A stretch of 64,000 bases of DNA from a virus (taxonomy: Duplodnaviria; Caudoviricetes), in the IMG/VR virus record IMGVR_UViG_3300032038_000068, positions 4,477 to 68,476 of that record; one strand, given 5' to 3'. The notes under the pieces are model-generated. The model searched no databases, had not been told where the DNA came from, and saw only the letters and a list, made by a program, of their open reading frames with translations. Position numbers and translations under genes: made by a program. Every line of letters starts with the position of its first letter. Positions within the stretch are counted from its first letter, which is position 1. This document shows, in pieces, positions 1 to 64,000 of this stretch.

Positions 1-1
1 G

Positions 2-3000
2 GGTATCGCGATGACGAATGCGACGTACATTGCAAAAGTTTATCTCTGGGAACCGCTTGTAGAGGGGGAGACATACACGCTTACCTTCCACAGCGATAAC
101 CTTAAAGAGACCGACCCGAGTACGGGCGCAAGGCTATACAGCATCACATCGCTTTCCGTCAGGACGCGGCATAACGCATACCTCACATCATCCACCAACC
201 TTCTCACACATCAGAGCGGGTATCAGGTGCATGACGGGAACATCTACTGCCTGACGTTCAAGTGCAAGGCGGCTACGAACTACAGCAGTCCAGGTGAACC
301 AAACCCGAGCAACGCAATATATCTGCAATCGGTAGGATTCAACCCATACACGGCAGGTGTTTGCCCGAATATCTCATGGATGATGCTCACGAAGGGCGAG
401 TCTGGTTATTCGTGGCAGGAAGCACCGCAGGGCGCAGCACACAATGACAGCCCTTGGATAACGGGCGTATATGGAGACAAGGGAGGAAGCATCACCAATG
501 CCGTACTTATCAGGGAAGGTTCGTCCTATACCGATTCGTGGTGGCAGAACAAGATCAGTGACACATCGGAAATAACATGGTCTAATGCGGCCATCGTCAA
601 TGAGAAGTGCCGTCCAGGTGACATGTTCGCCGTGCAGGGAGAGTCGTACCAGACGGGCAACAAGTACACCCTGTACTACATGTACACAAGTGGAAGCGGT
701 ACGTCGGCAAAGGGAACGTATGTGTCGCATCAGGTGTCGTATAAGGGCAATGGCATCGTATCGCAGACCGAATACTATCTTATCAGCGAATCGGACAGCG
801 GGGTATATACGGACACCGTTGGATGGACGACAACCATGCCTACCCCGACGTTGGAGAAGCCGTACCTGTGGAACTATGAGGTGACGACCTACACCGAGGG
901 CAATCCGAAGACAACCAATCCGCATGTGATTTACAACCTTGCGCAGGGTGCTGCTGGAAACAACTACATCAGCGGTGTCACCAACTACTATCTTGCTCAC
1001 GCGAACAACACTGGAGTAACGAGAAGCACATCAGGATGGGTTACAGACCCGACAGCTTCCGCAGCTCAGACAAGTGCTACCAAGCGATACCTGTGGAACT
1101 ACGAGGTGGTGGAGTGGACTGCTCCCGAAGAAGGCAGGAACCTTGTTACAACAAAGAAAGCAGACGGAAGGTGGAATCTAAGCCCGTTGCTTACGGATGA
1201 CAACCGTGCAACCGTTACCGCAAGCGTGAAGCTGACGGTCCCCGAGGGTAAGACGCATATCAAGTTTGCGCTCTACGGGAAGAATGCAAACGACCAGTCA
1301 ACATACTCGACGATGGCAAATGTCGCAGCACCCGCAGGCGAACATACACTCAGTGCCACTTTTGTCTATAACTTCAACAACTACACCTCGATAACCGATT
1401 TCCGCGTATATTGCACAACGGGAGCGAATAACAATCTGGCCTTGGCAACAGACGTGGATTGGGTGAAGTTGGAGTTCGGCAGTGCTGCAACTGCATATTC
1501 CCTTTCACCCGAGGCAATGAAGTCGATGACCGACCCGCATATCATCAGCGTACACAGCATCGACTCATACAAGTCCACATGTTTCATCAGGACGAACAAC
1601 GTACTGACCACAAGGCCTACTGGTGGCAGCTACGCAAGCCCGAAGCCCACATCGACCATAACCGATAACGGAGTGGTCAAGTCATGGGAGGACGGAATAC
1701 CTGCGGGTGAGGCAATCCTTTGGGCTACAACAAGGAAGTTCACATCTTCGGGAACGGACCAGGATACCCAATGGAGCCTGCCGCGTCAGATGACCGATAC
1801 CGACACATACGATGTCGAGTTCGCGTTGAAGTATGTCGTGAACGGCAGCGAGGATACGCCTCCTGCACCTTCGGCAAACAATCGCCACAAGGATGATTCA
1901 CCCTATGGATACAGCGGTCAGATATGGTTTGACCCTGTGAAAGACAAGTATTCCGCATCAGGTGTGTTGCGTGACTTCACCAAGATGTACTGGCGAGCCG
2001 AGCTTGAAATCAGCAACGGCGCGGCGGTAGGTGATTGGACGATACTGAGAATCAAGGGTGAGCAGGGTAACACTGGTCAGTCATCGTTCAAGTCAACGAT
2101 GTTCGTCCGTATGAACAGCACCCCGACCAAGCCTGCAAACGGCAAGGGCAGCTACTCCACACCGAGTCCTACCGACTGTCTCGCAGGCACGAACTCTTCT
2201 GGTACAAGCGTATATTGGTCTGACGGCATACCCGCAGGGACGAACAAGCTGTGGGCAACCACCCGTATTTTCTCCTCAGACGGAGAAGCACCCCAACAGA
2301 CATCTTGGTCAACACCTCGGCAGATGACGGACACAACGACCTACGATGTTGAGTTTGCCAAGAAACAGGCTAATGACGCTACTCCGAGTGACCCGACCAC
2401 TTCGCCTAATATATGGTACGATCCCGACACGGATACATCTCAGGATTTCACAAAGATGTACTGGCGTGCAGAGCGTGAGTGTGTCAATGGCGTATGGAGT
2501 AGTTGGACGATACTCAGGATAAAGGGTGAGCAGGGCGACGACGGAGATGATGCGGAGACATACGCATTGCACCCCGTGGAGAACGGAGAGACATGCAGGA
2601 TGTACTACAACACCAACACCTCTAAGTACGTCATTATGGTGGCATTGGACTATAAGGTGATGCACATCGTAGGTGCTACCCCGACAGAGATGACAAGCGG
2701 TGTGACCGTGAGATGGAAGTTCAACAACCGAGCGGACTCCACATACACGAATCTTACCTACAAGAGCAGCAAGTGGACGAACTACGGAACAAGTGCATAC
2801 CCGACAACGAACTACAGTCCTACGGGTGACTTGTCGTCGGCCACGACAGTCATTGTTCAGCTCGTCATCAACAACGAGGTCAAGGATACACGTTCAGTTC
2901 CCCTGACATTTGCGGCACAGGCTGTAAGAGATACAGACGAAAACGGAAGATACTTGCGCGACATCGTAACTGGGACGGGCTACGAAGGCGGCTCTCTTGT

Positions 3001-4663
3001 AAACCACCTTGCTACCGTCGAACATACGATGTTGGAGATAACGTCACAGGTGTCAACCATCAGTTCGGAATACGTCTCGCAGTCAACGCTCACGCAGACC
3101 GCTGCATCAATCAACTCAAAGGTGTACGGTGGACTGGTAAACGGCGCGAACCTGCTGCTTGACTCGAAGAACCAGACATCGGGATTTGACTCCTCGCTAT
3201 CAACAGCAGCCGTTCAGGAGCAGACAAAGAAATACTTCGCATGTTTCAACTTCGGAAGTACGAAACCTGGCCCTGGTGATTCAATCATCATATCATGGCA
3301 GCAGACGAATGTGAGTGGTGCCGTTTACCGTGTAGGATTGTACGGCATTCTCCCGACGGGAAGCTACGGCACACTGAAAACAAGCGGCGACCTGACGACC
3401 ACCGCAAGCGGCTACTATGCCTACAAGGTGACATTGGATAACAACTACACCTGCTACAAGGCATATATCTACACTAAGCAGGATGCTGATAATGTTTCGT
3501 CCATCACTCAGGTCGCTTGGGCAAAAGCCGAGTTCTGCGACCAGAACGCAACGTATGAGGATGCGACAGAGTGGACTCCCGCAATCGTGGAAACGGGTAG
3601 CGAGATAAGCCAGACCGCAGACAAGATTATCATGGCTGTTGAAGGTACTGGCATCGACATCACGAATCAGCAGATTACGCTTAATGGCGATACGCAGATA
3701 AACGGTACGTTGTCCCTCTCCAATACGGGCGACGGCTTCATGCTGCGTTCGGACAGCGGTTCTGCGCTGATAACACCAGGGTCGATAGGCTCATACAGCA
3801 ACTTCAACGAGACCACCTATACAAGCACCCCGCAATACCACCAAGAAGCTGGTGGGTTCTATAAGGAGGGCAATTATTACAGGACGATACCTTACAGCAT
3901 GTATGTCAACCTCGGTACGTTCAGTTCCAACTCCGAGATAAGGGTGCAGAGCCTCACGTTCAGCCATATCGTGCTTACGGACAACTATCCTTCCGTGACA
4001 GGTACTGAGGAAGGAACAATCACATTCTATGAGGGTAGCGACGAGGAATCGTACCCACTCACAACGGGAACGACATACAGCTACACGACATCCGTCAACG
4101 GAGCATCGGTAAGCATCCGTATCTCAGGTTTCTTCAAGGTAGCATCGGGTACGACATCCTATACCCTCTTGGATTCGCTGAAATCTGGCAACATCGTGAC
4201 GATGTTCGGCTTCACACTGAGAACGCCTGTTCAGGGTGCATTTGTAAGGATTGCATCGGACGGATTCGGTGTTAACAGCGGAAACGGAAAGACCGCTTAC
4301 TTCGGTCCCGATGGTGTGCATGTGACACCGCTGTTGCAGAGCGTCAAGACCATATCCAACAGCGATGGTTCATCGTACACCGCCAATGTCACGGATGATG
4401 TGATTATCGTCACAAGAACATCTGCCACCACCGTCACCCTTCCAACGAACGGCAACATTCCTGCGGGAAAGACCATTTACATCAAGAACACTGGGTCGTC
4501 AACACTGACCATCCAAGCCATTTACGGAAGCGGAACTGGTATGCTGTGGAAGGGGAATGCAAATTCTGCGACAGGTATGGACTCGGTAGGTAACAAGATG
4601 ACCTACTACATATCATTCGATACGGGTAGCGGTATAGGATGGCTACAAGGATATTGCGGATAA
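2..4663 (+). CDS. Large modular tail fibre / receptor-binding protein, 5'-truncated by the window edge
   Basis: 1550-aa ORF whose frame is open back to base 2; Thr/Ser/Gly-rich with repeated modules (YLWNYE; W.DGIP..PRQMTD..YDVEFA; NLLLDSKNQ); precedes holin-endolysin. Confidence 0.8.
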   Translation, partial: GIAMTNATYIAKVYLWEPLVEGETYTLTFHSDNLKETDPSTGARLYSITSLSVRTRHNAYLTSSTNLLTHQSGYQVHDGNIYCLTFKCKAATNYSSPGEPNPSNAIYLQSVGFNPYTAGVCPNISWMMLTKGESGYSWQEAPQGAAHNDSPWITGVYGDKGGSITNAVLIREGSSYTDSWWQNKISDTSEITWSNAAIVNEKCRPGDMFAVQGESYQTGNKYTLYYMYTSGSGTSAKGTYVSHQVSYKGNGIVSQTEYYLISESDSGVYTDTVGWTTTMPTPTLEKPYLWNYEVTTYTEGNPKTTNPHVIYNLAQGAAGNNYISGVTNYYLAHANNTGVTRSTSGWVTDPTASAAQTSATKRYLWNYEVVEWTAPEEGRNLVTTKKADGRWNLSPLLTDDNRATVTASVKLTVPEGKTHIKFALYGKNANDQSTYSTMANVAAPAGEHTLSATFVYNFNNYTSITDFRVYCTTGANNNLALATDVDWVKLEFGSAATAYSLSPEAMKSMTDPHIISVHSIDSYKSTCFIRTNNVLTTRPTGGSYASPKPTSTITDNGVVKSWEDGIPAGEAILWATTRKFTSSGTDQDTQWSLPRQMTDTDTYDVEFALKYVVNGSEDTPPAPSANNRHKDDSPYGYSGQIWFDPVKDKYSASGVLRDFTKMYWRAELEISNGAAVGDWTILRIKGEQGNTGQSSFKSTMFVRMNSTPTKPANGKGSYSTPSPTDCLAGTNSSGTSVYWSDGIPAGTNKLWATTRIFSSDGEAPQQTSWSTPRQMTDTTTYDVEFAKKQANDATPSDPTTSPNIWYDPDTDTSQDFTKMYWRAERECVNGVWSSWTILRIKGEQGDDGDDAETYALHPVENGETCRMYYNTNTSKYVIMVALDYKVMHIVGATPTEMTSGVTVRWKFNNRADSTYTNLTYKSSKWTNYGTSAYPTTNYSPTGDLSSATTVIVQLVINNEVKDTRSVPLTFAAQAVRDTDENGRYLRDIVTGTGYEGGSLVNHLATVEHTMLEITSQVSTISSEYVSQSTLTQTAASINSKVYGGLVNGANLLLDSKNQTSGFDSSLSTAAVQEQTKKYFACFNFGSTKPGPGDSIIISWQQTNVSGAVYRVGLYGILPTGSYGTLKTSGDLTTTASGYYAYKVTLDNNYTCYKAYIYTKQDADNVSSITQVAWAKAEFCDQNATYEDATEWTPAIVETGSEISQTADKIIMAVEGTGIDITNQQITLNGDTQINGTLSLSNTGDGFMLRSDSGSALITPGSIGSYSNFNETTYTSTPQYHQEAGGFYKEGNYYRTIPYSMYVNLGTFSSNSEIRVQSLTFSHIVLTDNYPSVTGTEEGTITFYEGSDEESYPLTTGTTYSYTTSVNGASVSIRISGFFKVASGTTSYTLLDSLKSGNIVTMFGFTLRTPVQGAFVRIASDGFGVNSGNGKTAYFGPDGVHVTPLLQSVKTISNSDGSSYTANVTDDVIIVTRTSATTVTLPTNGNIPAGKTIYIKNTGSSTLTIQAIYGSGTGMLWKGNANSATGMDSVGNKMTYYISFDTGSGIGWLQGYCG

Positions 4664-4693
4664 TAAACTTAAACAAAGGAAAGGAATAAAGAG

Positions 4694-5173
4694 ATGGTAG
4701 AACAGATTAAAGGAGTATTACTAATGGTTTTCAGCGCACTGAGCGGTTTCTTCATGCCGATACAAGACCTCATGCTTGCAATACTGATATTGCTCGGTGT
4801 GAACTTCTTGTCAGGGTGGATTGAAGATTCCATTCATGCCGATGGATGGAAGTGGAAAAAGGCATTCAAGGCATTCTATGAGTGCTGTATCTTATGTGGC
4901 ATCGGTGCATTCATCTTCATCATGGGTCACTACATGCACAAGCAGGATGCAAGCGTCCAGTGCCTTACCGCCATCTACTTCGCAGCCATTTGGTTCTACA
5001 GCGTGAACATCCTCGGGAATTGGAAGAAGATCCTCGTCAAGGGTACGACCATCTACCGCTTCATCAACTTCCTGCACTGGCTTGTCAGTATGAAGTTTGT
5101 GGAGAAGATTCCGTACCTGAGTGAGTTTATCAACAACGGAGAAGGAGGGGAAAATGAAGGTAACAAAGAGTGA
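4694..5173 (+). CDS. Holin
   Basis: 159 aa with several hydrophobic segments and a charged C-terminus, overlapping the endolysin start. Confidence 0.75.
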   Translation: MVEQIKGVLLMVFSALSGFFMPIQDLMLAILILLGVNFLSGWIEDSIHADGWKWKKAFKAFYECCILCGIGAFIFIMGHYMHKQDASVQCLTAIYFAAIWFYSVNILGNWKKILVKGTTIYRFINFLHWLVSMKFVEKIPYLSEFINNGEGGENEGNKE

Positions 5174-5780
5174 ACTGCTGCGCATCTGCCCGAACTACCC
5201 TGCTGACAGGATAGATACCGATGTGGTGGTGTTGAACGCTTGGATGGAGCCGTTCGGTATTACTACGGCATTGCGGTTTGCGCATTTCATCAGCCAACTT
5301 GCTTTCGAGAGTAATCAGTTCAGGTCTTTGGAGGAAAACCTCAACTATTCTGCCGACAGGTTGTTGCAGGTCTTCCCGAAGTATTTCAAGGACAGGGCAA
5401 CGGCTGAGAGGTACGCACGTCATCCCGAGATGATAGCCAACAGGGTCTATGCGAACCGAATGGGTAACGGAGATGAGGCATCGGGCGATGGGTGGAAATA
5501 CCGTGGACGAGGCTATATCCAACTGACGGGAAAGCAGAACTATTTGGCATACGAAACAAGTGGTTTCTGCAACGGACATCTTACGGCACATCCCGAATGG
5601 CTTGTCAAGAGTCCAGGAAGGATCAAGAGTGCGCTATGGTTTTGGTACAAGAGCGGATGCAACAAACTCGCTGATGCCGATGACATACGCACCATCACTC
5701 AGAGAATTAACGGTGGTATGAACGGTTTTGCCGACCGACAATACTACTTACGGAGAGCAAAGAGAGTAATGTTCATTTAA
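5154..5780 (+). CDS. Endolysin, glycoside hydrolase family 19
   Basis: HFISQLAFES, EENLNYS and GDGWKYRGRGYIQLTG motifs typical of phage GH19; likely start ATG 5154 (MKVTKSELL). Confidence 0.9.
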   Translation: MKVTKSELLRICPNYPADRIDTDVVVLNAWMEPFGITTALRFAHFISQLAFESNQFRSLEENLNYSADRLLQVFPKYFKDRATAERYARHPEMIANRVYANRMGNGDEASGDGWKYRGRGYIQLTGKQNYLAYETSGFCNGHLTAHPEWLVKSPGRIKSALWFWYKSGCNKLADADDIRTITQRINGGMNGFADRQYYLRRAKRVMFI

Positions 5781-5791
5781 CACAATAATAT

Positions 5792-7474
5792 ATGGAAGAG
5801 AACAAAATACTTGCATACGTTCGGGGGAATGATGTACTGTTCATAGTTTCAGTGACCACCCCTGAGATTGATGGGGAAGGACAGCCCATAGAGGACAGTT
5901 ACGTTCCCGTTGACTTCACTGGGTGGGATGACTATTCCCTCCGTGTGGTCAAGCAGGGAGTGACGAGAACCATCGTTGCCGAGAGCAGTCAGCTTGTCGA
6001 GGGAGAGGACGGAAAGATTGTTGTCGATGTTCCCTACACTGCACAATGCGGAACCTACTCGCTTGAACTTGTCGGCAGGCAGAACGGCCGTCATGAGCGT
6101 TCATACGAAATCATGATGTTCGCTATCGTCGAGAGCAACGACAAGGCGAACCTTATCTATGAAGTCATTGACGGTTACAAGTCAACCGACTTGGATATTA
6201 CCGTTCAGATGGTGTCTTCCGCATTGGTCTATGGAGAGAATGCCTATCAGATGTGGAAGCATCTCCCTGGCAACGAGGACAAGACCTTGCAGGACTACAT
6301 TGACGAGGTGTTAGACCTTGCATCAATGACGCAGGAATGCGCTGACATTATTGAGAATGCCAAGCCAGACTTGATATATGAGGACAACTACGTTTACCGT
6401 TGGAATCCTGTAACCCACGCCTACGCCAAGACAAACATATATGTGAAAGGCGATCAGGGTGAGCAAGGAGAACAAGGCATTCAGGGAATCCAAGGCGTCC
6501 AAGGTATTCAAGGTGAGCGCGGTCTGCAAGGAGAACGTGGCGAGAAAGGCGATGATGGTGTAGGAATATCAGGAATCGAGTTTGAGGAAACGGATCAAGA
6601 CGGTAACAATGTGTATAACATCTACACCACGGATGAAAATTCCTATCAGCTTGTGTCGCCAAGAGGTCCGTCTGGTCAGGATGGTCAGGACGGAACGGAT
6701 GGTGCGCCTGGTCTTCCTGGTGCAGACGGTCAGGATGGCATTACCCCGCATATTGATGTCACTACGGGTAATTGGTTCGTAGGAAGCACCGATACGGGTA
6801 TTCATGCTCAGGGACAGCAGGGTATTCAAGGCCCCGCAGGTCAGGACGGACAGGACGGACAGAATGGTACTAACGGTACTAACGGTGTGGATGGTATCAC
6901 TCCGCATATCGACTCTACCAATAAACATTGGATGATAGGTACCGAGGACACTGGAATTGTAGCCGAGGGTCAAGATGGCCGTGACGGTACCAATGGAACC
7001 AATGGCACAAACGGAACAGATGGCGCAGACGGTATTACTCCCCATATAGACAGCACCACAGGTAACTGGTTCATCGGTGATGAGAATACAGGTGTTCATG
7101 CTCAGGGACCACAAGGTGTTCCTGGTACTACTCCTGACATCAGTGGCAAGGAAGACAAGTTAGCAATAGACTCTACCGCAAAGACGGCATCATTCACGGC
7201 AAGCGTAGGAAACTACTACAAAGTGAACATTGCTGCAAGTGGTAGTATTACCATCACTCTCACAACACCTACTGACAGCACCCATGTAAGCAGTGCGGTG
7301 TTTTTTGTGACAACTTCTACAAGTCCTGCATTGACCTTTTCGGCAGCAAGCGGAGTTACCGTTTATAAGGCATCTTCTTACTCCATTGAGGCAAGCAAGG
7401 TATATGAAGTCAATGCCCTTTGGAATGGCATTGCGTGGAGTATTGCAAGTGTAGAACTTGAAGCACAATCATAG
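5792..7474 (+). CDS. Collagen-like tail fibre / appendage protein
   Basis: Gly-X-Y runs and three DGITPHID.T...W..G..DTG..A.G repeats; globular N- and C-terminal domains. Confidence 0.8.
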   Translation: MEENKILAYVRGNDVLFIVSVTTPEIDGEGQPIEDSYVPVDFTGWDDYSLRVVKQGVTRTIVAESSQLVEGEDGKIVVDVPYTAQCGTYSLELVGRQNGRHERSYEIMMFAIVESNDKANLIYEVIDGYKSTDLDITVQMVSSALVYGENAYQMWKHLPGNEDKTLQDYIDEVLDLASMTQECADIIENAKPDLIYEDNYVYRWNPVTHAYAKTNIYVKGDQGEQGEQGIQGIQGVQGIQGERGLQGERGEKGDDGVGISGIEFEETDQDGNNVYNIYTTDENSYQLVSPRGPSGQDGQDGTDGAPGLPGADGQDGITPHIDVTTGNWFVGSTDTGIHAQGQQGIQGPAGQDGQDGQNGTNGTNGVDGITPHIDSTNKHWMIGTEDTGIVAEGQDGRDGTNGTNGTNGTDGADGITPHIDSTTGNWFIGDENTGVHAQGPQGVPGTTPDISGKEDKLAIDSTAKTASFTASVGNYYKVNIAASGSITITLTTPTDSTHVSSAVFFVTTSTSPALTFSAASGVTVYKASSYSIEASKVYEVNALWNGIAWSIASVELEAQS

Positions 7475-7486
7475 AAAGGAGGCATT

Positions 7487-8671
7487 ATGATTGCAGTGAA
7501 TAGACGAAGGTATATGGGTGGTGGAGGCGATATTGATTGGAGTAAGCAATACCTCACATTTGAAGCGTTGGAAGATGGTACTTTCAAGCATAATTCCGAT
7601 GCTTTGGAATATTCTCTTGATGGGGGCAGCACTTGGGTTTCACTTGCTGCAAATACAGATACACCCACTATTTCAGCAGGTAATACTATCCTGTGGAGAG
7701 GCAATATGTCTGTGGGTGGTAATACAAGGTATTTTGTTTCAACAGGAAAATTCAATGCAAGCGGCAATCCACTTAGCTTGAAAAATGGAGATAACTTTAT
7801 TAACGCGAATCCTGTCGCAAATAATTTTTACTTCCTGTTCTACAACTGCACAGGACTTGTAAGCGCAAAGAATGTCATTATACCTTCGAATATTTCGGGA
7901 AAGAATAGTATATGCGGTTCCATGTTCAGAGGTTGCACATCACTTGTAGAAGCTCCTGAACTTCCTGCTACAACACTAAGCTCTTCTTGCTACAACTATA
8001 TGTTTTACGGTTGCACTTCATTGATTGTTGCTCCAGAATTACCAGCCACAACATTGGTAGGCAACTGTTACGATAATATGTTCTATGGCTGCACATCGCT
8101 AACAACAGCACCACCAAAACTACCCGCTGTAACATTGCAGAATGCTTGCTATTCAAACATGTTCAGAAATTGTACGTCATTAACAACACCTCCACAAACA
8201 TTACCAGCTACAACATTAAAATCACAATGTTACCAATACATGTTTATGGGCTGCACATCTTTGACCACGACTCCAACTATGGCACCGACCATATTGGCAA
8301 ATAAGTGCTGTCAAGGAATGTTCTCAGGTTGCACCTCATTGGAAAATGTGATGCTCACTCTTCCTGCAACTACGCTTGAATCGTCTTGCTATTATGCTAT
8401 GTTTGTAAACACAAAAATAGCAACTGCGCCATACTTGCCTGCAACTACGCTTGTTACAGATTGCTATGGAATGCTGTTTGATGGGTGCTCCAAATTGAAT
8501 TACATAAAGGCAATGTTTACAACGACTCCAGGAACAAGTTATACAGTAAACTGGGTAAGAAATGTACCTTCTGGTGGTACATTTGTAAAGAACTCGGCAG
8601 CAACTTGGGCAGACACATTTGGAAATAACGCTATACCTACTGGCTGGACTGTTGAAACCGCATCATCTTAA
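7487..8671 (+). CDS. BspA-like leucine-rich-repeat protein
   Basis: Tandem CY..MF.GCTSL..AP.LPATTL repeats; C-terminal IPTGWTV. Confidence 0.8.
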   Translation: MIAVNRRRYMGGGGDIDWSKQYLTFEALEDGTFKHNSDALEYSLDGGSTWVSLAANTDTPTISAGNTILWRGNMSVGGNTRYFVSTGKFNASGNPLSLKNGDNFINANPVANNFYFLFYNCTGLVSAKNVIIPSNISGKNSICGSMFRGCTSLVEAPELPATTLSSSCYNYMFYGCTSLIVAPELPATTLVGNCYDNMFYGCTSLTTAPPKLPAVTLQNACYSNMFRNCTSLTTPPQTLPATTLKSQCYQYMFMGCTSLTTTPTMAPTILANKCCQGMFSGCTSLENVMLTLPATTLESSCYYAMFVNTKIATAPYLPATTLVTDCYGMLFDGCSKLNYIKAMFTTTPGTSYTVNWVRNVPSGGTFVKNSAATWADTFGNNAIPTGWTVETASS

Positions 8672-8682
8672 AATAAAGGAAT

Positions 8683-9210
8683 ATGAAGAAGTATTATAAC
8701 AGCACCACAAAGGAGTGGTACATCGAAGGTCAGTCAGTGACCAAGTATATAGACGGAAGCCTGTTTTCGGGCATTCCAAGTGTTGAACAACTTGAATCTT
8801 GGGGATTTGAGGAATGGGTAGAACCTACTCCAACCCCCGAAGAACTATTGGCAAGAGCCAAGGCAAGCAAGATAGCAGAGCTTGAAGCCTATGATACTTC
8901 TGAGGAGGTCAACTCATTCAGTGTGGATGGCAAGACCATGTGGCTTGATGCAGCGACAAGGCAGCAGCTTAGAATCTCTCTTGATGCCATGCAGCAGGCA
9001 GGCAGGGAGAATGTGACCAAGTGGTTTGATGGTGTGGAATACACCTACCCGATAGATGTGTGGTACTACATGCTCGGACAAGTAGAGGTGTATGCTGCTG
9101 ATGCTCTCAATATGACTGAAAGCCACAAGGCAGCGATAAATGCACTGGAGAGTATTGAGGATGTGGAGGCATATCAGTTTACGGGATACCCAGAAAAGTT
9201 AAGTTTCTAA
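8683..9210 (+). CDS. Tail fibre assembly-like protein (DUF4376-like)
   Basis: Follows fibre/LRR genes; AKASKIAELEAYD..VNSF...WLD..TR pattern. Confidence 0.55.
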   Translation: MKKYYNSTTKEWYIEGQSVTKYIDGSLFSGIPSVEQLESWGFEEWVEPTPTPEELLARAKASKIAELEAYDTSEEVNSFSVDGKTMWLDAATRQQLRISLDAMQQAGRENVTKWFDGVEYTYPIDVWYYMLGQVEVYAADALNMTESHKAAINALESIEDVEAYQFTGYPEKLSF

Positions 9211-9232
9211 GTTTAACTAAAAAGATAAGATT

Positions 9233-9493
9233 ATGAAAGGTTGGCTAAATGTATTATTGGCTGTATTAGCAGCAATTTTCGGAGTGATGCAAGAGGTATG
9301 GTTGGGAACTGAACCTAACTTCTTATCCTTCTTTGCAATGAGCGCAAGCTACGCTGTGTGCTTTACATTTGGTGCTGAGATTCTAAGAATGGTATTCGTG
9401 AAAGGTCATCAGTGGTCTTGGAAGGACATCATCTTCGGAGGACTCTGCGGTATATTAACGGCAATAGCGGCTACTGCGGTATGCGTATTGTAG
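9233..9493 (+). CDS. Small membrane protein
   Basis: 86 aa, about three hydrophobic segments. Confidence 0.7.
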   Translation: MKGWLNVLLAVLAAIFGVMQEVWLGTEPNFLSFFAMSASYAVCFTFGAEILRMVFVKGHQWSWKDIIFGGLCGILTAIAATAVCVL

Positions 9494-9735
9494 ATAAGTT
9501 GGCGAAGGTGGGGAGTGACAAGTTCCTCCACCTTCTTGCATGTCAGGTAATCGCCTTTGTCGCAGCCTATCTTGAATCGCTTGCCGATGGAAGGTACATA
9601 GGTGCTGCAATGGGATTCGTTGTCGCAATGGCAGTTGGTATCGTAAAGGAGATGACTGACAAGAGTGTTGACAAGGGCGACCTTGTTGCGGACTTCATAG
9701 GAGCCGTGACGGGTGCGCTGTATTTTCTAATCTAA
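9481..9735 (+). CDS. Small membrane protein (VanZ/YfiM-like)
   Basis: Start ATG 9481; DKFLH..., GIVKE..D and DLVADFIG pattern; hydrophobic helices. Confidence 0.6.
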   Translation: MRIVDKLAKVGSDKFLHLLACQVIAFVAAYLESLADGRYIGAAMGFVVAMAVGIVKEMTDKSVDKGDLVADFIGAVTGALYFLI

Positions 9736-9747
9736 AATTCAAAAGTT

Positions 9748-10233
9748 ATGGAAGTATTACTTGCTTTATTATCGTTTATGGTTGCAGGATGTTATATCGG
9801 ACATTTCTGCATCGTGAAGAAGGGTGCGCCCGAGTCTATCAGTTCGCTTGTCTATGGGATGCAACACAAGTGGCTGTGGAGTGTATGGATTGTTGCAGTG
9901 GGTATGCTGCTGTTCCCTCGGCTGATGACCAAGATGCCTGAGATGTGGCAGTTCGTTGGTTTTTTGATGATCCTCGCACTTATCGGTACTGCACTCACTC
10001 CTTTGTTTGTTACTGAGAAGAGAACGGCTCATTACATCATCGGCAGCATTCTCGGCTTGCTTGTACTGGCTTGTGTGTATATCATCTCTCCGTGGTGGCT
10101 GTTGGTACTAATCCCCGTAGTTCCATTGACGGGAATGTCTATGTCGGATGATTGTCCCCAGTGGCTTGACGGAAAGATTCTCTTCTTTGCCGAATTAGCC
10201 TGTTTAATCGCTCTCTACGGCTCTCTGATATGA
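9748..10233 (+). CDS. Multi-pass membrane protein
   Basis: 161 aa, about six hydrophobic segments. Confidence 0.75.
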   Translation: MEVLLALLSFMVAGCYIGHFCIVKKGAPESISSLVYGMQHKWLWSVWIVAVGMLLFPRLMTKMPEMWQFVGFLMILALIGTALTPLFVTEKRTAHYIIGSILGLLVLACVYIISPWWLLVLIPVVPLTGMSMSDDCPQWLDGKILFFAELACLIALYGSLI

Positions 10234-10700
10234 AAAAGGTATTACCATGCCTCCTGTGCCTTTTGACAGGCGCAGCGATAGGTTATTTCAGCCACAGGAC
10301 ACCGAAGGTCAATACGGTCATCAAGACGAAGACCGATACCTTGGTAGTTGAGCATACCGACACCATGCCGATAGTCAAGACGGAGAAGGTGTTGAAGTAT
10401 GTCTATGTGGGTGGTGATACTATCTACGGGAGCGATACTATTATCGTGCGTGACTCTATTCCTGTTCCGATAACGCAGGAGGAATATCAGGACTCTCTCT
10501 ATCACGCATGGGTGAGCGGTTATCTGCCGAACCTCGACTCTATCAAGGTTAAAGAGCGCATCGTCACGAACACCGTAACCATTACCAATACAATCAAGCG
10601 TAAGTGGAACATCGGTGTGACGGGTGGTTACGGCTACGGATTCGTAAGTGGAAAGATTGAACCATTCGTAGGAATTGGTATTAACTATAATTTGAGATAA
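10230..10700 (+). CDS. Spanin-like lysis accessory protein (DUF6808-like)
   Basis: N-terminal hydrophobic anchor, DT/DS-rich middle, C-terminal amphipathic beta strands (WNIGVTGGYGY...GIGINYNL); last gene of the late operon. Confidence 0.5.
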   Translation: MKKVLPCLLCLLTGAAIGYFSHRTPKVNTVIKTKTDTLVVEHTDTMPIVKTEKVLKYVYVGGDTIYGSDTIIVRDSIPVPITQEEYQDSLYHAWVSGYLPNLDSIKVKERIVTNTVTITNTIKRKWNIGVTGGYGYGFVSGKIEPFVGIGINYNLR

Positions 10701-10830
10701 TAGTTACTTTATGTTTTCATAAGTTAGTTTTTCAATGAGAATCCAGTCCACAGCGGTGGCTATTTTGTTAGTTATTAAAGATTTGGTTTTTTCATGGTTT
10801 TATTAGAAATTGTTAGTAGATTTTTGATTT

Positions 10831-10860
10831 CAGCCTGTCCGTGAGGGATGGGCTGTTTTT
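10831..10860 (+). terminator. Intrinsic terminator of late/lysis operon
   Basis: CAGCCTGTCC-GTGA-GGGATGGGCTG hairpin followed by TTTTT. Confidence 0.8.
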
Positions 10861-10864
10861 CAAT

Positions 10865-10896
10865 AAAAAATGGAGTCCGTCAAGACTCCACCTTTT
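10865..10896 (-). terminator. Intrinsic (possibly bidirectional) terminator of the leftward early operon
   Basis: AAAAAA-TGGAGTC-CGTCAA-GACTCCA-CCTTTT. Confidence 0.75.
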
Positions 10897-11015
10897 CACT
10901 TATCAGCGTACCTAAACAGGAATCCGCAGTGCGGACACCTATACACCTCTCCTTCCTCGTCCAATGCCTTTGCAATGTCGAGTTTAACTTCGTTGTTACA
11001 TTTCACGCATTTCAT
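10896..11015 (-). CDS. 39-aa zinc-ribbon protein (MKCVKC...CPHCG)
   Basis: Hand translation; two CxxC motifs; too short for the ORF track. Confidence 0.7.
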   Translation of the reverse strand: MKCVKCNNEVKLDIAKALDEEGEVYRCPHCGFLFRYADK

Positions 11016-11055
11016 ACGCTTCCTCGTATTTTTTTAATTTACTTTCTATGGATTT

Positions 11056-11319
11056 TCATTCAACAGCGGTTGTATCTCTATGATCATTCCATCCTAATTC
11101 ATAGCCCAATCTGAACAATGCAAGGAACTTATCGTAACCCAAAGATGCAACTTCGTTGAGTTCTACATGTTGCTCAAACAGCTTTTTTATTCGAGCATTG
11201 AACACATCTTCGACTTCCTTATGCTCCTTGTCCATCTTATCAATGAACTCTTTCATCTTCTCGTCAACGGGAAGGTCGAAAGATACGCTCCATGTCGTTT
11301 TATATCCCCAATCAGTCAT
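11056..11319 (-). CDS. Hypothetical protein
   Basis: Part of the tightly packed leftward operon, overlaps neighbour stop/start. Confidence 0.65.
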   Translation of the reverse strand: MTDWGYKTTWSVSFDLPVDEKMKEFIDKMDKEHKEVEDVFNARIKKLFEQHVELNEVASLGYDKFLALFRLGYELGWNDHRDTTAVE

Positions 11320-11612
11320 ACTTGTTCCTCCATAAATTTTCTAAAATCCTTTTCTAAACGTTCGTGCTCAATAGCGAAATCTTGCGCTACAATGTAGCAA
11401 CATACATCATTTTCTAAAAAAGATATAGCCTTCTCAATCACTTCTTCCCTTGCATGTTCACTGCCAGCAAAGAAAGCGTGAGCTTCCGCTATCTTAATCA
11501 TGTCATCCACAATACCCTTACGAATGTACTCAGTATCACCTTCAAGCGGTGTCACCATCGCATCGTTGCAATCAAATAGGTATATTCTTTCAGGCATTTC
11601 GTTTGCTTTCAT
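11316..11612 (-). CDS. Hypothetical protein
   Basis: Operon packing; PERIYL...DTEYIRK pattern of small gut/rumen phage proteins. Confidence 0.7.
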   Translation of the reverse strand: MKANEMPERIYLFDCNDAMVTPLEGDTEYIRKGIVDDMIKIAEAHAFFAGSEHAREEVIEKAISFLENDVCCYIVAQDFAIEHERLEKDFRKFMEEQV

Positions 11613-11685
11613 ACTCCTTCCTCCATCGTTTTAAGAAAAACTTCAATCACATTATTTTTGTTACAATATTCACCAAAGATTTCTT

Positions 11686-11949
11686 CTAAGTAATCACGAG
11701 CCAATTCCACCAAGCAAGTGCTTTTTTTGCATAATCAGGTGGAAGATTTACCCCATCGTTGATTTTTACAAAATTCATTAGATAATGCCTTATCCTCTCC
11801 TCCTCGTCATCCAAGGTGTCGTTATTACCTGCGATATACGCATCACATAACATTCTGTGTACCTCAAGACCATTGTAGGTCTTGTCACTGTCGCAATGAC
11901 TGATAGCATAGTCACCTGCGTTCAAATTAAGTTTAGATTCTTCATCCAT
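11686..11949 (-). CDS. Hypothetical protein (possibly extended to 11609 by a -1 shift)
   Basis: 87-aa ORF in operon; see finding on the A7 run. Confidence 0.6.
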   Translation of the reverse strand: MDEESKLNLNAGDYAISHCDSDKTYNGLEVHRMLCDAYIAGNNDTLDDEEERIRHYLMNFVKINDGVNLPPDYAKKALAWWNWLVIT

Positions 11950-11952
11950 AAT

Positions 11953-12852
11953 CTATTCCTCCAATTTTATTTTTTTTGCTAACAATTCTTTCTTCTCAAA
12001 GTCAAAGGTATATCCAGCATCAGCCATTGCTTTCATCAGAGTATCACGTTGTTCTTTGGTGGCTGGATGCCATATTGCGTTTGAAAAACCACTTTGTGCA
12101 ATGAATAATTCAGAATTAATTAAGTGACAATATATTTCTATTTCATTGCTTGAAACAACAGATTTAAGTATTGCAATACAGATACCTCCCTCATAATCAC
12201 TGATAAGTACATCACCATCCTTTGCATCTTGAGTGGTCCATAATTTAGATTTAGTGGCATCCCCAAACCATGTACCATCAGAAGTCCAATATTGATGAGT
12301 ATTATAAGGCATATCTTCAACCTTTGTAATAAGTACAGGTCTATCTAACATAACCCAATCACCAACCTTAAACTTTGGTTCAACCTTATCAGCAGGTTTC
12401 TGCTCATCAAAGATACATTCATCAACAATCTTATTGTATGTTTCAGAATCTACACCAATACTTTCTGCCGCTGATTTCATTTCTATTACAGGTTTCTTCT
12501 CGACTTGCTTTTCATTTTTATATCTTATAGTTTCAGCAATAAGGCCGTCTTCATTGCCATCAAGAATAGCATCTTCCAATATGTCTTTCTCACCTTGCTT
12601 TTCAAGCCAATCAATGTATTTCTCACATTCGTTTCTGTCCCATTCATCTTCCGCAACACCACCAAGTTCAAGTAGCTCTTCCAAATGTCTTACTAAACCA
12701 TTCCTTATCTTCTCATCCTCGAACTCTGCAAGTTCGGGGAAAAGGTCTTGCAAGTCGCTTACAAACGGCTTAGTTGTAGGATAAGCACATAATTGACGTG
12801 CCTTTTCCAAAGCCTCATCATAGGCTTTTGCTTTTTCTTCTATAGTTTTCAT
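11953..12852 (-). CDS. Modular hypothetical protein
   Basis: 299 aa; KAKAYDEAL, WLEKQGE, EPKFKVGDW, AKDGDVL and PATKEQRD segments. Confidence 0.75.
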   Translation of the reverse strand: MKTIEEKAKAYDEALEKARQLCAYPTTKPFVSDLQDLFPELAEFEDEKIRNGLVRHLEELLELGGVAEDEWDRNECEKYIDWLEKQGEKDILEDAILDGNEDGLIAETIRYKNEKQVEKKPVIEMKSAAESIGVDSETYNKIVDECIFDEQKPADKVEPKFKVGDWVMLDRPVLITKVEDMPYNTHQYWTSDGTWFGDATKSKLWTTQDAKDGDVLISDYEGGICIAILKSVVSSNEIEIYCHLINSELFIAQSGFSNAIWHPATKEQRDTLMKAMADAGYTFDFEKKELLAKKIKLEE

Positions 12853-12853
12853 A

Positions 12854-12991
12854 TCACTTACCTTTTAATTGTTTATAGCAATCACAATCCTTGCAATAAT
12901 TCTCATCCTTGACTAACCCGTCAAGCAATGACCAACAACCTAATGTGGGTGTGGTAGCATCAGGGTAATTACACCATTTTGGTTGTTCCAT
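12854..12991 (-). CDS. 45-aa Cys-rich protein (MEQPKWCNYPDA...)
   Basis: Hand translation; fills the gap between two operon genes. Confidence 0.6.
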   Translation of the reverse strand: MEQPKWCNYPDATTPTLGCWSLLDGLVKDENYCKDCDCYKQLKGK

Positions 12992-12992
12992 A

Positions 12993-13235
12993 TCACTTAT
13001 CTTTTAATTCATACTTATCACATGCTTTGTTGTAGAGTTTTACACAATAATTCCGCTTGTACTTCTTTCCCCATGTTCTTACTTCACATAAGTACATCGT
13101 GCTTATTTGCGGATGCCGCATTAAATATTTGCAATTTCTGCATCTTGGCTCTCTTTTCTTAGCCTCTTTTTCAAGTTCATATCTCCGCTTTATTTCAGCA
13201 CGGAGTTCTTCTGTCGTATAATCTTTCAGTTCCAT
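12993..13235 (-). CDS. Small Cys-containing hypothetical protein
   Basis: CRNC...C...C..KACDKY. Confidence 0.7.
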   Translation of the reverse strand: MELKDYTTEELRAEIKRRYELEKEAKKREPRCRNCKYLMRHPQISTMYLCEVRTWGKKYKRNYCVKLYNKACDKYELKDK

Positions 13236-13237
13236 AA

Positions 13238-13363
13238 TTATTTTCCTTTTAGTGCTTTAATAACGTCTTTAATCTCACTTTTTAAGTCATCAATACCACA
13301 TTCCTCTAAAGATTCCTTCGTGGTATCACGAACAAGTCTTATCATATCACCCAATACTCCCAT
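13238..13363 (-). CDS. Small hypothetical protein (MGVLGDMIR...)
   Basis: Likely start ATG 13363 just after the upstream stop. Confidence 0.5.
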   Translation of the reverse strand: MGVLGDMIRLVRDTTKESLEECGIDDLKSEIKDVIKALKGK

Positions 13364-13364
13364 A

Positions 13365-13541
13365 TCACTTATCTTTAATAAACACAACTTTAACCTTATC
13401 CCCTGCCTTAGCAAGAGGTTTGTCATTCTCGTAGTCATAGAGTTCAGTGGCATCAAAATTGCTATGCTTGTACCTATATCGCTCCACGAAGAAAAGTATT
13501 ATGTGCAATATAATCCAAACAATAAAAAACCTGATAATCAT
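13365..13541 (-). CDS. 58-aa protein with hydrophobic N-terminus
   Basis: Hand translation MIIRFFIVWIILHIILFFVER...; fills operon gap. Confidence 0.45.
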   Translation of the reverse strand: MIIRFFIVWIILHIILFFVERYRYKHSNFDATELYDYENDKPLAKAGDKVKVVFIKDK

Positions 13542-13544
13542 AAC

Positions 13545-13862
13545 CTATTTTCTTTTTGCCTTAAATCGTTTTAACACTTCTTGATAATATCCAAGTGTTT
13601 CTGTTTTAATATCAGTCTTGCAAAGTTCTATTTCAGTATCAACTTCTGCAAAGATGATGTATAGTTCTCTTATGTCTTCCCAAGTAAGGTTCTCTTTCAC
13701 TTCAATGGTGTTGATAGAAGAAAGAATATCAACACACCCTTGCTTCATTCCATCATAGAACTGCTGCATACTTCCGTTAATAGCATTATCGCCTAAATGT
13801 TGAGCATATTTTCTCTTACTCTCTATCTCCGCTACTACTGCGGATTTTTCTATCAGTTCCAT
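13545..13862 (-). CDS. Hypothetical protein
   Basis: Likely start MELIEKS at 13862; operon packing. Confidence 0.7.
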   Translation of the reverse strand: MELIEKSAVVAEIESKRKYAQHLGDNAINGSMQQFYDGMKQGCVDILSSINTIEVKENLTWEDIRELYIIFAEVDTEIELCKTDIKTETLGYYQEVLKRFKAKRK

Positions 13863-13863
13863 A

Positions 13864-14247
13864 TCACAACATTTTAAGTTCATGCAACTTCAATATCATT
13901 TCATAACAAGCATCAAGTAATTCCTTGTTTGTACAAGTAGCCAAAGAACAACCATAACTTCTATTATAATATGATACGAACCATGTGTCTAAAGTATTCC
14001 TAGTTATATCTAAAGTACAACAGACATTATCTATCTTAATATATGCTTTAATAGGTAATATTTTCAATAATGCTGCAAGTGACCAACAAGGCGTAGAATC
14101 CGTTTCTAACAATTTCGGATTTCCTTCCCATACCCAAGGATGAATGTCACCAATGGGTGCATACCGCATATCCGCACTTTCAAGTGGTAAAAACTCTGCG
14201 AGAACCTTTGATTGCGGAAGGTCTGTAAATGATTTAATTGTTGCCAT
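13864..14247 (-). CDS. Hypothetical protein
   Basis: FTDLPQSKVLA..LP.ESADM..PCWSLAALL..LP..LLDACYEMI pattern. Confidence 0.75.
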   Translation of the reverse strand: MATIKSFTDLPQSKVLAEFLPLESADMRYAPIGDIHPWVWEGNPKLLETDSTPCWSLAALLKILPIKAYIKIDNVCCTLDITRNTLDTWFVSYYNRSYGCSLATCTNKELLDACYEMILKLHELKML

Positions 14248-14249
14248 AG

Positions 14250-14438
14250 TTATTTCTTTTTCAATTGTGCAATTACCTTTCTTAACTCTTCGTCAAAGCA
14301 AATATTAGTAACCTCCTCTATCTGCTCAAGCACATAGTTCGCACCATCAACAAACCCAGCATACCTGTCATACACACATACTATCTCGTCTTTCTCTTCT
14401 TCGAGATATTCTTCTGATATTTCCTTGATTGTTTTCAT
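14250..14438 (-). CDS. Hypothetical protein
   Basis: Likely start MKTIKE at 14438. Confidence 0.6.
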   Translation of the reverse strand: MKTIKEISEEYLEEEKDEIVCVYDRYAGFVDGANYVLEQIEEVTNICFDEELRKVIAQLKKK

Positions 14439-14439
14439 A

Positions 14440-14589
14440 TCATTCCTCGTAATAATGTTGAATAATAAACTGATGATACCTCTCCATTGCCTTGCGTAGC
14501 TTGGAGGCATCTGTTGTCATATACTGTGCTGCATAGTACATTCCGTCAGCAAGCTCTTTCATTTGTTGTAACTTCTCTTTGTCTGTCAT
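14440..14589 (-). CDS. 49-aa hypothetical protein (MTDKEKLQQ...)
   Basis: Hand translation; fills operon gap. Confidence 0.55.
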   Translation of the reverse strand: MTDKEKLQQMKELADGMYYAAQYMTTDASKLRKAMERYHQFIIQHYYEE

Positions 14590-14595
14590 ATCACC

Positions 14596-14847
14596 CTACC
14601 TTATTGGTACAACCTTAAAACTGAACTCTTTCAACGCCTCCAAGAACTTCTTCTTGGACTTGTATATCTTATTGTCAATGCGGTAGTGGGTTCTGCCTTT
14701 GCCGTAAGTAAATTCATCCTTTTTGGGAGTAGTTACACTAAACCCCAACCTTCCACTCTCATCGGAATAGGTGGCTATATGCTCATCTTTCAGTGCCATG
14801 TGACACACACACCTAAACGGAATCTTTGATAACTCTTGCTCTGTCAT
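14596..14847 (-). CDS. Hypothetical protein
   Basis: ORF track, operon packing. Confidence 0.7.
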   Translation of the reverse strand: MTEQELSKIPFRCVCHMALKDEHIATYSDESGRLGFSVTTPKKDEFTYGKGRTHYRIDNKIYKSKKKFLEALKEFSFKVVPIR

Positions 14848-14848
14848 A

Positions 14849-15118
14849 TCACTTTGTTTTTAGTTTCAACGAATCAATCACCTGTGTAAGCTGATAATTA
14901 ACCGCCTCACCGTTGTGGTACATAGCCCTTGACTTTGCCATCGTCAAGAACATAACCACATAGGCAGCAACGAGAAGAACCACGAAGAACCAGTGCTTGC
15001 TGATCCCGTGGATGATGTCATACAATAACCTGTTGAGCGTAACAGCCCAAGACTTAAATAGAATTACTATGCCTCGCCAAATTGTAGCAAAGGCTAAGTT
15101 GTAGTGGGTTCGTGTCAT
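14849..15118 (-). CDS. Hypothetical membrane-anchored protein
   Basis: Central hydrophobic segment, operon packing. Confidence 0.65.
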   Translation of the reverse strand: MTRTHYNLAFATIWRGIVILFKSWAVTLNRLLYDIIHGISKHWFFVVLLVAAYVVMFLTMAKSRAMYHNGEAVNYQLTQVIDSLKLKTK

Positions 15119-15130
15119 AATAGTTTTGTT

Positions 15131-15802
15131 TTATAGTTCAAATAATGTTGTCTGCTTGAATGTTCGACCATCCTTGGTCTTTACTATTCCATTACATTCT
15201 CTATCAAATCTCTCGCAGCCTTTGTCGAAGTATTCCTTGTCGAGTTCGCAACCCACGTAGTCGAAGCCCATCTTGTAGGCTGCGATACGGCTTGACTGAC
15301 TGCCCATCATGGGGTCGAAGATGCGGTCGCCTGGCTTGGCATAGTTCTTCAGCAGCCATGCGTACAGGGCGACAGGCTTTTGCGTGGGATGGACTTTGCC
15401 GCCTTCTGCCTTACGTTCTTGCATACACTTGTGAATCGAATACGTGAACATCTTGGCAGGCTTGTGAACATTCGTCCACGCATATTCAAGGCTGGCAAAG
15501 TTGTCAACGGTCTGCTCCTTGTTCCAAATGATGAAGTACTCGGATTTCGGGAGCATGAAGTTATTACCGCCCCAAATTATCGAATACTCGCAGACTCGGA
15601 ATAGTTCGTCGAAAAACTCTTGGTCGGGAGCCTTGTCCCATGTCAGTGGATGATTGCCATATATTCGTGGCGTTTTACCGCCGCTTGGGTGAGCAAATCT
15701 CTCTATGCCATATGGTGGGTCTGCGATTGCAAGCGCGAAATACTTGTCGGGCAATGTTCGCATATACTCCATGCAATCAATGTTGAAAACTTCACTTCTC
15801 AT
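15131..15802 (-). CDS. DNA amino-methyltransferase (N6-A/N4-C, beta-class order)
   Basis: DPPY catalytic motif, HPTQKP and FDPMMGS SAM-binding motif. Confidence 0.9.
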   Translation of the reverse strand: MRSEVFNIDCMEYMRTLPDKYFALAIADPPYGIERFAHPSGGKTPRIYGNHPLTWDKAPDQEFFDELFRVCEYSIIWGGNNFMLPKSEYFIIWNKEQTVDNFASLEYAWTNVHKPAKMFTYSIHKCMQERKAEGGKVHPTQKPVALYAWLLKNYAKPGDRIFDPMMGSQSSRIAAYKMGFDYVGCELDKEYFDKGCERFDRECNGIVKTKDGRTFKQTTLFEL

Positions 15803-16098
15803 AACTCTCTAAACACTTTCATGTATCTAACTGAAAATTCAATCGCACGGCTTACTTCACTTGGTTTCGGCGTCCTATAGATACCAGGGAAATGAGTATC
15901 CCTACGATACCTGTTGAGCTGCAACAATACCGCCATGTGGTGACGCATCTCTTTTTGGGAAACGAACTCGTCAGTGGTGCATTCATCACCGCAATGAGCA
16001 GCATCACCGAATCTAAACGGACACAACCCATAGCCGTAATGGTCTTCGCCACTGAACCAACAGCAGTTGCCGCAGAATTTCTCATTTATCTTTGTCAT
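15799..16098 (-). CDS. Cys-rich hypothetical protein
   Basis: CGNCCWF..G.C...C.D.C pattern. Confidence 0.7.
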   Translation of the reverse strand: MTKINEKFCGNCCWFSGEDHYGYGLCPFRFGDAAHCGDECTTDEFVSQKEMRHHMAVLLQLNRYRRDTHFPGIYRTPKPSEVSRAIEFSVRYMKVFREL

Positions 16099-16256
16099 TT
16101 CACTAACATTTTGAAGTTCCTCTTTGTACTGTAATTCCCATATCCAAGATCCGCAACCTCGGTATCTATTTCTATCCGCTCTACGCTCATCTTATGTTCC
16201 TTCTCCATCTGCTCGATGGTATGGATTATCTTCTCCTTGTACTCCTGTATTGTCAT
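16095..16256 (-). CDS. 53-aa hypothetical protein
   Basis: Hand translation MTIQEYKEK...; ATGA overlaps at both ends. Confidence 0.6.
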   Translation of the reverse strand: MTIQEYKEKIIHTIEQMEKEHKMSVERIEIDTEVADLGYGNYSTKRNFKMLVK

Positions 16257-16510
16257 GACTTGTTTTCTTTAAGTTCAATAAGTTCTTTCTTCATTTCTTG
16301 AAGCCCGTTCCAAGAAATGTTCATCCAATCATCCATAGGCGTATTATTCAGCAACAATATAGGCTTAAACTTTAAGTCCTCTCTGTGCTCAATCATTCCG
16401 CACATGGCACAAATGTAGTTCTCATAAGCATCTATCTTCTTCTGCATTTCGCAGATAGTATTCACGTCAGTCTTCGTCAGACTGCTCTTTTTATTACGTT
16501 TCTTGCTCAT
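16253..16510 (-). CDS. Hypothetical protein
   Basis: ORF track, operon packing. Confidence 0.65.
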   Translation of the reverse strand: MSKKRNKKSSLTKTDVNTICEMQKKIDAYENYICAMCGMIEHREDLKFKPILLLNNTPMDDWMNISWNGLQEMKKELIELKENKS

Positions 16511-16512
16511 AA

Positions 16513-16752
16513 CTAAGACTTATTACGTTCGTTCCACTCTGCACCGCTGAACACCTTCCACTTTCCATCAGCCAACTGCACAATCCAATCATAGGTCACA
16601 GCCTCCTGCCCGTCTGCAAGCATGTAGCGGTATTGTACTGCATTCATTCCACCTGCCCCGATGACGAGTTTGTCGCATCGCATCACACATGGCAAGTCCA
16701 TCACATCGGTCACGTTGTCGCTGACCTGTATTGCATAAATGTATTTTTCCAT
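16513..16752 (-). CDS. Hypothetical protein
   Basis: ORF track, operon packing. Confidence 0.65.
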   Translation of the reverse strand: MEKYIYAIQVSDNVTDVMDLPCVMRCDKLVIGAGGMNAVQYRYMLADGQEAVTYDWIVQLADGKWKVFSGAEWNERNKS

Positions 16753-16760
16753 ATCGCAAA

Positions 16761-17654
16761 CTATTTAATCACTTCATTGTAACTTCTCTCAAAACCATCC
16801 TTCTTGTTCAAAGGATTATCGTAGATGTTCTCCAATACGTCCTCGTTATAAGATATTGCCACCTTTCCGATTTCGTTTATACGGTCAATGTCAACAGCAT
16901 GACGCTCGATGATCTGAAATGCCACCTCGCAGTCATGTTCATCGTTCAGGCAGATGTCCTCCCCGTCATTGCATGTGAGATGATGTACCTGCTCCCAGGG
17001 GTCACGGACATAACTCAGCCGAGCATCGGTGAAGAATCTGCTCAAATCCGAACCCGTCTTTTCCTGTATCTTGCGGAAGAACGTGTCGAACATACCAACG
17101 GCATAGTCCAATAAGCTCAGTGAGGTCGTTATACGGGCTTTAATCCCCCTCAGTGGTATGTTGTACCGAGCCAACACATTTAACACGCTCAGACGGAATA
17201 TATCGAGGTCGTGTCGCATCATCTCATAATGTTCATCACTGTAGTCCATCCAATACTGGCTCCTGTCTCCACACGGATTGCTTCGCATTGTCCGCATGAT
17301 AGCAGCATCGTACTTGTCTATCCTCTCCATAGCTATCTTGGCATTCCTCTTGACAGCCTGCTTATACAGCTTCGGTTCCTTTTTCAGTTCATCGAAAGCC
17401 GACTTCGTTTCCATGATAGCCATATTGTTTAGCGGTGCTATGACAGTCCAGAACATAGCCGAGTAGTGGTCGCGTAGATTATCTGCCTTGACAGCAGAGT
17501 CGGTAGGGTATACCAAGTTAGACACCCTGCCCTGTGCCGAATGTGCCAAAGTCATCACATCGGCTTCCTGCTTTGCCTTGATCTGCTCCTCCAACGGCAA
17601 CCTCTTGTTCGCCACAACCGGAGGAAGGTTCATTCCTTTCAGTATTTGTTTCAT
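16761..17654 (-). CDS. Hypothetical alpha-helical protein
   Basis: Likely start ATG 17654 overlapping the upstream TAA. Confidence 0.75.
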   Translation of the reverse strand: MKQILKGMNLPPVVANKRLPLEEQIKAKQEADVMTLAHSAQGRVSNLVYPTDSAVKADNLRDHYSAMFWTVIAPLNNMAIMETKSAFDELKKEPKLYKQAVKRNAKIAMERIDKYDAAIMRTMRSNPCGDRSQYWMDYSDEHYEMMRHDLDIFRLSVLNVLARYNIPLRGIKARITTSLSLLDYAVGMFDTFFRKIQEKTGSDLSRFFTDARLSYVRDPWEQVHHLTCNDGEDICLNDEHDCEVAFQIIERHAVDIDRINEIGKVAISYNEDVLENIYDNPLNKKDGFERSYNEVIK

Positions 17655-18292
17655 TATCCTAATGGGTTTGGTCTTATTTCTCCGAAATTCTTCATGCAGA
17701 ACTCCTCCCATGTCATTGAGCCTTTCTCTGCCTCTTCCCTCTCCTTCTCTTCCCGGTCACGCTTGTACATGTCTTCAAGCACCGAAGCCCTGTATGGCAT
17801 GAAACGGTTCTTCAAGGCATCTATGATGGCATCCGGGGAAACGTATCCGTGGAAATCAACATCGTACGATCCTCCGGCAAGCCTTGCAAGGAACAGCATC
17901 ACTTCGGACAGCTTCAGGAAGAAGAAGTCGGTAGCCATCGTCTGCGCCAACATGCTCAGTTGTTGCGGTGTCATCTTGTTCGGTGTATTGATGCCTTCCT
18001 GGAACGTAGCCAGTTGTGCAATCAGCCACTGGATGTGCGATGTGCTTCCGTATGCATTGCTGAGATCCACAAGCGTAGGAGCAGTTCCAGTGATGCACCG
18101 TGACGGATATTGTGCGAACTTCGGTGAGTTGTTCGGGTTGTAGACCAAGGCGAGATCCTTCAATGTCGGATACGCTTTACATAAATCCGCGATCTTCTTC
18201 AGCGTACCTGGCAATAATCCTTGCCGCCTCGTCGAGACGTTGCTGACGCTGTTGTTCTGCCGTTCGTTTTGTATTTCCTGTAATGATTTCAT
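17654..18292 (-). CDS. Putative replication accessory / helicase-loader-like protein (DUF6633-like)
   Basis: Follows the replication-protein-like gene; APTL..L..AYG...WL and FFFLKLSE..LFL.R pattern. Confidence 0.55.
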   Translation of the reverse strand: MKSLQEIQNERQNNSVSNVSTRRQGLLPGTLKKIADLCKAYPTLKDLALVYNPNNSPKFAQYPSRCITGTAPTLVDLSNAYGSTSHIQWLIAQLATFQEGINTPNKMTPQQLSMLAQTMATDFFFLKLSEVMLFLARLAGGSYDVDFHGYVSPDAIIDALKNRFMPYRASVLEDMYKRDREEKEREEAEKGSMTWEEFCMKNFGEIRPNPLG

Positions 18293-18653
18293 CGTGCCAA
18301 GATTTGTTGTTCAAGTAAGTATAAGGGTCTTTCCTATACGCTACGTCAGGAGTCGATGTAACATATGCAGGTGTGGCCGCTATACACGCCTTCTTCTCGC
18401 CTGCCGATAGCTTTGACCATTTTTTTATACATTTCTCCTTTCCACGTTTCTTCTGGTACATGTTCCACCATGTCTCAAAATCATCATCCGATACCTGTAT
18501 CTCCTCCTCTTCTCCTTGGCCGTGTAGCCATCCAGCCTCAAAGAAGTCGAAACATAGGTCTTTCACTCCTTCAATTTGACCGATATGAGAGTTAGTGTTT
18601 TCAGCTCTAGCCCTCCATTCCCTGCTAAATGCTCTTGTTATCTTCTCTTTCAT
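18177..18653 (-). CDS. Protein with phage replication-initiator C-terminal-like domain
   Basis: FETWWNMYQKK.GK....KKW.KLS...P.TYLNNKSW.DE. Confidence 0.6.
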   Translation of the reverse strand: MKEKITRAFSREWRARAENTNSHIGQIEGVKDLCFDFFEAGWLHGQGEEEEIQVSDDDFETWWNMYQKKRGKEKCIKKWSKLSAGEKKACIAATPAYVTSTPDVAYRKDPYTYLNNKSWHDEIITGNTKRTAEQQRQQRLDEAARIIARYAEEDRGFM

Positions 18654-19221
18654 TTGCGTACCTCCAATAATGCCCTTGAGAATCAGGCGTCTTTCTTGTT
18701 CCAGAACAGATAGATGAAATTATAAATGTTGCTATTCCAAGCTTGCGTCTGGCCTCATTCATGGAAGGATAAGTGCATAAATAATTGTGGTTTATGTCGT
18801 AACACTCAACAGCAATTGGATTACCGCTTTTATTTCTTGTTTTCGCAATTATTCTTTCAATCGCGGTACCATATGTCAAATTGTACTGTTGCGTACACCA
18901 CTCGATATTACCCACATAATTATTATATTTGATCTCATCCTTATGGTTTATGTACCTAAAACCATTTGGGTTATCAATAAAAGCTTCTGCCACTAGCCTA
19001 TGAATGTAAAACGGCTTTGTGTATCCATGTTTACTGAGGTGTATTATTGGGTATCCATTTTTTGACGGTTTCCCTTGCAGAATAACAGAAGGCAGTGTCT
19101 TACTAACAAGTTTGTTATATACCTTGTATGTTATTTTTCGTTCAACAGAACGCACATTCCCATACGTTGAAACCTCATAAAACCCCTCATACCCTGGTAT
19201 GTCTTTCCAAATCTCTTCCAT
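18625..19221 (-). CDS. NUMOD4-HNH homing endonuclease
   Basis: EIWKDIPGYEGFYEVS..GNVRS (NUMOD4); HRLVAEAF, INHKD..K.NN...N.EWC (HNH); C-terminal NUMOD1-like HTH. Confidence 0.9.
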   Translation of the reverse strand: MEEIWKDIPGYEGFYEVSTYGNVRSVERKITYKVYNKLVSKTLPSVILQGKPSKNGYPIIHLSKHGYTKPFYIHRLVAEAFIDNPNGFRYINHKDEIKYNNYVGNIEWCTQQYNLTYGTAIERIIAKTRNKSGNPIAVECYDINHNYLCTYPSMNEARRKLGIATFIISSICSGTRKTPDSQGHYWRYANEREDNKSI

Positions 19222-19257
19222 GTCAATTACGTTTATTGATTACTTTTCTTGATGCTT

Positions 19258-19410
19258 TCATACGCATAGGAATAATGCAACAACACCTGCCACCATCTCT
19301 GCCAAAAGGATTGCATTGAATGCTCCCGGATGCCTTTCAGTCCATTTGCCGAATGCGCTATATGTGCGCAGTTCGTTTCGGTAAATTGTTGATGCTTCCA
19401 TGTCTTTCAT
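19258..19410 (-). CDS. Small protein with C-terminal hydrophobic segment
   Basis: Likely start MKDMEAST at 19410. Confidence 0.5.
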   Translation of the reverse strand: MKDMEASTIYRNELRTYSAFGKWTERHPGAFNAILLAEMVAGVVALFLCV

Positions 19411-19435
19411 TGTTTTTTTTGTTGACGGGGTGAAG

Positions 19436-19795
19436 TCATGCGACCGCACCCCAATAATCAAAAGGGAGATCGTCTGCCGATCCTTCAGTTTGTACTTCTT
19501 GTTGCTGTTGCGCATACATGTTCGTTTGCTGGGGCTGTTGAGGCTCATCCTGGTATTTCGACTCCTTCAGGTTGGAGATGTAGTAGCTCACACCCTCTCT
19601 CTGCTCCTCCTTCTTACAGGTGGCCTTGATGAAAGCCACGTTGCCGTACTGGTCAACCTCCTTCTTCGCATGCACATCGATTCTCAGCATCTTATGCGCA
19701 CCATCCTTGAACATCACCTCCTGAACAAGCTCCGGGTGACTCCTTACTATCCTTCCGATAGCGGTCAGATCTATTGTTCCGTATAATCTCTTCAT
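19436..19795 (-). CDS. SSB-like protein
   Basis: Beta-rich N-terminus, Gln-rich linker, DDLPF acidic tail; downstream of exonuclease/recT. Confidence 0.6.
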   Translation of the reverse strand: MKRLYGTIDLTAIGRIVRSHPELVQEVMFKDGAHKMLRIDVHAKKEVDQYGNVAFIKATCKKEEQREGVSYYISNLKESKYQDEPQQPQQTNMYAQQQQEVQTEGSADDLPFDYWGAVA

Positions 19796-19796
19796 A

Positions 19797-20567
19797 TCAT
19801 TTAATTATTACTGTATCAACATTCTTTATCTGCTCAATCTTATCTGCCATATACTTCTGCGCAAGCGACAGACGGCTGATGATTTCCGCATCAATGTCCT
19901 TGTCGCGATACATGCGTAGAACCTTCAGCTGCTTGGATGCCGAGACGTACGGGCAATAGGAAACGAAATCGTACCACTCAAGATCCCATGCAAGCATGTT
20001 CAGTCGCATCTGCCAGTAGTACTCAGGCTTCTTCTCAAGCAGGTCATCTATACTTCCAAGCAACAGGTAGTCGAGATGGTTCTCAATGGCGAACGGACAT
20101 TTTATCTCGCAGCCACCTTTCTCTTCCCTTACGATGCCGTCAGCTGATGCGCCTGCGATATTCTCAAATCCTGGAACTGGGACAAACTCCACCTCCATCA
20201 CCTCATAGTCCATCAGCTTGGCATATGCATCCCTTGCCATTGACTCAAAGTCGGTGCCGTAGCGCATTGCCGCATTGGTGATGTCGTGCATCTCTATATA
20301 CTCATCCACCGTTCCGTCACTCATTGGGATGTAACGCTCCATAACCTTCCTGTTGAGATATGTGTATGTGGCATCGCTGAACGGCATCTCAACCTTCTTC
20401 GTTGCCGGGATGTTCTTCGCCCTCGGATGTTCGGTCTTGTATGCCTCTATCTCCTCATCGGTCATGTTGACCTCCTGTTTGGAGTTCTTCATCAGGTTGT
20501 GGAACTCGGATGCGGTTATCATTCCAAGACGCTGGCGATGCCATGCTGAAGATCTCTGCTCAATCAT
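19797..20567 (-). CDS. YqaJ / lambda-exonuclease family protein
   Basis: W...R.GMITASE, YGTDFE..AR, GASADG, EIKCP, YYWQM. Confidence 0.9.
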   Translation of the reverse strand: MIEQRSSAWHRQRLGMITASEFHNLMKNSKQEVNMTDEEIEAYKTEHPRAKNIPATKKVEMPFSDATYTYLNRKVMERYIPMSDGTVDEYIEMHDITNAAMRYGTDFESMARDAYAKLMDYEVMEVEFVPVPGFENIAGASADGIVREEKGGCEIKCPFAIENHLDYLLLGSIDDLLEKKPEYYWQMRLNMLAWDLEWYDFVSYCPYVSASKQLKVLRMYRDKDIDAEIISRLSLAQKYMADKIEQIKNVDTVIIK

Positions 20568-20743
20568 TTCTCTTCCTCCGTTAACGGTTGTTCACTTTGT
20601 ATGATGATTTCATCCGGCTTACATCCCTCGACCTTGATGACAAAGTCCAGAAGGAAGAAATACTCGTCCTCGGTGATGGATTCGCTCCACCTCTCACGCA
20701 GTCTGTTGAGGATTCCGACTGCTTTCTTGATGTTGTTCGTCAT
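20564..20743 (-). CDS. 59-aa hypothetical protein
   Basis: Hand translation MTNNIKKAVG...; between recT and exonuclease with ATGA overlap. Confidence 0.55.
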   Translation of the reverse strand: MTNNIKKAVGILNRLRERWSESITEDEYFFLLDFVIKVEGCKPDEIIIQSEQPLTEEEK

Positions 20744-20746
20744 AAT

Positions 20747-21571
20747 TTATTTTCCTTTATCGTTACTAAACAGACCCTTAGAGGGATCAACCTCCTCCGC
20801 AGTAGCCTCTACTACACGCTCGTTGTCGACATACTCTGGTTCTATGAAATCAATATTGAGTTCATCAAGGTTGTCCGCTGTTGCATCAGTCTTCGCTACA
20901 GCTTGGTCGAAAGATAATGCACGTTGCATCTCAACGGACTTTGGAGCGTATTTCAAGATAGACTTCAACACGGTCTTGCAAGCCATTGCCTCAAAATCCG
21001 ACTGCCATGGAGATCCCTTTCCAGAGCGGAATGCCTGAGAGAACTTCGTAGCATGAGCCTTTACCTTCTCCAACGGCCAATATGCAGCCTTTACAAATCC
21101 GTTGATAAGTTCAAACTTAGCGTAGAATCCGACCACATTATCGTTTTTCTTTTTAGAGGAGTCGAATGCCCAGTCCTCATTAAACTCATCACCACTTACA
21201 AGTTCTCCTTCGTGTACTGGAACTGCGAGGATTCTCTTGAACTGGCCACTGCGCATACATAACTGAAGGATTCCAAGGTATCCGATTTGAACCTGCGCCT
21301 TGTTGCCATACGGTATCAAATAGCACTGTCCTAATGTCGGGATGATCTGCAACTGCAACGTAGCAGCTACCATTGCACCTGAGATGATGCTCATTGGGTC
21401 ACATTTGCGCATTGCCGCGCTTCCGTTGCCAATAGAGATGATTGAACTTGCAAATGTGTTTGCAATGGTCGGGTTCCCCCATACCGACTGCAATTTGCTC
21501 TGCATCTGCGGAGATGATACGATTTCCGCAAGTGTTTGTGGCTTCTTTGCCACTGATACTTCGTTACTCAT
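20747..21571 (-). CDS. recT: RecT-family single-strand annealing protein
   Basis: L.I.PTLGQCYLIPY..AQ.QIGY.G..QL.MRSG; W.SDF..MA.KTVLK. Confidence 0.9.
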   Translation of the reverse strand: MSNEVSVAKKPQTLAEIVSSPQMQSKLQSVWGNPTIANTFASSIISIGNGSAAMRKCDPMSIISGAMVAATLQLQIIPTLGQCYLIPYGNKAQVQIGYLGILQLCMRSGQFKRILAVPVHEGELVSGDEFNEDWAFDSSKKKNDNVVGFYAKFELINGFVKAAYWPLEKVKAHATKFSQAFRSGKGSPWQSDFEAMACKTVLKSILKYAPKSVEMQRALSFDQAVAKTDATADNLDELNIDFIEPEYVDNERVVEATAEEVDPSKGLFSNDKGK

Positions 21572-21573
21572 AA

Positions 21574-22389
21574 TTAATCGTTTTGATTTATTGTATATTT
21601 AATCATTGCATTGTAAACTTTTGAAGGTATTTTACCAGAGCGATAATATTGTTCAGCTACACTCTTAATACGATTCTCCTTGTAAGTCTTGTATGCCGAG
21701 AATGCCTCGGATGCAGTTGGGTAATTACCAAGGTATTTATAAGACAATCCGTCTCTACAATAAGCAGAAAACCTCTTTCTATTTCTTGCAACACCTATTG
21801 GCAGGACACCCCTTGAATTCTTAGAAGAACAGAACAATGAATTGATTTGTTTAGGTACAAAAACACATGTTTCAGGGCTGTAAATCTTATTCCCCTTTAC
21901 CAAGATGTCCTTATCCAACTCATATCCATCTTTATAGTAACTCTCAGGACTATCAAACCATTCCTTGAAATTCGAGAAATAGAGCCATTCTTCACACACA
22001 GAACATCCAATATAAGAAGGACCGTTATTTTGGTAGCTGACACTATAACATCTCTTTATCATTGAGTTCCATACTACATATGATGGGATAACACACCCGT
22101 CAACACATATTGGCAAATCGTAATCGTTAACACCTACACCGCAAATAGGCTTCCTGTTGTTATATGACGCAACACCCCTTTTGGAAGAAATCGTCTTCTC
22201 ACTACCACACTCAATGCATCCTTTGCCACACAGGTGATCTCTTGGAGTTTGTTCAAAAACACCATGTTTGGCGCACATTATGCGAACCTTCGTCCTGTTG
22301 TTCACATAAGTAACAGTATCGTAGCTGTATTTGTCTCCATGGACAATCCGAGCCTTTTCTATGAAGTCTTCTAATGACAATCTCTTCAT
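21574..22389 (-). CDS. HNH-type homing endonuclease with DUF723-like N-terminal domain
   Basis: FIEKARIVHGDKYSY..KV.I.C..HG.F.QTP..HL.G.GC; W..M..RC..Y.GCSVC.EW..FSNF..W; LDKDIL. Confidence 0.8.
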   Translation of the reverse strand: MKRLSLEDFIEKARIVHGDKYSYDTVTYVNNRTKVRIMCAKHGVFEQTPRDHLCGKGCIECGSEKTISSKRGVASYNNRKPICGVGVNDYDLPICVDGCVIPSYVVWNSMIKRCYSVSYQNNGPSYIGCSVCEEWLYFSNFKEWFDSPESYYKDGYELDKDILVKGNKIYSPETCVFVPKQINSLFCSSKNSRGVLPIGVARNRKRFSAYCRDGLSYKYLGNYPTASEAFSAYKTYKENRIKSVAEQYYRSGKIPSKVYNAMIKYTINQND

Positions 22390-22402
22390 AACCTAATGTT
22401 GT

Positions 22403-22567
22403 TTATTTGTTCCAATGATTCAGTTCATACACTTTGTCCCTTGCCTCTTCCCGTGTCTGGTAGTCGGCAATGTGTTCAGTTCCAATTTCAGTCTTCTTCC
22501 ACACGCCCCAGTTGCGACGGTGGATGTGATAGAAGTACTGACCTGTCTTTAAGTTATCTATAATCAT
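22403..22567 (-). CDS. Small hypothetical protein
   Basis: Likely start MIIDNLK at 22567. Confidence 0.6.
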   Translation of the reverse strand: MIIDNLKTGQYFYHIHRRNWGVWKKTEIGTEHIADYQTREEARDKVYELNHWNK

Positions 22568-22582
22568 ATTCAATCTGCTTTT

Positions 22583-22614
22583 AAAAAGAACAGCCGGGCT
22601 TCGCAGCAGGGCTG
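22583..22614 (-). terminator. Intrinsic terminator within the early-left operon
   Basis: Minus strand CAGCCCTGCT-GCGA-AGCCCGGCTG followed by TTCTTTTT. Confidence 0.65.
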
Positions 22615-22711
22615 CATAATCAAAACTAACCAAAAGAAAAAAATCTAATCCACGCTTGGATGTAGCGAAAAAATGAGCTTAACAATTAAAATATATCATA
22701 AAGTACACACA

Positions 22712-22831
22712 TTATCTCTCTTGCCTTATCCAGTTGTTGGTACTGGTGAGATACCCAGCCTCCCATGCCTCCTCTATCGTGGCATCAGGGTGCTTGTCCA
22801 GCCACATCCTCATCTGCTCCTTGTACGTCAT
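22712..22831 (-). CDS. 39-aa hypothetical protein (MTYKEQMRMWL...)
   Basis: Hand translation; ATGA overlap with HU-like gene. Confidence 0.6.
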   Translation of the reverse strand: MTYKEQMRMWLDKHPDATIEEAWEAGYLTSTNNWIRQER

Positions 22832-23142
22832 GGTTCCGCATCTATTTCCTTAACAGCCTTCTTGAGTGCCTGCGTAGGCTTGAACTTCAGTTTTACCACA
22901 TCCTTCATTCCAGGTCGGTTCTCCTTCTTGGCGAAGTCATACCCTGCCCTTGCGCGCTTGATATGCGTGTCGATGGTCAGGATGTTCCCGATCTTCACGG
23001 GAGTGTTGTTCCTTACCTCATCAAGCACGAACTCAGTCTGCGCCTTCAGGACATCCCTGATGATTGTGGTGTTGTACCCTGTAATGAGCGAGAGTCTCTG
23101 GATGAACTCCCCTTCGAGTACGGCTAAACTTTTCGGTCTCAT
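22828..23142 (-). CDS. HU/IHF-like DNA-binding protein
   Basis: Helical N-half then V.IG..LTI...RAR.G.D....KFKPTQALK arm motif. Confidence 0.75.
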   Translation of the reverse strand: MRPKSLAVLEGEFIQRLSLITGYNTTIIRDVLKAQTEFVLDEVRNNTPVKIGNILTIDTHIKRARAGYDFAKKENRPGMKDVVKLKFKPTQALKKAVKEIDAEP

Positions 23143-23153
23143 ATTAAGTAGTT

Positions 23154-23438
23154 TTATTTGTTCCTTTTCTTGTATTGAAGATATAATTCGGTGAGTGTAT
23201 CCTCAGGGAATGTCCAGTGTGACGATCTACCCTCTCCCCGGATGCCTCCCAAGTGATGGGCGATGTCGCAGACGTATTTCCGTGACAAGCCGAGTTTCTC
23301 AGCTGCCTGTGCCGATGTGAGCATCTTTCCGTCCTTCGGCATCAGCCTTGCCATCCTCCTCATGAACCCGTCATCATGCACAAGCCTTGTGACGATTGCC
23401 TCGGAAATCCTGTCTATTTCGTATGCTGATAGTGCCAT
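23154..23438 (-). CDS. Excisionase-like helix-turn-helix protein
   Basis: MLTSAQAAEKLGLSRKYV winged-HTH pattern. Confidence 0.6.
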   Translation of the reverse strand: MALSAYEIDRISEAIVTRLVHDDGFMRRMARLMPKDGKMLTSAQAAEKLGLSRKYVCDIAHHLGGIRGEGRSSHWTFPEDTLTELYLQYKKRNK

Positions 23439-23439
23439 G

Positions 23440-24057
23440 TTACTGCGCTATTGTTTTATAGTTATCACGGATGTATTCAATGTCCTTTGCATGAAGACCG
23501 AACCACTCTCCTTTCACACGTTGGCTCTCAAACATGTTATGGAGTTCCTTCTCGACATCGCCATCAATAACAAGAACCACGGATATGGTAGGGTTCCCGA
23601 TGGCAAGACTCTTTATCCTTTTTTTAGGGTCGTATGATGAGCCTATTTTGTACATGCCGGATGAATCGGTAACGATATATGTGTACCTCTTCTCTATAGG
23701 TCTTTCCATGGCATATTCGGGGAACGTGGTATAGTTCTTAAACAGTTCATTGAACTGCGTATTGAATGCCGACTCCATCATATATTCTTTGTATACCTCA
23801 TTATCGAGATATATCAATAGATGTCCGAAATGACTGAGACACATCCATATGTCCTTTCCAGTGTCTTCGTATCGGATGTTCGTATACCCCTTGAAGGATT
23901 TATCAAAGGCCATCTGCTCATGGATAAACTCTGCAACGGACTTGCTCCCGTTGTTTGAGTCATTCCACTCCTTCACAATTGAAGTTGCATTGAACATACC
24001 GTTGTCGGTACGTTGCTCAACCATAAATTGTCCCATGGGTACTATATTCGTCTTCAT
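23440..24057 (-). CDS. KilA-N plus GIY-YIG-like (T5orf172/MUG113) protein, antirepressor-like
   Basis: VEQRTDNGMFNAT (KilA-N); YTYIV..YKIG.S.DP.KR..E.ELH..F...R..GEWF. Confidence 0.75.
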   Translation of the reverse strand: MKTNIVPMGQFMVEQRTDNGMFNATSIVKEWNDSNNGSKSVAEFIHEQMAFDKSFKGYTNIRYEDTGKDIWMCLSHFGHLLIYLDNEVYKEYMMESAFNTQFNELFKNYTTFPEYAMERPIEKRYTYIVTDSSGMYKIGSSYDPKKRIKSLAIGNPTISVVLVIDGDVEKELHNMFESQRVKGEWFGLHAKDIEYIRDNYKTIAQ

Positions 24058-24063
24058 AGGTAG

Positions 24064-24285
24064 TTACTTTGGCATTGCTTCTAACTCGATACTTATCATA
24101 ACCTTGTCGGTCATCTCCTTGTCCATCATCTCGGACACATCATCCCATATGTCCTGACCGATGATGATATGCTCACGTCCGCTTACTGCAAGACTCTTGT
24201 TGGTAGCGGTAGATCCACCTTCTTCGTACCACCTTGTCGTGATACCCTGGTCGAAACGCTCGACTATAATCTTTGTCTTGGTCAT
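24064..24285 (-). CDS. Hypothetical protein
   Basis: ORF track, operon packing. Confidence 0.65.
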   Translation of the reverse strand: MTKTKIIVERFDQGITTRWYEEGGSTATNKSLAVSGREHIIIGQDIWDDVSEMMDKEMTDKVMISIELEAMPK

Positions 24286-24299
24286 ACCTTATTAATATA

Positions 24300-24536
24300 T
24301 TAACGGTTCAAAACAGGTGTATCCCCCTCACGCATCGCCCTTACAGCGAATACAAGACCAGTCTCCAACTCAAACTTCTTGGTTTCGTAGTTCACGACAC
24401 CCTCCTGCATACTGTCCGTTTCCTTGATGATGGATATCAGCGATCTCGCAGACCTGACCTTTCCACCATCCTCACATGGGAACAATCTCAGCGAACCAGG
24501 AGGTATCTTCCGAATCTCTTCTGTAGTTACGTTCAT
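24300..24536 (-). CDS. First gene of early-left operon (Cro position)
   Basis: Divergent from cI; function not recognised. Confidence 0.6.
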   Translation of the reverse strand: MNVTTEEIRKIPPGSLRLFPCEDGGKVRSARSLISIIKETDSMQEGVVNYETKKFELETGLVFAVRAMREGDTPVLNR

Positions 24537-24641
24537 TGTTTAATAGAGTTTTAATAAATTAATTAATGTTATTTAATTTGACAAGTTGTGTGGTGTTTGG
24601 AAATTAATGCCTATCTTTGCAGAGGTTTTGTGAAAGAATTC

Positions 24642-24728
24642 GGCATATATGTTGCCATTTTCGACACACTTGTTTGATTGATTACGCTACAAATTTACAA
24701 ATATGTTTCCATATATGCAACATATTTG
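24642..24728. promoter_or_regulatory. Lysis/lysogeny switch: leftward -7 element and operator-like inverted repeats
   Basis: CAAATTTA (TAaaTTTG on minus) 24690-24697; CAAATATGTT 24698-24707 and AACATATTTG 24719-24728; GGCATATATGTTGCC near 24642. Confidence 0.6.
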
Positions 24729-24778
24729 CCATTTTTTTAGTATATGTTAATATATATTTATACAAATTTGCAGAAAAA

Positions 24779-25447
24779 ATGAGTAATAGTATGGGTTTTG
24801 AGGACAGCAGTATGCGTGAACGCATCATAAAGCTGATACACCGTGAAGGTATATCGCAGAGGGAATTTGCCAATAGGATTGGCAGAAGACCGCCTAATTT
24901 ATCAAAGATACTCAATGGAGAGCTTAACATACCGAGAGGTCTTGCCAATGAGATACTGAAGGTGTTCCCGAATCTTAACCGTGACTGGCTGATGTTCGGT
25001 GAGGGTTCTATGTACGATGAGAAGGATGATGCCGTTGTCCAATCAATAAGCACCCGCCCGAGGTTGCCTAAGAACCTTTCGGGAGGTGATGTTGAAGAGT
25101 ACTACAAGGGTTCCAAGAGGTCTATGTGTCAGGAGAAACCGATTATCACGCAGTTTTCCGACTACGACTTCAGTATCATACTGAAAAACGACCGTATGCT
25201 TCCGACATACCGTCCGAGTGATGAACTGTTCTTCAAGGCATCGGATATTTACGAATGGGGTAACGACTACTTGTTGGACACCAAGGAGGGACCGAAGTTT
25301 AAGAAGGTCTATCCGTACACCGACAATAAAGGTCGGGAATGTTTCCGTTGTGTATCCTACAACAAAGAGAAATACCCTGATTTCACAATACCCAGGGACA
25401 TTGTTCTTGGTCACTACCGTCTTGTCGGTGTGTTGCGAATACTATAA
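24779..25447 (+). CDS. cI: CI-like repressor (XRE HTH + S24-like domain)
   Basis: ISQREFANRIG...LSKILNG HTH, WLMFGEGSM linker, C-terminal S24-like fold; start ATG 24779. Confidence 0.85.
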   Translation: MSNSMGFEDSSMRERIIKLIHREGISQREFANRIGRRPPNLSKILNGELNIPRGLANEILKVFPNLNRDWLMFGEGSMYDEKDDAVVQSISTRPRLPKNLSGGDVEEYYKGSKRSMCQEKPIITQFSDYDFSIILKNDRMLPTYRPSDELFFKASDIYEWGNDYLLDTKEGPKFKKVYPYTDNKGRECFRCVSYNKEKYPDFTIPRDIVLGHYRLVGVLRIL

Positions 25448-25462
25448 TAAACATATACGCGT

Positions 25463-25846
25463 ATGAAGAAAGCAATGTTATTCATGGCCGTACTGCTACT
25501 TGCATCGTGCGGCAGCAAGCCTGCAATCGTAGGCAAATGGATCAAGGAAACGGGTGAAGGAAAGATGAAGGACACAAGTATCGAGATTTTCCGTGCCAAC
25601 GGGGAATACGAAGGACTGATAACCGTAAGGTCAGGACATGTGTTCATGGAATCTTCCGCAACTGGTACATATGAACTGAAGGATGATTCTGTCATCATCC
25701 ATGCAGATACCATATATCTCGACGGAGAGCCGTACGGACGCTCCACCGTGAGGAGAAGGATAGTTCAGGTGAACGACACCATCATAGAATTCTGCGACAA
25801 GGACAACCTTTTACGATATAAAAGAGTAAGGAATGAAGAAGAATAG
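25463..25846 (+). CDS. Lipoprotein (lipocalin-like), superinfection-exclusion candidate
   Basis: Lipobox LLASC followed by IVGKW; co-transcribed with cI. Confidence 0.7.
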   Translation: MKKAMLFMAVLLLASCGSKPAIVGKWIKETGEGKMKDTSIEIFRANGEYEGLITVRSGHVFMESSATGTYELKDDSVIIHADTIYLDGEPYGRSTVRRRIVQVNDTIIEFCDKDNLLRYKRVRNEEE

Positions 25847-26219
25847 CAAAATCGCTTTGGAACGACCGATAGACCGCATCAAGGCGATCGCCCAGTTCTT
25901 TATAGACAACGGTGCATTAGCATCGATGAAGAACTTCGAGGAGGCCTGTGACCTCAGTTCAAACTATGTGAAGAACCTGTCAGCTACGCAGAAGGGAAAC
26001 CCCGGTGTCGATGTGGTGGCGAAGATCTACCGCACGTTCAAGGGAATCAGCCTCGAGTACATCATTCTCGGTGAAGGTGAGATGTTCGCCATACCATGGA
26101 AGGATGCGCTCAATGCGGCAAGGGATATCGGAGAGAACTACAAGCTGCAGAGGAGCATCAGGAGGATGCTGAAGGACAAGAGCAAGGAGGAGATACTCGA
26201 AATAATCAGTAAAATGTGA
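25833..26219 (+). CDS. Second XRE-like HTH regulator
   Basis: FEEACDLSSNYV..L, NPGVDVVAKI, YIILGEGEMF. Confidence 0.65.
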   Translation: MKKNSKIALERPIDRIKAIAQFFIDNGALASMKNFEEACDLSSNYVKNLSATQKGNPGVDVVAKIYRTFKGISLEYIILGEGEMFAIPWKDALNAARDIGENYKLQRSIRRMLKDKSKEEILEIISKM

Positions 26220-26489
26220 TACACATTTGATACATACACCCAAGAAACGAGGTGTAAGTGACTGAACAACAGTACTTCAATCGATTCCCCTATCCACTAC
26301 GAAGGGGAGTTTCAACACTCCCTTTTTTGTGCCTGTACATCAGCCGTTTATGGCTGTAACCTCTTGGAAACAAAGTAAATACGGGAATTGAACACGTTTG
26401 AGCCATTGGAATAAAGTGGCATAAAGCGTAGTAAAGTGGAGTATGTTTGTGATACATTTGTGATACACTTTTAGAATTTTGTGATACAC
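26215..26489. other. Putative attP region
   Basis: TGTGATACA repeats at 26215, 26448, 26459, 26480 flanking a tRNA-3'-like core TCGATTCCCCTATCCACTAC (26281-26300), immediately upstream of int. Confidence 0.7.
26302..26328 (+). terminator. Intrinsic terminator after immunity operon / att core
   Basis: AAGGGGAGT-TTCAAC-ACTCCCTT-TTTT. Confidence 0.75.
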
Positions 26490-26492
26490 TTT

Positions 26493-27671
26493 ATGAAAAT
26501 ACCTACAATTAACTATGTATACGACCGCAGGCATGTTGCGAATAGTGACAGGAAAGGCAATGTCGACATGGTCATAACGTACAACCGGGAGAGGAAGTAC
26601 ATCTCCACGGGTGTGCAATGCCTTCCACACCAATGGACTGGTGACAGGAAGGGGAACGTGTATGTAAAAGGTACGGGAGCCGATGTGGAGATGAACCAGA
26701 TACTCCTTACGATGTACCAGAAGGCATACAAGATCATCTCAGGGATGGTTGATAGCGGGAACGTGGACATCAGTGCCATCCCTACCCTACTCAAGGCTCA
26801 GAACGTGGATATGACGTTCCTAGACTACATCAGGAAGAGGATGGAAGAGAGGAACGTGACGGAACACACGCACAGGTCGTATGTGACGATGTACAACAAG
26901 GTGTATGAGTTCGGGAAGATACGTTTCTTCTCCGATGTCACGCAGAAGAACATCCGTGACCTTTCCGAATGGCTGCACTCCTACTCATGGACTGAGAAGG
27001 ACAAGTTCGGCAATGATGTCAGGAAGACGTATTCCCAGGCATCGATTTACAAGATAACAAGTAACCTCTCGGTGTTCATATCCGATGCCGTTGTAGACGG
27101 ATACCTGAAAGAGAACCCATATGTGTCCAAGAGAATGAACGAAGACAAGGGTAAAACGCGGATAGACGAGTTCCTGACGGCTGAACAGGTAGGGATGATA
27201 GAAAATGCCACCATGCCTACGCAAAGCCTTTCAGAGGCGCGTGACCTTTTCCTCGTCCAGTGCTACACGGGTCTTGCCTATGTCGATTTGATGTCGTACG
27301 ACTTCACGATACACAAAGGAGGCAAGGACAAGGAGCTGTGTACTGGCATCCGTCACAAGACTGGTGTGGAATTCCACTTCGTTATGACCAACAAGTGCCG
27401 TAGCCTTCTTAAGAGGTACAAATACGTCCTTCCCAAGCTGCCAAACCAGAAATACAACGTAAAACTGAAGATGGTGGCCGATGCCGCAAAACTCGACATC
27501 AGCCTGACATCGCACATGGGAAGGAGGACTGCGGGATCGCTATGGCTGAACTCGGGCATCCCCATGGAGGTGGTGTCGAAGTGCCTCGGTCACAGTTCCG
27601 TGTCTATGACGCAGAGGGCATATGCCAAGGTACTCGACAAGACCATCATAGAGGCATTTAAGAAGCTATAG
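26493..27671 (+). CDS. int: Tyrosine integrase with N-terminal arm-binding domain
   Basis: Arm-binding N-terminus (RKYISTGV), TSHMGRRT, LGHSS..MTQ..Y; adjacent attP. Confidence 0.9.
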   Translation: MKIPTINYVYDRRHVANSDRKGNVDMVITYNRERKYISTGVQCLPHQWTGDRKGNVYVKGTGADVEMNQILLTMYQKAYKIISGMVDSGNVDISAIPTLLKAQNVDMTFLDYIRKRMEERNVTEHTHRSYVTMYNKVYEFGKIRFFSDVTQKNIRDLSEWLHSYSWTEKDKFGNDVRKTYSQASIYKITSNLSVFISDAVVDGYLKENPYVSKRMNEDKGKTRIDEFLTAEQVGMIENATMPTQSLSEARDLFLVQCYTGLAYVDLMSYDFTIHKGGKDKELCTGIRHKTGVEFHFVMTNKCRSLLKRYKYVLPKLPNQKYNVKLKMVADAAKLDISLTSHMGRRTAGSLWLNSGIPMEVVSKCLGHSSVSMTQRAYAKVLDKTIIEAFKKL

Positions 27672-28094
27672 GGACGTTTTGCGATACTGGACGGGTGTGA
27701 TGCCCACATGTCGGTAGAAAGCCTTGTAGAAAGCCTGATTTGAGCGGAAACCGCACATCCTGGCAATGTCGCTGATGAGCATATCCTGCCTTCTTCGGTC
27801 ACGGAGTATGGTCATCGCATAGTCGCATCGGTACTTGTTCACCCAGTCGCGGAAACAGGTGTGGAAATGGGTGGTCATGGTAGCTGAGATGGTTCTCGCA
27901 TCCCTTCCTATGGCCTTACCCACTTCCGATGCCTTGAGTCCGATCTCAAGGTACCTCCGCTTGATGACAACTTCATCAAGGAGTTCGTCACGCACCTCTT
28001 CAAGCGTTTCTGGACTAAGGTAGAATCGGTAGACGGGGTCTTTCTCCCTCCTTCCGGCATCCTGGTACTTCGGGGTGTATCGTTTCGTTACCAT
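27666..28094 (-). CDS. Stand-alone AraC-type HTH regulator
   Basis: F.DWVNKYRCDYA..IL..ISDIARMCGF.SNQAFYKAF.RHVG.TP.QYR. Confidence 0.85.
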   Translation of the reverse strand: MVTKRYTPKYQDAGRREKDPVYRFYLSPETLEEVRDELLDEVVIKRRYLEIGLKASEVGKAIGRDARTISATMTTHFHTCFRDWVNKYRCDYAMTILRDRRRQDMLISDIARMCGFRSNQAFYKAFYRHVGITPVQYRKTSL

Positions 28095-28095
28095 A

Positions 28096-28416
28096 TTATT
28101 GCTTGTTTTGCCTGTTTGTTGATTTCTCCAACCACTTCTGCTTCCTCATCATGGCATCGTAGATGCAGTTCTGCGCCTTCTCGATGATGAATTCAACACT
28201 CTCCGTGTCGCGAATGAAGAACGGGTTGAACCTGTACTTGACCATCCGTCTGAAGAACAACTGGTCGTTCATGTCCGACAGGTGTACGGCAATCTTCATT
28301 TTTGGTATAAGGAGATCCACCGGGAATCCCTTCACCTTCGCATCCCTCACATTGATGATGCCGTTCTCATCAAGGAACTTCATCAGTTCTTTAAGTTTCT
28401 CTTCGTTTTCGTTCAT
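28096..28416 (-). CDS. Hypothetical protein, possibly restriction-endonuclease-like fold
   Basis: VDLLIP..KIAVH resembles DUF559/Vsr-like core; weak. Confidence 0.45.
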   Translation of the reverse strand: MNENEEKLKELMKFLDENGIINVRDAKVKGFPVDLLIPKMKIAVHLSDMNDQLFFRRMVKYRFNPFFIRDTESVEFIIEKAQNCIYDAMMRKQKWLEKSTNRQNKQ

Positions 28417-28437
28417 ATTCCTTCGTTTTATCAGTTT

Positions 28438-28722
28438 TCAGTCACCAGAGTCCACACTCCATCTCAAACCAAGTTCAGGGCAATATGACCAGTGGTCGGT
28501 ACATCTCCATTTCGTATCACCGCCCTGAACCGTCCATTTGTTGTCCTTCATCTGCTCACGGAAGGCATCCATGATGGCTTCGATAAGTCCTGATCTCAGG
28601 AAATCACCCCTGTAGTAGCTGATGGCGTTAAGGTAGCCCAAATCGCCAATAGGAGCCAGTTTGTTCAGGTCTTTCAGCCCGAAAAGACCGACTTTTCGTA
28701 AAAGTTCCATTCTGTAGTCCAT
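28438..28722 (-). CDS. Hypothetical protein
   Basis: ORF track, operon packing. Confidence 0.65.
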   Translation of the reverse strand: MDYRMELLRKVGLFGLKDLNKLAPIGDLGYLNAISYYRGDFLRSGLIEAIMDAFREQMKDNKWTVQGGDTKWRCTDHWSYCPELGLRWSVDSGD

Positions 28723-28745
28723 GATTTTTCTTTTAATAACTGTTT

Positions 28746-29351
28746 TTATGTATTTTCTTTATCTTCTATACCATGTATTTTCATATGGCAGTCACGACAT
28801 AGTACTATAACGTCTTTGCAAGTGTACTCCCACGCCAGACACCCTTTCTTGTATTGTTTGTGATGGACTTGCAGATCACTATCAGCACCGCACCTCTCAC
28901 ACCTCTTCCCCCTTACTTCAAAGATGAACCTCCTGAATGCGTACCATCTGTTGTCGTTTAACTGGTCAGCGTAAGCGGTATATACACGCTTTGGCTTCTT
29001 CCTTACTTTTCGGTTGACCTGAGATTCAAGAACCTTCTCCTTCGGGATTGAACCTGATTGTATCTGACTCTTTATCGTGTTCCTTACAAGGTTTTTCGCT
29101 TTCTTGCTCATTCGTGTCGTGCCTCTTTCCTTTGCAATCTGCCTTACGGCACGTTCAACAATGATGCTGTTAACGACATTACAAGCAGCCTCGAGCGTTT
29201 TTACCTCACTACCCTTCTTTGTAGTCCAATCTTTCTTTTTCCAGTAATCATAGACCTGCTGTGGCTCACAATAAAGCCCCTCTTCGGCAATACAGATCTC
29301 TATCAAAGACATCGTTGGTTCACCTATTATAGTATCTCCTTTGAACGTCAT
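28746..29351 (-). CDS. HNH endonuclease with unrelated N-terminal domain
   Basis: C-terminal RCERCG..LQVHH..Y..LC..CH..IH. Confidence 0.8.
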   Translation of the reverse strand: MTFKGDTIIGEPTMSLIEICIAEEGLYCEPQQVYDYWKKKDWTTKKGSEVKTLEAACNVVNSIIVERAVRQIAKERGTTRMSKKAKNLVRNTIKSQIQSGSIPKEKVLESQVNRKVRKKPKRVYTAYADQLNDNRWYAFRRFIFEVRGKRCERCGADSDLQVHHKQYKKGCLAWEYTCKDVIVLCRDCHMKIHGIEDKENT

Positions 29352-29362
29352 AATTCAACCAT

Positions 29363-30112
29363 TCATTTTTTACCATCTAATAATATACCATACCAATAGC
29401 GGTTCTCCGTATAGGTGTTGGCAAGAACTTTATAACCGTGGTTCTTAGTCGTGAAAGTATAACCTTCAACGAACATACATCGTACATTCGGAAGGAACTG
29501 GCTGAGAAAACGTGTTGTCTTCCTGCACCAATTCAATTTTACTGCGAATTTCACGATTTCCTCCGCTGTTCTTGCACAATAACCCAGTTTCTTCGCTATC
29601 GTTTTGTAGGAAAGTCCGTATTCCTTGTACCTGAACACACCATCAGCATCTCTTCGGGCATAATACTCGCTGAGTTTTCTTGCCTTCTTGTAGTCCTCTC
29701 CGTTTTTCGGATCGGTGGCAGTCCGTAGTAATCGCTCGATGAAACGCTTGTGGCTGTTCAGGATAAGGAATAGCAGACTTCTGAGTGTCTTGTACATCAT
29801 CTTGAATGTGTTGTAGTTGAGTTTGTCTACATCGACATTCCTGTGATGCGTTTTTGACGCGAGTCGCTTTATCACCAGGATATCTCCCTTTGAACCACAC
29901 CACTCTACAAGCTGCATACTCTCCCAAATGGGAATGTACTTCTTGATCGTGGATGGCGATGTTCCTGATAATGCGGCTATCCTGTTCATTGATGCGCCCT
30001 TTATGGAAGATGTACGACCGATGCGTGATTTCAGCAACAGGAGCAACGAGACAGCCTTTTGTGCCGTCTTGTCACCCATAATGCCAACCAGTATCGTCCT
30101 TCTTATCTTCAT
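29363..30112 (-). CDS. Putative HTH replication initiator (Rep-like)
   Basis: Two HTH-like segments (IAALSGTSPSTIKKY; LSYKTIAKKLGYCARTA); own promoter and structured leader; start ATG 30112. Confidence 0.45.
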   Translation of the reverse strand: MKIRRTILVGIMGDKTAQKAVSLLLLLKSRIGRTSSIKGASMNRIAALSGTSPSTIKKYIPIWESMQLVEWCGSKGDILVIKRLASKTHHRNVDVDKLNYNTFKMMYKTLRSLLFLILNSHKRFIERLLRTATDPKNGEDYKKARKLSEYYARRDADGVFRYKEYGLSYKTIAKKLGYCARTAEEIVKFAVKLNWCRKTTRFLSQFLPNVRCMFVEGYTFTTKNHGYKVLANTYTENRYWYGILLDGKK

Positions 30113-30123
30113 AAAGTAAACAC

Positions 30124-30245
30124 AAAAAAGAAACCCTATCAAGTAATCACGGTACTTAATAGGGATCTTCCTTATAAAGTCGGCTTTCGCCTTGTTTTCA
30201 ATTCCTTTCTACAAGCCCGTGATACTTGTTTTCGTTGCAAATATA
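30124..30245 (-). promoter_or_regulatory. Promoter plus attenuator-like leader of the Rep-like gene
   Basis: -7 TATATTTG (30238-30245, minus) with -33 TTTG 20 nt upstream; terminator hairpin 30134-30164 plus U tract; competing helix 30217-30228. Confidence 0.65.
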
Positions 30246-30372
30246 GGGTTAAATATAATACAAAACAAATCGGACTGGAAGGCGAAAAGTGGAGTATTGT
30301 GGAGTATGCTATCTATACATATAGTAATTAATCCGAAAAATCAAAAAAGTTCATATTTAACATTGTTTAAAC

Positions 30373-31387
30373 AAATACCCGCCCTATTGCGATAAAGAAG
30401 GGTTATTTTAACCGAATTGACGGAAATACGACATCGTTTCTTCAGACAACGTCCTGATGGGACACATAATGTACTTCTGAGCCGTCATTTCAACGCTCTT
30501 GTGAGCCAGAATGCGGCTGATGGTATATATGTCGCACCCATGGAGATAAAGCAGTGAGGCGCACGTTCTGCGACCCAGGTGCGAACTGGCAAAAGTCCAC
30601 TTGGGGGCGGTATTGTTCTTACCGCGCTTGTAAAGCGTTATTTCCTCATCAATGTCACACAGCTTGCAGATCCTGCGCAACGTGTCGTTGAAAGTATTGT
30701 CACACACCTTCTCCCGATATGCGAAAGGCCACGAAACGGTGTCGCCATATGCGAATTGCCCGGTCAGGATTCTTTCAGCCACAGGGCATAATGGCACCTG
30801 AGCCTTTATATGGGTCTTTTCCGAAACATAGCATACATACCCGTCACGGATATTTGAAACCGTCAGTTTCGTTATGTCACCATGACGCGCACCGATAAGA
30901 CATGCCAAAACAAACTGCTGATGCACAACTGCCTCGGTAAGCGTATCCGGGATGTAGCCGATGACACGCGAAAGTTCATCATCGGTGAGGTATATCTGCT
31001 CCGAAACATCGTTTTTTACCGACAGGATCTTCTCCCATCCCTTCGACAGGTTGCACTCCTCCTGGTACATGTTGATGATTGATTTGAACTGTGCGGTATA
31101 TGTGTGCGCGCTACTGGTTGCAACCTGAGAACACAACGAATCGACAAAATTGTACAGTGTCGGTTTCGTGATGTTGGCGAATTCGCACTCACATCCGTTG
31201 TTGGCATCACTGAAAATTGCCATGACACGTTTTGCAGTTTTCGGATACTTCTGCATAAACACTTCACTAAGTTGTATCATAATCGTAATTTATTAAATTT
31301 CAAAAAATCGTTGTTTCAAAAATACACCCGCCCTATCGCGAAAAAGGAGCTATCTCCAGGAAATACCCGCCCTATCGCGAAAAAGGG
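30373..31387 (+). repeat. Three direct repeats (ACCCGCCCTAT[C/T]GCGA..AAG) flanking the second recombinase gene
   Basis: Copies at 30373-30404, 31326-31347, 31361-31387; the last two share 22 identical bp. Confidence 0.85.
30408..31280 (-). CDS. Second tyrosine recombinase (no arm-binding domain)
   Basis: GARHGD, EKT, SHLGRRT, LAHKS and KY catalytic set; 290 aa. Confidence 0.9.
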   Translation of the reverse strand: MIQLSEVFMQKYPKTAKRVMAIFSDANNGCECEFANITKPTLYNFVDSLCSQVATSSAHTYTAQFKSIINMYQEECNLSKGWEKILSVKNDVSEQIYLTDDELSRVIGYIPDTLTEAVVHQQFVLACLIGARHGDITKLTVSNIRDGYVCYVSEKTHIKAQVPLCPVAERILTGQFAYGDTVSWPFAYREKVCDNTFNDTLRRICKLCDIDEEITLYKRGKNNTAPKWTFASSHLGRRTCASLLYLHGCDIYTISRILAHKSVEMTAQKYIMCPIRTLSEETMSYFRQFG

Positions 31388-31447
31388 CTTCTGACGGCTT
31401 TTCTCCTTCATGGTGGGCAATTATACTATAGCGTACCTTTGACGCGC

Positions 31448-31645
31448 TCACAGGTCTTCTATTGCAGTCCTGATGAGATCGTTCAGGTACTGGTTCATGG
31501 ATACTTCGCCACGTCTTTCGTTTACAACCTGATAGAGGTCGTCGGAAAGACGGAACATGAATTTGTGATAACCTTTGTCAGTCCATCGGCAACCACGGGC
31601 AATACCTTTGTCGCTTCTCTCCTTCCTGATTTTCTTCTCTTCCAT
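31448..31645 (-). CDS. Ribbon-helix-helix (Arc/CopG-like) DNA-binding protein
   Basis: KFMFRLSDDLY...SMNQYLNDLIR; N-terminal RKERSDKG. Confidence 0.7.
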   Translation of the reverse strand: MEEKKIRKERSDKGIARGCRWTDKGYHKFMFRLSDDLYQVVNERRGEVSMNQYLNDLIRTAIEDL

Positions 31646-31667
31646 AATGATGATATGTTTATATGGT

Positions 31668-31802
31668 TTATATTTTCTGCCCCATACTCTTCAGGGAGAT
31701 GGCAACGAGATTGATAACTACTACCATGGGGATGAACCACCACGGCATAATACATGCACATACGAATATTGCCAGTAACGCACAAATAATGAGTCCTATC
31801 AT
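31668..31802 (-). CDS. 44-aa membrane peptide
   Basis: Hand translation MIGLIICALLAIFVCACIMPWWFIPMVVVINLVAISLKSMGQKI. Confidence 0.55.
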   Translation of the reverse strand: MIGLIICALLAIFVCACIMPWWFIPMVVVINLVAISLKSMGQKI

Positions 31803-31832
31803 AACTGTATAATGTTGTTTTAAGATGAATAA

Positions 31833-32060
31833 TTAACTACCTATCCGGGAAGACACCAGGCGCGTAATATCACGCTCACTGACTTCATTTCCCGACATGT
31901 CGTACATGGTGACCGTGACACGGGAGATGATCTCCATACGGCTGATGGCACCACGGATGATGTCAAACAGTTCTTCGTGGTCAAGAATCATGATAACTGA
32001 TTCGGTCGCACCTTGATTTGTAACTGTGTCCACTGAGTAGACAAAAACGAATTCATTCAT
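31833..32060 (-). CDS. Hypothetical protein
   Basis: ORF track; A-rich upstream region. Confidence 0.65.
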   Translation of the reverse strand: MNEFVFVYSVDTVTNQGATESVIMILDHEELFDIIRGAISRMEIISRVTVTMYDMSGNEVSERDITRLVSSRIGS

Positions 32061-32544
32061 AATAATGTATCTTTAAACTGATTAATAATTAGGTCTTAGA
32101 TCGTATCGGTGGAGCTGAATACTATTTGCAGCCAGTCACCGCGCTTATATATATACCCATGGTATCCGCGCTTAGAGGCTTTTCCATGGTAGATATGTTA
32201 GAGTAACACTGATGTAGATAGTTAACGCACACTTTGTATAACGGTAACGAAAATGATAAATTATCCGTAGTAGCCGGAAAATTGAAAAATGATCGCAACA
32301 GGTTGTAAACGGTTGCAACCAGATACAAAGCTATTACAACCGGGTGCAAAGCTATTGAAACCGTCTGCAGATCCTTTGCAGCTTGCAAATGTTCCTTTGT
32401 CCTGGTATGTTCCTTTGTTCTCTCTCATATTGTTTTTTGTTGTTTGTATTACTTTCGTATTACTGTTGTATTGCTTTCGTATTTTCTTTTGTTGTGATCA
32501 CCCCGGACGCGTCGCCCGGGATGATTTAAGGAGCGTTTTAACGC

Positions 32545-32637
32545 TTATTCTTTGCAATCTTTTATCTTTTCCTTTATCGTTTCCGTATCAGGTAGCAACA
32601 CCAGAAAAACGGATAATAATATAAACAAGTGAAACAT
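32545..32637 (-). CDS. 30-aa peptide, hydrophobic N-terminus and charged tail
   Basis: Hand translation MFHLFILLSVFLVLLPDTETIKEKIKDCKE; upstream AAAACGCTTT..ATCATG shared with the neighbouring gene. Confidence 0.45.
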   Translation of the reverse strand: MFHLFILLSVFLVLLPDTETIKEKIKDCKE

Positions 32638-32650
32638 GATTAAAGCGTTT

Positions 32651-32923
32651 TTAGATTTTATATAATTCTATCTTTTCAATAAAACCAAAGTCAAAATACA
32701 AAAGCTTGTAACCTGAATAATCAAATATTACACCGTCGCAAAGAATTAAATTTTCTTCAAAGTCTTCTTTTGTAATTTCATTGCCTGTTTGGTCCTGATA
32801 TGCACAGTTATTTTGCAGCCACATAATAGCATTTTTATATGATCCTATTTGCAAATAATTCTCCAATTCTTTAGACTCCCATAAATTATTATAGTTATCT
32901 AACTGTGATATGATTTTAATCAT
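32651..32923 (-). CDS. Hypothetical protein (AT-rich island)
   Basis: ORF track; shared 13-mer leader. Confidence 0.65.
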   Translation of the reverse strand: MIKIISQLDNYNNLWESKELENYLQIGSYKNAIMWLQNNCAYQDQTGNEITKEDFEENLILCDGVIFDYSGYKLLYFDFGFIEKIELYKI

Positions 32924-33015
32924 GATATAAAGCGTTTTAAATTGTTTGTATATGTGTATTATTATACCGGGCGTATAATTACACCCGGTTTAAATTTAGA
33001 GGCCTGAAAAGCGTT

Positions 33016-33150
33016 TTATTTGTCGTTTTCGCTTTCGTCGTCGTCTTCACTGTTGTAATAGTGATCGCTTAATTTTGCGCTACCTGTTGCGTATAGGGAT
33101 GCAAACAAGCTTTCAATATTTACCCGGTTAAAAGTTTTCTTTGTTTCCAT
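33016..33150 (-). CDS. 44-aa peptide with acidic tail
   Basis: Hand translation METKKTFNRVNIESLFASLYATGSAKLSDHYYNSEDDDESENDK. Confidence 0.5.
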   Translation of the reverse strand: METKKTFNRVNIESLFASLYATGSAKLSDHYYNSEDDDESENDK

Positions 33151-33251
33151 AACTAAAAATATTAATGTTGTTTATACTGTTGTTTGTTCTTTAGTTTAGC
33201 GCGCCAATAACTAAAATTAGCGCGCCAATGAAATAAAATACTATCATAATT

Positions 33252-34082
33252 TTACGCCGTTTTAACTACAAATTTTGTGTCCGGAGCTACAAAGGTACGT
33301 ACGCCGTTAATTACTTTGTAGTCATTTGCTACAGGGTGATAGGATAAACCGATAACACATTTGCCGGGATCTAAAAAGCGCATATCGTAATTATTGCCGT
33401 TAATTACTTTATATCCTTTGTATGTTTCCGGCAATTTGTCACCAGCGAACACAACTGCAGCCCGGCCGCCGTTTTCAATGAATTCCTTTGCCGTTTTCCA
33501 GTTGTAACCGTCAAAGCTAAAAGTAAGATCGTAATTACTATATTTGCCAAGTAATTTAATACGGTTTGGTACCTTTGTATAATCGTAAAACTGAATATTT
33601 GGAAACAATTCCAGGATATTTTTACCTGTATCAGGATCGATAAATAATTTAGGTGAAAGATCCGAAGTACAGTTTAAACGTACGGCAAAAGGTAAACCTA
33701 AAGACTTTGCACGCATGTATGCTTTTGATATTTCACGGATCAAAATACGCATAAATAACGGCCTATTTTCGTAAAATAAACGCGTTTTCTTGATTCTTGA
33801 TTGATTAATTTTTGATCCTTCTTTGCCTCTCGCTAATTCATCAATTTTGTTTTGTCCTGATCCTGACAAACAAAATTCGTGGCAATGTTTACCACCGGCG
33901 CAAACCTGATGACCGGACATGTTCCATGGAGCTAAATACAAACCGAAAGTCAAAGTACCCGCTTTTTCGCTCAAATCTAATTTGTGTGAAGTAGATACAC
34001 CACCTAAATAGGAGATACCTATTTCTTTTTTGGCTCTGGTATAGCTCAAATTTGCATCTAAATTTTTATAATTCGTTTTCAT
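33252..34082 (-). CDS. GP88-like protein with C-x5-C-x3-C cluster
   Basis: VCAGGKHCHEFCL, AVRLNCTSDL, FYDYTK, YDLTFS, D.RFLDP. Confidence 0.65.
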   Translation of the reverse strand: MKTNYKNLDANLSYTRAKKEIGISYLGGVSTSHKLDLSEKAGTLTFGLYLAPWNMSGHQVCAGGKHCHEFCLSGSGQNKIDELARGKEGSKINQSRIKKTRLFYENRPLFMRILIREISKAYMRAKSLGLPFAVRLNCTSDLSPKLFIDPDTGKNILELFPNIQFYDYTKVPNRIKLLGKYSNYDLTFSFDGYNWKTAKEFIENGGRAAVVFAGDKLPETYKGYKVINGNNYDMRFLDPGKCVIGLSYHPVANDYKVINGVRTFVAPDTKFVVKTA

Positions 34083-34200
34083 ATTGCAAAAGTTTTAAAT
34101 TGTTTTTCGTACCTTTGCACCCTGAAGTACATTAGTACTGTATTTATTTATCTTTTTATTCCCGGCCGCCTGTGATAGGTAGCCGGGATATTTGATATAT

Positions 34201-34611
34201 TTATTTTCTTTCGCCCTGTCTCCTTTGTGCGCTCTCTAAATCGGTACCACATGAAACATAATACCAATTTGTCCCAAAATGATCTACGCAAAGTATATAA
34301 CAGTCCAAAAGATCCGAATAAGTGAAAAGTAAACCAAAATGTTCCTCTAAATATTCTACCTGTTCCGTTGAGCAATCAGTAATAAACCACTGATAAATAT
34401 CATGTGAACTTTCGAAATAATGAACATCTTCGTTAATTTCGTCTTCGTCTTCGTAAACGTTTCCGTCTTCGTCTTCGTAATAGAACAAAGGAAAACGTGC
34501 ATTTTCATACAAAGAAAGATCCTTTTCTACCAGGTTGTTGCAAAGTACATAACTATTGCCTAACCAGTTAACGGCAACGCCGTAATTTGTTGTAAAATTA
34601 AAAGTCTTCAT
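34201..34611 (-). CDS. Acidic hypothetical protein, first gene of island operon
   Basis: Follows leftward promoter at 34658; DIYQWFIT, LCVDHFGTNW. Confidence 0.7.
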   Translation of the reverse strand: MKTFNFTTNYGVAVNWLGNSYVLCNNLVEKDLSLYENARFPLFYYEDEDGNVYEDEDEINEDVHYFESSHDIYQWFITDCSTEQVEYLEEHFGLLFTYSDLLDCYILCVDHFGTNWYYVSCGTDLESAQRRQGERK

Positions 34612-34657
34612 AATTCTAAAATTTTAAATTGTTTGTACTTTATTTATTTATCTGTTG

Positions 34658-34768
34658 CAAAGATACAAAGAAATAATGATACCACCAAATAAATACAAGG
34701 AAAATTTAATCTAAATATCACTTTTTTCTTCTTTTTCTTGCATAATAGAAAATATAAACCTATATTTG
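34658..34768. promoter_or_regulatory. Divergent promoters (island operon / terS)
   Basis: CAAAGATA 34658-34665 with CAAA 20 nt away; TATATTTG 34761-34768; GAAAATTTAATC motif at 34700. Confidence 0.65.
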
Positions 34769-34801
34769 CAAAGTCTACATTACAAAATAAGGTATTAAAG
34801 T

Positions 34802-35335
34802 ATGATTCTAAGCAATGATCTGAAACAGTTATTACAAGCGTATAATCTAAACGCGAAAGATGTACTTTTGTGCTTTGCCGTCGCTGCTGGTATGCAAATT
34901 AATGATGCATATAGCATTTTATTTGCACGAACAAACACACCACAAAACGAGCTGCAAAGATTAAGTGAAGATTATTTAAAAAGGACTCCGGCTGCAAAGA
35001 TCCTGATTAATCGTGTTAAAACTGGTAAGAAAAAGGAGATCATAAAAGGAGATGACAAGGAAAAGAAAAACGTAAATAGTAAGGAGAGAGACGAATTAAA
35101 AACGCGGCCGGGTATCATTGCGAAATTAATTGAAGAAGTTACAAACGTGGCCGGAAAAGATGCTATTTCAGGACTCCAAACGCTTGCAAAGTTGCAAGGT
35201 TTTGACAAACCGGATGAAATAAACGAAGAAGATAAACGGTTTTTTGTACTCCCTTATTTGTCAAATTGTAGATCGTGCAAGCTGATGCAAGTATATTGTG
35301 AACTGAAACACCAGGAACACACCGAAAACACCTAA
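34802..35335 (+). CDS. terS: Putative terminase small subunit
   Basis: N-terminal HTH-like (LCFAVAAGM..NDAY..LF), helical oligomerisation-like KDAISGLQTLAKLQG; followed by a pac-like low-complexity region. Confidence 0.55.
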   Translation: MILSNDLKQLLQAYNLNAKDVLLCFAVAAGMQINDAYSILFARTNTPQNELQRLSEDYLKRTPAAKILINRVKTGKKKEIIKGDDKEKKNVNSKERDELKTRPGIIAKLIEEVTNVAGKDAISGLQTLAKLQGFDKPDEINEEDKRFFVLPYLSNCRSCKLMQVYCELKHQEHTENT

Positions 35336-35379
35336 ATAAAGGAGTTTTATTGCATTTTATAGATATAAAATATAAATTT

Positions 35380-36060
35380 GTGTGTGTGGAGTGATCAGGT
35401 ACACCCGGACACCCTGAAACACCCCCACAAAAACACACCCCCACCCCCTATTATGATATATAAACCCCAGTATCGTCCCCTCTCAAAATTTTTTCTTTTT
35501 TATTTTTCCAAAAATTTTTTCCCAAATTTTTTTGCTCAAAAATTTTCTCCTTTATATCTTTATTTGGTTTTATATATTTATGGTGGTTTATACCCCTTTT
35601 CCTACCTTCTTTTCCTTCCTTCTCCCCAGATTTTGTTCATTTTGTTATTTTGTTGTTTCAGTAATTTTTATTGATTGTGGTTATTTTAAATGTTAAATTT
35701 CGGTAGTTTTTTGTTAATTGTTTAGTAATTAACCTTTATATAGGATAGTTATTATGCTGTTAACATAATTTAGTGTATATATAATATTATAATATATTAT
35801 AATTTATAAAATTATATAAATATATATATTATATAGTTAAAAATATATAAATAATATAGTGTGTATATAGTAGTAGATAAGTTAGTTTATGTTTAAAAAT
35901 AAGTTTGGGTATTGAGGCTATGTTTTTTGCTGAAGTTGATTATTGATAGATAGGGATTATTTTGTGGTTTTGTGTTGTCTTAAATCGTCTTTTGAGGCTG
36001 TTTAGGTGGTGTTTTGAGGCTGTATAGAGGCTGTATTTGGTGTTGTTTTATGGATTTGGA
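35380..36060. other. Non-coding low-complexity region with strand-skew switch (candidate pac / genome end)
   Basis: A/C-rich CCCCC tracts to about 35480, then A5-6/T5-7 tracts, a nearly pure AT stretch (about 35770-35870), then G/T-rich DNA. Confidence 0.5.
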
Positions 36061-36086
36061 AGTTTGGATTAAATTTTCTATCTTTG
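36055..36086 (+). promoter_or_regulatory. Bacteroidota sigma-A type promoter
   Basis: TTTG 36055-36058, 20 nt spacer, TATCTTTG 36079-36086; GATTAAATTTTC abuts the -7 element. Confidence 0.7.
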
Positions 36087-36109
36087 TGCGGTGTTTAATA
36101 TTGAGTTCT

Positions 36110-36565
36110 ATGAGTTACGTTATGGGTATCGACCCTGGTAAGGGAGGTGGCATTGCCGTATTGGATATGGGTTCGCATGATGTGATAGATGTCGTGCCTA
36201 TGCCGTCCACCCTTACTGACATCAGTGATTTCGTATGTAAGTACCGTGATGCGGAGTGTGCGTACATTGAAGTAGTGCATTCGATGCCCCGTCAGGGTGT
36301 TGCCTCCACCTTCACTTTCGGTCAGTATTACGGTTACGTCCAGATGGCGGTGACATGTCATAATATCCGCTGTATCGATGTATTGCCGTCGAAGTGGCAA
36401 CAGTCGTTGGGTGCGAAGTCTTTGAAAGGTGAGTCTTATGCCTCCCACAAGAGGCGTCTGAAGGGAATGGCTCAGAAACTGTTCCCCGGTGTGAGGGTGA
36501 CGTTGGATGTTGCCGATGCGTTACTGATAGCCGAGTACGGTAAGAGGAGGGAACTGGGTATATGA
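36110..36565 (+). CDS. RuvC-like Holliday junction resolvase
   Basis: MGIDPG..GGIA, YIE.VHSMP.QGVASTFTFG, WQ, DVADALLIAEY. Confidence 0.85.
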   Translation: MSYVMGIDPGKGGGIAVLDMGSHDVIDVVPMPSTLTDISDFVCKYRDAECAYIEVVHSMPRQGVASTFTFGQYYGYVQMAVTCHNIRCIDVLPSKWQQSLGAKSLKGESYASHKRRLKGMAQKLFPGVRVTLDVADALLIAEYGKRRELGI

Positions 36566-36756
36566 AGAAGAAGAGTGATGTTAGCGTTGTTCCCGACCAC
36601 CGTTGCGGTGAGTGTTCGCATGTGTCTCCCGTGTACCGTTTCCACACTTTGAACGTATATGGTCTTCCTACGTTGGGAACGTGTCCCTACTGGAAAGAGA
36701 GCCGTTGTGTGTTGTTGAGCCAGAAGCCCTGTAGTCATTTTAAGTTGAAGACATGA
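36562..36756 (+). CDS. Small Cys-rich protein
   Basis: CGECSH..GTCPY..PCSHF. Confidence 0.7.
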   Translation: MKKKSDVSVVPDHRCGECSHVSPVYRFHTLNVYGLPTLGTCPYWKESRCVLLSQKPCSHFKLKT

Positions 36757-36766
36757 TATGTGACAT

Positions 36767-37219
36767 ATGAGGAGGTTGAAGTTAGAAGAACTGTTCGTAG
36801 GCGCGTATGTCTGCACCTATCCGTCCGAAGTTGGTGTCGTACCGATGATGGTGAAGGGTATATACCCCGACTCGTCGGTCTTGTTGGATGACGGTGTGAA
36901 ATATACGTTGGATGTCATCGCTGGTGTGAGGATCTGTGGTAACATCCTCCGTCACATGGGTTTCGTCAAGGCGCGTGGAGAAGATGTCTTCCTGATGATG
37001 GCGCGTGATGTCCGTCTGACGGTGTCGTTACGTCAGCGTCATGGTGATGTGTGTTGCCGGAGAGTGGCCGTTACTGGCCGTGTGACATGTTGGAACGAAG
37101 AGATCCGTTACGTCCATGAACTCCAGAGGTGGTGGATAGACCGTGTCCTGTTGAGTATCGGTATTCCGTTACCGTTAGTGTATAGTACCGATGTAGAACC
37201 CGAAAAAGAAGACCTGTGA
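36767..37219 (+). CDS. Hypothetical protein
   Basis: IRYVHELQ motif near C-terminus. Confidence 0.65.
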   Translation: MRRLKLEELFVGAYVCTYPSEVGVVPMMVKGIYPDSSVLLDDGVKYTLDVIAGVRICGNILRHMGFVKARGEDVFLMMARDVRLTVSLRQRHGDVCCRRVAVTGRVTCWNEEIRYVHELQRWWIDRVLLSIGIPLPLVYSTDVEPEKEDL

Positions 37220-37368
37220 TGTGTTGCGATGAGTGTGTGAGATATGAGATGTTGAACTATTACGGTGGTCTCAAGACGTACCACTACTGTCTGTGTGATG
37301 GAGTGTACCATCCGTGTAGCGGTAAAGAGTGTACGCGTCCAGGGATGTTCCGTCATAAAGGAGAGTGA
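37219..37368 (+). CDS. 49-aa Cys-rich peptide
   Basis: Hand translation MCCDECVRY...YCLCDG..HPCSGKEC. Confidence 0.5.
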   Translation: MCCDECVRYEMLNYYGGLKTYHYCLCDGVYHPCSGKECTRPGMFRHKGE

Positions 37369-37370
37369 TT

Positions 37371-37493
37371 ATGAAATGTGAGAACCATGACTGCCCGTTG
37401 TGCCGTTGGGGCGAGTGTGACGGTGACCGCGAGTCTGCTGTTGAGTACGGGTGGTGTGACAAGACTGATGAACTAAATACTGAAGACATATGA
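37371..37493 (+). CDS. 40-aa Cys-rich peptide
   Basis: Hand translation MKCENHDCPLCRWGEC...; ATGA overlap with next gene. Confidence 0.5.
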   Translation: MKCENHDCPLCRWGECDGDRESAVEYGWCDKTDELNTEDI

Positions 37494-37942
37494 GTGATAT
37501 TGATGTAAGGGTGATGGAAGTCGGTGAGTGCCGTCCGTTCGGTAACTACCGCGTATGCCATGAGAAACGTGATGACGGCAAGTGGATCGTGTGTACGTCC
37601 GTTCATGGTGACTGGAAGGTGTCGTGGCGGGATGACAACCCGATGTACGGAGTGATGTTGTCGTATACGAAAGACAATTCACTTGAAGCGTACCTGAGTG
37701 CGCTTTTCACACTGATGATGCTGGCCACGTCGCACAACCATGATGCCTTGGCAATTATAAATGGAGACGGTTCTCCGTTTATGGATGGTTTCAGTAAGCT
37801 GTGGAATGACCAGATAGTGTATGAACTCTCCTTTGTGAAGCCCGTCAGCAGGAATGCTGATGATAGGATGTTGAAAGAGGCGGTGGATTTCGAGAACCTC
37901 CGTGATGACATTAACGGACTTACTGGTGAAGAAGATGGCTGA
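37490..37942 (+). CDS. Hypothetical protein
   Basis: ORF track, operon packing. Confidence 0.7.
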   Translation: MSDIDVRVMEVGECRPFGNYRVCHEKRDDGKWIVCTSVHGDWKVSWRDDNPMYGVMLSYTKDNSLEAYLSALFTLMMLATSHNHDALAIINGDGSPFMDGFSKLWNDQIVYELSFVKPVSRNADDRMLKEAVDFENLRDDINGLTGEEDG

Positions 37943-38693
37943 CTATACGAAAGAACAGCTGGAAGAGGCGAAAGAGTACCTCAGGAGGAGGCTTGAAAAC
38001 GAGTCTTCGATGAGGGATGACATCGGTGATGTGTTGTCGTTCTACATCATGTTACTTGTGATGTTACTCGTCAGCGGTGAATCCGAAGAGAGGATCAACG
38101 AGACCCTTGACGAACTCGTCATGATGATACTTGAAGACTGCGACACACTGGCCGTTGACGAACATACCGATGAGAGTGCGGCCATCCTTCTGTTCATCCA
38201 TGGCGAGATCGGAGGGAAGACCCTTGATGACAGGATTCGTGAGCGTGTAGGTACGCTCTTTGACGAACTGAAGACGACCGTGATGATCGGTCTTCTTCTG
38301 AAGATGAGTGCCGATGCCATCGTATCTGCGTTCGTTGGCGGTATGAAAGACCCGTGGAACAACAGTATCATTGTTGAGTACCGTTCAAAGGTGGCTTCGG
38401 GTGAGATTCCTGCCGACCCTGACATAGATGCCGAGCCGAGGCACTACGGAAAGGGTGTCCCTGTGTCTTCGTATACGGCTCTTTCCGACATTGCGGTGTA
38501 TGCCGTGTCTGCGGGATGGAGCGTGTACGACTATCTCTCCAACAGGGATTCCGTCGGCTATCATGTGTTCCGTGGTTCATCGTATCCGTGTGATGAGTGC
38601 GACAGCCATGTCGGTTACCATGACATCAGCGACACCGAGTCCCTTCCATTGTTCCACAACCACTGTAAATGTTATGTTGTATGGGTAAGATAG
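37935..38693 (+). CDS. Head morphogenesis / minor head protein (Mu gpF, SPP1 gp7-like)
   Basis: C-terminal CDEC...P.FH.HCKC..VW. Confidence 0.7.
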   Translation: MADYTKEQLEEAKEYLRRRLENESSMRDDIGDVLSFYIMLLVMLLVSGESEERINETLDELVMMILEDCDTLAVDEHTDESAAILLFIHGEIGGKTLDDRIRERVGTLFDELKTTVMIGLLLKMSADAIVSAFVGGMKDPWNNSIIVEYRSKVASGEIPADPDIDAEPRHYGKGVPVSSYTALSDIAVYAVSAGWSVYDYLSNRDSVGYHVFRGSSYPCDECDSHVGYHDISDTESLPLFHNHCKCYVVWVR

Positions 38694-38722
38694 ATATAGG
38701 TATAACGACGAACAACAAGTCC

Positions 38723-40675
38723 ATGTCGAAAGTGAAGTACGATATGCTTCTCGATGAGATATGGGGCATCATGCAGGAGGGTTACAGCGGCAAAGATATC
38801 GAACTTGCCATCCGTATACGTTCCCAGTATGAGAGAATCGGCACGATAACGGACATCATCCGTTCTGCCGCAGAGAAGTCATCATTGTCGCGTTTCGGTG
38901 GCAAACTGTACTGTTTCACCGGGAAGATATACGAACAGGTGAACTTCCGTGACGTGAAGAACATTGTGTATGACATCATGAAGAAGATGGGATGTCCGAA
39001 GTGCGACTTCATGCGCAAGGACGGCATCGTCCGTGATGTAGTGGATGTGTTGGAGAAGAACCCCCTTGAGGTGCGCAACGAGACGGTTGTCTTCAACAAC
39101 TGCGTCCTTGACACCGACACGATGGAGACACATCCGCACAGCAAGGACTATCCCCAGGTGACGATGCTGAACTACGACTACGATCCCGAGGCGAAGACCT
39201 TCATGTGGTATCAGTTCCTCAACGAGGTGTTACCCGACAAAGACCGTCAGAGGATACTCCAGATGTTCCTCGGTGCGGTGTTCGTAGACCGCTCCCTTGC
39301 CAAGATAGAGACGATGCTGATACTGAAGGGTTCGGGATCGAACGGCAAGTCGGTCATCTGCGACACCGTGATAGGTGTGTTGGGAAAGGAGAACGTCAGC
39401 AACTTCGGTCTCGGTGCGCTCATCACCGGAAGCGACAGGAAGATGAACGTGGCGACGATGAACGGAAAGCGTCTGAACTACTGTTCTGAGATACAGCTCA
39501 AGGAGTTCGGGAGCGGTTCCGACTCTTTGAAGGCCATCATCTCGGGTGAGCCTATCGAGGCGCGTTTTAACTGGGGTCAGAACTTCACTGCGAGGAACCT
39601 GCCCTTGCTGATGGCGAATGCCAACCAGTTGCCGTACATGAAGGACATCTCCCACGGCATGGCACGGAGGCTGTGTGTCATCTCAATGGATGTGGAGATA
39701 CCGAAGGAGAAGCAGAACAAGAGCCTGTCTAACGATATGATAGATGAATACCCGGGCATCTTCAACTGGATCATGGAAGGTCGTTCCGAATTCGTGAAGA
39801 ACGGCTACAGGCTGCCATTTAACCATGACCTTGAGGATGCCCTTGAGGATTACCAGAGCGAGTACAACTCCGCTTTGAAGTTCATGATGGACGAGGGGTT
39901 CAAGCGTCAGGTATCATCCGATGTGACGGATGTGGTGCCGAGATGGATGAGCCTCTCCTCCCTCTACCAGCGTTACTCGAGGTGGTGTACTGGCAACCAT
40001 GTGGAGGATGTGCAGACAAAGAACGGGTTCAGCCGTTCCCTCTCCACTGCAGGATGGAGGAAGCGTACCACCAACTACGGTGTGGAGTTCGGTGTATATG
40101 GGAAGGTGTCGCTGAAAGACCTGCAGATGATGGGTGACAAGGCTCAGAAGATGCGTCAGGCGGTCATCACCGAGAAGATATTCCGTGCGGACGGGCGTGA
40201 CTATGCGCAGGGCATGGTTGCACTCGGGAAGGCATGCGGTGTCGGCAGGAAGGTCATCGAGCGCATCATCTATCAGGGGAAACTGCAGAATGCCACCACC
40301 TATGCCGAAGGAAGACCTTTGTACGACATCGAGAAGACGCTTGCCGTACTCCGTGCAGAAGGGTTCTTCCTTGATACCCGTGAGAAGCACTTGCAGGCAT
40401 GCTCCGAGGCAGAGCTGAAGTACATGCGCGGATTGTTCAACGTAGCCATGAAGTACCACGAACTGCCGTTCCGCAAGTACAAGATGACGAATGTACCCCG
40501 TCTTGACGGAACCATCCGTGTCGATGACACGATGACCATTGAGGAGGCGAGGGAGAAGGCTGCATCGGGTGACTTCAGCGGTGATGACAATTTCAACAGG
40601 AAGGAGTCCGATGACATGAGCTGGCTCACGGATGGTGTTGAAGAGGAACTTGGAAATGAAGATAACGACCAATAA
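38723..40675 (+). CDS. D5/P4-type SF3 helicase (primase-helicase family)
   Basis: VVFNNCVLD, Walker A GSGSNGKS, LNYCSE, motif C LLMANAN, winged-helix C-terminus. Confidence 0.85.
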   Translation: MSKVKYDMLLDEIWGIMQEGYSGKDIELAIRIRSQYERIGTITDIIRSAAEKSSLSRFGGKLYCFTGKIYEQVNFRDVKNIVYDIMKKMGCPKCDFMRKDGIVRDVVDVLEKNPLEVRNETVVFNNCVLDTDTMETHPHSKDYPQVTMLNYDYDPEAKTFMWYQFLNEVLPDKDRQRILQMFLGAVFVDRSLAKIETMLILKGSGSNGKSVICDTVIGVLGKENVSNFGLGALITGSDRKMNVATMNGKRLNYCSEIQLKEFGSGSDSLKAIISGEPIEARFNWGQNFTARNLPLLMANANQLPYMKDISHGMARRLCVISMDVEIPKEKQNKSLSNDMIDEYPGIFNWIMEGRSEFVKNGYRLPFNHDLEDALEDYQSEYNSALKFMMDEGFKRQVSSDVTDVVPRWMSLSSLYQRYSRWCTGNHVEDVQTKNGFSRSLSTAGWRKRTTNYGVEFGVYGKVSLKDLQMMGDKAQKMRQAVITEKIFRADGRDYAQGMVALGKACGVGRKVIERIIYQGKLQNATTYAEGRPLYDIEKTLAVLRAEGFFLDTREKHLQACSEAELKYMRGLFNVAMKYHELPFRKYKMTNVPRLDGTIRVDDTMTIEEAREKAASGDFSGDDNFNRKESDDMSWLTDGVEEELGNEDNDQ

Positions 40676-40697
40676 TTAACACATTATATTATATATT

Positions 40698-41174
40698 ATG
40701 GAAGGACGCGAACTGAGCGTGGTGTTGAGGGAACTTGCCCGTAACCAGGGCAACCCTCTTTGCGATATGTGGTATGGCAGGTGGGAGGATGACACCGACC
40801 TTGACGGTCTTCTCGACATGTACATCAGGGGCCATGACTTCTGCATTGAGAACGACTACCCTACCCTTGACTTCATCCGAAACAACTTCGACCGGGATGA
40901 ACTGAGGAAGCGTAACATCATCCTTGACTGCAAGGGAGAGGAGATAGGCGGCATGAACGGAACATGGATATTCCTAGGTGACTGCGACTGCTCCATCCGT
41001 TTCAAGGGACTGAAGGCCGCTGACATATACATACACCATCAGTCGGAGGTGAAGATAATCGCAGAGGACGGTTCGATACTTTTCATCACGCTCTGCGACC
41101 AATCGGATGTCGTTCTTCAGGCAGATGACTGGTCGAGGGTTCGCAAGTACGATAAAAGGAAAAAGGAGGGCTGA
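40698..41174 (+). CDS. Hypothetical protein
   Basis: 158-aa ORF with A-rich upstream region. Confidence 0.75.
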   Translation: MEGRELSVVLRELARNQGNPLCDMWYGRWEDDTDLDGLLDMYIRGHDFCIENDYPTLDFIRNNFDRDELRKRNIILDCKGEEIGGMNGTWIFLGDCDCSIRFKGLKAADIYIHHQSEVKIIAEDGSILFITLCDQSDVVLQADDWSRVRKYDKRKKEG

Positions 41175-41187
41175 TTACCCTCCTTAT

Positions 41188-42732
41188 TTATTGGTTGTTG
41201 TTTTCCGTTGTTGAATTGTTTGCCGTGAACGTGTTTCTCATCGTCCGTAACTGATAGAGCCTGTCTGCCTGCTGCTCCTGCTTTGCCTCCTTCGTTAACC
41301 TATCCATCTCGTTGTTGGCAGCATACGGACAGTATTCCGTTGCCGACTGAACCGAAAGGATACCCGAGTTCTTCGCATTGACGAGGTCTGCGACAAGCGA
41401 TGATGCATTCTCATGTACGAACGGCATGATGTATCCGAAGATGTCATCGTTGATCCTTGTGAACTCCGTGATGCTTTTCTGCTCTATGCCGTATCCCTCG
41501 CAGAAGAGTGACTGCATCTGGTCTATGGTTTCCTTGTAGTCCTTTGCCTCAAGTGTTGCCTTGTCAAGGGATGGTGCGTAGTAGAGCTTCATCGTTCCCG
41601 TAGGTGTATCACCCGACTTGAGTTCCGGCTGACGTACGATGTATGCACCCTGGAATATCTCGTTGAGTAGGTACTCGATGTACTTGGTGTAGTTCTCCGA
41701 CAGTCCGTTTGGTTGCAGTAGCGACACGTCATCGTCCTTGCCCATCGTGAATGCACGGACACGTCCGAGGGGGTCACCCTGGATGTCGATGTCATCACCC
41801 TTCATGACATACGAAGGAAGTGCCGCACCCGCATTGTTCTTGGCAAAATATGACAATGCCACCTCATAGTCGTCAATGAGAGGCTGGACGAGATTCCAGC
41901 AGGGACCGTTGTCCTTGTCCCTCATATATACTATCGGTATACGGCTGAATCCGTGTTCTCTCCTGAAGACGAGTTCAAAGGCATCAAGTCCGATGTAGTC
42001 CTTCGCCTTGTTCACTGCACCCTTCAGCCCCTTCACGCTCTGGCGGTATCGTGACAGGTACTTGTCGTCCCATACCTCCACATACACCGTGTTCTCCTTT
42101 CCGTCCTCATCGTATGAGCAGAACTTCCGTCCGAAGGTGTTCATCTTCCCTGTTATCGGGTCGTAATGCGGGAACAGCGTGTCTCCGTTGAGGAAGGAGA
42201 GTACCCTCGCTCCCATCTTGCCGTTGTCGAGGTAGTACACAACAGCACCATCAGCCGTTATCTTCACCGACCTTGCGAGTTCATAGAACACCGCCTCCAT
42301 GTTCTTTCTCAGCCACCCTGTCTGGAATGCCTTGTACATGGTGTCCTTCGTGCTGTCGGTTTTTTTGTCGGTGATCTCGAAGTGGATGTCGTTGCCCGTG
42401 AGGTGTACAAGCTGCTGGCAAGTGATCAGGCTCTGCAGTGTCGAACCGATACGGAACGTCTCCTCCCTATGGAACTTGATTTCCTCCTTTCCGTCCACCA
42501 TGTCCGTGGAGTAGTTGTAGAACTCGGGGAAGTAGAAGTCGGACATCACCCGGTGGGAGAACGGATAGAACTCCTCAAGGTAGTCCGTCTGCGTCATCTG
42601 CTGACCCTTCATCCTTCGCTCTGCGTATTGCATCGTGTCAACGAACATTGGCTCGTTGTAGTTCTTTGCTTCCGTTCCACCGTTTGTCAACCTGTAGAAC
42701 GGCTTCTTAGTCAATATTTCCTTAACTGTCAT
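41188..42732 (-). CDS. Portal protein
   Basis: 514 aa directly downstream of terL; HGF.RIPIVY, LIDDYE, helical C-terminus. Confidence 0.85.
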   Translation of the reverse strand: MTVKEILTKKPFYRLTNGGTEAKNYNEPMFVDTMQYAERRMKGQQMTQTDYLEEFYPFSHRVMSDFYFPEFYNYSTDMVDGKEEIKFHREETFRIGSTLQSLITCQQLVHLTGNDIHFEITDKKTDSTKDTMYKAFQTGWLRKNMEAVFYELARSVKITADGAVVYYLDNGKMGARVLSFLNGDTLFPHYDPITGKMNTFGRKFCSYDEDGKENTVYVEVWDDKYLSRYRQSVKGLKGAVNKAKDYIGLDAFELVFRREHGFSRIPIVYMRDKDNGPCWNLVQPLIDDYEVALSYFAKNNAGAALPSYVMKGDDIDIQGDPLGRVRAFTMGKDDDVSLLQPNGLSENYTKYIEYLLNEIFQGAYIVRQPELKSGDTPTGTMKLYYAPSLDKATLEAKDYKETIDQMQSLFCEGYGIEQKSITEFTRINDDIFGYIMPFVHENASSLVADLVNAKNSGILSVQSATEYCPYAANNEMDRLTKEAKQEQQADRLYQLRTMRNTFTANNSTTENNNQ

Positions 42733-42771
42733 CGTTTTGTTGGAGTTGAGGAGTCAGAGTAGGGAGTTTTT

Positions 42772-44475
42772 CTACCATCTCCTGCCTCCGAAGTTATACA
42801 TATTTCCATAAATTCTCTTGTGCCTGTCGGACATACCCGCTATCAAGCCCATATTGTGTGGTTTGTGCCGGGTCTTCTTGATGTTGAAGATCTCACGGAT
42901 GGCCGCACCCTCTATGAAGTCGGGTGAGCGGTGTATGATCTTCTTCATGTGCTTCACCTTGTCGATAACCCTTGTCGGGTCATCCTCACGGAAGCGTATC
43001 ACTTTCCTTTCCTCGTTGAGGATTTCCTGAAGCGTCTTGTTCTTGTAGTTACGACCGCTGAACCTCCTTGTGAGGAGTTCGGATTCTATGGAGTACGTTC
43101 CGTCCTTGATGTGGTCTGCGAAGTACTGGAACGACTGCGCCTTCAGGTTGTAGAACATTCCCTTGAACTTATCATCCACCGTTTCCTTCGCATTGAAGGC
43201 TACGGCTTTCGGGAAGTATCCCTTGAATACCTGTCCGACACCGATGAGGTCATATGCGAAGTTGTCCTCACGAACCCTCCATCTCTCAAGCAGTGCCTTC
43301 GTGAACTCAACGGTGGCCTTCGCATTCTTGGAGCAGACGGCAATGTCGAGGATGTGGTTGCCCTCCCATAGCCAGAACACACACTGGTCACCTCCGTCGA
43401 ATGCGGCATCACAAGATATCCTCCGTATGCCGTCACCAGTCTGTATCGAATTGGCGAAGAAACGCTCCATGTGTTCTATTTTGATGATGTCCGTTCCCGC
43501 AGCCTTGTATTTCCAGTTGCCGTCAAGGAACCTTGCGCGGGTCTCATCATCCTGACCGATAAGGTTTGCGAGGTATGCGGGGTCGGAAGACATCAGTGCG
43601 ATGTTGTCAGCGAGCTTGGCAGGAACGAACGTGACCGACTTGATGAGAAGGTCTTCAGGTCGTCCGTACCTCTCGAACTCGGGTTTCCAGTATGCCATCA
43701 GCGTGTCCTTGCACTTTCCGAACACCTCTTCACGCGTATCTCCCCACACGATCTGCGTAACATCATCACCGTCCATGAAGCAGTACCGCACCTTCCCTGC
43801 CCTTTCGGGTATCGGCAGACCCGTTTCCTGGTCTATCCACCATTCGATGAACCTCGCCACCCAGGAATCCGGGTCGGGGTTACAAGTACCGATGATGCGG
43901 TTGCGTATGTTGTATGCGTTACGGTTGGACATCGTAAGCACCTTGAACTTCTTGTATGACATCTGCGTGACCTCGTCGATTCCGATGTAAGGATACTGCT
44001 TACCCTGATATCGGTCATGGAACGCGCCTTCCTCCATGGCATGGTAGGAGAATGTCAGCCATCCCCCGTTGTTGAAGTTCCACGTCATGTCGTTCTTGGC
44101 ACGGTTGTATGTACCGAACTCGTCATAAAGTTCCTGTGATGTATCGATGATGTCGGAGAGGTCATCCAAGTCCTTACGGAATATGATTGCACGGAAATTC
44201 GGGTTGACGATGTCGTACAGGGCTTGCATGAGTAGCATGTACGTCTTGCCTCCACCTCTGGCTCCACCACCTATCATGATGTCTGCAGTCGAGGACAGCA
44301 TATCCTTCTGGCCGCCCTCCTGATAGACGATGCATCTCCTGTCTTCCCGTAGCTTGTATATCTCCTCTTCGTGTACGATATGCAGACAGTCCATCAGTTC
44401 CCCGAACTTCTCTTTGAGAGCGGGAAGAATGGATTCCTGAATGTCCATCACTGGTGCGAATTTCTGCAAAATCAT
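42772..44475 (-). CDS. terL: Terminase large subunit
   Basis: GGGARGGGKT Walker A, IGIDEVTQ Walker B, TCNP, nuclease CDAAFDGGD and SPD; start ATG 44475. Confidence 0.95.
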   Translation of the reverse strand: MILQKFAPVMDIQESILPALKEKFGELMDCLHIVHEEEIYKLREDRRCIVYQEGGQKDMLSSTADIMIGGGARGGGKTYMLLMQALYDIVNPNFRAIIFRKDLDDLSDIIDTSQELYDEFGTYNRAKNDMTWNFNNGGWLTFSYHAMEEGAFHDRYQGKQYPYIGIDEVTQMSYKKFKVLTMSNRNAYNIRNRIIGTCNPDPDSWVARFIEWWIDQETGLPIPERAGKVRYCFMDGDDVTQIVWGDTREEVFGKCKDTLMAYWKPEFERYGRPEDLLIKSVTFVPAKLADNIALMSSDPAYLANLIGQDDETRARFLDGNWKYKAAGTDIIKIEHMERFFANSIQTGDGIRRISCDAAFDGGDQCVFWLWEGNHILDIAVCSKNAKATVEFTKALLERWRVREDNFAYDLIGVGQVFKGYFPKAVAFNAKETVDDKFKGMFYNLKAQSFQYFADHIKDGTYSIESELLTRRFSGRNYKNKTLQEILNEERKVIRFREDDPTRVIDKVKHMKKIIHRSPDFIEGAAIREIFNIKKTRHKPHNMGLIAGMSDRHKRIYGNMYNFGGRRW

Positions 44476-44486
44476 ATCCCGAAAGC

Positions 44487-44599
44487 TATCTTTGGGGGCA
44501 AAGATAGAAAAAAAATGCATTATTTTTAAGAAAATGTGCAGAAAATTTAATCTAAAATTTGCGTATATTGAAAATTTTGCTATTTTTGGCGCAAAAATA
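44487..44599. promoter_or_regulatory. Divergent late promoter region with back-to-back -7 elements
   Basis: TATCTTTG-GGGG-CAAAGATA 44487-44506; TATTTTTG-GCG-CAAAAATA 44581-44599 with TTTG 19 nt upstream. Confidence 0.7.
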
Positions 44600-44690
44600 A
44601 GCACATAATATGTTCATGTTTAGATAGGATATAGTTTTACTGATTGATTTTAGGATAACTGGAACAACAATGTAATAGACATTTTGCAGC

Positions 44691-44727
44691 AGGGTTTCCA
44701 TTCGTGAGAACCGAGGCCCTTTCTTTG
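44691..44727 (+). terminator. Terminator-like hairpin in the leader of the head operon
   Basis: AGGGTTTC..TTC-GTGA-GAA..GAGGCCCT followed by TTCTTT. Confidence 0.55.
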
Positions 44728-44752
44728 AAACACTTTTAAATTAGGATAACAT

Positions 44753-45439
44753 ATGGAAATCGAAAAAATCGTTTCTACCGTGCAGTCGAAAGTGGGAAAC
44801 ACCGACTTTTCAGCACAGACCATCAAGAAGTACGTTGAGTTGAACCCCGTTGCCGATGGACAAGAGCCTGACGAGGCATACTTTACAAAGGCAGTGTCAT
44901 TCTTCCAAGGGATGCAGGGTCAGTACAACCACGACTTCTCGACCAAGTTCGCGGAGGCAAAGAAAAACCTGCTTACCGAGGACACGTTCAAGGACATGTC
45001 TGCAGAGCAGATTGCAGAGATCAAGACGTTGTTGGAGGGATTGAAACCCAACCCCGCTCCGCAACCGCAGGAAAGTGAGGAGGTCAAGGCTCTCAAGGAG
45101 CAGTTGAAACAACTCACCGACCGACTTGATTCAAGCGACAAGGCAAAGCAACATGCCGAGGTTCTCCAGAAGGTGAAAGCCGAGATGAAGAAGCAGAAGG
45201 CAAATGACGACTACGTCCTTGAAAAGACTCTTTCCAATGCTCAGTTCGATGAGACGAAGTCCATTGAGGAGCTGACGAACGAGTTTCTGGCGAAGTACGA
45301 TGCCGAGTATACCGCATGTCGCGGAACAGGCGCACCACCGAGGAACAGTACTCCCGGTAACAGCGGTCAGGGGAACACATGGCTTGACCAGCAGTTCGAG
45401 AAGAAGAAAGCCAAGGAAGGTTGGGGTAAGAAAGGTTGA
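44753..45439 (+). CDS. Capsid scaffolding protein
   Basis: Coiled-coil, acidic, Pro-rich linker, upstream of head genes. Confidence 0.7.
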   Translation: MEIEKIVSTVQSKVGNTDFSAQTIKKYVELNPVADGQEPDEAYFTKAVSFFQGMQGQYNHDFSTKFAEAKKNLLTEDTFKDMSAEQIAEIKTLLEGLKPNPAPQPQESEEVKALKEQLKQLTDRLDSSDKAKQHAEVLQKVKAEMKKQKANDDYVLEKTLSNAQFDETKSIEELTNEFLAKYDAEYTACRGTGAPPRNSTPGNSGQGNTWLDQQFEKKKAKEGWGKKG

Positions 45440-45499
45440 GTACAGACCCGCTTAGTGAGTTTTATTTAGTTTTCAGGATTAACAAAAAGCACGAAGAAA

Positions 45500-45988
45500 A
45501 TGAAACAGGATTTTCAGATCGGTAATTCGTTCGATTCGCAGACCGTAAGTCTTGGTCATGCCAAGAAGGTATGGCGTCGCATTGATGAGCAGCTCCCTGG
45601 CGGCTACCATGTGACGAACATGAGCGACTTCGCTTCTGACGGATTGATTCAGGCTGGTATGGCTGTCGTTAAGGACACAACCAGCGGTGCTGATGCCCGC
45701 GACGTAAAGGTGCTGACATGGGCGCAGATCAAGACTGCGGTCACAGGTCAGTCTCCCGCAGGTATCGACTCTCTCAGCATCATCGGCTTCACACAGGAGG
45801 ATGTTCCCGTGATTCAGCATGGTTCGGGCGGCTCTGCCACCTACAACTACGGCACTTGCAACATCATCGTGAAGGGCGAGATCTACGGCTATATGCTCGG
45901 TGCTACCGTAACCGATGCCGCCACCATCTCAGCAGCCATTAAGGGCATGACACAGAAGAACGGCCTTGCAATCCGCGTGATTGACTAA
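45500..45988 (+). CDS. Head decoration / capsid cement protein
   Basis: Between scaffold and major capsid gene; beta-rich. Confidence 0.6.
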   Translation: MKQDFQIGNSFDSQTVSLGHAKKVWRRIDEQLPGGYHVTNMSDFASDGLIQAGMAVVKDTTSGADARDVKVLTWAQIKTAVTGQSPAGIDSLSIIGFTQEDVPVIQHGSGGSATYNYGTCNIIVKGEIYGYMLGATVTDAATISAAIKGMTQKNGLAIRVID

Positions 45989-46022
45989 GCCAAGTAATTA
46001 ACCATTAAAAGATTAGAAGATT

Positions 46023-47216
46023 ATGAGAACTATTCCCGTAACATTGCGTGACATCATGTCACTTGGTCTTGGTGGTGCAACTTGGCAGCAGTTCGTTGAC
46101 AAGTACGAGGAGAAGTACGATGCAGTCAGCATTGACGGTTTCGATTTCGACCCCATCACCATCGGATATACATTTGCGCAGCTTGTAAGCAAGACTGCCG
46201 CAACAGTCCTTCCAACCTACGTTGACCCCGAGTCAGAGGGCTTCGAGATGCCGCTCGGAACAGCCGAGGGTATCACTGGCAACATCCCGACACAGAAGTT
46301 GTTCTACTCTGTGAACCGTGTTGTTGTCCGCGAACAGATGCAGCTTGCACAGCGTTTCGGTGCCTTGGCATTGAACGATGACATGCGCGACATCATGTTC
46401 AAGTTGCTCGATGAGGGTACTGACGGTCTGATTCAGGCATTCTACAATGCACTGAACCATCAGCGTCATCAGGTGGTTTCAACAGGTCAGTTCCAGATCA
46501 CCGCAACCAACAACCCGAGAGGTATCAAGGGTGTGACCATCGGTTTCGGTGTTCCGTCTGCAAACATCGACGCTCTGACCTCTACCGCCCGTTGGTGGAC
46601 TAACGTAAGCCACACCACAAGCAATCAGGGTTCTGCATCAGACCCAATCAAGTACATGCAGGACAGAGTGAAGTACATCCGTCGCACGGGTCACTACTAT
46701 GGTCCTCTCCGTCTTGAGTTGAGTCAGGACTTGTGGGATGACCTGCTCACCCACACCGCAGTATTGCAGAAGATCGGCTACAACCTCGTTCCGACCGCTG
46801 CAAGTGCAGCTATCGCACAGAGCGTTGGTGAGAACGCAGGTGACGACCAGAAGAAGGAAATCATCCGCAAGCTCATCAAGGTTGACGAGATCGTGACTCG
46901 CGACACCTATGCTTACGTTTCTGCTCCCGACACCACGGGTTCAAACGCTCCCGACCTCGTTACCACTCAGGTGGAGAACTTCAAGAAGGAGAACATTGCG
47001 TTCATCCCGACAGGAAAGATCGGTGGCATCCAGGGTGTTCAGCCTCTCTCAATGGGCTACGATGCAAGCGACATCGCCTATGCAATGGGTAATCGTCTGC
47101 TGATTGAGCAGGAGGGTATTCCTCGCACTCATAGCATCAACGTGAACGGTGAGATGGCACAGCTTTGTGTTCCTTCTGCCGTACGTCAGATGTTCATCTC
47201 AACAGTAACCGTTTAA
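46023..47216 (+). CDS. Major capsid protein
   Basis: 397 aa in canonical position; size and composition of HK97-fold MCP. Confidence 0.85.
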   Translation: MRTIPVTLRDIMSLGLGGATWQQFVDKYEEKYDAVSIDGFDFDPITIGYTFAQLVSKTAATVLPTYVDPESEGFEMPLGTAEGITGNIPTQKLFYSVNRVVVREQMQLAQRFGALALNDDMRDIMFKLLDEGTDGLIQAFYNALNHQRHQVVSTGQFQITATNNPRGIKGVTIGFGVPSANIDALTSTARWWTNVSHTTSNQGSASDPIKYMQDRVKYIRRTGHYYGPLRLELSQDLWDDLLTHTAVLQKIGYNLVPTAASAAIAQSVGENAGDDQKKEIIRKLIKVDEIVTRDTYAYVSAPDTTGSNAPDLVTTQVENFKKENIAFIPTGKIGGIQGVQPLSMGYDASDIAYAMGNRLLIEQEGIPRTHSINVNGEMAQLCVPSAVRQMFISTVTV

Positions 47217-47227
47217 ACCTGTACGTT

Positions 47228-47587
47228 ATGACTTACGACTCGACCGTTACATTAGGGGATTTCCTCAAGAGTATCAACACTTCATTGATTACCGATGAGG
47301 CAGTCTCATATGTCTGCATGAAGCGCATGATAGATTCCGATCTGCCATGTGCCGACATCAGTGAACGTGACCGCGACTTGGCTGAAGGTACGATGTACTA
47401 CTGGTTGTCAAACCTTCCCGTGGGAGGTTCTACTGAAAAGGTCAGCGATGGCGGTTGGAGTCATTCTGAAGGTGGATGGACGGTATCCAAGACGAACATC
47501 GATGCATGGTTGAAAAAATACCGTGACCTGTTCGCCAAGTGGGACGAGAAGCCGATGGGCAGTACCATAAGAATCATCAATTTCTGA
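47228..47587 (+). CDS. Head-tail adaptor
   Basis: Position after MCP; SEKVSDGGWSHS. Confidence 0.6.
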   Translation: MTYDSTVTLGDFLKSINTSLITDEAVSYVCMKRMIDSDLPCADISERDRDLAEGTMYYWLSNLPVGGSTEKVSDGGWSHSEGGWTVSKTNIDAWLKKYRDLFAKWDEKPMGSTIRIINF

Positions 47588-47588
47588 A

Positions 47589-47996
47589 ATGGGCAGATTA
47601 GGCAAAAACCACATACGATTCCCTCACCGCTGCGAGATCTACTCCATAGGTGAAGTCACTCCCTTCAGCGAGGGAGAGAAAGTAACCTTGTGGAAGGGTC
47701 GTTGCAGGAAAGAGAGCAACACAAGTGTGCGTACGTTCTACGGGCAAGACCATGTGTTCAAGTCCGACTACCGTGTGCAGCTTGGCTCTCTTGTCGGTGG
47801 GAAGCTGGATGGTGACGTTGACTTCGCCCATGACGGAAAGGAAGGTGATGAATGCGGTGCTGTGGTCAAAGGCATCAAGTCCGGGATGTTCATCGATGTT
47901 ACCGACTTGAGCGGTACAACGGTAGGAATGAGGGTTAGCGACAGCTACGCAGGAGATTTGGGAACAACGGTTTATTGTGACAATCCAAAGAACTGA
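47589..47996 (+). CDS. Head closure / neck protein
   Basis: Synteny. Confidence 0.55.
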   Translation: MGRLGKNHIRFPHRCEIYSIGEVTPFSEGEKVTLWKGRCRKESNTSVRTFYGQDHVFKSDYRVQLGSLVGGKLDGDVDFAHDGKEGDECGAVVKGIKSGMFIDVTDLSGTTVGMRVSDSYAGDLGTTVYCDNPKN

Positions 47997-48001
47997 CGGA
48001 T

Positions 48002-48385
48002 ATGGCAGATACACACTACGAACAGATTCTCAGGATGTTGTACGACAAGGTCTCTGGTCTTACGGACAAGGTGTTCACGAACACCCGCCCTCTCGCATAT
48101 GAGCAGATGGATGACTTCATTGTCGTCAGGCTTGTCAGCGAAGACCCGTATGCCGACACGCACAATATGGGATATGTCCAGTACCACATCTATGTCCGTG
48201 ACCGACAGGGAGGGATTGAAAACGTCCCGAAGATGGGCGAGTTGGTGGAAGGTGTCAAGTCACTCCATCCGTTCAACAATGCCTATGCATCCTGCAACTC
48301 CAAGCCTACCCAACTTCAGAGTAAGTCTGACGGAATGGGATTCCACGTTACGGTTATTCAATTTCGTTTAGTTATCAAACTTTAA
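48002..48385 (+). CDS. Tail terminator-like protein
   Basis: Synteny; directly upstream of the major tail protein. Confidence 0.55.
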   Translation: MADTHYEQILRMLYDKVSGLTDKVFTNTRPLAYEQMDDFIVVRLVSEDPYADTHNMGYVQYHIYVRDRQGGIENVPKMGELVEGVKSLHPFNNAYASCNSKPTQLQSKSDGMGFHVTVIQFRLVIKL

Positions 48386-48399
48386 AAAACAATACGGAA

Positions 48400-48987
48400 A
48401 TGGCAAATATTGTTTCTACAACCAAAGATACGCTTCGTACCATCTTTGATAAGGTCAACCGCGTATACTATTTCGCTGACAACAAGACCACTGGTGGTGC
48501 AGTCAAGGCTCTTGGCGCACTCACTGGCGGTATTGAGTTCCCCGTTCTTGAGGACGGTGTTACCTTTGACACTGGCGAGCCTGATACATCAGAGGTAAAG
48601 CTGACTGACGGAACGACTTGGACATCCAAGGTTTCTCAGGGTGAGAGCGACATCTCATTCCAGGTTTCTTCAGTTCATGCCACCATCAATGAGATCCTTA
48701 TGGAGAAGAAGACCGATGCTGCTATCAGCTCTGCAGTCCAGATCGGTGACTTTGACTATACTGGTCAGGGTTATGCTCTTGCACCGAAGAAGATTTCAGG
48801 CGCACTCGTCATGGTTTCTTCCGACAGCCTCACTGGTGTATATCTTCCCGATGTTGAGATGTTCGCATCATTCAACGGTGAAGGTGGCGATGACTCCACT
48901 GGCTACTACAACGTGAGCGTTACCCCGCTGACCGATGCCAATGGTGCAGCATTCTACATCCTGAACGGAACGGCACACTCTGCTTAA
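48400..48987 (+). CDS. Major tail (tube) protein
   Basis: 195 aa, beta-rich and acidic, followed by terminator and chaperone gene. Confidence 0.75.
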   Translation: MANIVSTTKDTLRTIFDKVNRVYYFADNKTTGGAVKALGALTGGIEFPVLEDGVTFDTGEPDTSEVKLTDGTTWTSKVSQGESDISFQVSSVHATINEILMEKKTDAAISSAVQIGDFDYTGQGYALAPKKISGALVMVSSDSLTGVYLPDVEMFASFNGEGGDDSTGYYNVSVTPLTDANGAAFYILNGTAHSA

Positions 48988-49010
48988 CCTGATGTATTCC
49001 ATGATAGATA

Positions 49011-49041
49011 GGGGGTGGGTGTATGCCCTACCCCCTTTATT
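49011..49041 (+). terminator. Intrinsic terminator after tail tube gene
   Basis: GGGGGTGGG-TGTATG-CCCTACCCCC-TTTATT. Confidence 0.7.
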
Positions 49042-49050
49042 GTTTTACAT

Positions 49051-49584
49051 ATGAAGAAAAAAGGAAAAGTCCTCAACGAGGCAACTAACGAAGACCAGCG
49101 GATGTTGAAGTCCGTCACGAAGAACTATGCGGATGTCGTGGAGGTCAGGGGAAGGAAGTTCAAGGTCAAGTGGATGCACCCGGCAACGGCAGACATGATC
49201 ACATGCCTAATGCTGAAGAAAGGGAACGATAGCAAGATTCTCTCCCAAGGTGCTGCACTGATTGTGCTGAACGGTTTTTGGAAGAGTCACCTCTTCTATT
49301 GGCTACTGTGGAGATGGTTCTACTACATCAAGCAGTACAACAGCGAGGAACTTACTCCCTTGTTCGAGATGGCTCAAAAAAAAACTCAACAGCATCAGGT
49401 AACGGCTTACTTGAACGCTACAATATTGTTGACCGCGTTAAACGACGCAAAGAAAACGATGACGAAGGAGGAAGCCGAGCGTACCCTTCGCGCACTCAGT
49501 ACGGCCAACGCTGGGAAATCGCCCAGAAGCACGGAATCGACACCGGGCCGCTCAAGTTCCTCGGAATCCCCATCAGCGGGATGA
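49051..49584 (+). CDS. Tail assembly chaperone (G-like)
   Basis: After tail tube; start ATG 49051; contains A9 slippery run at 49376-49384. Confidence 0.75.
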   Translation: MKKKGKVLNEATNEDQRMLKSVTKNYADVVEVRGRKFKVKWMHPATADMITCLMLKKGNDSKILSQGAALIVLNGFWKSHLFYWLLWRWFYYIKQYNSEELTPLFEMAQKKTQQHQVTAYLNATILLTALNDAKKTMTKEEAERTLRALSTANAGKSPRSTESTPGRSSSSESPSAG

Positions 49585-49850
49585 TGTACTACATGAACTG
49601 GGTGCTTACGAATGCGCAGATTGAACTGCTCACTGCAGATGTCAGCGTCATTGATTACGGAAGGACTAAGAAGAACAGGAAGAAGTACGATTTTGATGAC
49701 ACCGATGCGGATGAGAATCAGGTCAAGAAGGCTGGTCAGGACTGGATAGAGAGATACGGAACGGAAGAAGGTGCAGGCACGAACCTTACGTTGAATGACA
49801 TCTTCCGTGGCGGTAATATAAATGCCGATGTTGGTGTTAAACTTGGTTAG
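49051..49850 (+). CDS. Tail assembly chaperone frameshift product (GT-like, -1 shift near 49377-49383)
   Basis: The -1 frame is open across the A9 run to 49850; lambda G/GT paradigm. Confidence 0.7.
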
Positions 49851-49854
49851 AGAT

Positions 49855-50382
49855 ATGAATGATACGAACACTTTATTGATAAGGAAGGGTGATGACGGTG
49901 AGGTTGTCAACACCTATACCGAATGGGGCATCGTGTGCGCCAAGGTGCCGTTCAGGGCAGGTGGCACTACGAAGAAACTTGCCACGCGTGATTGGCCTGA
50001 TGAGAACGGAACGGACACGTTCATACCGACTCGGTTGTGTATGGAATCATATGATGCTGAGTTCGAGTTCGCATACAAAGGTGAGGAACTTGCTATAAAC
50101 ATCATGAATCTCAGTATGGCACTCACGCAGATAGATGCCTTCAAGAAATGGCTCACTGGAAATGACGGTCAGTCGGATGAAGGCACTGGTGCAGACCTTA
50201 CTATCTACTCCCCGTTCAGCACGATTGGTCGCAAAGGATGTTACCTTGTAAGCATCAGCGATGAAGAGCCTTGCGTGATTGCGAAAGGCAGGGGTACTGA
50301 CATTTACAATGAGAATGTCGTGACCTTCAAGGCAACATTCAAGGTCACCGACCCGGTCACCAACGTAACGCTTACTGAGTGA
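49855..50382 (+). CDS. Distal-tail-like structural protein
   Basis: Tail cluster; start MNDTNT. Confidence 0.5.
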   Translation: MNDTNTLLIRKGDDGEVVNTYTEWGIVCAKVPFRAGGTTKKLATRDWPDENGTDTFIPTRLCMESYDAEFEFAYKGEELAINIMNLSMALTQIDAFKKWLTGNDGQSDEGTGADLTIYSPFSTIGRKGCYLVSISDEEPCVIAKGRGTDIYNENVVTFKATFKVTDPVTNVTLTE

Positions 50383-50903
50383 TGGCTGACAACGCAAAGG
50401 TTCTTGACAACGGATTTGCAAAGGGTCTTGAGATGATTCAGGATCACCTTGTAAACTCGCTCATCCAGTCGGTGAAACAGCTCCTTGATGAACTTCCGAG
50501 GAAGAAGGGATATTTCGGTTTTACCGGGCAGACGCAGACATCATACATGGGAGGTGTCTATGTCAATGGGAGCCTGCGCTACATTATAGGTCAGCAAGTA
50601 TGGACTATAAGGCCGAGAAGGGGAAAGATACCTAAGGGCAAGACTGCGTTTTTGAAGAACCCTTATGAAGGAGAGGAACGTGCAGTACATGGCGAGGTTG
50701 ACATCAGCAACCCGAGCGGTCGGCAGACATCCCTCAATTTCCTTCAAGGCTATAGGGCGCAGGCAAAAGGTCTTACGGTTGTCATCACTACGGGTACTGA
50801 GTATTCCGAATTCCTTGAAACCATCAAGGGGATGGATGTACTTACAAGGACGTTCACCGATGCTCCTAAAGTCCTGAACTCAAACTGGAAACCTATACCA
50901 TGA
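50382..50903 (+). CDS. Tail completion / neck protein (HK97 gp10-like position)
   Basis: TGQTQTS, VITTGTEYSEFLE..G.DVL. Confidence 0.55.
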   Translation: MADNAKVLDNGFAKGLEMIQDHLVNSLIQSVKQLLDELPRKKGYFGFTGQTQTSYMGGVYVNGSLRYIIGQQVWTIRPRRGKIPKGKTAFLKNPYEGEERAVHGEVDISNPSGRQTSLNFLQGYRAQAKGLTVVITTGTEYSEFLETIKGMDVLTRTFTDAPKVLNSNWKPIP

Positions 50904-50914
50904 TTTCTTTGGGG

Positions 50915-51058
50915 GAAGAAAAGAAAAATCCCCCGACATTAATAAAGACTCTCACATACATTATTAATATAGCAACCGTACAGCCGCCTGCCGGGGGATG
51001 ATGCCCTGTCTTGCGGAAGTACGGTTTCGTATGTATGCGAGAATCGGGTGCAAAGATA
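50915..51058 (-). ncRNA. Candidate structured RNA antisense to the tail operon
   Basis: -7 element CAAAGATA 51051-51058; nested inverted repeats whose mismatches are G-U pairs on the minus strand; U-rich 3' end. Confidence 0.45.
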
Positions 51059-51078
51059 ATAAATTATAATCAAAGCGT

Positions 51079-51324
51079 ATGAAAGTTTACGAATTTTTAT
51101 CTTTACACAAGGAATTTTTGAAAATGCTGCACAGTTTCGGCATCAGTTTTGACGATTGCAAGTGGGTGGAACTTTACCACGAATACAAGAAAATGAAGGA
51201 TATGGATCACAAGATGGTCTATATCGTTGCTTTTCTTTCGGAAAAGTATGAGATATGTGAAAGAAAAGTGTATAAAATCATCAAGTCTATGGAACGTGAC
51301 TGCATGATTGATGCAGTGGGATAA
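51079..51324 (+). CDS. Small HTH-like protein
   Basis: IVAFLSEKYEICERKVYKIIK HTH-like C-terminus. Confidence 0.7.
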   Translation: MKVYEFLSLHKEFLKMLHSFGISFDDCKWVELYHEYKKMKDMDHKMVYIVAFLSEKYEICERKVYKIIKSMERDCMIDAVG

Positions 51325-51334
51325 GCCGTAAATG

Positions 51335-51390
51335 TTTGGATTTTGTTTGTGTGGGAACTATCTTTGCCAGTGTCAAAGCGCGATGACACA
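51335..51390 (+). promoter_or_regulatory. Promoter of the Gly-rich coiled-coil operon, with downstream palindrome
   Basis: TTTG 51335-51338, 20 nt spacer, TATCTTTG 51359-51366; GTGTCA-N8-TGACAC just downstream. Confidence 0.7.
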
Positions 51391-51426
51391 GTAAACCCTA
51401 TTATTAACATCACAAACACAAATTTT

Positions 51427-52377
51427 ATGGCAGAGATTTATTCAATCCCCGAATCATCCGCAAGCACTCCGCAGTTCACCATCCCTATCGGTGGAATGGG
51501 TGGAGGCGGTTTGTTCGGGAACGGCAACAACACCATCGGTGAACTTATCGGCCTTGCTATCGTTGCATCCATCTTCGGATGGGGTGGTAACGGGTTCGGC
51601 GGCTTCGGTGGCGGCAACGCAGGAGGCGCAGGTTTCCTCAGTAACCAAATCAGTAACGACTCGGGTCGTGAGCTTATCATGAACGCTATCAACTCACAGG
51701 GTGAGGCACAGCGTACAGCCGTTCAGACCCTCAGTTCGATGCTCGGTCAGGACTTCTCACTCGTCAACACGCAGATTCAGGGCATTCAGAACGCACTGAA
51801 CACAATCGGTGCCAACCAGGGCTTGAACGCATTGCAGGTCATCAACGCAATCCAGAGCGGAGATGCCAACCTCGCGGCTCAGTTCCAAAGCTGCTGCTGC
51901 CAGAACCAGTTGGCATTGAGCCAGGGTTTCTCGGGTGTTCAGCAGAGTCTTGCATCCAAGGCTGCAGCAGACCAGCTGGCAACATGTCAGCAGACATATG
52001 CCCTCACCGATGCGATGAACCGCAACTACGTTGCTCTTGACAACAAGATTGACGCACTCGAGTCAGACCGCAAGAACCGTGAGATTACGGCTCTTACCGC
52101 ACAGGTGCAGAAGCTGGAGTCCGAGAAGTATTCCGCAAGCCTTGTTCAGCAGGCAGTATCTCCCGTATTGGCTCAGTTGGCAGGTATCCAGAACGAGGTT
52201 GAGTCCATCAAGAGATGCCAGCCGCCCACCGTCACACTTCCGAACAACCAGTACACGGCTGTTCCTACGCTCTATGCGAACATCGGTGCTGACTTTGTTG
52301 CATCGTATTGGGCTAACCGACTCAGTGCAGCCACAACGCCCGCAACTGATGCAGCCGCAGGAGGTGGCGCAGCATAG
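51427..52377 (+). CDS. Gly-rich membrane segment plus long coiled-coil protein with CCC motif
   Basis: GELIGLAIVASIFGWGGNGFGG, QSCCCQ, Gln/Ala-rich heptads; start ATG 51427. Confidence 0.8.
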   Translation: MAEIYSIPESSASTPQFTIPIGGMGGGGLFGNGNNTIGELIGLAIVASIFGWGGNGFGGFGGGNAGGAGFLSNQISNDSGRELIMNAINSQGEAQRTAVQTLSSMLGQDFSLVNTQIQGIQNALNTIGANQGLNALQVINAIQSGDANLAAQFQSCCCQNQLALSQGFSGVQQSLASKAAADQLATCQQTYALTDAMNRNYVALDNKIDALESDRKNREITALTAQVQKLESEKYSASLVQQAVSPVLAQLAGIQNEVESIKRCQPPTVTLPNNQYTAVPTLYANIGADFVASYWANRLSAATTPATDAAAGGGAA

Positions 52378-52413
52378 TAATCAGAGAGTATCACTAATTA
52401 AAAAGTTAAAACT

Positions 52414-52917
52414 ATGGATTTCAATGCTTTGGGCGAAAGCAGCCCGATTTATGTCATTCGCAAGAAACCGTTTGAGTTCCTTACGGGAACGCTGAAATCG
52501 AAGGTTCAGAAACAGCCTTCCAATCCCTACATGCCACAGCCTACACCCCAACCGATAGACATCGTTGTGAATGTAGGTGGTAGTGACGAGACCGTTCCGA
52601 ACGTACCTGTAGGAATGGAGGTGGTCGAGTACAAGGGTTCATACTATAGCACGACATCCGAAGGTGCGCAGCAAGCCATCTCGGGACTGATGCAGATAGG
52701 ACGTGACGGACTTGACAACCAACAGTATTTCCGTTCGCTCATAGAAGAGGGTGAGAAAGCCATTGAAGGCATCAATCCTCAGTATGCAGAGGGTAAGCGT
52801 CAGGCGCGTGTAGTCAAGGAACTACAGGAACGTGCGGATGCGCAGGACAGGAAACTCGATGAGATACTGTCCTTCATGCGTGAGCTGTCGGGTTCGCCCA
52901 AAGACAAGAATCCCTAA
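52414..52917 (+). CDS. Hypothetical protein with C-terminal coiled coil
   Basis: ORF track; same operon. Confidence 0.8.
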   Translation: MDFNALGESSPIYVIRKKPFEFLTGTLKSKVQKQPSNPYMPQPTPQPIDIVVNVGGSDETVPNVPVGMEVVEYKGSYYSTTSEGAQQAISGLMQIGRDGLDNQQYFRSLIEEGEKAIEGINPQYAEGKRQARVVKELQERADAQDRKLDEILSFMRELSGSPKDKNP

Positions 52918-52928
52918 ACACTACGACT

Positions 52929-53120
52929 ATGATTATTATCAAGGACGAAGGCAAGGAGCAGATGCGCTCCAATATGCGTGAGGAGATGCGTCACGGATTC
53001 CGTGGAGGCGCACGAATGAGAGATGAGGAATCGTACAAGGAAGGGTACAAAAACGGATGGGAGGATGCAGAAGATGAGCATTACCGTCGCACCCGTGACT
53101 CCCGTGGAAGGTACATGTAA
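52929..53120 (+). CDS. Small Arg/Glu-rich protein
   Basis: Ends RRTRDSRGRYM. Confidence 0.75.
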   Translation: MIIIKDEGKEQMRSNMREEMRHGFRGGARMRDEESYKEGYKNGWEDAEDEHYRRTRDSRGRYM

Positions 53121-53127
53121 TTAACCG

Positions 53128-53165
53128 AAGGGCGGATAGAAGGACGACTTTTTATCTGCCCTTTC
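53128..53165 (+). terminator. Terminator-like hairpin inside the six-gene operon
   Basis: AAGGGCGGATAGAAGG-ACGA-CTTTTTATCTGCCCTT-TCT. Confidence 0.55.
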
Positions 53166-53180
53166 TAAAAAGGAAGGAAT

Positions 53181-53579
53181 ATGAAATACATAATGACAGA
53201 GGAAGAGGCGATATACATGCAGACCTATCAAGGTCATTTCTCGAGGAAACTGGCTGCATGGGCTATCTCAAACATGGAGATGAAAGACCCTGCAACGGGT
53301 ACGATGAAACGTGTGTCTATACGTTCGGCAGATGACGTATCGGAGATACTGAGGGCTAACGGAGTCAAGATACCAGAGGAGAGTAGGTATGACAGTTGGT
53401 ACGTTTTTATGATGTCGGTGGCTGATTACCCGAAGACACTCACAACTGACGAGATGCGTTCAAGCTACGTTGAGGAAACGATATGCGACCCCGATGGAAA
53501 CAGCGGAGATGTGCTTGCGTGTTTCGCAGCAAAGATGTGTAACGCAGGCATCCCTATCCATTGGGAAATGCTCATCTGA
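53181..53579 (+). CDS. Hypothetical protein
   Basis: HFSRKLAAWAISNM..; acidic D.DG near C-terminus. Confidence 0.75.
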   Translation: MKYIMTEEEAIYMQTYQGHFSRKLAAWAISNMEMKDPATGTMKRVSIRSADDVSEILRANGVKIPEESRYDSWYVFMMSVADYPKTLTTDEMRSSYVEETICDPDGNSGDVLACFAAKMCNAGIPIHWEMLI

Positions 53580-53585
53580 TAGCCT

Positions 53586-53981
53586 ATGCAGACCGATTAC
53601 TTGGACGTTGCAGGCAAATGGGGCATTGTCCTGTGCCACGACCTCAGAAGGCTCGATGAGTATGAGATGAGGCAGATGATGATGGCATTCGGCATGCACG
53701 GTGAGAGGATTGACAGGGCGATAGACGTTCTGCTATTCCATGAGAACACGGGTATGTGCATCAGCCGCCCAGGAATCCGCATGAGCCTTGTCTTCATAGG
53801 TGATGCAGATTCTCCCGAGCAGTGGTGGGACACTCTCGCCCATGAAGTCCTCGACCATGTGAAGGTCGATATTGCAAGTTACTACTATGTTCCGTGGAGG
53901 AGCGAGGACTCGGCATGGCTTACGGGCTATCTTATGCGTAAGTTGGTAAGGCTGTACGGAGAGCCTTGCAGTGAAGGATAG
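53586..53981 (+). CDS. Putative zinc metallopeptidase-like protein
   Basis: TLAHEVLDH plus downstream SEDSAWL.GY. Confidence 0.55.
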   Translation: MQTDYLDVAGKWGIVLCHDLRRLDEYEMRQMMMAFGMHGERIDRAIDVLLFHENTGMCISRPGIRMSLVFIGDADSPEQWWDTLAHEVLDHVKVDIASYYYVPWRSEDSAWLTGYLMRKLVRLYGEPCSEG

Positions 53982-54013
53982 GGACTGGCAACAATGTCAG
54001 TCCTTATTTTTTT

Positions 54014-54090
54014 GATTAAATTTTCAATATTTTCTTGCAGAAAATTTAGTTATGTGGATTTTTTTATTATTTTTGGCGCAAAAATAATAA
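54014..54090 (+). promoter_or_regulatory. Promoter region of tape measure gene
   Basis: GATTAAATTTTC 54014-54025; palindrome TTATTATTTTTG-GCG-CAAAAATAATAA 54064-54090. Confidence 0.65.
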
Positions 54091-54142
54091 ACATTGCACA
54101 TCTTTGCCGAAAAACGGGAGATTGCACAAATCAGGATAACAT

Positions 54143-57100
54143 ATGGCAGATCTCGGTACACTATGGTTTGACACCCGACTCAAAGACTCGGCAACCAAAG
54201 ACGCGGACAGGATTCGTAAGGAACTCAGCCACAAGTTGAGTGACATCCCTATTAACATCAAACTTGAACACAGTAACATTGATGCGATGCGTCAGCGCAT
54301 TGCTGAATCGTTGTCAAAGAAAGACTTCAAGATAAGGGTCAACATAGACCCGTCAAGTCTTGCCGGGCTTCAGAAGATGGGAGGTCTCACGGAGGCGCAG
54401 GCAAGGGCGGCAAAAGCATCTGCGGAGGCGGCTCTTGCAGAGGCCAAGCTTGCCACCGAACGTCAGCGCACCATTGCTACGACAGCAAATGCCCAAAAGG
54501 CTGAACTCCTTCTTGAGCAGGCTCGTATGCGTGTAGCCAAGTCTATGAGCGAGGAACAGAGGAGTTTCGTAGCCATGAGGGCAAGCCTTAACGGAGGTAT
54601 CAGTGCCGTGTCTTCCATGACCGAGGCGATGGTCGGATTGTTCACCATCCACGCAGGTCGTCAGTTCCTGCAGAACATCATAGACATCGGTGGACAGTTG
54701 GAGAAACAGCGTATCTCCATGGGTGCGATCCTCGGTGACACAGCCCGTGCCAACACCCTGTTCAACCAGATAAAGGGTCTTGCCATCAAGTCTCCGTTCG
54801 GTGTAGTTGAACTTGACCAGTACTCCAAGCAGTTGGCCGCATATGGTGTTGAGCAGAGTCAGCTCTATGACATGACAAGAAGACTTGCCGACATCTCTGC
54901 AGGTGCAGGCCAGGACATCGGTCGTCTTGCATTGGCACTGGGTCATGTGAAGAGTGCGACATACCTTACTGGTATCACTCTCCGCCAGTTCTCCATGAAC
55001 AACATCCCGATGCTGAAGATGCTTGCCGAATATTACTCCGAGGTGGAGAAACGTGCAGTGTCAACGGCAGAGGTGCAGAAGCGTATCTCTCAGCGTCAGG
55101 TATCATATGAGGATGTAGAGGCGCAGATCAAGCGAATGACCGATGAAGGCGGTATGTTCTACAACATGCAGGAGAAGATTTCCGAGTCGGTTGCAGCTAA
55201 ATGGAAGAACCTGCGTGACTCCATGGACATCATGTATGGTGACATGGCAGAGGGGAAACTTGGTCAGGTACTGAAGGATACTGCAACTGCACTGATGGCG
55301 ATGACCACGCACTGGCAGGAGATGATTGCCGTAGTCGGTGTTGGTGCAACCGTATGGGGAACATGGAGGATGGCTATTGCCGCAAACAATGTACTCCTTG
55401 GAAGGAACACCGTTGCCACGTTGCAGAACATCAATGCGAACCGGCAGGCGCAGATGTTGATGATGCGCTATGCAGCAACATACCGAAGTTTAACTGCTGA
55501 AGAAACGGCAGCAGCAATAGGTGCAAGGAACCTGACCCGTCTTCAGTTGCTTGGTGTAACGCATATAAACAAACTCTCTGCTGCAAGAAGAAGTCTTATC
55601 GCATCCACAAGGGCGCAGTCTATTGAAGAGATGAGGATGGCTTTGAATAATCATAAGATTATTGCCGAAGACCTCACAAAGGCGGTTGCTTTAGGGCAGG
55701 TGTCTAAAGCCCGTGCGAGATGTGCAATTATGACATCAGCCCTTACTGAGGCAGAGAAGAAGAATGCCGTTACTGCAATAAATAGCATCAGGACTTATGG
55801 AAGATTTACTGGAGTTGTCAATGGACTCGCACTTGGGTTTGGCAAACTTGCCGTTGCATTGAAGAGCCTTTTGTTCAGTCCTCAGTTGTGGATATTTGCC
55901 CTCATCGCAGGTCTTACCGAGTTGTGGATGAAGAACAAGATGGAAACCGACAAGGCAATTGAACTGAACGATGAGTTGTTCAACCGTGCCGAAGAGGGCA
56001 TCAAGAACATCCGCAATATGATGGAGGAGACCAACATGACCTTCAACGTCAACGGAAAGAACAATATAGAGAATTTCGGTAAAACCCCAGGAACATTTGG
56101 ATTCCCGAGTGCGGATTCACTTTCCAGTGACGATATGCGTAAGAGCATGGAAACATGGGAACAGTTCATCAAGGAGTATGCAGCCACTCCGAACATCATG
56201 CTCAATGCGGCATATGCCACCGACCAGACCGGGAAAGCCGTACACTCCCTTGCAGAACAATACAAGATATTGGGCGAAAACGCAATCATTGTTGCTCAGA
56301 GCTACGAATACCTACCCAATGTAGCACAGGCACTTTCCGATGCCATTCAGCAGGCGAAAAACGGATGGTTTGATGATGACCTCATGACTGACATCAAGGA
56401 CTATAATGACGCGCTGAAAGAGCAAACGCACACCATTGCGCTGTACTACAAGCAATACCAAAAGGCATCGGTCAAGGCACTTGATGCAGCAAGGAGTGAT
56501 GCTGCTTTTGCCAAGGCACTCAAGGATTCCAAGATTGCCCTTGAGGATGTGAATGGGCAGATGCAGTTCCTTGCCACCCATCAGGATGAGTACACGGATG
56601 CCGTAGAAAAGTTCAAGTCTATATTCCAATCGTTCTCCAACATCGGTATGGAATGGCTGTTTGACAACAGCAAGGTTACAAATGCCACCGATGAACTTGA
56701 GGCTGAGTTCAAGCAGGTTGCCCAAAACATGAAGACCGAACTGGAATCAACATATGGTGACTTCGATAAGTTGAGCGATGCTGCAAAAAAATCCCTTGGT
56801 CAAGCCATCGCTATGGCTCTTGCAGACATGGTCACGAAGTCGGGTGCATCGGTTGATGAGGTAAAGGATAAGATTATGGAACTCGGCAAAGTCGAGTTCG
56901 GAATACCTATTGATGTCAAGACTGCAGAGGCGGCTGCAAAGATCAGTGCGCTGAAGGAGCAGTTGAATAAGCTTGTTGATGGTGAATGGATAATAGACAT
57001 AAATGCTGCAACAAATGCATTTGATGTCATCCAAAAGATTCGTGAAGCATACAAGACGGCAAAAGACCAGATCGAGAATGCAGAGCCTATTTTGATGAAG

Positions 57101-59752
57101 TACGGACTGACTGCTGTAGGTGTCGGTGTAATGAAAGATGAGGACATAAAAAATGCAGCTGGTGGTGATGAGTTTGTCAGAAGTGTATTGGAAGGAGTCA
57201 GGGATGCGCAAAAGAAGATAAACCAAGCCATAAAAGCAAGCGATAAGTATAGCTTCTCCCTCACTGACCCGACAAGAGGAGGTAAGGTGTTCCGTGACAA
57301 GAAAGGTGGCAGCGGTGGAAGTAAGGCTGACAAGGAACTCAAGGAAGCGCAGACAAGGTTTGATGAAATCAAGTCGTTCCTTGATGAGTACAAGAAGTAC
57401 AGCAAGACATATAGCGAGGATGAGAGCATCAACATCCTTGAGAGCCTTTTCCCGACAATGAAGGGAAAGGGTAAGGAAGCCGTAAACAATTTCAAGCAGG
57501 TTCTTGAGAATATCAAGAATTCGCTCAAGATGTCCACTGAGGATCGTAAGAAGTTCGGTATCAGCATTGACAAGTACATCGCTGACTTCAACCAAAGCGA
57601 GGCTCAGAAGATTATTGATGACCAACTGAAGGCAATCAAGGAATATATATCCGAACAAGGAGAGAACTACAACCTGTATAAGACTCTCTTTGAGAAGACT
57701 GGTAGCGAGGACTTTGCAAGACGTGCCTTTGAGAACGGAAGGGTGTTCGATGACTTTGCAAGGGAACTTGAGTCAAGGCTGAAAGGAATAGTCGGTGAGA
57801 ACATAGACTATGATATCAGTGAGGTTGAGGCAGAAAACCTATACAAAGGTCTTAACGGAGCATACGAACTTTGGAAGAAGATAGTAGACATCACCAAAAA
57901 GAACTATCACGACTCTCTTACAAAGGGAGGTGATGCAATTGAGAAACTTCTTACCGTACAGGAGAAGATCGCCAAGAAAGAGGAAGAGATTGTAAGGACG
58001 AAGGAGAAGTACAACCTTGCCGATGATGACCCGATAATACTCAAACTTACGAAGGACTTGAAGGATCTTCGTGCAGAGGCATTCAAGGCAAGTGCGGAAT
58101 ATCTCAAGTTCTATGATTCCATCCTATCGCTCACCATTCCTGAAGCAGAAGAAATCGGGAAGAAGATCCGTGAGAACCTCAACAACGAACTGAAGAGCGG
58201 AACCATTACAGCGAGAGAATATTCCAAGCAGATAAAGCAGATAAACGACCAACTTGACAAGTTGCGCAAGAAACAGGGCAACATGGCATCGTTACTCAGC
58301 GGAGGTCTTGAAGGAATGTTCAAGAATATGTATGAGCAGGCAGAGAGTGATTTCAACAAGTACTCTACTGAACTCGGTCAGGCAGCTGATGACTATCAGA
58401 ATGCTATGAAGCAAGGGGATGAGTTAGGCATGAAGTCTGCAAGTTCGGCTATGATGTCCGCTGATTTCATGAAGGAAGGTGCAGCATCAGCAATGAAAGG
58501 TGCGTCCGGTGCGATGTCAACGATGATGGTCATTGACAAGATTGTCCATGGCATCAATAATATCGTACAGGGCATGAAGGGTACGTTCGATGAGATCCGT
58601 GAGATGTACGATGCGCTTGGAAAAGACACCGAGAGCGACAGTTGGGAAGACATGAACACCTTTATGGAAGGTTTCTCCAATGCAAGTCAGAATGCCACGA
58701 ATGCATGGGATTCTTTGAAGAATGGTGATATAGGTGGTGTCATCAAGGGAGGTGTCGGGTCTGTCACCTCATGGATAACTGCAATTGCAAGGGGACACGA
58801 CAAGAAACTGGACAATGCCATCAAGAAGTCAGCGCGTGAGGTGAAGAACCTTGAGAACGCATACAAGAACCTTGAATGGGAGATAAGCAACCAGCTTACT
58901 GCAGTTACCAAAGAACAAAGCAAGAAGATGCTTGCCGACCTTCAGAATACCCAAAAGGAACTTGAGAAACAACTTGAGAGCGAACAGAAGAAGAAAAAGT
59001 CCGATGCTGATAAGATCCTTGACATGGAGCAAAGCCTTGAAGAGGCAAAGCAGAGGATAAGGACGTTCTATCAGGAAATGGCAAACGACCGATACGGCAT
59101 AGACCTTGACAACTGGGCTGACAATATTGCCAACGCTTTGGTGAATGCCTTTGCTGAAGGAAAGGATGCCGCTGTTGAATTTGACAATGCCGTAGCAGAC
59201 ATCATGAAGGATGTTGTCGGGAATATCATAAAGATAAGCGTTGTCAAGCCTGCAATGGAAGAACTGAAAGATTTCCTCTTCGGTTCAAAGGGTATTGCAA
59301 CAACCAATTCCGACAGCGGTGTTGAGATATCGGCTTCCGAGGCGGCTGACCTTGTAGGAAAACTTTCATTGTTAAAAAGCCAGATTGACAACGGAAAGAG
59401 TATATATACCGTTGTCGCAGATGCGATGAAGAGTCTTGGCATTGACATGAACGGAAAGGATTCAAGTGCGATGACATCCGGCATCAAGGGTATCACCGAG
59501 AACCAGGCAGACCTCTTGGCATCGTATATCAATGCCATCCGGGCAGATGTGGCAATAGAGCGTGAGATGATGATGACGGCACTCCCTACCCTATCTATGG
59601 AAATCCAGCAATGGAACGTCATCGCACAGCAACAGGTGGCTCATCAGGAGCAGATTGCAAGCAACACTTTAAGGAATGCGGAGGCTGCGGACATGATATA
59701 CGAACTGCTTCACCGTGTGGAACTTGGAGGCTCTTACTTGAACGTCAAGTAA
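54143..59752 (+). CDS. Tape measure protein
   Basis: 1869 aa, helical Ala/Lys/Glu-rich; SPF....L..YSKQL.AYG tape-measure N-terminal domain. Confidence 0.9.
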   Translation: MADLGTLWFDTRLKDSATKDADRIRKELSHKLSDIPINIKLEHSNIDAMRQRIAESLSKKDFKIRVNIDPSSLAGLQKMGGLTEAQARAAKASAEAALAEAKLATERQRTIATTANAQKAELLLEQARMRVAKSMSEEQRSFVAMRASLNGGISAVSSMTEAMVGLFTIHAGRQFLQNIIDIGGQLEKQRISMGAILGDTARANTLFNQIKGLAIKSPFGVVELDQYSKQLAAYGVEQSQLYDMTRRLADISAGAGQDIGRLALALGHVKSATYLTGITLRQFSMNNIPMLKMLAEYYSEVEKRAVSTAEVQKRISQRQVSYEDVEAQIKRMTDEGGMFYNMQEKISESVAAKWKNLRDSMDIMYGDMAEGKLGQVLKDTATALMAMTTHWQEMIAVVGVGATVWGTWRMAIAANNVLLGRNTVATLQNINANRQAQMLMMRYAATYRSLTAEETAAAIGARNLTRLQLLGVTHINKLSAARRSLIASTRAQSIEEMRMALNNHKIIAEDLTKAVALGQVSKARARCAIMTSALTEAEKKNAVTAINSIRTYGRFTGVVNGLALGFGKLAVALKSLLFSPQLWIFALIAGLTELWMKNKMETDKAIELNDELFNRAEEGIKNIRNMMEETNMTFNVNGKNNIENFGKTPGTFGFPSADSLSSDDMRKSMETWEQFIKEYAATPNIMLNAAYATDQTGKAVHSLAEQYKILGENAIIVAQSYEYLPNVAQALSDAIQQAKNGWFDDDLMTDIKDYNDALKEQTHTIALYYKQYQKASVKALDAARSDAAFAKALKDSKIALEDVNGQMQFLATHQDEYTDAVEKFKSIFQSFSNIGMEWLFDNSKVTNATDELEAEFKQVAQNMKTELESTYGDFDKLSDAAKKSLGQAIAMALADMVTKSGASVDEVKDKIMELGKVEFGIPIDVKTAEAAAKISALKEQLNKLVDGEWIIDINAATNAFDVIQKIREAYKTAKDQIENAEPILMKYGLTAVGVGVMKDEDIKNAAGGDEFVRSVLEGVRDAQKKINQAIKASDKYSFSLTDPTRGGKVFRDKKGGSGGSKADKELKEAQTRFDEIKSFLDEYKKYSKTYSEDESINILESLFPTMKGKGKEAVNNFKQVLENIKNSLKMSTEDRKKFGISIDKYIADFNQSEAQKIIDDQLKAIKEYISEQGENYNLYKTLFEKTGSEDFARRAFENGRVFDDFARELESRLKGIVGENIDYDISEVEAENLYKGLNGAYELWKKIVDITKKNYHDSLTKGGDAIEKLLTVQEKIAKKEEEIVRTKEKYNLADDDPIILKLTKDLKDLRAEAFKASAEYLKFYDSILSLTIPEAEEIGKKIRENLNNELKSGTITAREYSKQIKQINDQLDKLRKKQGNMASLLSGGLEGMFKNMYEQAESDFNKYSTELGQAADDYQNAMKQGDELGMKSASSAMMSADFMKEGAASAMKGASGAMSTMMVIDKIVHGINNIVQGMKGTFDEIREMYDALGKDTESDSWEDMNTFMEGFSNASQNATNAWDSLKNGDIGGVIKGGVGSVTSWITAIARGHDKKLDNAIKKSAREVKNLENAYKNLEWEISNQLTAVTKEQSKKMLADLQNTQKELEKQLESEQKKKKSDADKILDMEQSLEEAKQRIRTFYQEMANDRYGIDLDNWADNIANALVNAFAEGKDAAVEFDNAVADIMKDVVGNIIKISVVKPAMEELKDFLFGSKGIATTNSDSGVEISASEAADLVGKLSLLKSQIDNGKSIYTVVADAMKSLGIDMNGKDSSAMTSGIKGITENQADLLASYINAIRADVAIEREMMMTALPTLSMEIQQWNVIAQQQVAHQEQIASNTLRNAEAADMIYELLHRVELGGSYLNVK

Positions 59753-59780
59753 AAATATTTAGAAAATATAAGCCAAAAAA

Positions 59781-59811
59781 TTTGCATAAAAGGAGAATTA
59801 GTTTATTTTTG
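59781..59811 (+). promoter_or_regulatory. Promoter of tail tip gene
   Basis: TTTG 59781-59784, 19 nt spacer, TATTTTTG 59804-59811. Confidence 0.65.
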
Positions 59812-59834
59812 CAACGTAATCAGGATAACGGGAC

Positions 59835-62800
59835 ATGGCATACACGATATACGACAAGAACGGAAACGAGCGGCTTGCGGTAATTGAAGCATCATTGCAG
59901 CCGAATGCGGGAAGGTTCGTTGAACCCCAACTGGAGTACAACGGCACTTGGATGGGCGAATGTTTTGTTACGCTCAACATCAAGTCTCCCGTACCGATAA
60001 TATTCGCTATCGGTGACTATGTCATGTACCGTGGTGAGAAGTTCGTCATCAACTACGATCCAAGCGTTATCAAGAAGGCCACCAAGAAGTCAACGGGTGA
60101 TGCCTTCTGCTATGACAACGTGAAGTTCTCTGCTTTGTCGTATGAGTTGTCGGACATCCGTATGCTTGATTATGTGGAAGGCGACAACAATATGCACTAT
60201 GTCGGCCTTCCCGTGTTCTCATTCTTCTGCAATGACATAGACGACTTTGCAGACCGCTTGCAGGTCAATACGGACCGCTACTGCGAAAAGAACGGTATTA
60301 CCGATGGATACAAGTGGATATTCGTCACTCCGAGTTCGTCAAGGTCCGCGTCACGGGCTGGCGGTGCATCTGGACGTGCAGAGGAGGCATACGGAGACAC
60401 GTTCGGGAAGTACGGTCCTTGGGTTGACAATGAGAAGAACAATCAGAACATCAGCATCGACAACATGAGCGTGTGGGATGCGATGAAGTACATCAAGGAC
60501 AGCTTTGGTCTGAACTTCGTCATAAGGGGTCGCGTTGTCATCATAGGTGCGGCAGGTATGCCGACAAAGGACGTGTTTGCATACGGAAAAGGTAACGGTC
60601 TCTACGAGATTGAGCGGGTAGCAGATACCGAACAGCAGATTGTGACAAAGCTGTATTCATACGGTTCCGACAAGAATATGCCCGAAAGGTATTATGCCAA
60701 CGTGGATAACAGCGACCTTCCCAACAACCTTGCGGTAGGTTTCCTTATGATGCCTGGGTTCCCTACGCAGTCTCTATATCAATGGGTGAAGACCCATCAG
60801 GGAACGAACTGCAACGACAGCACGGGTTATGCTACATGGCATGGTTATTCGGCATACTTCTCTAAGGATGCCCATCTTCCTTATGTCATGTCGGCAAATG
60901 CCTATGAATATGGTGTAAGGGAAGCAACGAAGTATTTCAATGGTTCTGACGGTACGGAAGAGATTTATCCAACAATCGAGAACTCGGGAATAGATACCGT
61001 ATATGATGCAGAGGTGATAGAGGACAGCGGTGTGTTTGCAGAAGGCGATACCGTTCCCGACTTCACCATTACACTGCCGAACCTCGGTTTCGACCTTGCT
61101 TCCCTCATAAAGAACGAGAGCGCAATAGCGATGAAGGATGGCCCCTGCGGTGGGCGTGAGTTCAACATCGTTTCAGCGACGCAGGACGAGAACAACCGAT
61201 GGGTTGTCACATGCAACAGGACGAAGGACGATTCACTTGGCCTGTACTTCCCATACTCATACGCAGCATCCACTGGCGGTACGCCATCGGCAAACGAGGT
61301 GTATCAGATAAAGCCTGGAAGCAAGTATGTGCTTATCGGTATCGAGATGCCTTCAACCTATGTTGAGATGGCCTCCGCGAAGTTGTTGGAGAATGCCCTT
61401 GCATTCCTGTTCAAGAACGACAGCCCGAGATACACATATATTCCGAAGGTTGATGAGGTTTTCATGGCTCGTCAGGCGCAGGAAGCTGTCGTTTCGGAAG
61501 GTGATGCCTATCATGACATCCTGAAAGAAGGTGACGTGATGGTGTTCGAGGACACCGATTTGACGATCGACGATGCCGTATGTATCGACACCTTGCGCAT
61601 CAAGGAGTACGGCAATCAGCAGATACCTACCTATGAGATTACATTGCGTAACGAGAAACAGGTAGGTACTATCCAACGAATCCAGGAGCAGATAGGAAAG
61701 ATTACCTCGGGCGAGACATCCGTTGGCGGTGGTGGCGGTTCAAGTGTAAACGTCGGTGTCGTAAGGGGTCTTATAGAGACCTACGGCGCGAACTACTTCC
61801 TAAGAAGGAACACCGATGAGTCCACTGCCGCATGGCTGCGATTCCTCGCCAATGGAGGCGTCAGGTTCGGAGACACGAACCAGTGGTACATAAACCATAA
61901 CGGCGAGGCTGTCCTTAATTCACTGAACGTAGATAACCTCAATGCCCTCAATGCTCACTTTGCTCAGTTAATCATTGACGAGATAAAGAGCGTTGGCGGT
62001 ATGGTTATTTTGACACCTGCTAATGCAAAGGTATATGCCGTACAGGTTAGAAGCAGTTCCATTACAAGGCTGTACTTCAAGGCATACGATGGAGAGCGGC
62101 GCGTCTATCAGTCTTTCATCACGAAGGACCAGGTACTTTGTGCAACGTTCAATACCGCAGGACTTGACGGTAGCGGGAACTACAATGTCAGCAACAAGTT
62201 CTATTGGACGACGGTATATAACGTATCGTCAGAGCCTGTTGAATACGAAGGAGCCTTGTGTCATTGGATAGGCGTGTACAGCAGTTCGGCCACATACACA
62301 AGGGGCGTGTTCAATCCTGAGGCTGGGGATGAGATTACCCTTCTCGGTAACAGCGGTACGAGCGATGCGCAGAAGGCACGAAGGAACGCCATCGTCATGT
62401 CGGCATACGATATAGACTTCCTTGACACGGGTTATGGTGTGGAAGGTGATGCGGACTACGTTCCCAAGCTGAAAGCACCGTTCTTCGTGCAGTACGCAGG
62501 CATCAATGACTTTACTCTCTATAACAAGCGAGTGAACGTAATGTCGTTCGGACTTAACCAGTTCAAGGGTAAGTTCATCGCATCGGGTGGTGACGACCTG
62601 GAAAGCATGTTCAATGACGTGCAGAAAGGTATCAAGCCGTGGACGCATCAGGTGTGGGCTGACAGTATTACCGAGGTAAAGAGCGGCAATACAAGGACGG
62701 GATGGACTATCAGCGGTTTCTCGAAGATATACAAGTCAACAAGCCGTTGGTTCTGTTTATATACTGACTATACGGAAGGTGAGAGCCACATTGAAGAGAG

Positions 62801-64000
62801 CTTGTTCACGGGCGCAGATGTCACTTGGATGCCGTTTAATACAACAATTAACGGTGTTGTATATAAATACCTTCTGACACAAAGCGACACGCAGCCTTCC
62901 GATAATGACTTCAACACAAACGGATGGGACACGACAGCAGGTCATCCGATGACTAAGGGTTGGTACTTGTGGACCCGCGAGACCATCACATACGGAAACG
63001 GCACTGTTGTAAGCACCTATACCCCTGCCCGTATAGGCGATGATGGTGCGACAGGGCAAGAGGGCGTTTCCTCTTATCTGCATATCGCATATTCAACATC
63101 GGCAGACGGAAGTGAGAACTTCTCTACGACCTCTTTTGACGGTGCTGCATACATCGGAATATGCAGGGATGAAGACCCTGACGACCCGTTAGGTGCAACA
63201 GCATACACTCAATATTCTTGGTCAAGGTTCCTCGGCAACGACGGTCAGGACGGAGAAGACGGTCTTGACGGACTGTCTGCGCCACCTTCATATATAGAGA
63301 ATAAGGTAAGCCACTATCTCGCTTGGAATGCAAGCAGTGGCGTTACAAAGAGTACAGGCACATGGAGTACGTCTTACCCTGATACTACTGGAGCGAACCG
63401 TTTCCTGTGGCAGTACGACTCGTTTACATATACTGTCAACGAGGGTGTGAAGAACCTGTTGCTTGATTCTAAGAACCAGTTCAACTACTATCAGCAGAAC
63501 AACAACTATATTGCAAAGATAAAGTTGTCGGAGAACCTTGTAAACGGCAACACCTACTCACTTGTATTCAGGGCGGAGGACTTATCTGAGTTCGGAATCA
63601 CGCATTGCAACTTTGACGTTTATCTTACTACCGCATGGATTGCTCCAGGAAAGTCATCCTCTTCAAGGCACATTTCTCAGGCTACGAGGATAATGCAGCA
63701 GGCAGACGGAACATGCAGGGTGACGTTCACGGCTGTTACTCCCGATGATACAAACAAGCAGCTTGCCATCTATGTACAAGGCATAGGCATGTCGGAAGAC
63801 GTACCAGAGGTCTATTGGGCTATGCTTACCGAAGGGGCTGTAATGCACCAATGGGCGGCTGCACCCGAAGACTTGGCATACGAAACCGATGTCGCATTGG
63901 TCGGTTCGTCTGGCAGGGGTATAACAAGGATTGATGAGCAGTACGCACAAGGTACGAGCGGCACTACGGCACCTTCTTCTGGATGGACTACGAATCTTCT
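59835..64000 (+). CDS. Tail tip (Tal-like hub) fused to fibre modules, 3'-truncated by the window edge
   Basis: Hand translation MAYTIYDKNG..LEYNGTWMGECFVT..; no stop-terminated ORF is listed for this frame, so it runs off the end; C-terminal part has YLW..TY, LHIAYS.SADG and NLLLDSKNQ modules like the ORF at 2-4663. Confidence 0.8.
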   Translation, partial: MAYTIYDKNGNERLAVIEASLQPNAGRFVEPQLEYNGTWMGECFVTLNIKSPVPIIFAIGDYVMYRGEKFVINYDPSVIKKATKKSTGDAFCYDNVKFSALSYELSDIRMLDYVEGDNNMHYVGLPVFSFFCNDIDDFADRLQVNTDRYCEKNGITDGYKWIFVTPSSSRSASRAGGASGRAEEAYGDTFGKYGPWVDNEKNNQNISIDNMSVWDAMKYIKDSFGLNFVIRGRVVIIGAAGMPTKDVFAYGKGNGLYEIERVADTEQQIVTKLYSYGSDKNMPERYYANVDNSDLPNNLAVGFLMMPGFPTQSLYQWVKTHQGTNCNDSTGYATWHGYSAYFSKDAHLPYVMSANAYEYGVREATKYFNGSDGTEEIYPTIENSGIDTVYDAEVIEDSGVFAEGDTVPDFTITLPNLGFDLASLIKNESAIAMKDGPCGGREFNIVSATQDENNRWVVTCNRTKDDSLGLYFPYSYAASTGGTPSANEVYQIKPGSKYVLIGIEMPSTYVEMASAKLLENALAFLFKNDSPRYTYIPKVDEVFMARQAQEAVVSEGDAYHDILKEGDVMVFEDTDLTIDDAVCIDTLRIKEYGNQQIPTYEITLRNEKQVGTIQRIQEQIGKITSGETSVGGGGGSSVNVGVVRGLIETYGANYFLRRNTDESTAAWLRFLANGGVRFGDTNQWYINHNGEAVLNSLNVDNLNALNAHFAQLIIDEIKSVGGMVILTPANAKVYAVQVRSSSITRLYFKAYDGERRVYQSFITKDQVLCATFNTAGLDGSGNYNVSNKFYWTTVYNVSSEPVEYEGALCHWIGVYSSSATYTRGVFNPEAGDEITLLGNSGTSDAQKARRNAIVMSAYDIDFLDTGYGVEGDADYVPKLKAPFFVQYAGINDFTLYNKRVNVMSFGLNQFKGKFIASGGDDLESMFNDVQKGIKPWTHQVWADSITEVKSGNTRTGWTISGFSKIYKSTSRWFCLYTDYTEGESHIEESLFTGADVTWMPFNTTINGVVYKYLLTQSDTQPSDNDFNTNGWDTTAGHPMTKGWYLWTRETITYGNGTVVSTYTPARIGDDGATGQEGVSSYLHIAYSTSADGSENFSTTSFDGAAYIGICRDEDPDDPLGATAYTQYSWSRFLGNDGQDGEDGLDGLSAPPSYIENKVSHYLAWNASSGVTKSTGTWSTSYPDTTGANRFLWQYDSFTYTVNEGVKNLLLDSKNQFNYYQQNNNYIAKIKLSENLVNGNTYSLVFRAEDLSEFGITHCNFDVYLTTAWIAPGKSSSSRHISQATRIMQQADGTCRVTFTAVTPDDTNKQLAIYVQGIGMSEDVPEVYWAMLTEGAVMHQWAAAPEDLAYETDVALVGSSGRGITRIDEQYAQGTSGTTAPSSGWTTNL

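Follow-up and report, generated by a model that had tools for sequence, protein, structure and literature searches.

The spacer that closes the late operon of this phage raises two questions: what kind of element it holds, and whether a second spacer at 22.6 kb is its twin, as was proposed in a first description of the DNA made from its letters alone (here, the sequence-only reading). The window, i.e., the whole stretch of 64,000 nucleotides that was analyzed, comprises bases 4477-68476 of a 68.5-kb IMG/VR virus record, and the phage is of temperate Bacteroidales type, judged by gene content. Its plus strand carries the structural and tail genes, with a lysis cassette at their end, and the long minus-strand early operon contains HU-like, RecT, exonuclease, methyltransferase and several HNH endonuclease genes. 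The first spacer, element A, occupies the convergent gap between the DUF6808 gene (stop codon at 10698-10700, plus strand) and a 37-amino-acid (aa) Zn-ribbon open reading frame (ORF) on the minus strand, which ends at 10900. The genes and the terminator that define this setting are as follows.

10230-10700, plus strand: last late gene, encoding a DUF6808 protein (Pfam PF20647, 9.2e-25), at the end of the lysis cassette
10871-10890, minus strand: intrinsic terminator of the convergent early operon, GGAGTC..GACTCC then ATTTTTT (terminator scan)
24779-25447, plus strand: CI-like repressor gene, facing the long minus-strand early operon
26493-27671, plus strand: integrase gene, facing the same operon

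The gap holds two terminators, one at 10831-10855 on the plus strand and the other at 10871-10890 on the minus strand; the latter lies outside the RNA element. In a relative (L088), the DUF6808 gene comes after holin-like and amidase genes, and prophages with a DUF6808 gene were found in Muribaculaceae, Prevotella, Bacteroides and Parabacteroides. Elsewhere in the window, the ∼4.2 kb at the contig end after an 1869-aa gene (59753-64000) contain only short ORFs (≤139 aa) on both strands, an ORF-poor stretch that is unusual for a late region.

Element A was divided into two units, named here with reference to the FopS and GibS small RNA (sRNA) families discussed below. All motifs listed by the sequence-only reading are present at their positions, in A on the plus strand and in the second spacer, element B, on the minus strand. 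The parts of A, all on the plus strand, are as follows.

10705-10713, plus strand: TACTTTATG, with the minigene ATG TTT TCA TAA
10711-10727, plus strand: seed-like motif of unit 1, AUGUUUUCAUAAGUUAG, which includes the minigene ATG (read directly from the sequence)
10723 and 10767, plus strand: GTTAGTT, with GTTAGTA at 10812
10748-10759, plus strand: AGCG-tetraloop hairpin CCAC-AGCG-GTGG, extendable to AG(U)CCAC/GUGGCU at 10745-10761
10767-10783, plus strand: linker GTTAGTTATTAAAGATT, which matches the FopS body motif GTTAGTAAAGATT
10786-10862, plus strand: unit 2, FopS-like sRNA body (seed, GUUAGUAGAUU, terminator and U tract)
10786-10807, plus strand: seed of unit 2, GUUUUUUCAUGGU(uuu)AUUAGA; the blocks of the unit are UUUUUCAUG and AUUAGA, plus the terminator
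10822, plus strand: TTTTGATT
10831-10855, plus strand: terminator stem CAGCCTGTCC-GTGAG-GGATGGGCTG, then TTTTT (U tract, 10856-10860)

The extended hairpin, AG(U)CCAC-AGCG-GUGGCU, is followed by CUAUUUUG. At 10831-10860, 10 pairs, 6 of them GC, run directly into the U tract, as in an intrinsic terminator. Unit 2 folds with a z of −4.2 and leaves the six bases at the start of its seed unpaired.

Conservation was assessed in relatives, i.e., DNA downstream of DUF6808-protein homologues in public assemblies. In three of them (L006, L087 and L089), with DUF6808 proteins 59-62% identical, the spacer can still be aligned in blocks, at an identity of 0.71-0.76 versus 0.37-0.39 for codon third positions of the adjacent gene. 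In the close pair L006/L087, the spacer is substituted about as fast as synonymous sites, and phage mosaicism could therefore inflate the apparent conservation. A profile built from relatives only, with A left out, retrieves A at an E value of 6.6e-17, and UUUUUUCAUG is invariant across A, L004, L006, L087 and L089 amid varying flanking sequence.

The AGCG hairpin shows compensatory changes at 6/6 pairs, with 93% of cells paired and an invariant loop, in seven lineages, three of which were found by hunting such hairpins in the same slot, so that some ascertainment bias is present. The stems around AGCG include CCAC/GUGG, CCGA/UCGG, GCCCGA/UCGGGU, GUCGC/GUGAC and UGCUUC/GAAGCA. No shuffle or slid register came near the observed covariation (seven lineages; a second run included B), and the background rate of AGCG-loop hairpins is only ∼1.3e-5 per base. 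A coding reading was rejected: neither a 23-aa ORF at 10735 nor the minigenes nor the minus-strand ORFs are conserved in relatives, where small ORFs on both strands vary in frame and length, so that A is non-coding. The relatives' profile and the covarying hairpin uphold the view of A as a conserved, structured, non-coding, RNA-level element; the minigene noted by the sequence-only reading is present in A, but relatives do not keep it.

Searches of GenBank phages (megablast and blastn) returned no DNA similar to the A or B region, and TTTCAT[AG] after DUF6808 genes was only modestly enriched, in 14/86 sense versus 8/86 antisense cases. Several other candidates were set aside. An attP or cos site, a diversity-generating (DGR) hairpin and a CRISPR-repeat mimic had no supporting feature in A or B, and replication-origin iterons were dropped since the spacing of GTTAGT is not conserved. 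In two human-gut prophages (L029 and L030), the DUF6808 spacer has a different covarying hairpin, with a GUAGAAG loop on stems GCCACA/UGUGGC and CGCUACG/CGUAGCG, respectively; these two sequences part just past the hairpin GGGGGCU..AGCCCCC, the probable end of the prophage.

The family to which A might belong had been reported as unrecognized. FopS is a 14-member sRNA family of B. thetaiotaomicron that associates with RbpB and whose seed, the 5' 21 nt, pairs beside the start codon of susC-type mRNAs and blocks translation (PMC11697453). Nine of the 14 members are intergenic genes (RF04319), FopS-14 is derived from a 3' untranslated region (UTR), and a FopS sequence has been noted, in passing only, in one Caudovirales phage (PMC11697453). 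Rfam at gathering thresholds gave no match in the window. A permissive scan of A alone placed GibS (RF04182; 25.6 bits versus a cutoff of 115) and FopS (RF04319; 19.3 bits versus a gathering score of 56) as the top two, and the GibS alignment uses the terminator of the minus-strand operon as its second hairpin. The FopS alignment spans model positions 1-71 on unit 2, matches GU-UUUUUCAUGGU, AUUAGA, GUUAGUA, AUU and a terminator with a GUGA loop, and is the only FopS match in the whole 68-kb record (E of 0.053).

Genuine FopS copies (56-79 bits) were then taken from five Bacteroidales genomes with DUF6808 prophages. The terminator of three of them (L137, L141 and L152), GGCTGTCCGTGAyGGATGGCC, is nearly identical to that of A, AGCCTGTCCGTGAGGGATGGGCT, and other genuine copies terminate in GGAGTAC-AGCG-GTACTCC. 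In local alignment with L137, positions 10785-10866 of A gave a z of 6.1, and 0/300 dinucleotide shuffles did as well. The A-family profile, with or without A, retrieves real FopS at E values of 7e-4 to 6e-3 in 87 kb, a score much of which is due to the terminator alone; in the reverse search, an nhmmer profile of real FopS copies did not retrieve A from the window.

The seeds bear on the same relationship. Compared with the FopS R1' seed (positions 1-21, GUGUUUUUCAUgGUAUUAGAU), unit 2 is identical over an 11-nt core and matches at 17/21 positions with one insertion allowed, whereas unit 1 has only UGUUUUCAUAAGUUAG and B has no such seed. The unit 1 motif AUGUUUUCAUAAGUUAG resembles the GibS/FopS R1 seed, GUGUUUUUCAUAGUAUUAG, in comparison with Rfam consensus lines and real FopS copies, and is kept as GTTTTCATAGGTTAG in L006, L087 and L089. 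The similarity of unit 1 to FopS is not significant by itself (local alignment, z of 0.3); its best local match, to FopS copy L136, is the basis for the linker, whose FopS counterpart GTTAGTAAAGATT sits before FopS terminators.

Taken part by part, A resembles FopS in its putative U-rich, anti-start-codon 5' seed with an identical UUUUUCAUGGU core followed by AUUAGA, its GUUAGUA..GAUU body, its single 3' terminator hairpin (stem 10831-10855, GUGAG loop and U5; FopS terminators have a GNRA-type or AGCG loop), its length of ∼70-80 nt, its multicopy and tandem occurrence, its presence on phage contigs, and a place in a 3' UTR, the source of FopS-14 as well. It differs in a 3-nt insertion in the seed, six U's in place of GUGUUUUU, a rearranged and longer linker, the lack of a σABfr promoter, and direct fusion to a second, degenerate unit and a covarying AGCG hairpin within a lysis-gene 3' UTR. 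GibS shares the R1 seed with FopS, and UGUUUUCAUAAGUUAG of unit 1 resembles the GibS form GUGUUUUUCAUAGUAUUAG; unlike A, GibS is 142 nt long and has two hairpins, a second seed (R2) and its own regulated promoter. We conclude from these sequence comparisons that the 3' half of A (10786-10862) is most likely a diverged relative of the known FopS/GibS sRNAs (RF04319 and RF04182; PMC11697453). GTTAGTT, the AGCG loop and the GNRA terminator, which the sequence-only reading had listed as parts, are ordinary FopS parts.

The strongest link of A to FopS is positional. Past the DUF6808 stop codon of L167 and L254 come, with the parts in the order seen in A, GTTAGTAG, the hairpin TGCTTC-AGCG-GAAGCA, GGTTAGTAG and a canonical FopS, complete with a terminator and a seed that is exact over 27 nt; the DUF6808 protein of the viral contig L167 is only ∼35% identical. 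A further locus (L059) has a FopS match of 32.7 bits 55 nt past its DUF6808 stop codon. No DUF6808 gene was found adjoining host FopS genes.

FopS-type RNAs are common on viral contigs: the canonical seed is present on 96 in IMG/VR. Of 67 distinct canonical copies on such contigs, 49 have a TAnnTTTG promoter and 18 do not, and the promoter-less copies sit directly after stop codons or tRNA genes. Of 76 canonical FopS 3' parts, 8 have AGCG as the terminator loop, 7 have GGCG, and most of the others have a loop of GNRA type. On viral contigs L164, L166 and L244, canonical FopS seeds start a few bases past a tRNA-like 3' end (GGTTCGATTC...), with no promoter; these are either FopS RNAs cotranscribed with and cut from tRNAs or prophage attachment junctions. 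Tandem FopS arrays occur in hosts (contigs G003:C68 and G006:C7; loci L144, L148, L151, L137 and L141), with three copies within 2.3 kb in one case and two copies 490 nt apart in another, and provide a precedent for the tandem units of A.

No TAnnTTTG (σABfr) promoter lies at a FopS-like distance from unit 1, unit 2 or B, and A contains only near-matches to this box, none of them conserved in relatives. An RNA of either unit would thus have to derive from the late transcript. A short way before the AGCG hairpin, AUGAGAA (10735-10741) is conserved (AUGA-AU in relatives) and looks like a mimic of a start-codon region; predicted pairing of this motif with either UUUUCAU seed (10714-10720 and 10789-10795) could mask the seed in the unprocessed transcript.

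The supposed twin, element B, lies inside the early operon, after the HU-like gene and a 39-aa ORF, and ends ∼15 nt before the ATG (22567) of a 54-aa gene, which is followed by HNH, recT and exonuclease genes. Its parts are as follows.

22697-22711, minus strand: 5' part, GUGUGUACUUUAUG, directly after the stop codon of the 39-aa ORF
22705-22697, minus strand: TACTTTATG, a 9-mer in common with A
22645-22665, minus strand: hairpin CUA(C)AUCCA-AGCG-UGGAUUAG, then AUUUUUUUCUUUU (from sequence and fold)
22630, minus strand: GTTAGTT, with TTTTGATT at 22625
22581-22631, minus strand: 3' part, comprising GGUUAGUUUUGAUU, the terminator CAGCC..GCGA..GGCUG and UUCUUUUU

The hairpin core, ATCCA-AGCG-TGGAT, is at 22661-22648, and the terminator stem at 22614-22591 is followed by TTCTTTTT; the stretch 22614-22583, with 6+3 pairs and UUCUUUUU, has the makeup of an intrinsic terminator. 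Support for the twinship is weak. The A-family profile scores B at an E value of ∼30 and in the wrong register, the FopS covariance model gives no match on B at E ≤10, and local alignment of B with FopS has a z of ∼0. A and B have 16 7-mers in common, where shuffles have 6.2 ± 3.1 (P = 0.0065), but A has more 7-mers in common with an AT-rich, unrelated spacer (35.6-35.9 kb). AGCG-loop hairpins of ≥4 bp number 6 in the window versus 1.7 expected, and those of A and B are the sole non-coding ones. A covariance model was among the checks suggested by the sequence-only reading; the hairpin covaries in the relatives of A, and the hairpin model finds within the window only A and B, both of which had been in the model, and nothing on two related viral records.

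B is present only in near-identical phages. In the seven close relatives compared, the terminator is invariant, the fifth stem pair is A-U, G.U or G-C, and the linker is variable, including TTTTGATT (which is not conserved) and the U run. The 67% relative of the neighboring HU-like gene has a different spacer, and no homologue of B was found beside relatives of the HNH, 54-aa or RecT genes or by an exact pattern scan. The HNH endonuclease gene downstream of B (21574-22389, minus strand) is missing in close relatives L256-L262, in which the 54-aa gene is directly before recT, pointing to a recent homing-endonuclease insertion.

B carries fragments like the FopS body (UGG-AUUAGAUUU, GGUUAGU..GAUU, and AGCG and GNRA loops) and no UUUUCAU seed. 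Homology of B to A cannot be demonstrated; what the two have in common is a hairpin style and a terminator. We give rather less than an even chance to B being a degenerate, seedless relative derived from FopS. It is best taken for an internal terminator, made of two hairpins, within the early operon, and since only ∼15 nt, and no usable promoter, separate its terminator from the next start codon, B most likely attenuates transcription into the recT/exonuclease block. TAGTTTTG in B was rejected as an sRNA promoter: it is a perfect box, but the start would fall at the foot of the terminator, and there are 56 such boxes in the window.

Two other sites in the window touch on these motifs. A third exact copy of TACTTTATG (30110-30118, minus strand) is preceded by GTGTT, as in B, and contains the start codon of a 249-aa helix-turn-helix (HTH; Rep-like) gene. 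A 375-nt, AT-rich, ORF-free spacer before the RuvC/primase operon (35675-36050, plus strand) contains TTAGTTTATGTTT, close to TTACTTTATGTTT of A, and may be an origin or promoter region.

The explanation that we favor, and consider reasonably probable, is that A is a diverged FopS/GibS relative of tandem units and that B is a double-hairpin internal terminator. A would be a tandem pair of FopS-like units within the lysis-operon 3' UTR, with no promoter of its own. Unit 1 (10711-10768) would retain an R1-like seed and a shortened, AGCG-capped terminator, and unit 2 (10786-10862) would retain the R1' core UUUUUCAUGGU..AUUAGA, the GUUAGUA..GAUU body and a FopS-type terminator that doubles as the end of the late operon. 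We infer that late (lysis) transcription runs on through both units, which form the tail of its transcript, and that an endonucleolytic cut in the U-rich linker would free an sRNA of ∼80 nt. The AGCG hairpin would stay on the lysis mRNA as its protective 3' end or would act as a first, weak terminator. Once freed, the seed would base pair with host mRNAs at start regions of the AUGAAAAA type and block initiation of translation; the predicted targets are mRNAs of SusC-like outer membrane transporters, as for FopS, and host RbpB may be involved. Of the two functions offered by the sequence-only reading, a processed sRNA or a put/nut-like RNA, the former fits best on the available sequence, since TAnnTTTG is absent at the required distance and the site is in the 3' UTR of the lysis operon, and the latter found no support.

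An unlikely alternative is that A and B act purely in cis as tandem terminators, each with a weak hairpin capped by AGCG ahead of a strong one capped by GNRA, and that no trans-acting sRNA is made. A would bring the late operon to its end, B would attenuate the early operon, and both would stabilize the upstream mRNA; the likeness to FopS would reflect a common Bacteroidales terminator style and U-rich composition. Both strong hairpins are indeed textbook intrinsic terminators; once these are removed, shuffles fold as stably as A and B, and the reciprocal profile score owes most to the terminator. No targets were found in the phage, where duplex energies were no better than for shuffled A and complementarity to lysis-gene starts was ≤8 nt, and B sits just ahead of a start codon without an intervening promoter. 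Composition does not, however, explain an 11-nt identity to the FopS seed together with AUUAGA, in the right order and at the right distance from a terminator, nor the constancy of UUUUUUCAUG in five sequences whose neighboring positions vary, and in L167 this slot is taken by a canonical FopS.

A more ambitious version of the processed-sRNA reading, which we regard as somewhat less probable still, makes A a dedicated processing cassette at the end of the lysis operon in one group of Bacteroidales temperate phages, in which a FopS mimic is released by a cut at the site marked by the AGCG hairpin. The mimic would be freed late in infection, or from read-through in lysogens, and would shut off translation of host SusC-type outer membrane transporters; B would be a seed-swapped second output, from the early operon. 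Such a cassette, if real, could block superinfection via those receptors or redirect host resources.

It is improbable that A and B are decaying FopS remnants whose function is limited to terminating transcription. Promoters are missing, the unit 2 seed has an insertion, the unit 1 terminator is shortened and the seed of B is lost, all as expected of decay, but the spacer remains alignable where synonymous sites are saturated, and stems are kept by compensatory changes in the A family and, at one pair, in the relatives of B.

The possibility that the AGCG hairpin is a nut- or put-like RNA that modifies polymerase or recruits an antiterminator for read-through is very slight. Genes past the B terminator (recT, exonuclease, methylase and others) need read-through, and the hairpin, being short and constant in its loop, looks like a protein-binding site of the boxB sort; like the lambda nut and HK022 put sites, it is a small conserved-loop hairpin in a phage transcript, upstream of a terminator (in B only). 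A, however, lies at the very end of a late operon that faces a convergent operon, so that nothing would benefit from read-through. The AGCG hairpin has no boxA-like partner and no GNRA-like pentaloop, neither element has the two-stem put architecture or an Rfam match of this kind, and the hairpin is not promoter proximal, B being ∼1.9 kb past the early promoter region. The AGCG loop is also an ordinary FopS terminator loop, and the sequence from hairpin to terminator varies freely in relatives of B. Finally, it is scarcely credible that the minus strand of A is the functional one, with its two ATGAAAA sites serving as tiny-ORF starts or ribosome landing sites when early transcription passes its terminator, since, for all the A-rich context upstream of these two reverse-complement copies, the ORFs are 3-33 codons long with unconserved frame and length, FopS seeds explain the same motifs, and the orientation of AGCG to the transcribed strand is kept in B.

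Among known systems, the processed-sRNA reading of A most closely recalls the enterobacterial 3'-UTR sRNAs CpxQ and SroC, which are released from the tail of an mRNA and share its terminator; as proposed for A, they have no promoter of their own and a 5' end cut in AU-rich single-stranded RNA. The difference is that they belong to another phylum, with another RNase set and chaperone, and have no sequence relation to A, for which processing is a prediction.

FopS sRNAs are central posttranscriptional repressors of polysaccharide utilization loci in gut Bacteroides. The window and the 96 IMG/VR contigs with a canonical seed indicate that FopS-type RNAs are often carried by phages, and one phage group appears to keep a diverged, promoter-less FopS version in a fixed slot, behind a covarying hairpin in the lysis-cassette 3' UTR. 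Phage copies as diverged as this escape the Rfam FopS model. Provided that these RNAs are expressed, phages could rewire host glycan uptake or receptor display through a regulatory RNA family of the host itself.

Follow-up and report, generated by a model that had tools for sequence, protein, structure and literature searches.

Do the six genes at 51079-53981 of this phage, which directly precede the gene of the tape measure protein, form part of the tail, or do they constitute an accessory unit with a role of its own, and which process could such a unit serve? The preliminary description of the window (i.e. the whole stretch of 64,000 nucleotides that was analysed) had regarded them as a self-contained operon inserted in the tail cluster and encoding an undescribed system.

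Layout and control of the cassette

An ORF check of the window established that all six ORFs are real and lie on the plus strand (span 51079-53981), as had been proposed, and the promoter, operator-like palindrome and terminator expected of a self-contained unit are all present:

51079-51324, plus strand: g1, 81 aa, probable small HTH-type regulator
51335-51366, plus strand: Bacteroides-type promoter for g2-g6 (-33 TTTG, -7 TATCTTTG)
51370-51389, plus strand: operator-like palindrome, GTGTCA-AAGCGCGA-TGACAC
51427-52377, plus strand: g2, 316 aa, lead protein
52414-52917, plus strand: g3, 167 aa
52929-53120, plus strand: g4, 63 aa, peptide rich in Arg, Gly, Tyr, Glu and Asp, C-terminus RRTRDSRGRYM
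53181-53579, plus strand: g5, 132 aa, DUF7841 helical protein
53586-53981, plus strand: g6, 131 aa, standalone mini-zincin-like protein, HEVLDH plus E107
53976-54013, plus strand: predicted intrinsic terminator at the cassette end, 15-bp hairpin followed by a U7 run

The start of g2 was placed at 51427 (MAEIY), in line with an alignment in which the homologues all open with MAE, MAD or MSE. A longer, TTG-started ORF from 51343 was rejected: it would overrun the promoter, and the homologue starts favour 51427. The cassette has the same orientation as the late genes. Its downstream neighbour indeed encodes the tape measure protein (phrog_9959, E 9e-40); the two genes upstream gave no family match. 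In related phages, homologues of these two occupy places amid the head-tail joining genes and behind the tape measure gene.

The claim of a consensus promoter holds: the sequence at 51335-51366 (TTTG-N20-TATCTTTG) is a perfect consensus match and is one of seven occurrences of TTTG-N17-23-TAnnTTTG in the window, where chance would give 1.5. Perfect-consensus matches of the same class occur at 44558 and 59781, where the head and tail-tip operons had been placed. The -7 box recurs at a distance of 40-90 nt before the g2 ATG in 16 of the 19 loci with a g1-type gene and in all eight loci with UB, a different HTH gene. As read from the sequence, the palindrome (GTGTCA-N8-TGACAC) begins 3 nt after the -7 box; its RNA would fold at -7.3 kcal/mol (z -2.3). 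Of the 19 g1-type loci, 12 carry TGTCA-N8-9-TGACA behind the -7 box, as against none of the 25 others, and TAACCGGTTA takes its place in five of the eight UB loci. Because the operator sequence switches with the type of HTH gene upstream, g1 is probably a regulator, which bears out the earlier pairing of an HTH regulator with an operator. The gene is located immediately upstream of g2 in 19 non-redundant loci, belongs to phrog_17790 (E 1e-25) and shows a weak similarity to the HTH portion of Mor-family proteins (E 0.007, under Pfam's cut-off); most likely, its product controls the g2-g6 promoter via the palindrome abutting the -7 box. At the other end, the strong predicted terminator (dG -20 kcal/mol, z -6.8; an equally good fold in 0 of 200 shuffles) would insulate the cassette from the tape measure gene.

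Conservation and insertion of the cassette

The preliminary description mentioned similar gene strings in other gut phages, and correctly so: a synteny comparison shows the genes together and in the same order, g1-g2-(gX)-g3-g4-g5-g6, in some 40 other loci with unrelated flanks. Carriers include the crAss-like Suoliviridae, Steigviridae and Intestiviridae, as well as prophages, the latter restricted to Bacteroidales genomes (all 15 genome hits being Bacteroidales metagenome assemblies); in at least six prophages the cassette lies between the late genes and the integrase. The cultured phages that matched in the g2-family searches comprise only one Bacteroides phage and four Parabacteroides phages; Bacteroides phage C3_41T2LP, with B. 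uniformis as host, is a cultured carrier. The cassette is among the most widespread conserved gene sets lacking a function in gut Bacteroidales phages and, as a compact and self-regulated unit, it is open to direct study by deletion or heterologous expression.

That the cassette was inserted into the tail cluster is borne out by 12 related phages with homologous head-tail genes, in which the tape measure gene directly follows a chaperone-like gene; in nine related phages, the window included, the cassette is situated between the two. Since relatives that share these head-tail genes do without it, the cassette can be viewed as an accessory, moron-like insertion and not as part of the tail. Ordinary tail assembly or completion genes of this phage, as the site between tail genes and tape measure would suggest, are therefore extremely improbable: apart from the 12 phages that join tape measure and chaperone-like gene directly, the cassette also occurs in non-tail contexts (in podoviruses and beside integrases), has its own promoter and terminator, and holds no protein (g1-g6) with a match to a 'tail' PHROG. 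The preliminary description had itself named ordinary virion tail components as the outcome that would speak against its proposal, and the 12 relatives contradict that outcome. We consider it highly probable that the locus is a horizontally mobile, self-regulated accessory operon, i.e. a moron-like multi-gene cassette that is specific to Bacteroidales phages.

The morons of lambdoid phages (e.g. HK97 gp15; PMC3594210) likewise have their own promoter and terminator, form independent units between late genes, and are distributed patchily among related phages as a result of horizontal movement. HK97 gp15-type morons consist of one gene, whereas the cassette has six to seven with a dedicated regulator and operator, and it is conserved in virulent phages (the crAss-like ones) too. 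A search of g1-g6, gX, UA and UB against the PADLOC-DB 2.0 defence models yielded nothing at E up to 0.1 and so lends no support to the earlier suggestion of a defence, dormancy or filament system. More generally, the cassette has no functional Pfam, PADLOC or NCBIfam family and no solved relative, and no described system matching it was found in the literature searched. The claim that the system is undescribed thus stands.

The cassette proteins

The lead protein, g2, belongs to phrog_16490 (E 6e-28) and has at least 4,154 homologues (E up to 0.001), none of these with a Pfam family or a name beyond 'hypothetical protein'. It consists successively of a Gly-rich N-terminal part, a short hydrophobic helix (LIGLAIVASIFGW) with glycines on both flanks, a highly conserved region, a CCC motif (C156-C158, invariant in 16 aligned homologues) and a variable heptad-like region, and contains Gly/Phe/Asn repeats. 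The Gly-flanked segment and the CCC motif had thus been recognized correctly. Of the long coiled coil noted with them, the heptad-like sequence stands but the matches to coiled-coil families are weak; taken together, these two indications make the variable region probably a coiled coil. According to the alignment, the N-terminal half hardly varies, even between phages whose capsids and tails are unrelated. Most homologues end in a Gly/Tyr/Phe tail and some variants in a Cys-rich tail; the window's variant lacks a Gly/Tyr tail and has an Ala/Thr/Pro-rich one. The type of tail tracks the presence of gX, a beta-rich protein encoded between g2 and g3 in the loci that carry it, with zero exceptions among full-length loci.

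The proposed pore-former-like role of g2 gains no firm support from its sequence. With a hydrophobic core of just 13 residues, the segment scores +4.0 to +6.6 kcal/mol on the Hessa hydrophobicity scale (insertion energy summed over a 19-residue stretch; +4.0 for g2 of the window), compared with +1.4 for the phage's holin-like protein, and the ~39-40 residues on its N-terminal side hold no Lys or Arg; by these sequence measures, g2 is not a confident membrane protein. Nor does g2 fit a holin, which is small and strongly hydrophobic: it has 316 aa and no 19-residue window at a Kyte-Doolittle value of 1.6 or more. We also considered and rejected a class I viral fusion protein: the best match, HA2, is insignificant (E 0.22), and the C-terminal tail, either Gly/Tyr/Phe or Ala/Thr/Pro, has no hydrophobic span.

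Every full-length cassette contains g3 (phrog_28898, E 8e-7), whose N-terminal part is likely beta-rich and whose C-terminal part is likely helical. The small Arg-rich peptide (RRTRDSRGRY) of the preliminary description is g4, which is rich in Arg, Gly and Tyr, and the crAss-like Suoliviridae encode a fusion in which the g5-like domain carries a g4-like tail at its C-terminus (L003, 5129-5734; L027, 4126-4752). The 'conserved-looking helical protein' proved to be a member of PF25223 (DUF7841; E 3e-11, over Pfam's cut-off) and of phrog_38431, namely g5; its AlphaFold2 model (pLDDT 91.7) is mostly helical and has no significant match among solved structures.

The metallopeptidase-like character noted for g6 is well founded, in that H86, E87, H91 and E107 (H86-E87-x3-H91 plus E107) are invariant across 18 homologues. 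Most homologues have HExxH; the window shares HExxxH with L005, L006 and L025, three relatives that are among its closest. In the AlphaFold2 model (pLDDT 94.7), beta strands precede two helices; the motif belongs to helix 77-99, and E107 opens helix 107-124, so that g6, judged from sequence and model, looks like a metallopeptidase with an HExxH-type motif on one helix and a third-ligand Glu on the next. In a Foldseek search of BFVD (predicted viral protein structures), the fold matched A0A8S5SM26, a 'PolyVal Metallopeptidase superfamily domain' protein (E 1.6e-8, TM-score 0.79/0.69, 24% identity), and the homologue in phage C3_41T2LP is annotated likewise. Matches to the PDB were weak throughout: E at least 0.2 with Foldseek (M61 peptidase; IrrE, E 0.26), Z at most 4.7 with VIA-align (oligopeptidase Z 4.4, lethal factor Z 3.5), and E 0.69 for a neutral metalloprotease in a profile search of PDB sequences. 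Like MPTase-PolyVal (PMC5512222), g6 combines HExxH, here as HExxxH, with a downstream Glu and a predicted order of strands before two helices, and HExxxH variants have been described for the zincins of polyvalent proteins, a class linked to phage-host conflict (Iyer et al. 2017, PMC5512222). It differs in being a standalone protein of ~130 aa: among the best 150 of 1,133 cluster representatives, nearly all measure ~100-180 aa (the longest 218 aa) and none forms part of a large multidomain (polyvalent) protein. Pfam does not recognize it either (at E up to 1, no family for the window protein and none common to more than two of the 18 homologues).

HTH repressors paired with zincins are known from ImmR/ImmA and DdrO/IrrE, in which, as in the cassette, an HTH regulator, a palindromic operator and a small HExxH protein occur in one unit; in addition, IrrE is among the weak fold hits of g6. 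In the cassette, by contrast, g1 and g6 are five genes apart, there is no match to Peptidase_M78, and g1 is not of the Xre type by any model tested. That g6 might cleave g1 is speculation.

Candidate functions

A rather unlikely reading is that of a conflict module carried as a moron. Driven by its own promoter, in lysogens or in the course of infection, it would block competing phages or host immunity by superinfection exclusion, abortive infection or anti-defence, with g6 as effector or processing protease. This reading would agree with the moron architecture (a host-type promoter and a terminator within the late operon), with the presence of the cassette in some close relatives and its absence from others, with its variable position, often beside the integrase at a prophage end, and with the fold match of g6 to a protein named for the PolyVal metallopeptidases, a class tied to phage-host conflict (PMC5512222). 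However, no PADLOC model matches any part, the cassette is co-oriented with the late and not with the early genes, and g6 is standalone rather than in a polyvalent protein (best 150 of 1,133 representatives); moreover, the same five to seven genes are kept in fixed order in thousands of phages of unrelated morphotypes, virulent crAss-like phages included, whereas conflict islands usually turn over. A module of this kind would very commonly determine how phages compete in the gut.

Accessory virion proteins, either a coiled-coil fibre or decoration that the virion can do without (g2, tipped by gX) or DNA-packed ejection proteins (basic g4, protease g6), are quite improbable. The cassette does lie beside the tape measure gene in one phage lineage, the g2 tail tracks the beta-rich gX, Cys-rich proteins would suit the disulfide-rich crAss virions (PMC10172136), and polyvalent-protein zincins have been proposed to process packaged proteins (PMC5512222). 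In crAss records, furthermore, g2 is labelled 'outer capsid protein/viral fiber' or 'spike protein', but these labels stem from insignificant coiled-coil matches (the best found being influenza HA2, E 0.22). Because its N-terminal half is nearly invariant across unrelated capsids and tails, g2 has no conserved virion docking partner beyond the cassette; related phages also make tails without the cassette, and structural genes seldom have a repressor-type operator of their own. More doubtful still, and in our view very unlikely, is a self-assembling material (a condensate, hydrogel or cross-linked matrix of g4 and the GLFG/GFGG-type and Gly/Tyr tails of g2) that would form an intracellular compartment or be released upon lysis. 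The Gly/Phe/Asn repeats and usual Gly/Tyr/Phe tail of g2, its Cys-rich tails in some variants, the Arg/Gly/Tyr-rich g4 and a perfect-consensus promoter that hints at high expression all fit such a material; against it, composition is its sole basis, with no homology or structural support, and the g2 of the window has no Gly/Tyr tail.

The reading that we tentatively favour, while holding it to be short of probable, is that of a late-made cassette with a role at the cell envelope, in lysis timing or in envelope breakdown and virion release. The proximity to lysis genes is a new point that the preliminary description had not considered. A holin-, endolysin- or LysB-like homologue is found within 2.5 kb of the cassette in 19 of 45 loci, four of which were counted on the putative UA alone (holin-like in shape, a small protein predicted to have three membrane helices, which accompanies the cassette in at least nine loci). 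Four types of endolysin are involved (GH19, L,D-carboxypeptidase, amidase and B124-14-type peptidase), and the lysis-adjacent arrangements therefore arose independently. In crAss records the cassette directly follows annotated holin, LysB-like and endolysin genes, and in Parabacteroides phage PD691P3 a g3 homologue beside a g5-like gene lies just upstream of holin and endolysin, i.e. immediately before the holin, amidase and LysB-like genes. Such neighbours hint at a late role, near lysis. On the other hand, unrelated morons, too, classically gather at late-operon ends beside lysis genes and att/int, and in the window ~15 kb separate the cassette from the holin-like gene (4694-5173) and GH19 endolysin (together 4694-5780) that the phage itself encodes; both points count against a link to lysis. 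The PhiCrAss001 record is not among the matches of two g2-family searches (28 and 33 matching phage records) and few cultured phages match; therefore, the cassette is not required for lysis generally.

Phage lysis accessory proteins are exemplified by the T4 holin T with its antiholins RI and RIII and by the spanins Rz/Rz1. With these the cassette shares its frequent place beside holin and endolysin genes, a hydrophobic helix near the N-terminus of g2 followed by a long probable coiled coil with conserved cysteines, and partners of g2 that lack signal peptides and are presumed cytoplasmic. It differs in showing no sequence or fold similarity to them, and the g2 helix is too weakly hydrophobic for a confident membrane span. 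The translations, as read, contain no signal peptide or lipobox, which leaves periplasmic action unsupported, and a spanin-type lipoprotein partner (a signal peptide with lipobox) is likewise missing among the cassette proteins; there is no muralytic domain in the cassette, and its carriers already have separate holin-, endolysin- and LysB-like genes.

Under the envelope reading, the late-made cassette would act at the end of infection by setting the timing of lysis or by aiding breakdown and release. The short Gly-flanked helix, which may be likened to a SAR (signal-arrest-release) domain or a fusion peptide, would attach g2 weakly to the cytoplasmic membrane, while its probable coiled coil would provide a scaffold for g3 and g4/g5, both presumed cytoplasmic, and in most relatives its Gly/Tyr/Phe tail would also bind gX; the zincin g6 would process one cassette component or the regulator. 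It is possible, if rather unlikely, that a membrane-associated g2 together with gX, g3, g4/g5 and g6 makes up a new self-regulated system of Bacteroidales phages, the abundant crAss-like ones among them, that controls the last step of infection (timing of lysis, or envelope disruption and release) by a mechanism unrelated to holins, antiholins, spanins and disruptins. If the cassette does govern lysis or release, it would help to explain how Bacteroides phages exit their hosts; we know of no spanin-type outer-membrane step defined for these phages. Either way, whether envelope or conflict module, DUF7841 and four unannotated PHROG families acquire working hypotheses. The parts of the cassette are also linked internally, by the g5-g4 fusion in Suoliviridae and by the association of the g2 tail type with gX.

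The cassette and its setting in the late gene region

A six-gene operon had been described at window 51079-53981 in the preliminary description, and six co-directional open reading frames (ORFs) are present there exactly as claimed, upstream of a gene encoding the tape measure protein (phrog_9959, E 9e-40). The start of the second gene was placed at the ATG at 51427 (MAEIY...), because every aligned homologue begins with MAE, MAD or MSE; a TTG-extended ORF from 51343 was rejected, since it would run across the promoter.

Features of the cassette and of the lysis genes of the phage (window coordinates)
51079-51324, + strand: g1, phrog_17790, weak match to a Mor-type HTH
51335-51366, between g1 and g2: Bacteroides-type promoter TTTG-N20-TATCTTTG (pattern match)
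3 bases past the -7 box: palindrome GTGTCA-N8-TGACAC
51427-52377, + strand: g2
52414-52917, + strand: g3, N-terminal part beta-rich-looking and C-terminal part helical-looking by sequence
52929-53120, + strand: g4, Arg/Gly/Tyr/acidic peptide of 63 aa with the conserved end RRxRDSRGRY
53181-53579, + strand: g5, DUF7841 (Pfam, E 3e-11)
53586-53981, + strand: g6, mini-zincin-like protein
directly 3' of the g6 stop: terminator hairpin, 15 bp followed by U7 (dG -20 kcal/mol, z -6.8)
4694-5173: holin-like protein with 3-4 predicted membrane helices, overlapping the endolysin gene
5121-5780: GH19-type endolysin (phrog_181, E 6e-76)

The source phage (a record of 68.5 kb in IMG/VR) is probably temperate, given its two integrase-family genes along with a portal, a large terminase and a primase gene; at blastn sensitivity the window DNA yielded no match among phage records. 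Relatives were sought via the chaperone-like gene upstream of the cassette (49045-49584). Among these, twelve with homologous genes for capsid, connector and tail (L051, L053-L057, L059-L062, L065 and L066) have no cassette, their tape measure gene lying 250-750 nt past the chaperone-like gene; the cassette occupies this site in the window, in L063 and L064, and in L005-L008, L012 and L025, which had been found earlier. As it is present or absent among relatives and has a private promoter and terminator, the cassette is, as far as sequence can define one, a moron, i.e. an accessory transcription unit among phage late genes. The same observations exclude that these are ordinary virion tail components, an outcome that had been named as fatal to the earlier reading: the cassette is not a tail component.

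Several features of the surrounding region deserve mention. An ORF in the -1 frame (49278-49850) overlaps the chaperone-like ORF (49015/49045-49584), and the two have the look of a tail chaperone frameshift pair of the G/GT type. The heptamer GGGAAAT at 49513 was rejected as the slippery site for the -1 shift because it is out of register, and a search of the pair (49015-49850) for a correctly framed heptamer found none. Two genes, u1 and u2 (49822-50903), separate the chaperone-like gene from the cassette. In related phages (L051 and L053-L055) they are located elsewhere, u2 with the genes of the head-tail connector and u1 past the tape measure gene; by these positions, the late gene order is rearranged in the lineage of the window. 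Repeats occur in genes of the tail-fibre region downstream, of the collagen triple-helix type at 5792-7474 (E 1e-15) and of the BspA leucine-rich type at 7487-8671 (E 1e-10).

Conservation, mobility and control

Homologues of g2 number at least 4,154 in a metagenome protein collection (E up to 0.001), without a Pfam domain and without any name beyond 'hypothetical protein'. For comparison, 22 viral and 15 genome contigs obtained via g2, together with annotated phage records, were scanned with HMMs built on the proteins of the window and on homologues of these. Co-occurrence in other genomes, proposed earlier as a check, is borne out: the order (g1)-g2-(gX)-g3-g4-g5-g6 was recovered in essentially every full-length locus, where gX, absent from the window, stands for a beta-rich protein (phrog_31654) of about 113 aa. 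The cassette has very different neighbours from locus to locus. In the lineage of the window these are tail genes, whereas Bacteroides phage C3_41T2LP, which is cultured on B. uniformis MB20-41, has it among replication genes; in the crAss-like Suoliviridae, Steigviridae and Intestiviridae the neighbours are genes for lysis and the virion, and in at least six prophages an integrase stands immediately 3' of it. All 15 g2 hits in a collection of species-representative genomes are Bacteroidales metagenome assemblies (Prevotella, Bacteroidaceae, Muribaculaceae, Paludibacteraceae and Porphyromonadaceae).

Individual loci show further variation. The Steigviridae phage cr116_1 (L028) carries two g6-like zincins, one 5' of g2 (4267-4614) and the other at the end of the cassette (6847-7242), and g5 was not detected in it; on this evidence the composition of the cassette is modular. 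Within the cassettes of L025 (6931-7566) and L033 (9317-9925), the g2-gX or the gX-g3 interval holds a gene of about 200 aa in opposite orientation; judging from their translations, these genes look like homing endonucleases. Stop-codon recoding occurs in some crAss-like phages, and in cr109_1 (L003) the g2 homologue (5767-6750) is interrupted by in-frame stops under the standard code, as are the neighbouring lysis genes, which would fit a cassette read within a recoded late gene set. Homologues of g2 (phrog_16490) also occur in Caudoviricetes sp. vir215 (NC_092586.1, 4878-5759) and in vir335, near a reverse transcriptase and an integrase; the records give Methanomassiliicoccales (archaea) as host, an assignment that may be wrong, since all genome hits of g2 are Bacteroidales.

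Across the 64 kb of the window the promoter pattern has 7 matches, where 1.5 would be expected by chance; two of the others, at 44558 and 59781, were assigned on sequence reading to the head and tail-tip operons. In 16 of the 19 non-redundant loci with g1, and in all 8 with UB, an alternative HTH gene upstream of g2, a -7 box is found 40-90 nt 5' of the g2 ATG. The palindrome TGTCA-N8-9-TGACA follows the -7 box in 12/19 g1-type loci and in 0/25 others (non-redundant loci), and TAACCGGTTA stands at the equivalent place in 5/8 UB-type loci. Since the type of palindrome follows the type of HTH gene, the upstream HTH protein is very likely the regulator of the cassette. Several of the palindromes compared have no spacer, so that a protein operator would fit better than an RNA hairpin, and its position over the transcription start suggests repression.

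The cassette proteins

Searches for known functions returned little. Pfam recognized DUF7841 in g5 and nothing else among g1-g6, the PHROGs families matched are all of unknown function, and PADLOC and NCBIfam gave no meaningful match for the cassette proteins. Profiles of g2, gX, g3, g5 and g6 found nothing below E 0.009 among the sequences of solved structures, the best match being that of RecX to a partial stretch of g5, and in the ESM Atlas g2 and g3 fell into unnamed viral clusters only. Literature searches on the cassette, the g5 family, the carrier phage, crAss lysis and Bacteroides morons retrieved no paper on the cassette. Beyond a generic zincin signature and an HTH, its proteins match no characterised family, and its gene set matches no described system.

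Alignment divides g2 into five regions, i.e. a conserved N-terminus (MAEIYxLP), Gly-rich repeats around a nearly invariant helix (DLFGLAIIASMFGW), a highly conserved stretch (FLSNQLNNDSGRELIMNAI...), an invariant CCC, and a variable heptad-like region with the tail. The helix is short and weakly hydrophobic (summed Hessa energy +4 to +6.6 kcal/mol over 19 residues, compared with +1.4 for the holin-like protein of the phage), and the 40 residues N-terminal to it contain no Lys or Arg; membrane insertion is therefore possible, though not predicted with confidence. The tail reads TPYxGG...Gly/Tyr/Phe...F in every full-length locus with gX and is Ala/Thr/Pro-rich in every locus without it (the window, L005, L030, L031 and L034), and this dependence on gX argues for a contact between the two. 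Fused or longer forms of g2 were searched for and none were found. A type IV pilin-like leader (too long and acidic, with the Glu misplaced), a double-glycine bacteriocin leader (misfit in spacing, no transporter) and gX as an Ena-like pilus subunit (N-terminal Cys not conserved) were all rejected.

A g4-like tail is fused onto a g5-like domain in Suoliviridae, from which g4 and g5 are predicted to work together. The AlphaFold2 model of g5 is confident (pLDDT 91.7) and mostly helical, and had no PDB match that reached Foldseek E 0.001 or VIA-align Z 5. Proteases of the CE clan (Ulp1/SENP-type) ranked highest, with Z up to 4.4; a protease reading of g5 was not accepted, as neither a His nor a Cys is invariant in it. 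The crAss label 'sigma factor/ubiquitin-like' was set aside too (sigma-factor region 2, Z below 3), as was an EF-hand in the DPDG loop, whose position 12 is not Glu. Longer forms of g5 are limited to two rare chimeras, in which the C-terminal part is unrelated, and profile comparison of g5 with g6 revealed no relationship.

In g6, H86, E87, H91 and E107 are invariant across 17 homologues, most of which have HExxH; HExxxH is found in the window and its close relatives L005, L006 and L025. The confident AlphaFold2 model (pLDDT 94.7) places the motif on helix 77-99, with E107 opening the next helix. No Pfam model recognises g6, and its zincin matches among solved structures are weak (the PDB has none that reaches Foldseek E 0.001 or VIA-align Z 5). 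In BFVD it clearly matches a 'PolyVal Metallopeptidase superfamily domain' protein (E 1.6e-8, TM-score 0.79) and, more weakly, many small uncharacterised phage proteins. HExxxH variants are described in the PolyVal class (Iyer et al. 2017); unlike the domains of that class, g6 is standalone, and among the best 150 of 1,133 cluster representatives nearly all homologues are about 100-180 aa and none is a fusion.

Lysis genes and the possible role of the cassette

Gene neighbourhood is the sole functional evidence for the cassette. With 13 holin, endolysin and LysB-like seed proteins from cassette loci, such a gene was found within 2.5 kb of the cassette in 19 of 45 loci, involving four unrelated endolysin types; four of these 19 depend solely on UA, which accompanies the cassette and is a small protein predicted to have three membrane helices. 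In crAss records the cassette directly follows annotated holin, LysB-like and endolysin genes, and Parabacteroides phage PD691P3 has g3-like and g5-like genes alone, immediately 5' of a holin, an amidase and a LysB-like gene. This neighbourhood leads us to favour, tentatively and at less than even confidence, a late function that would be tied to the envelope or to lysis. The caveats are substantial: the holin-like and GH19 endolysin genes of the phage itself (4694-5780) lie about 15 kb downstream of the cassette, carriers already have complete-looking lysis sets, a signal peptide is absent from every cassette protein, and late-operon ends are favoured insertion sites of morons in general.

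A conflict module is a doubtful though serious alternative. That the cassette encodes accessory virion proteins is improbable: the N-terminal half of g2 is near-invariant across phages with unrelated particles, which suggests that its partners are host proteins or other proteins of the cassette, and the 'spike/fiber' labels in crAss records rest on an insignificant coiled-coil similarity (the g2 profile against HA2, E 0.22). A self-assembling material is very improbable. Beyond its holin-like and endolysin genes, the phage encodes a multi-pass membrane protein at 9748-10233 and, at 10230-10700, a DUF6808 protein whose N-terminus is signal- or lipoprotein-like; both could be further lysis or envelope genes.
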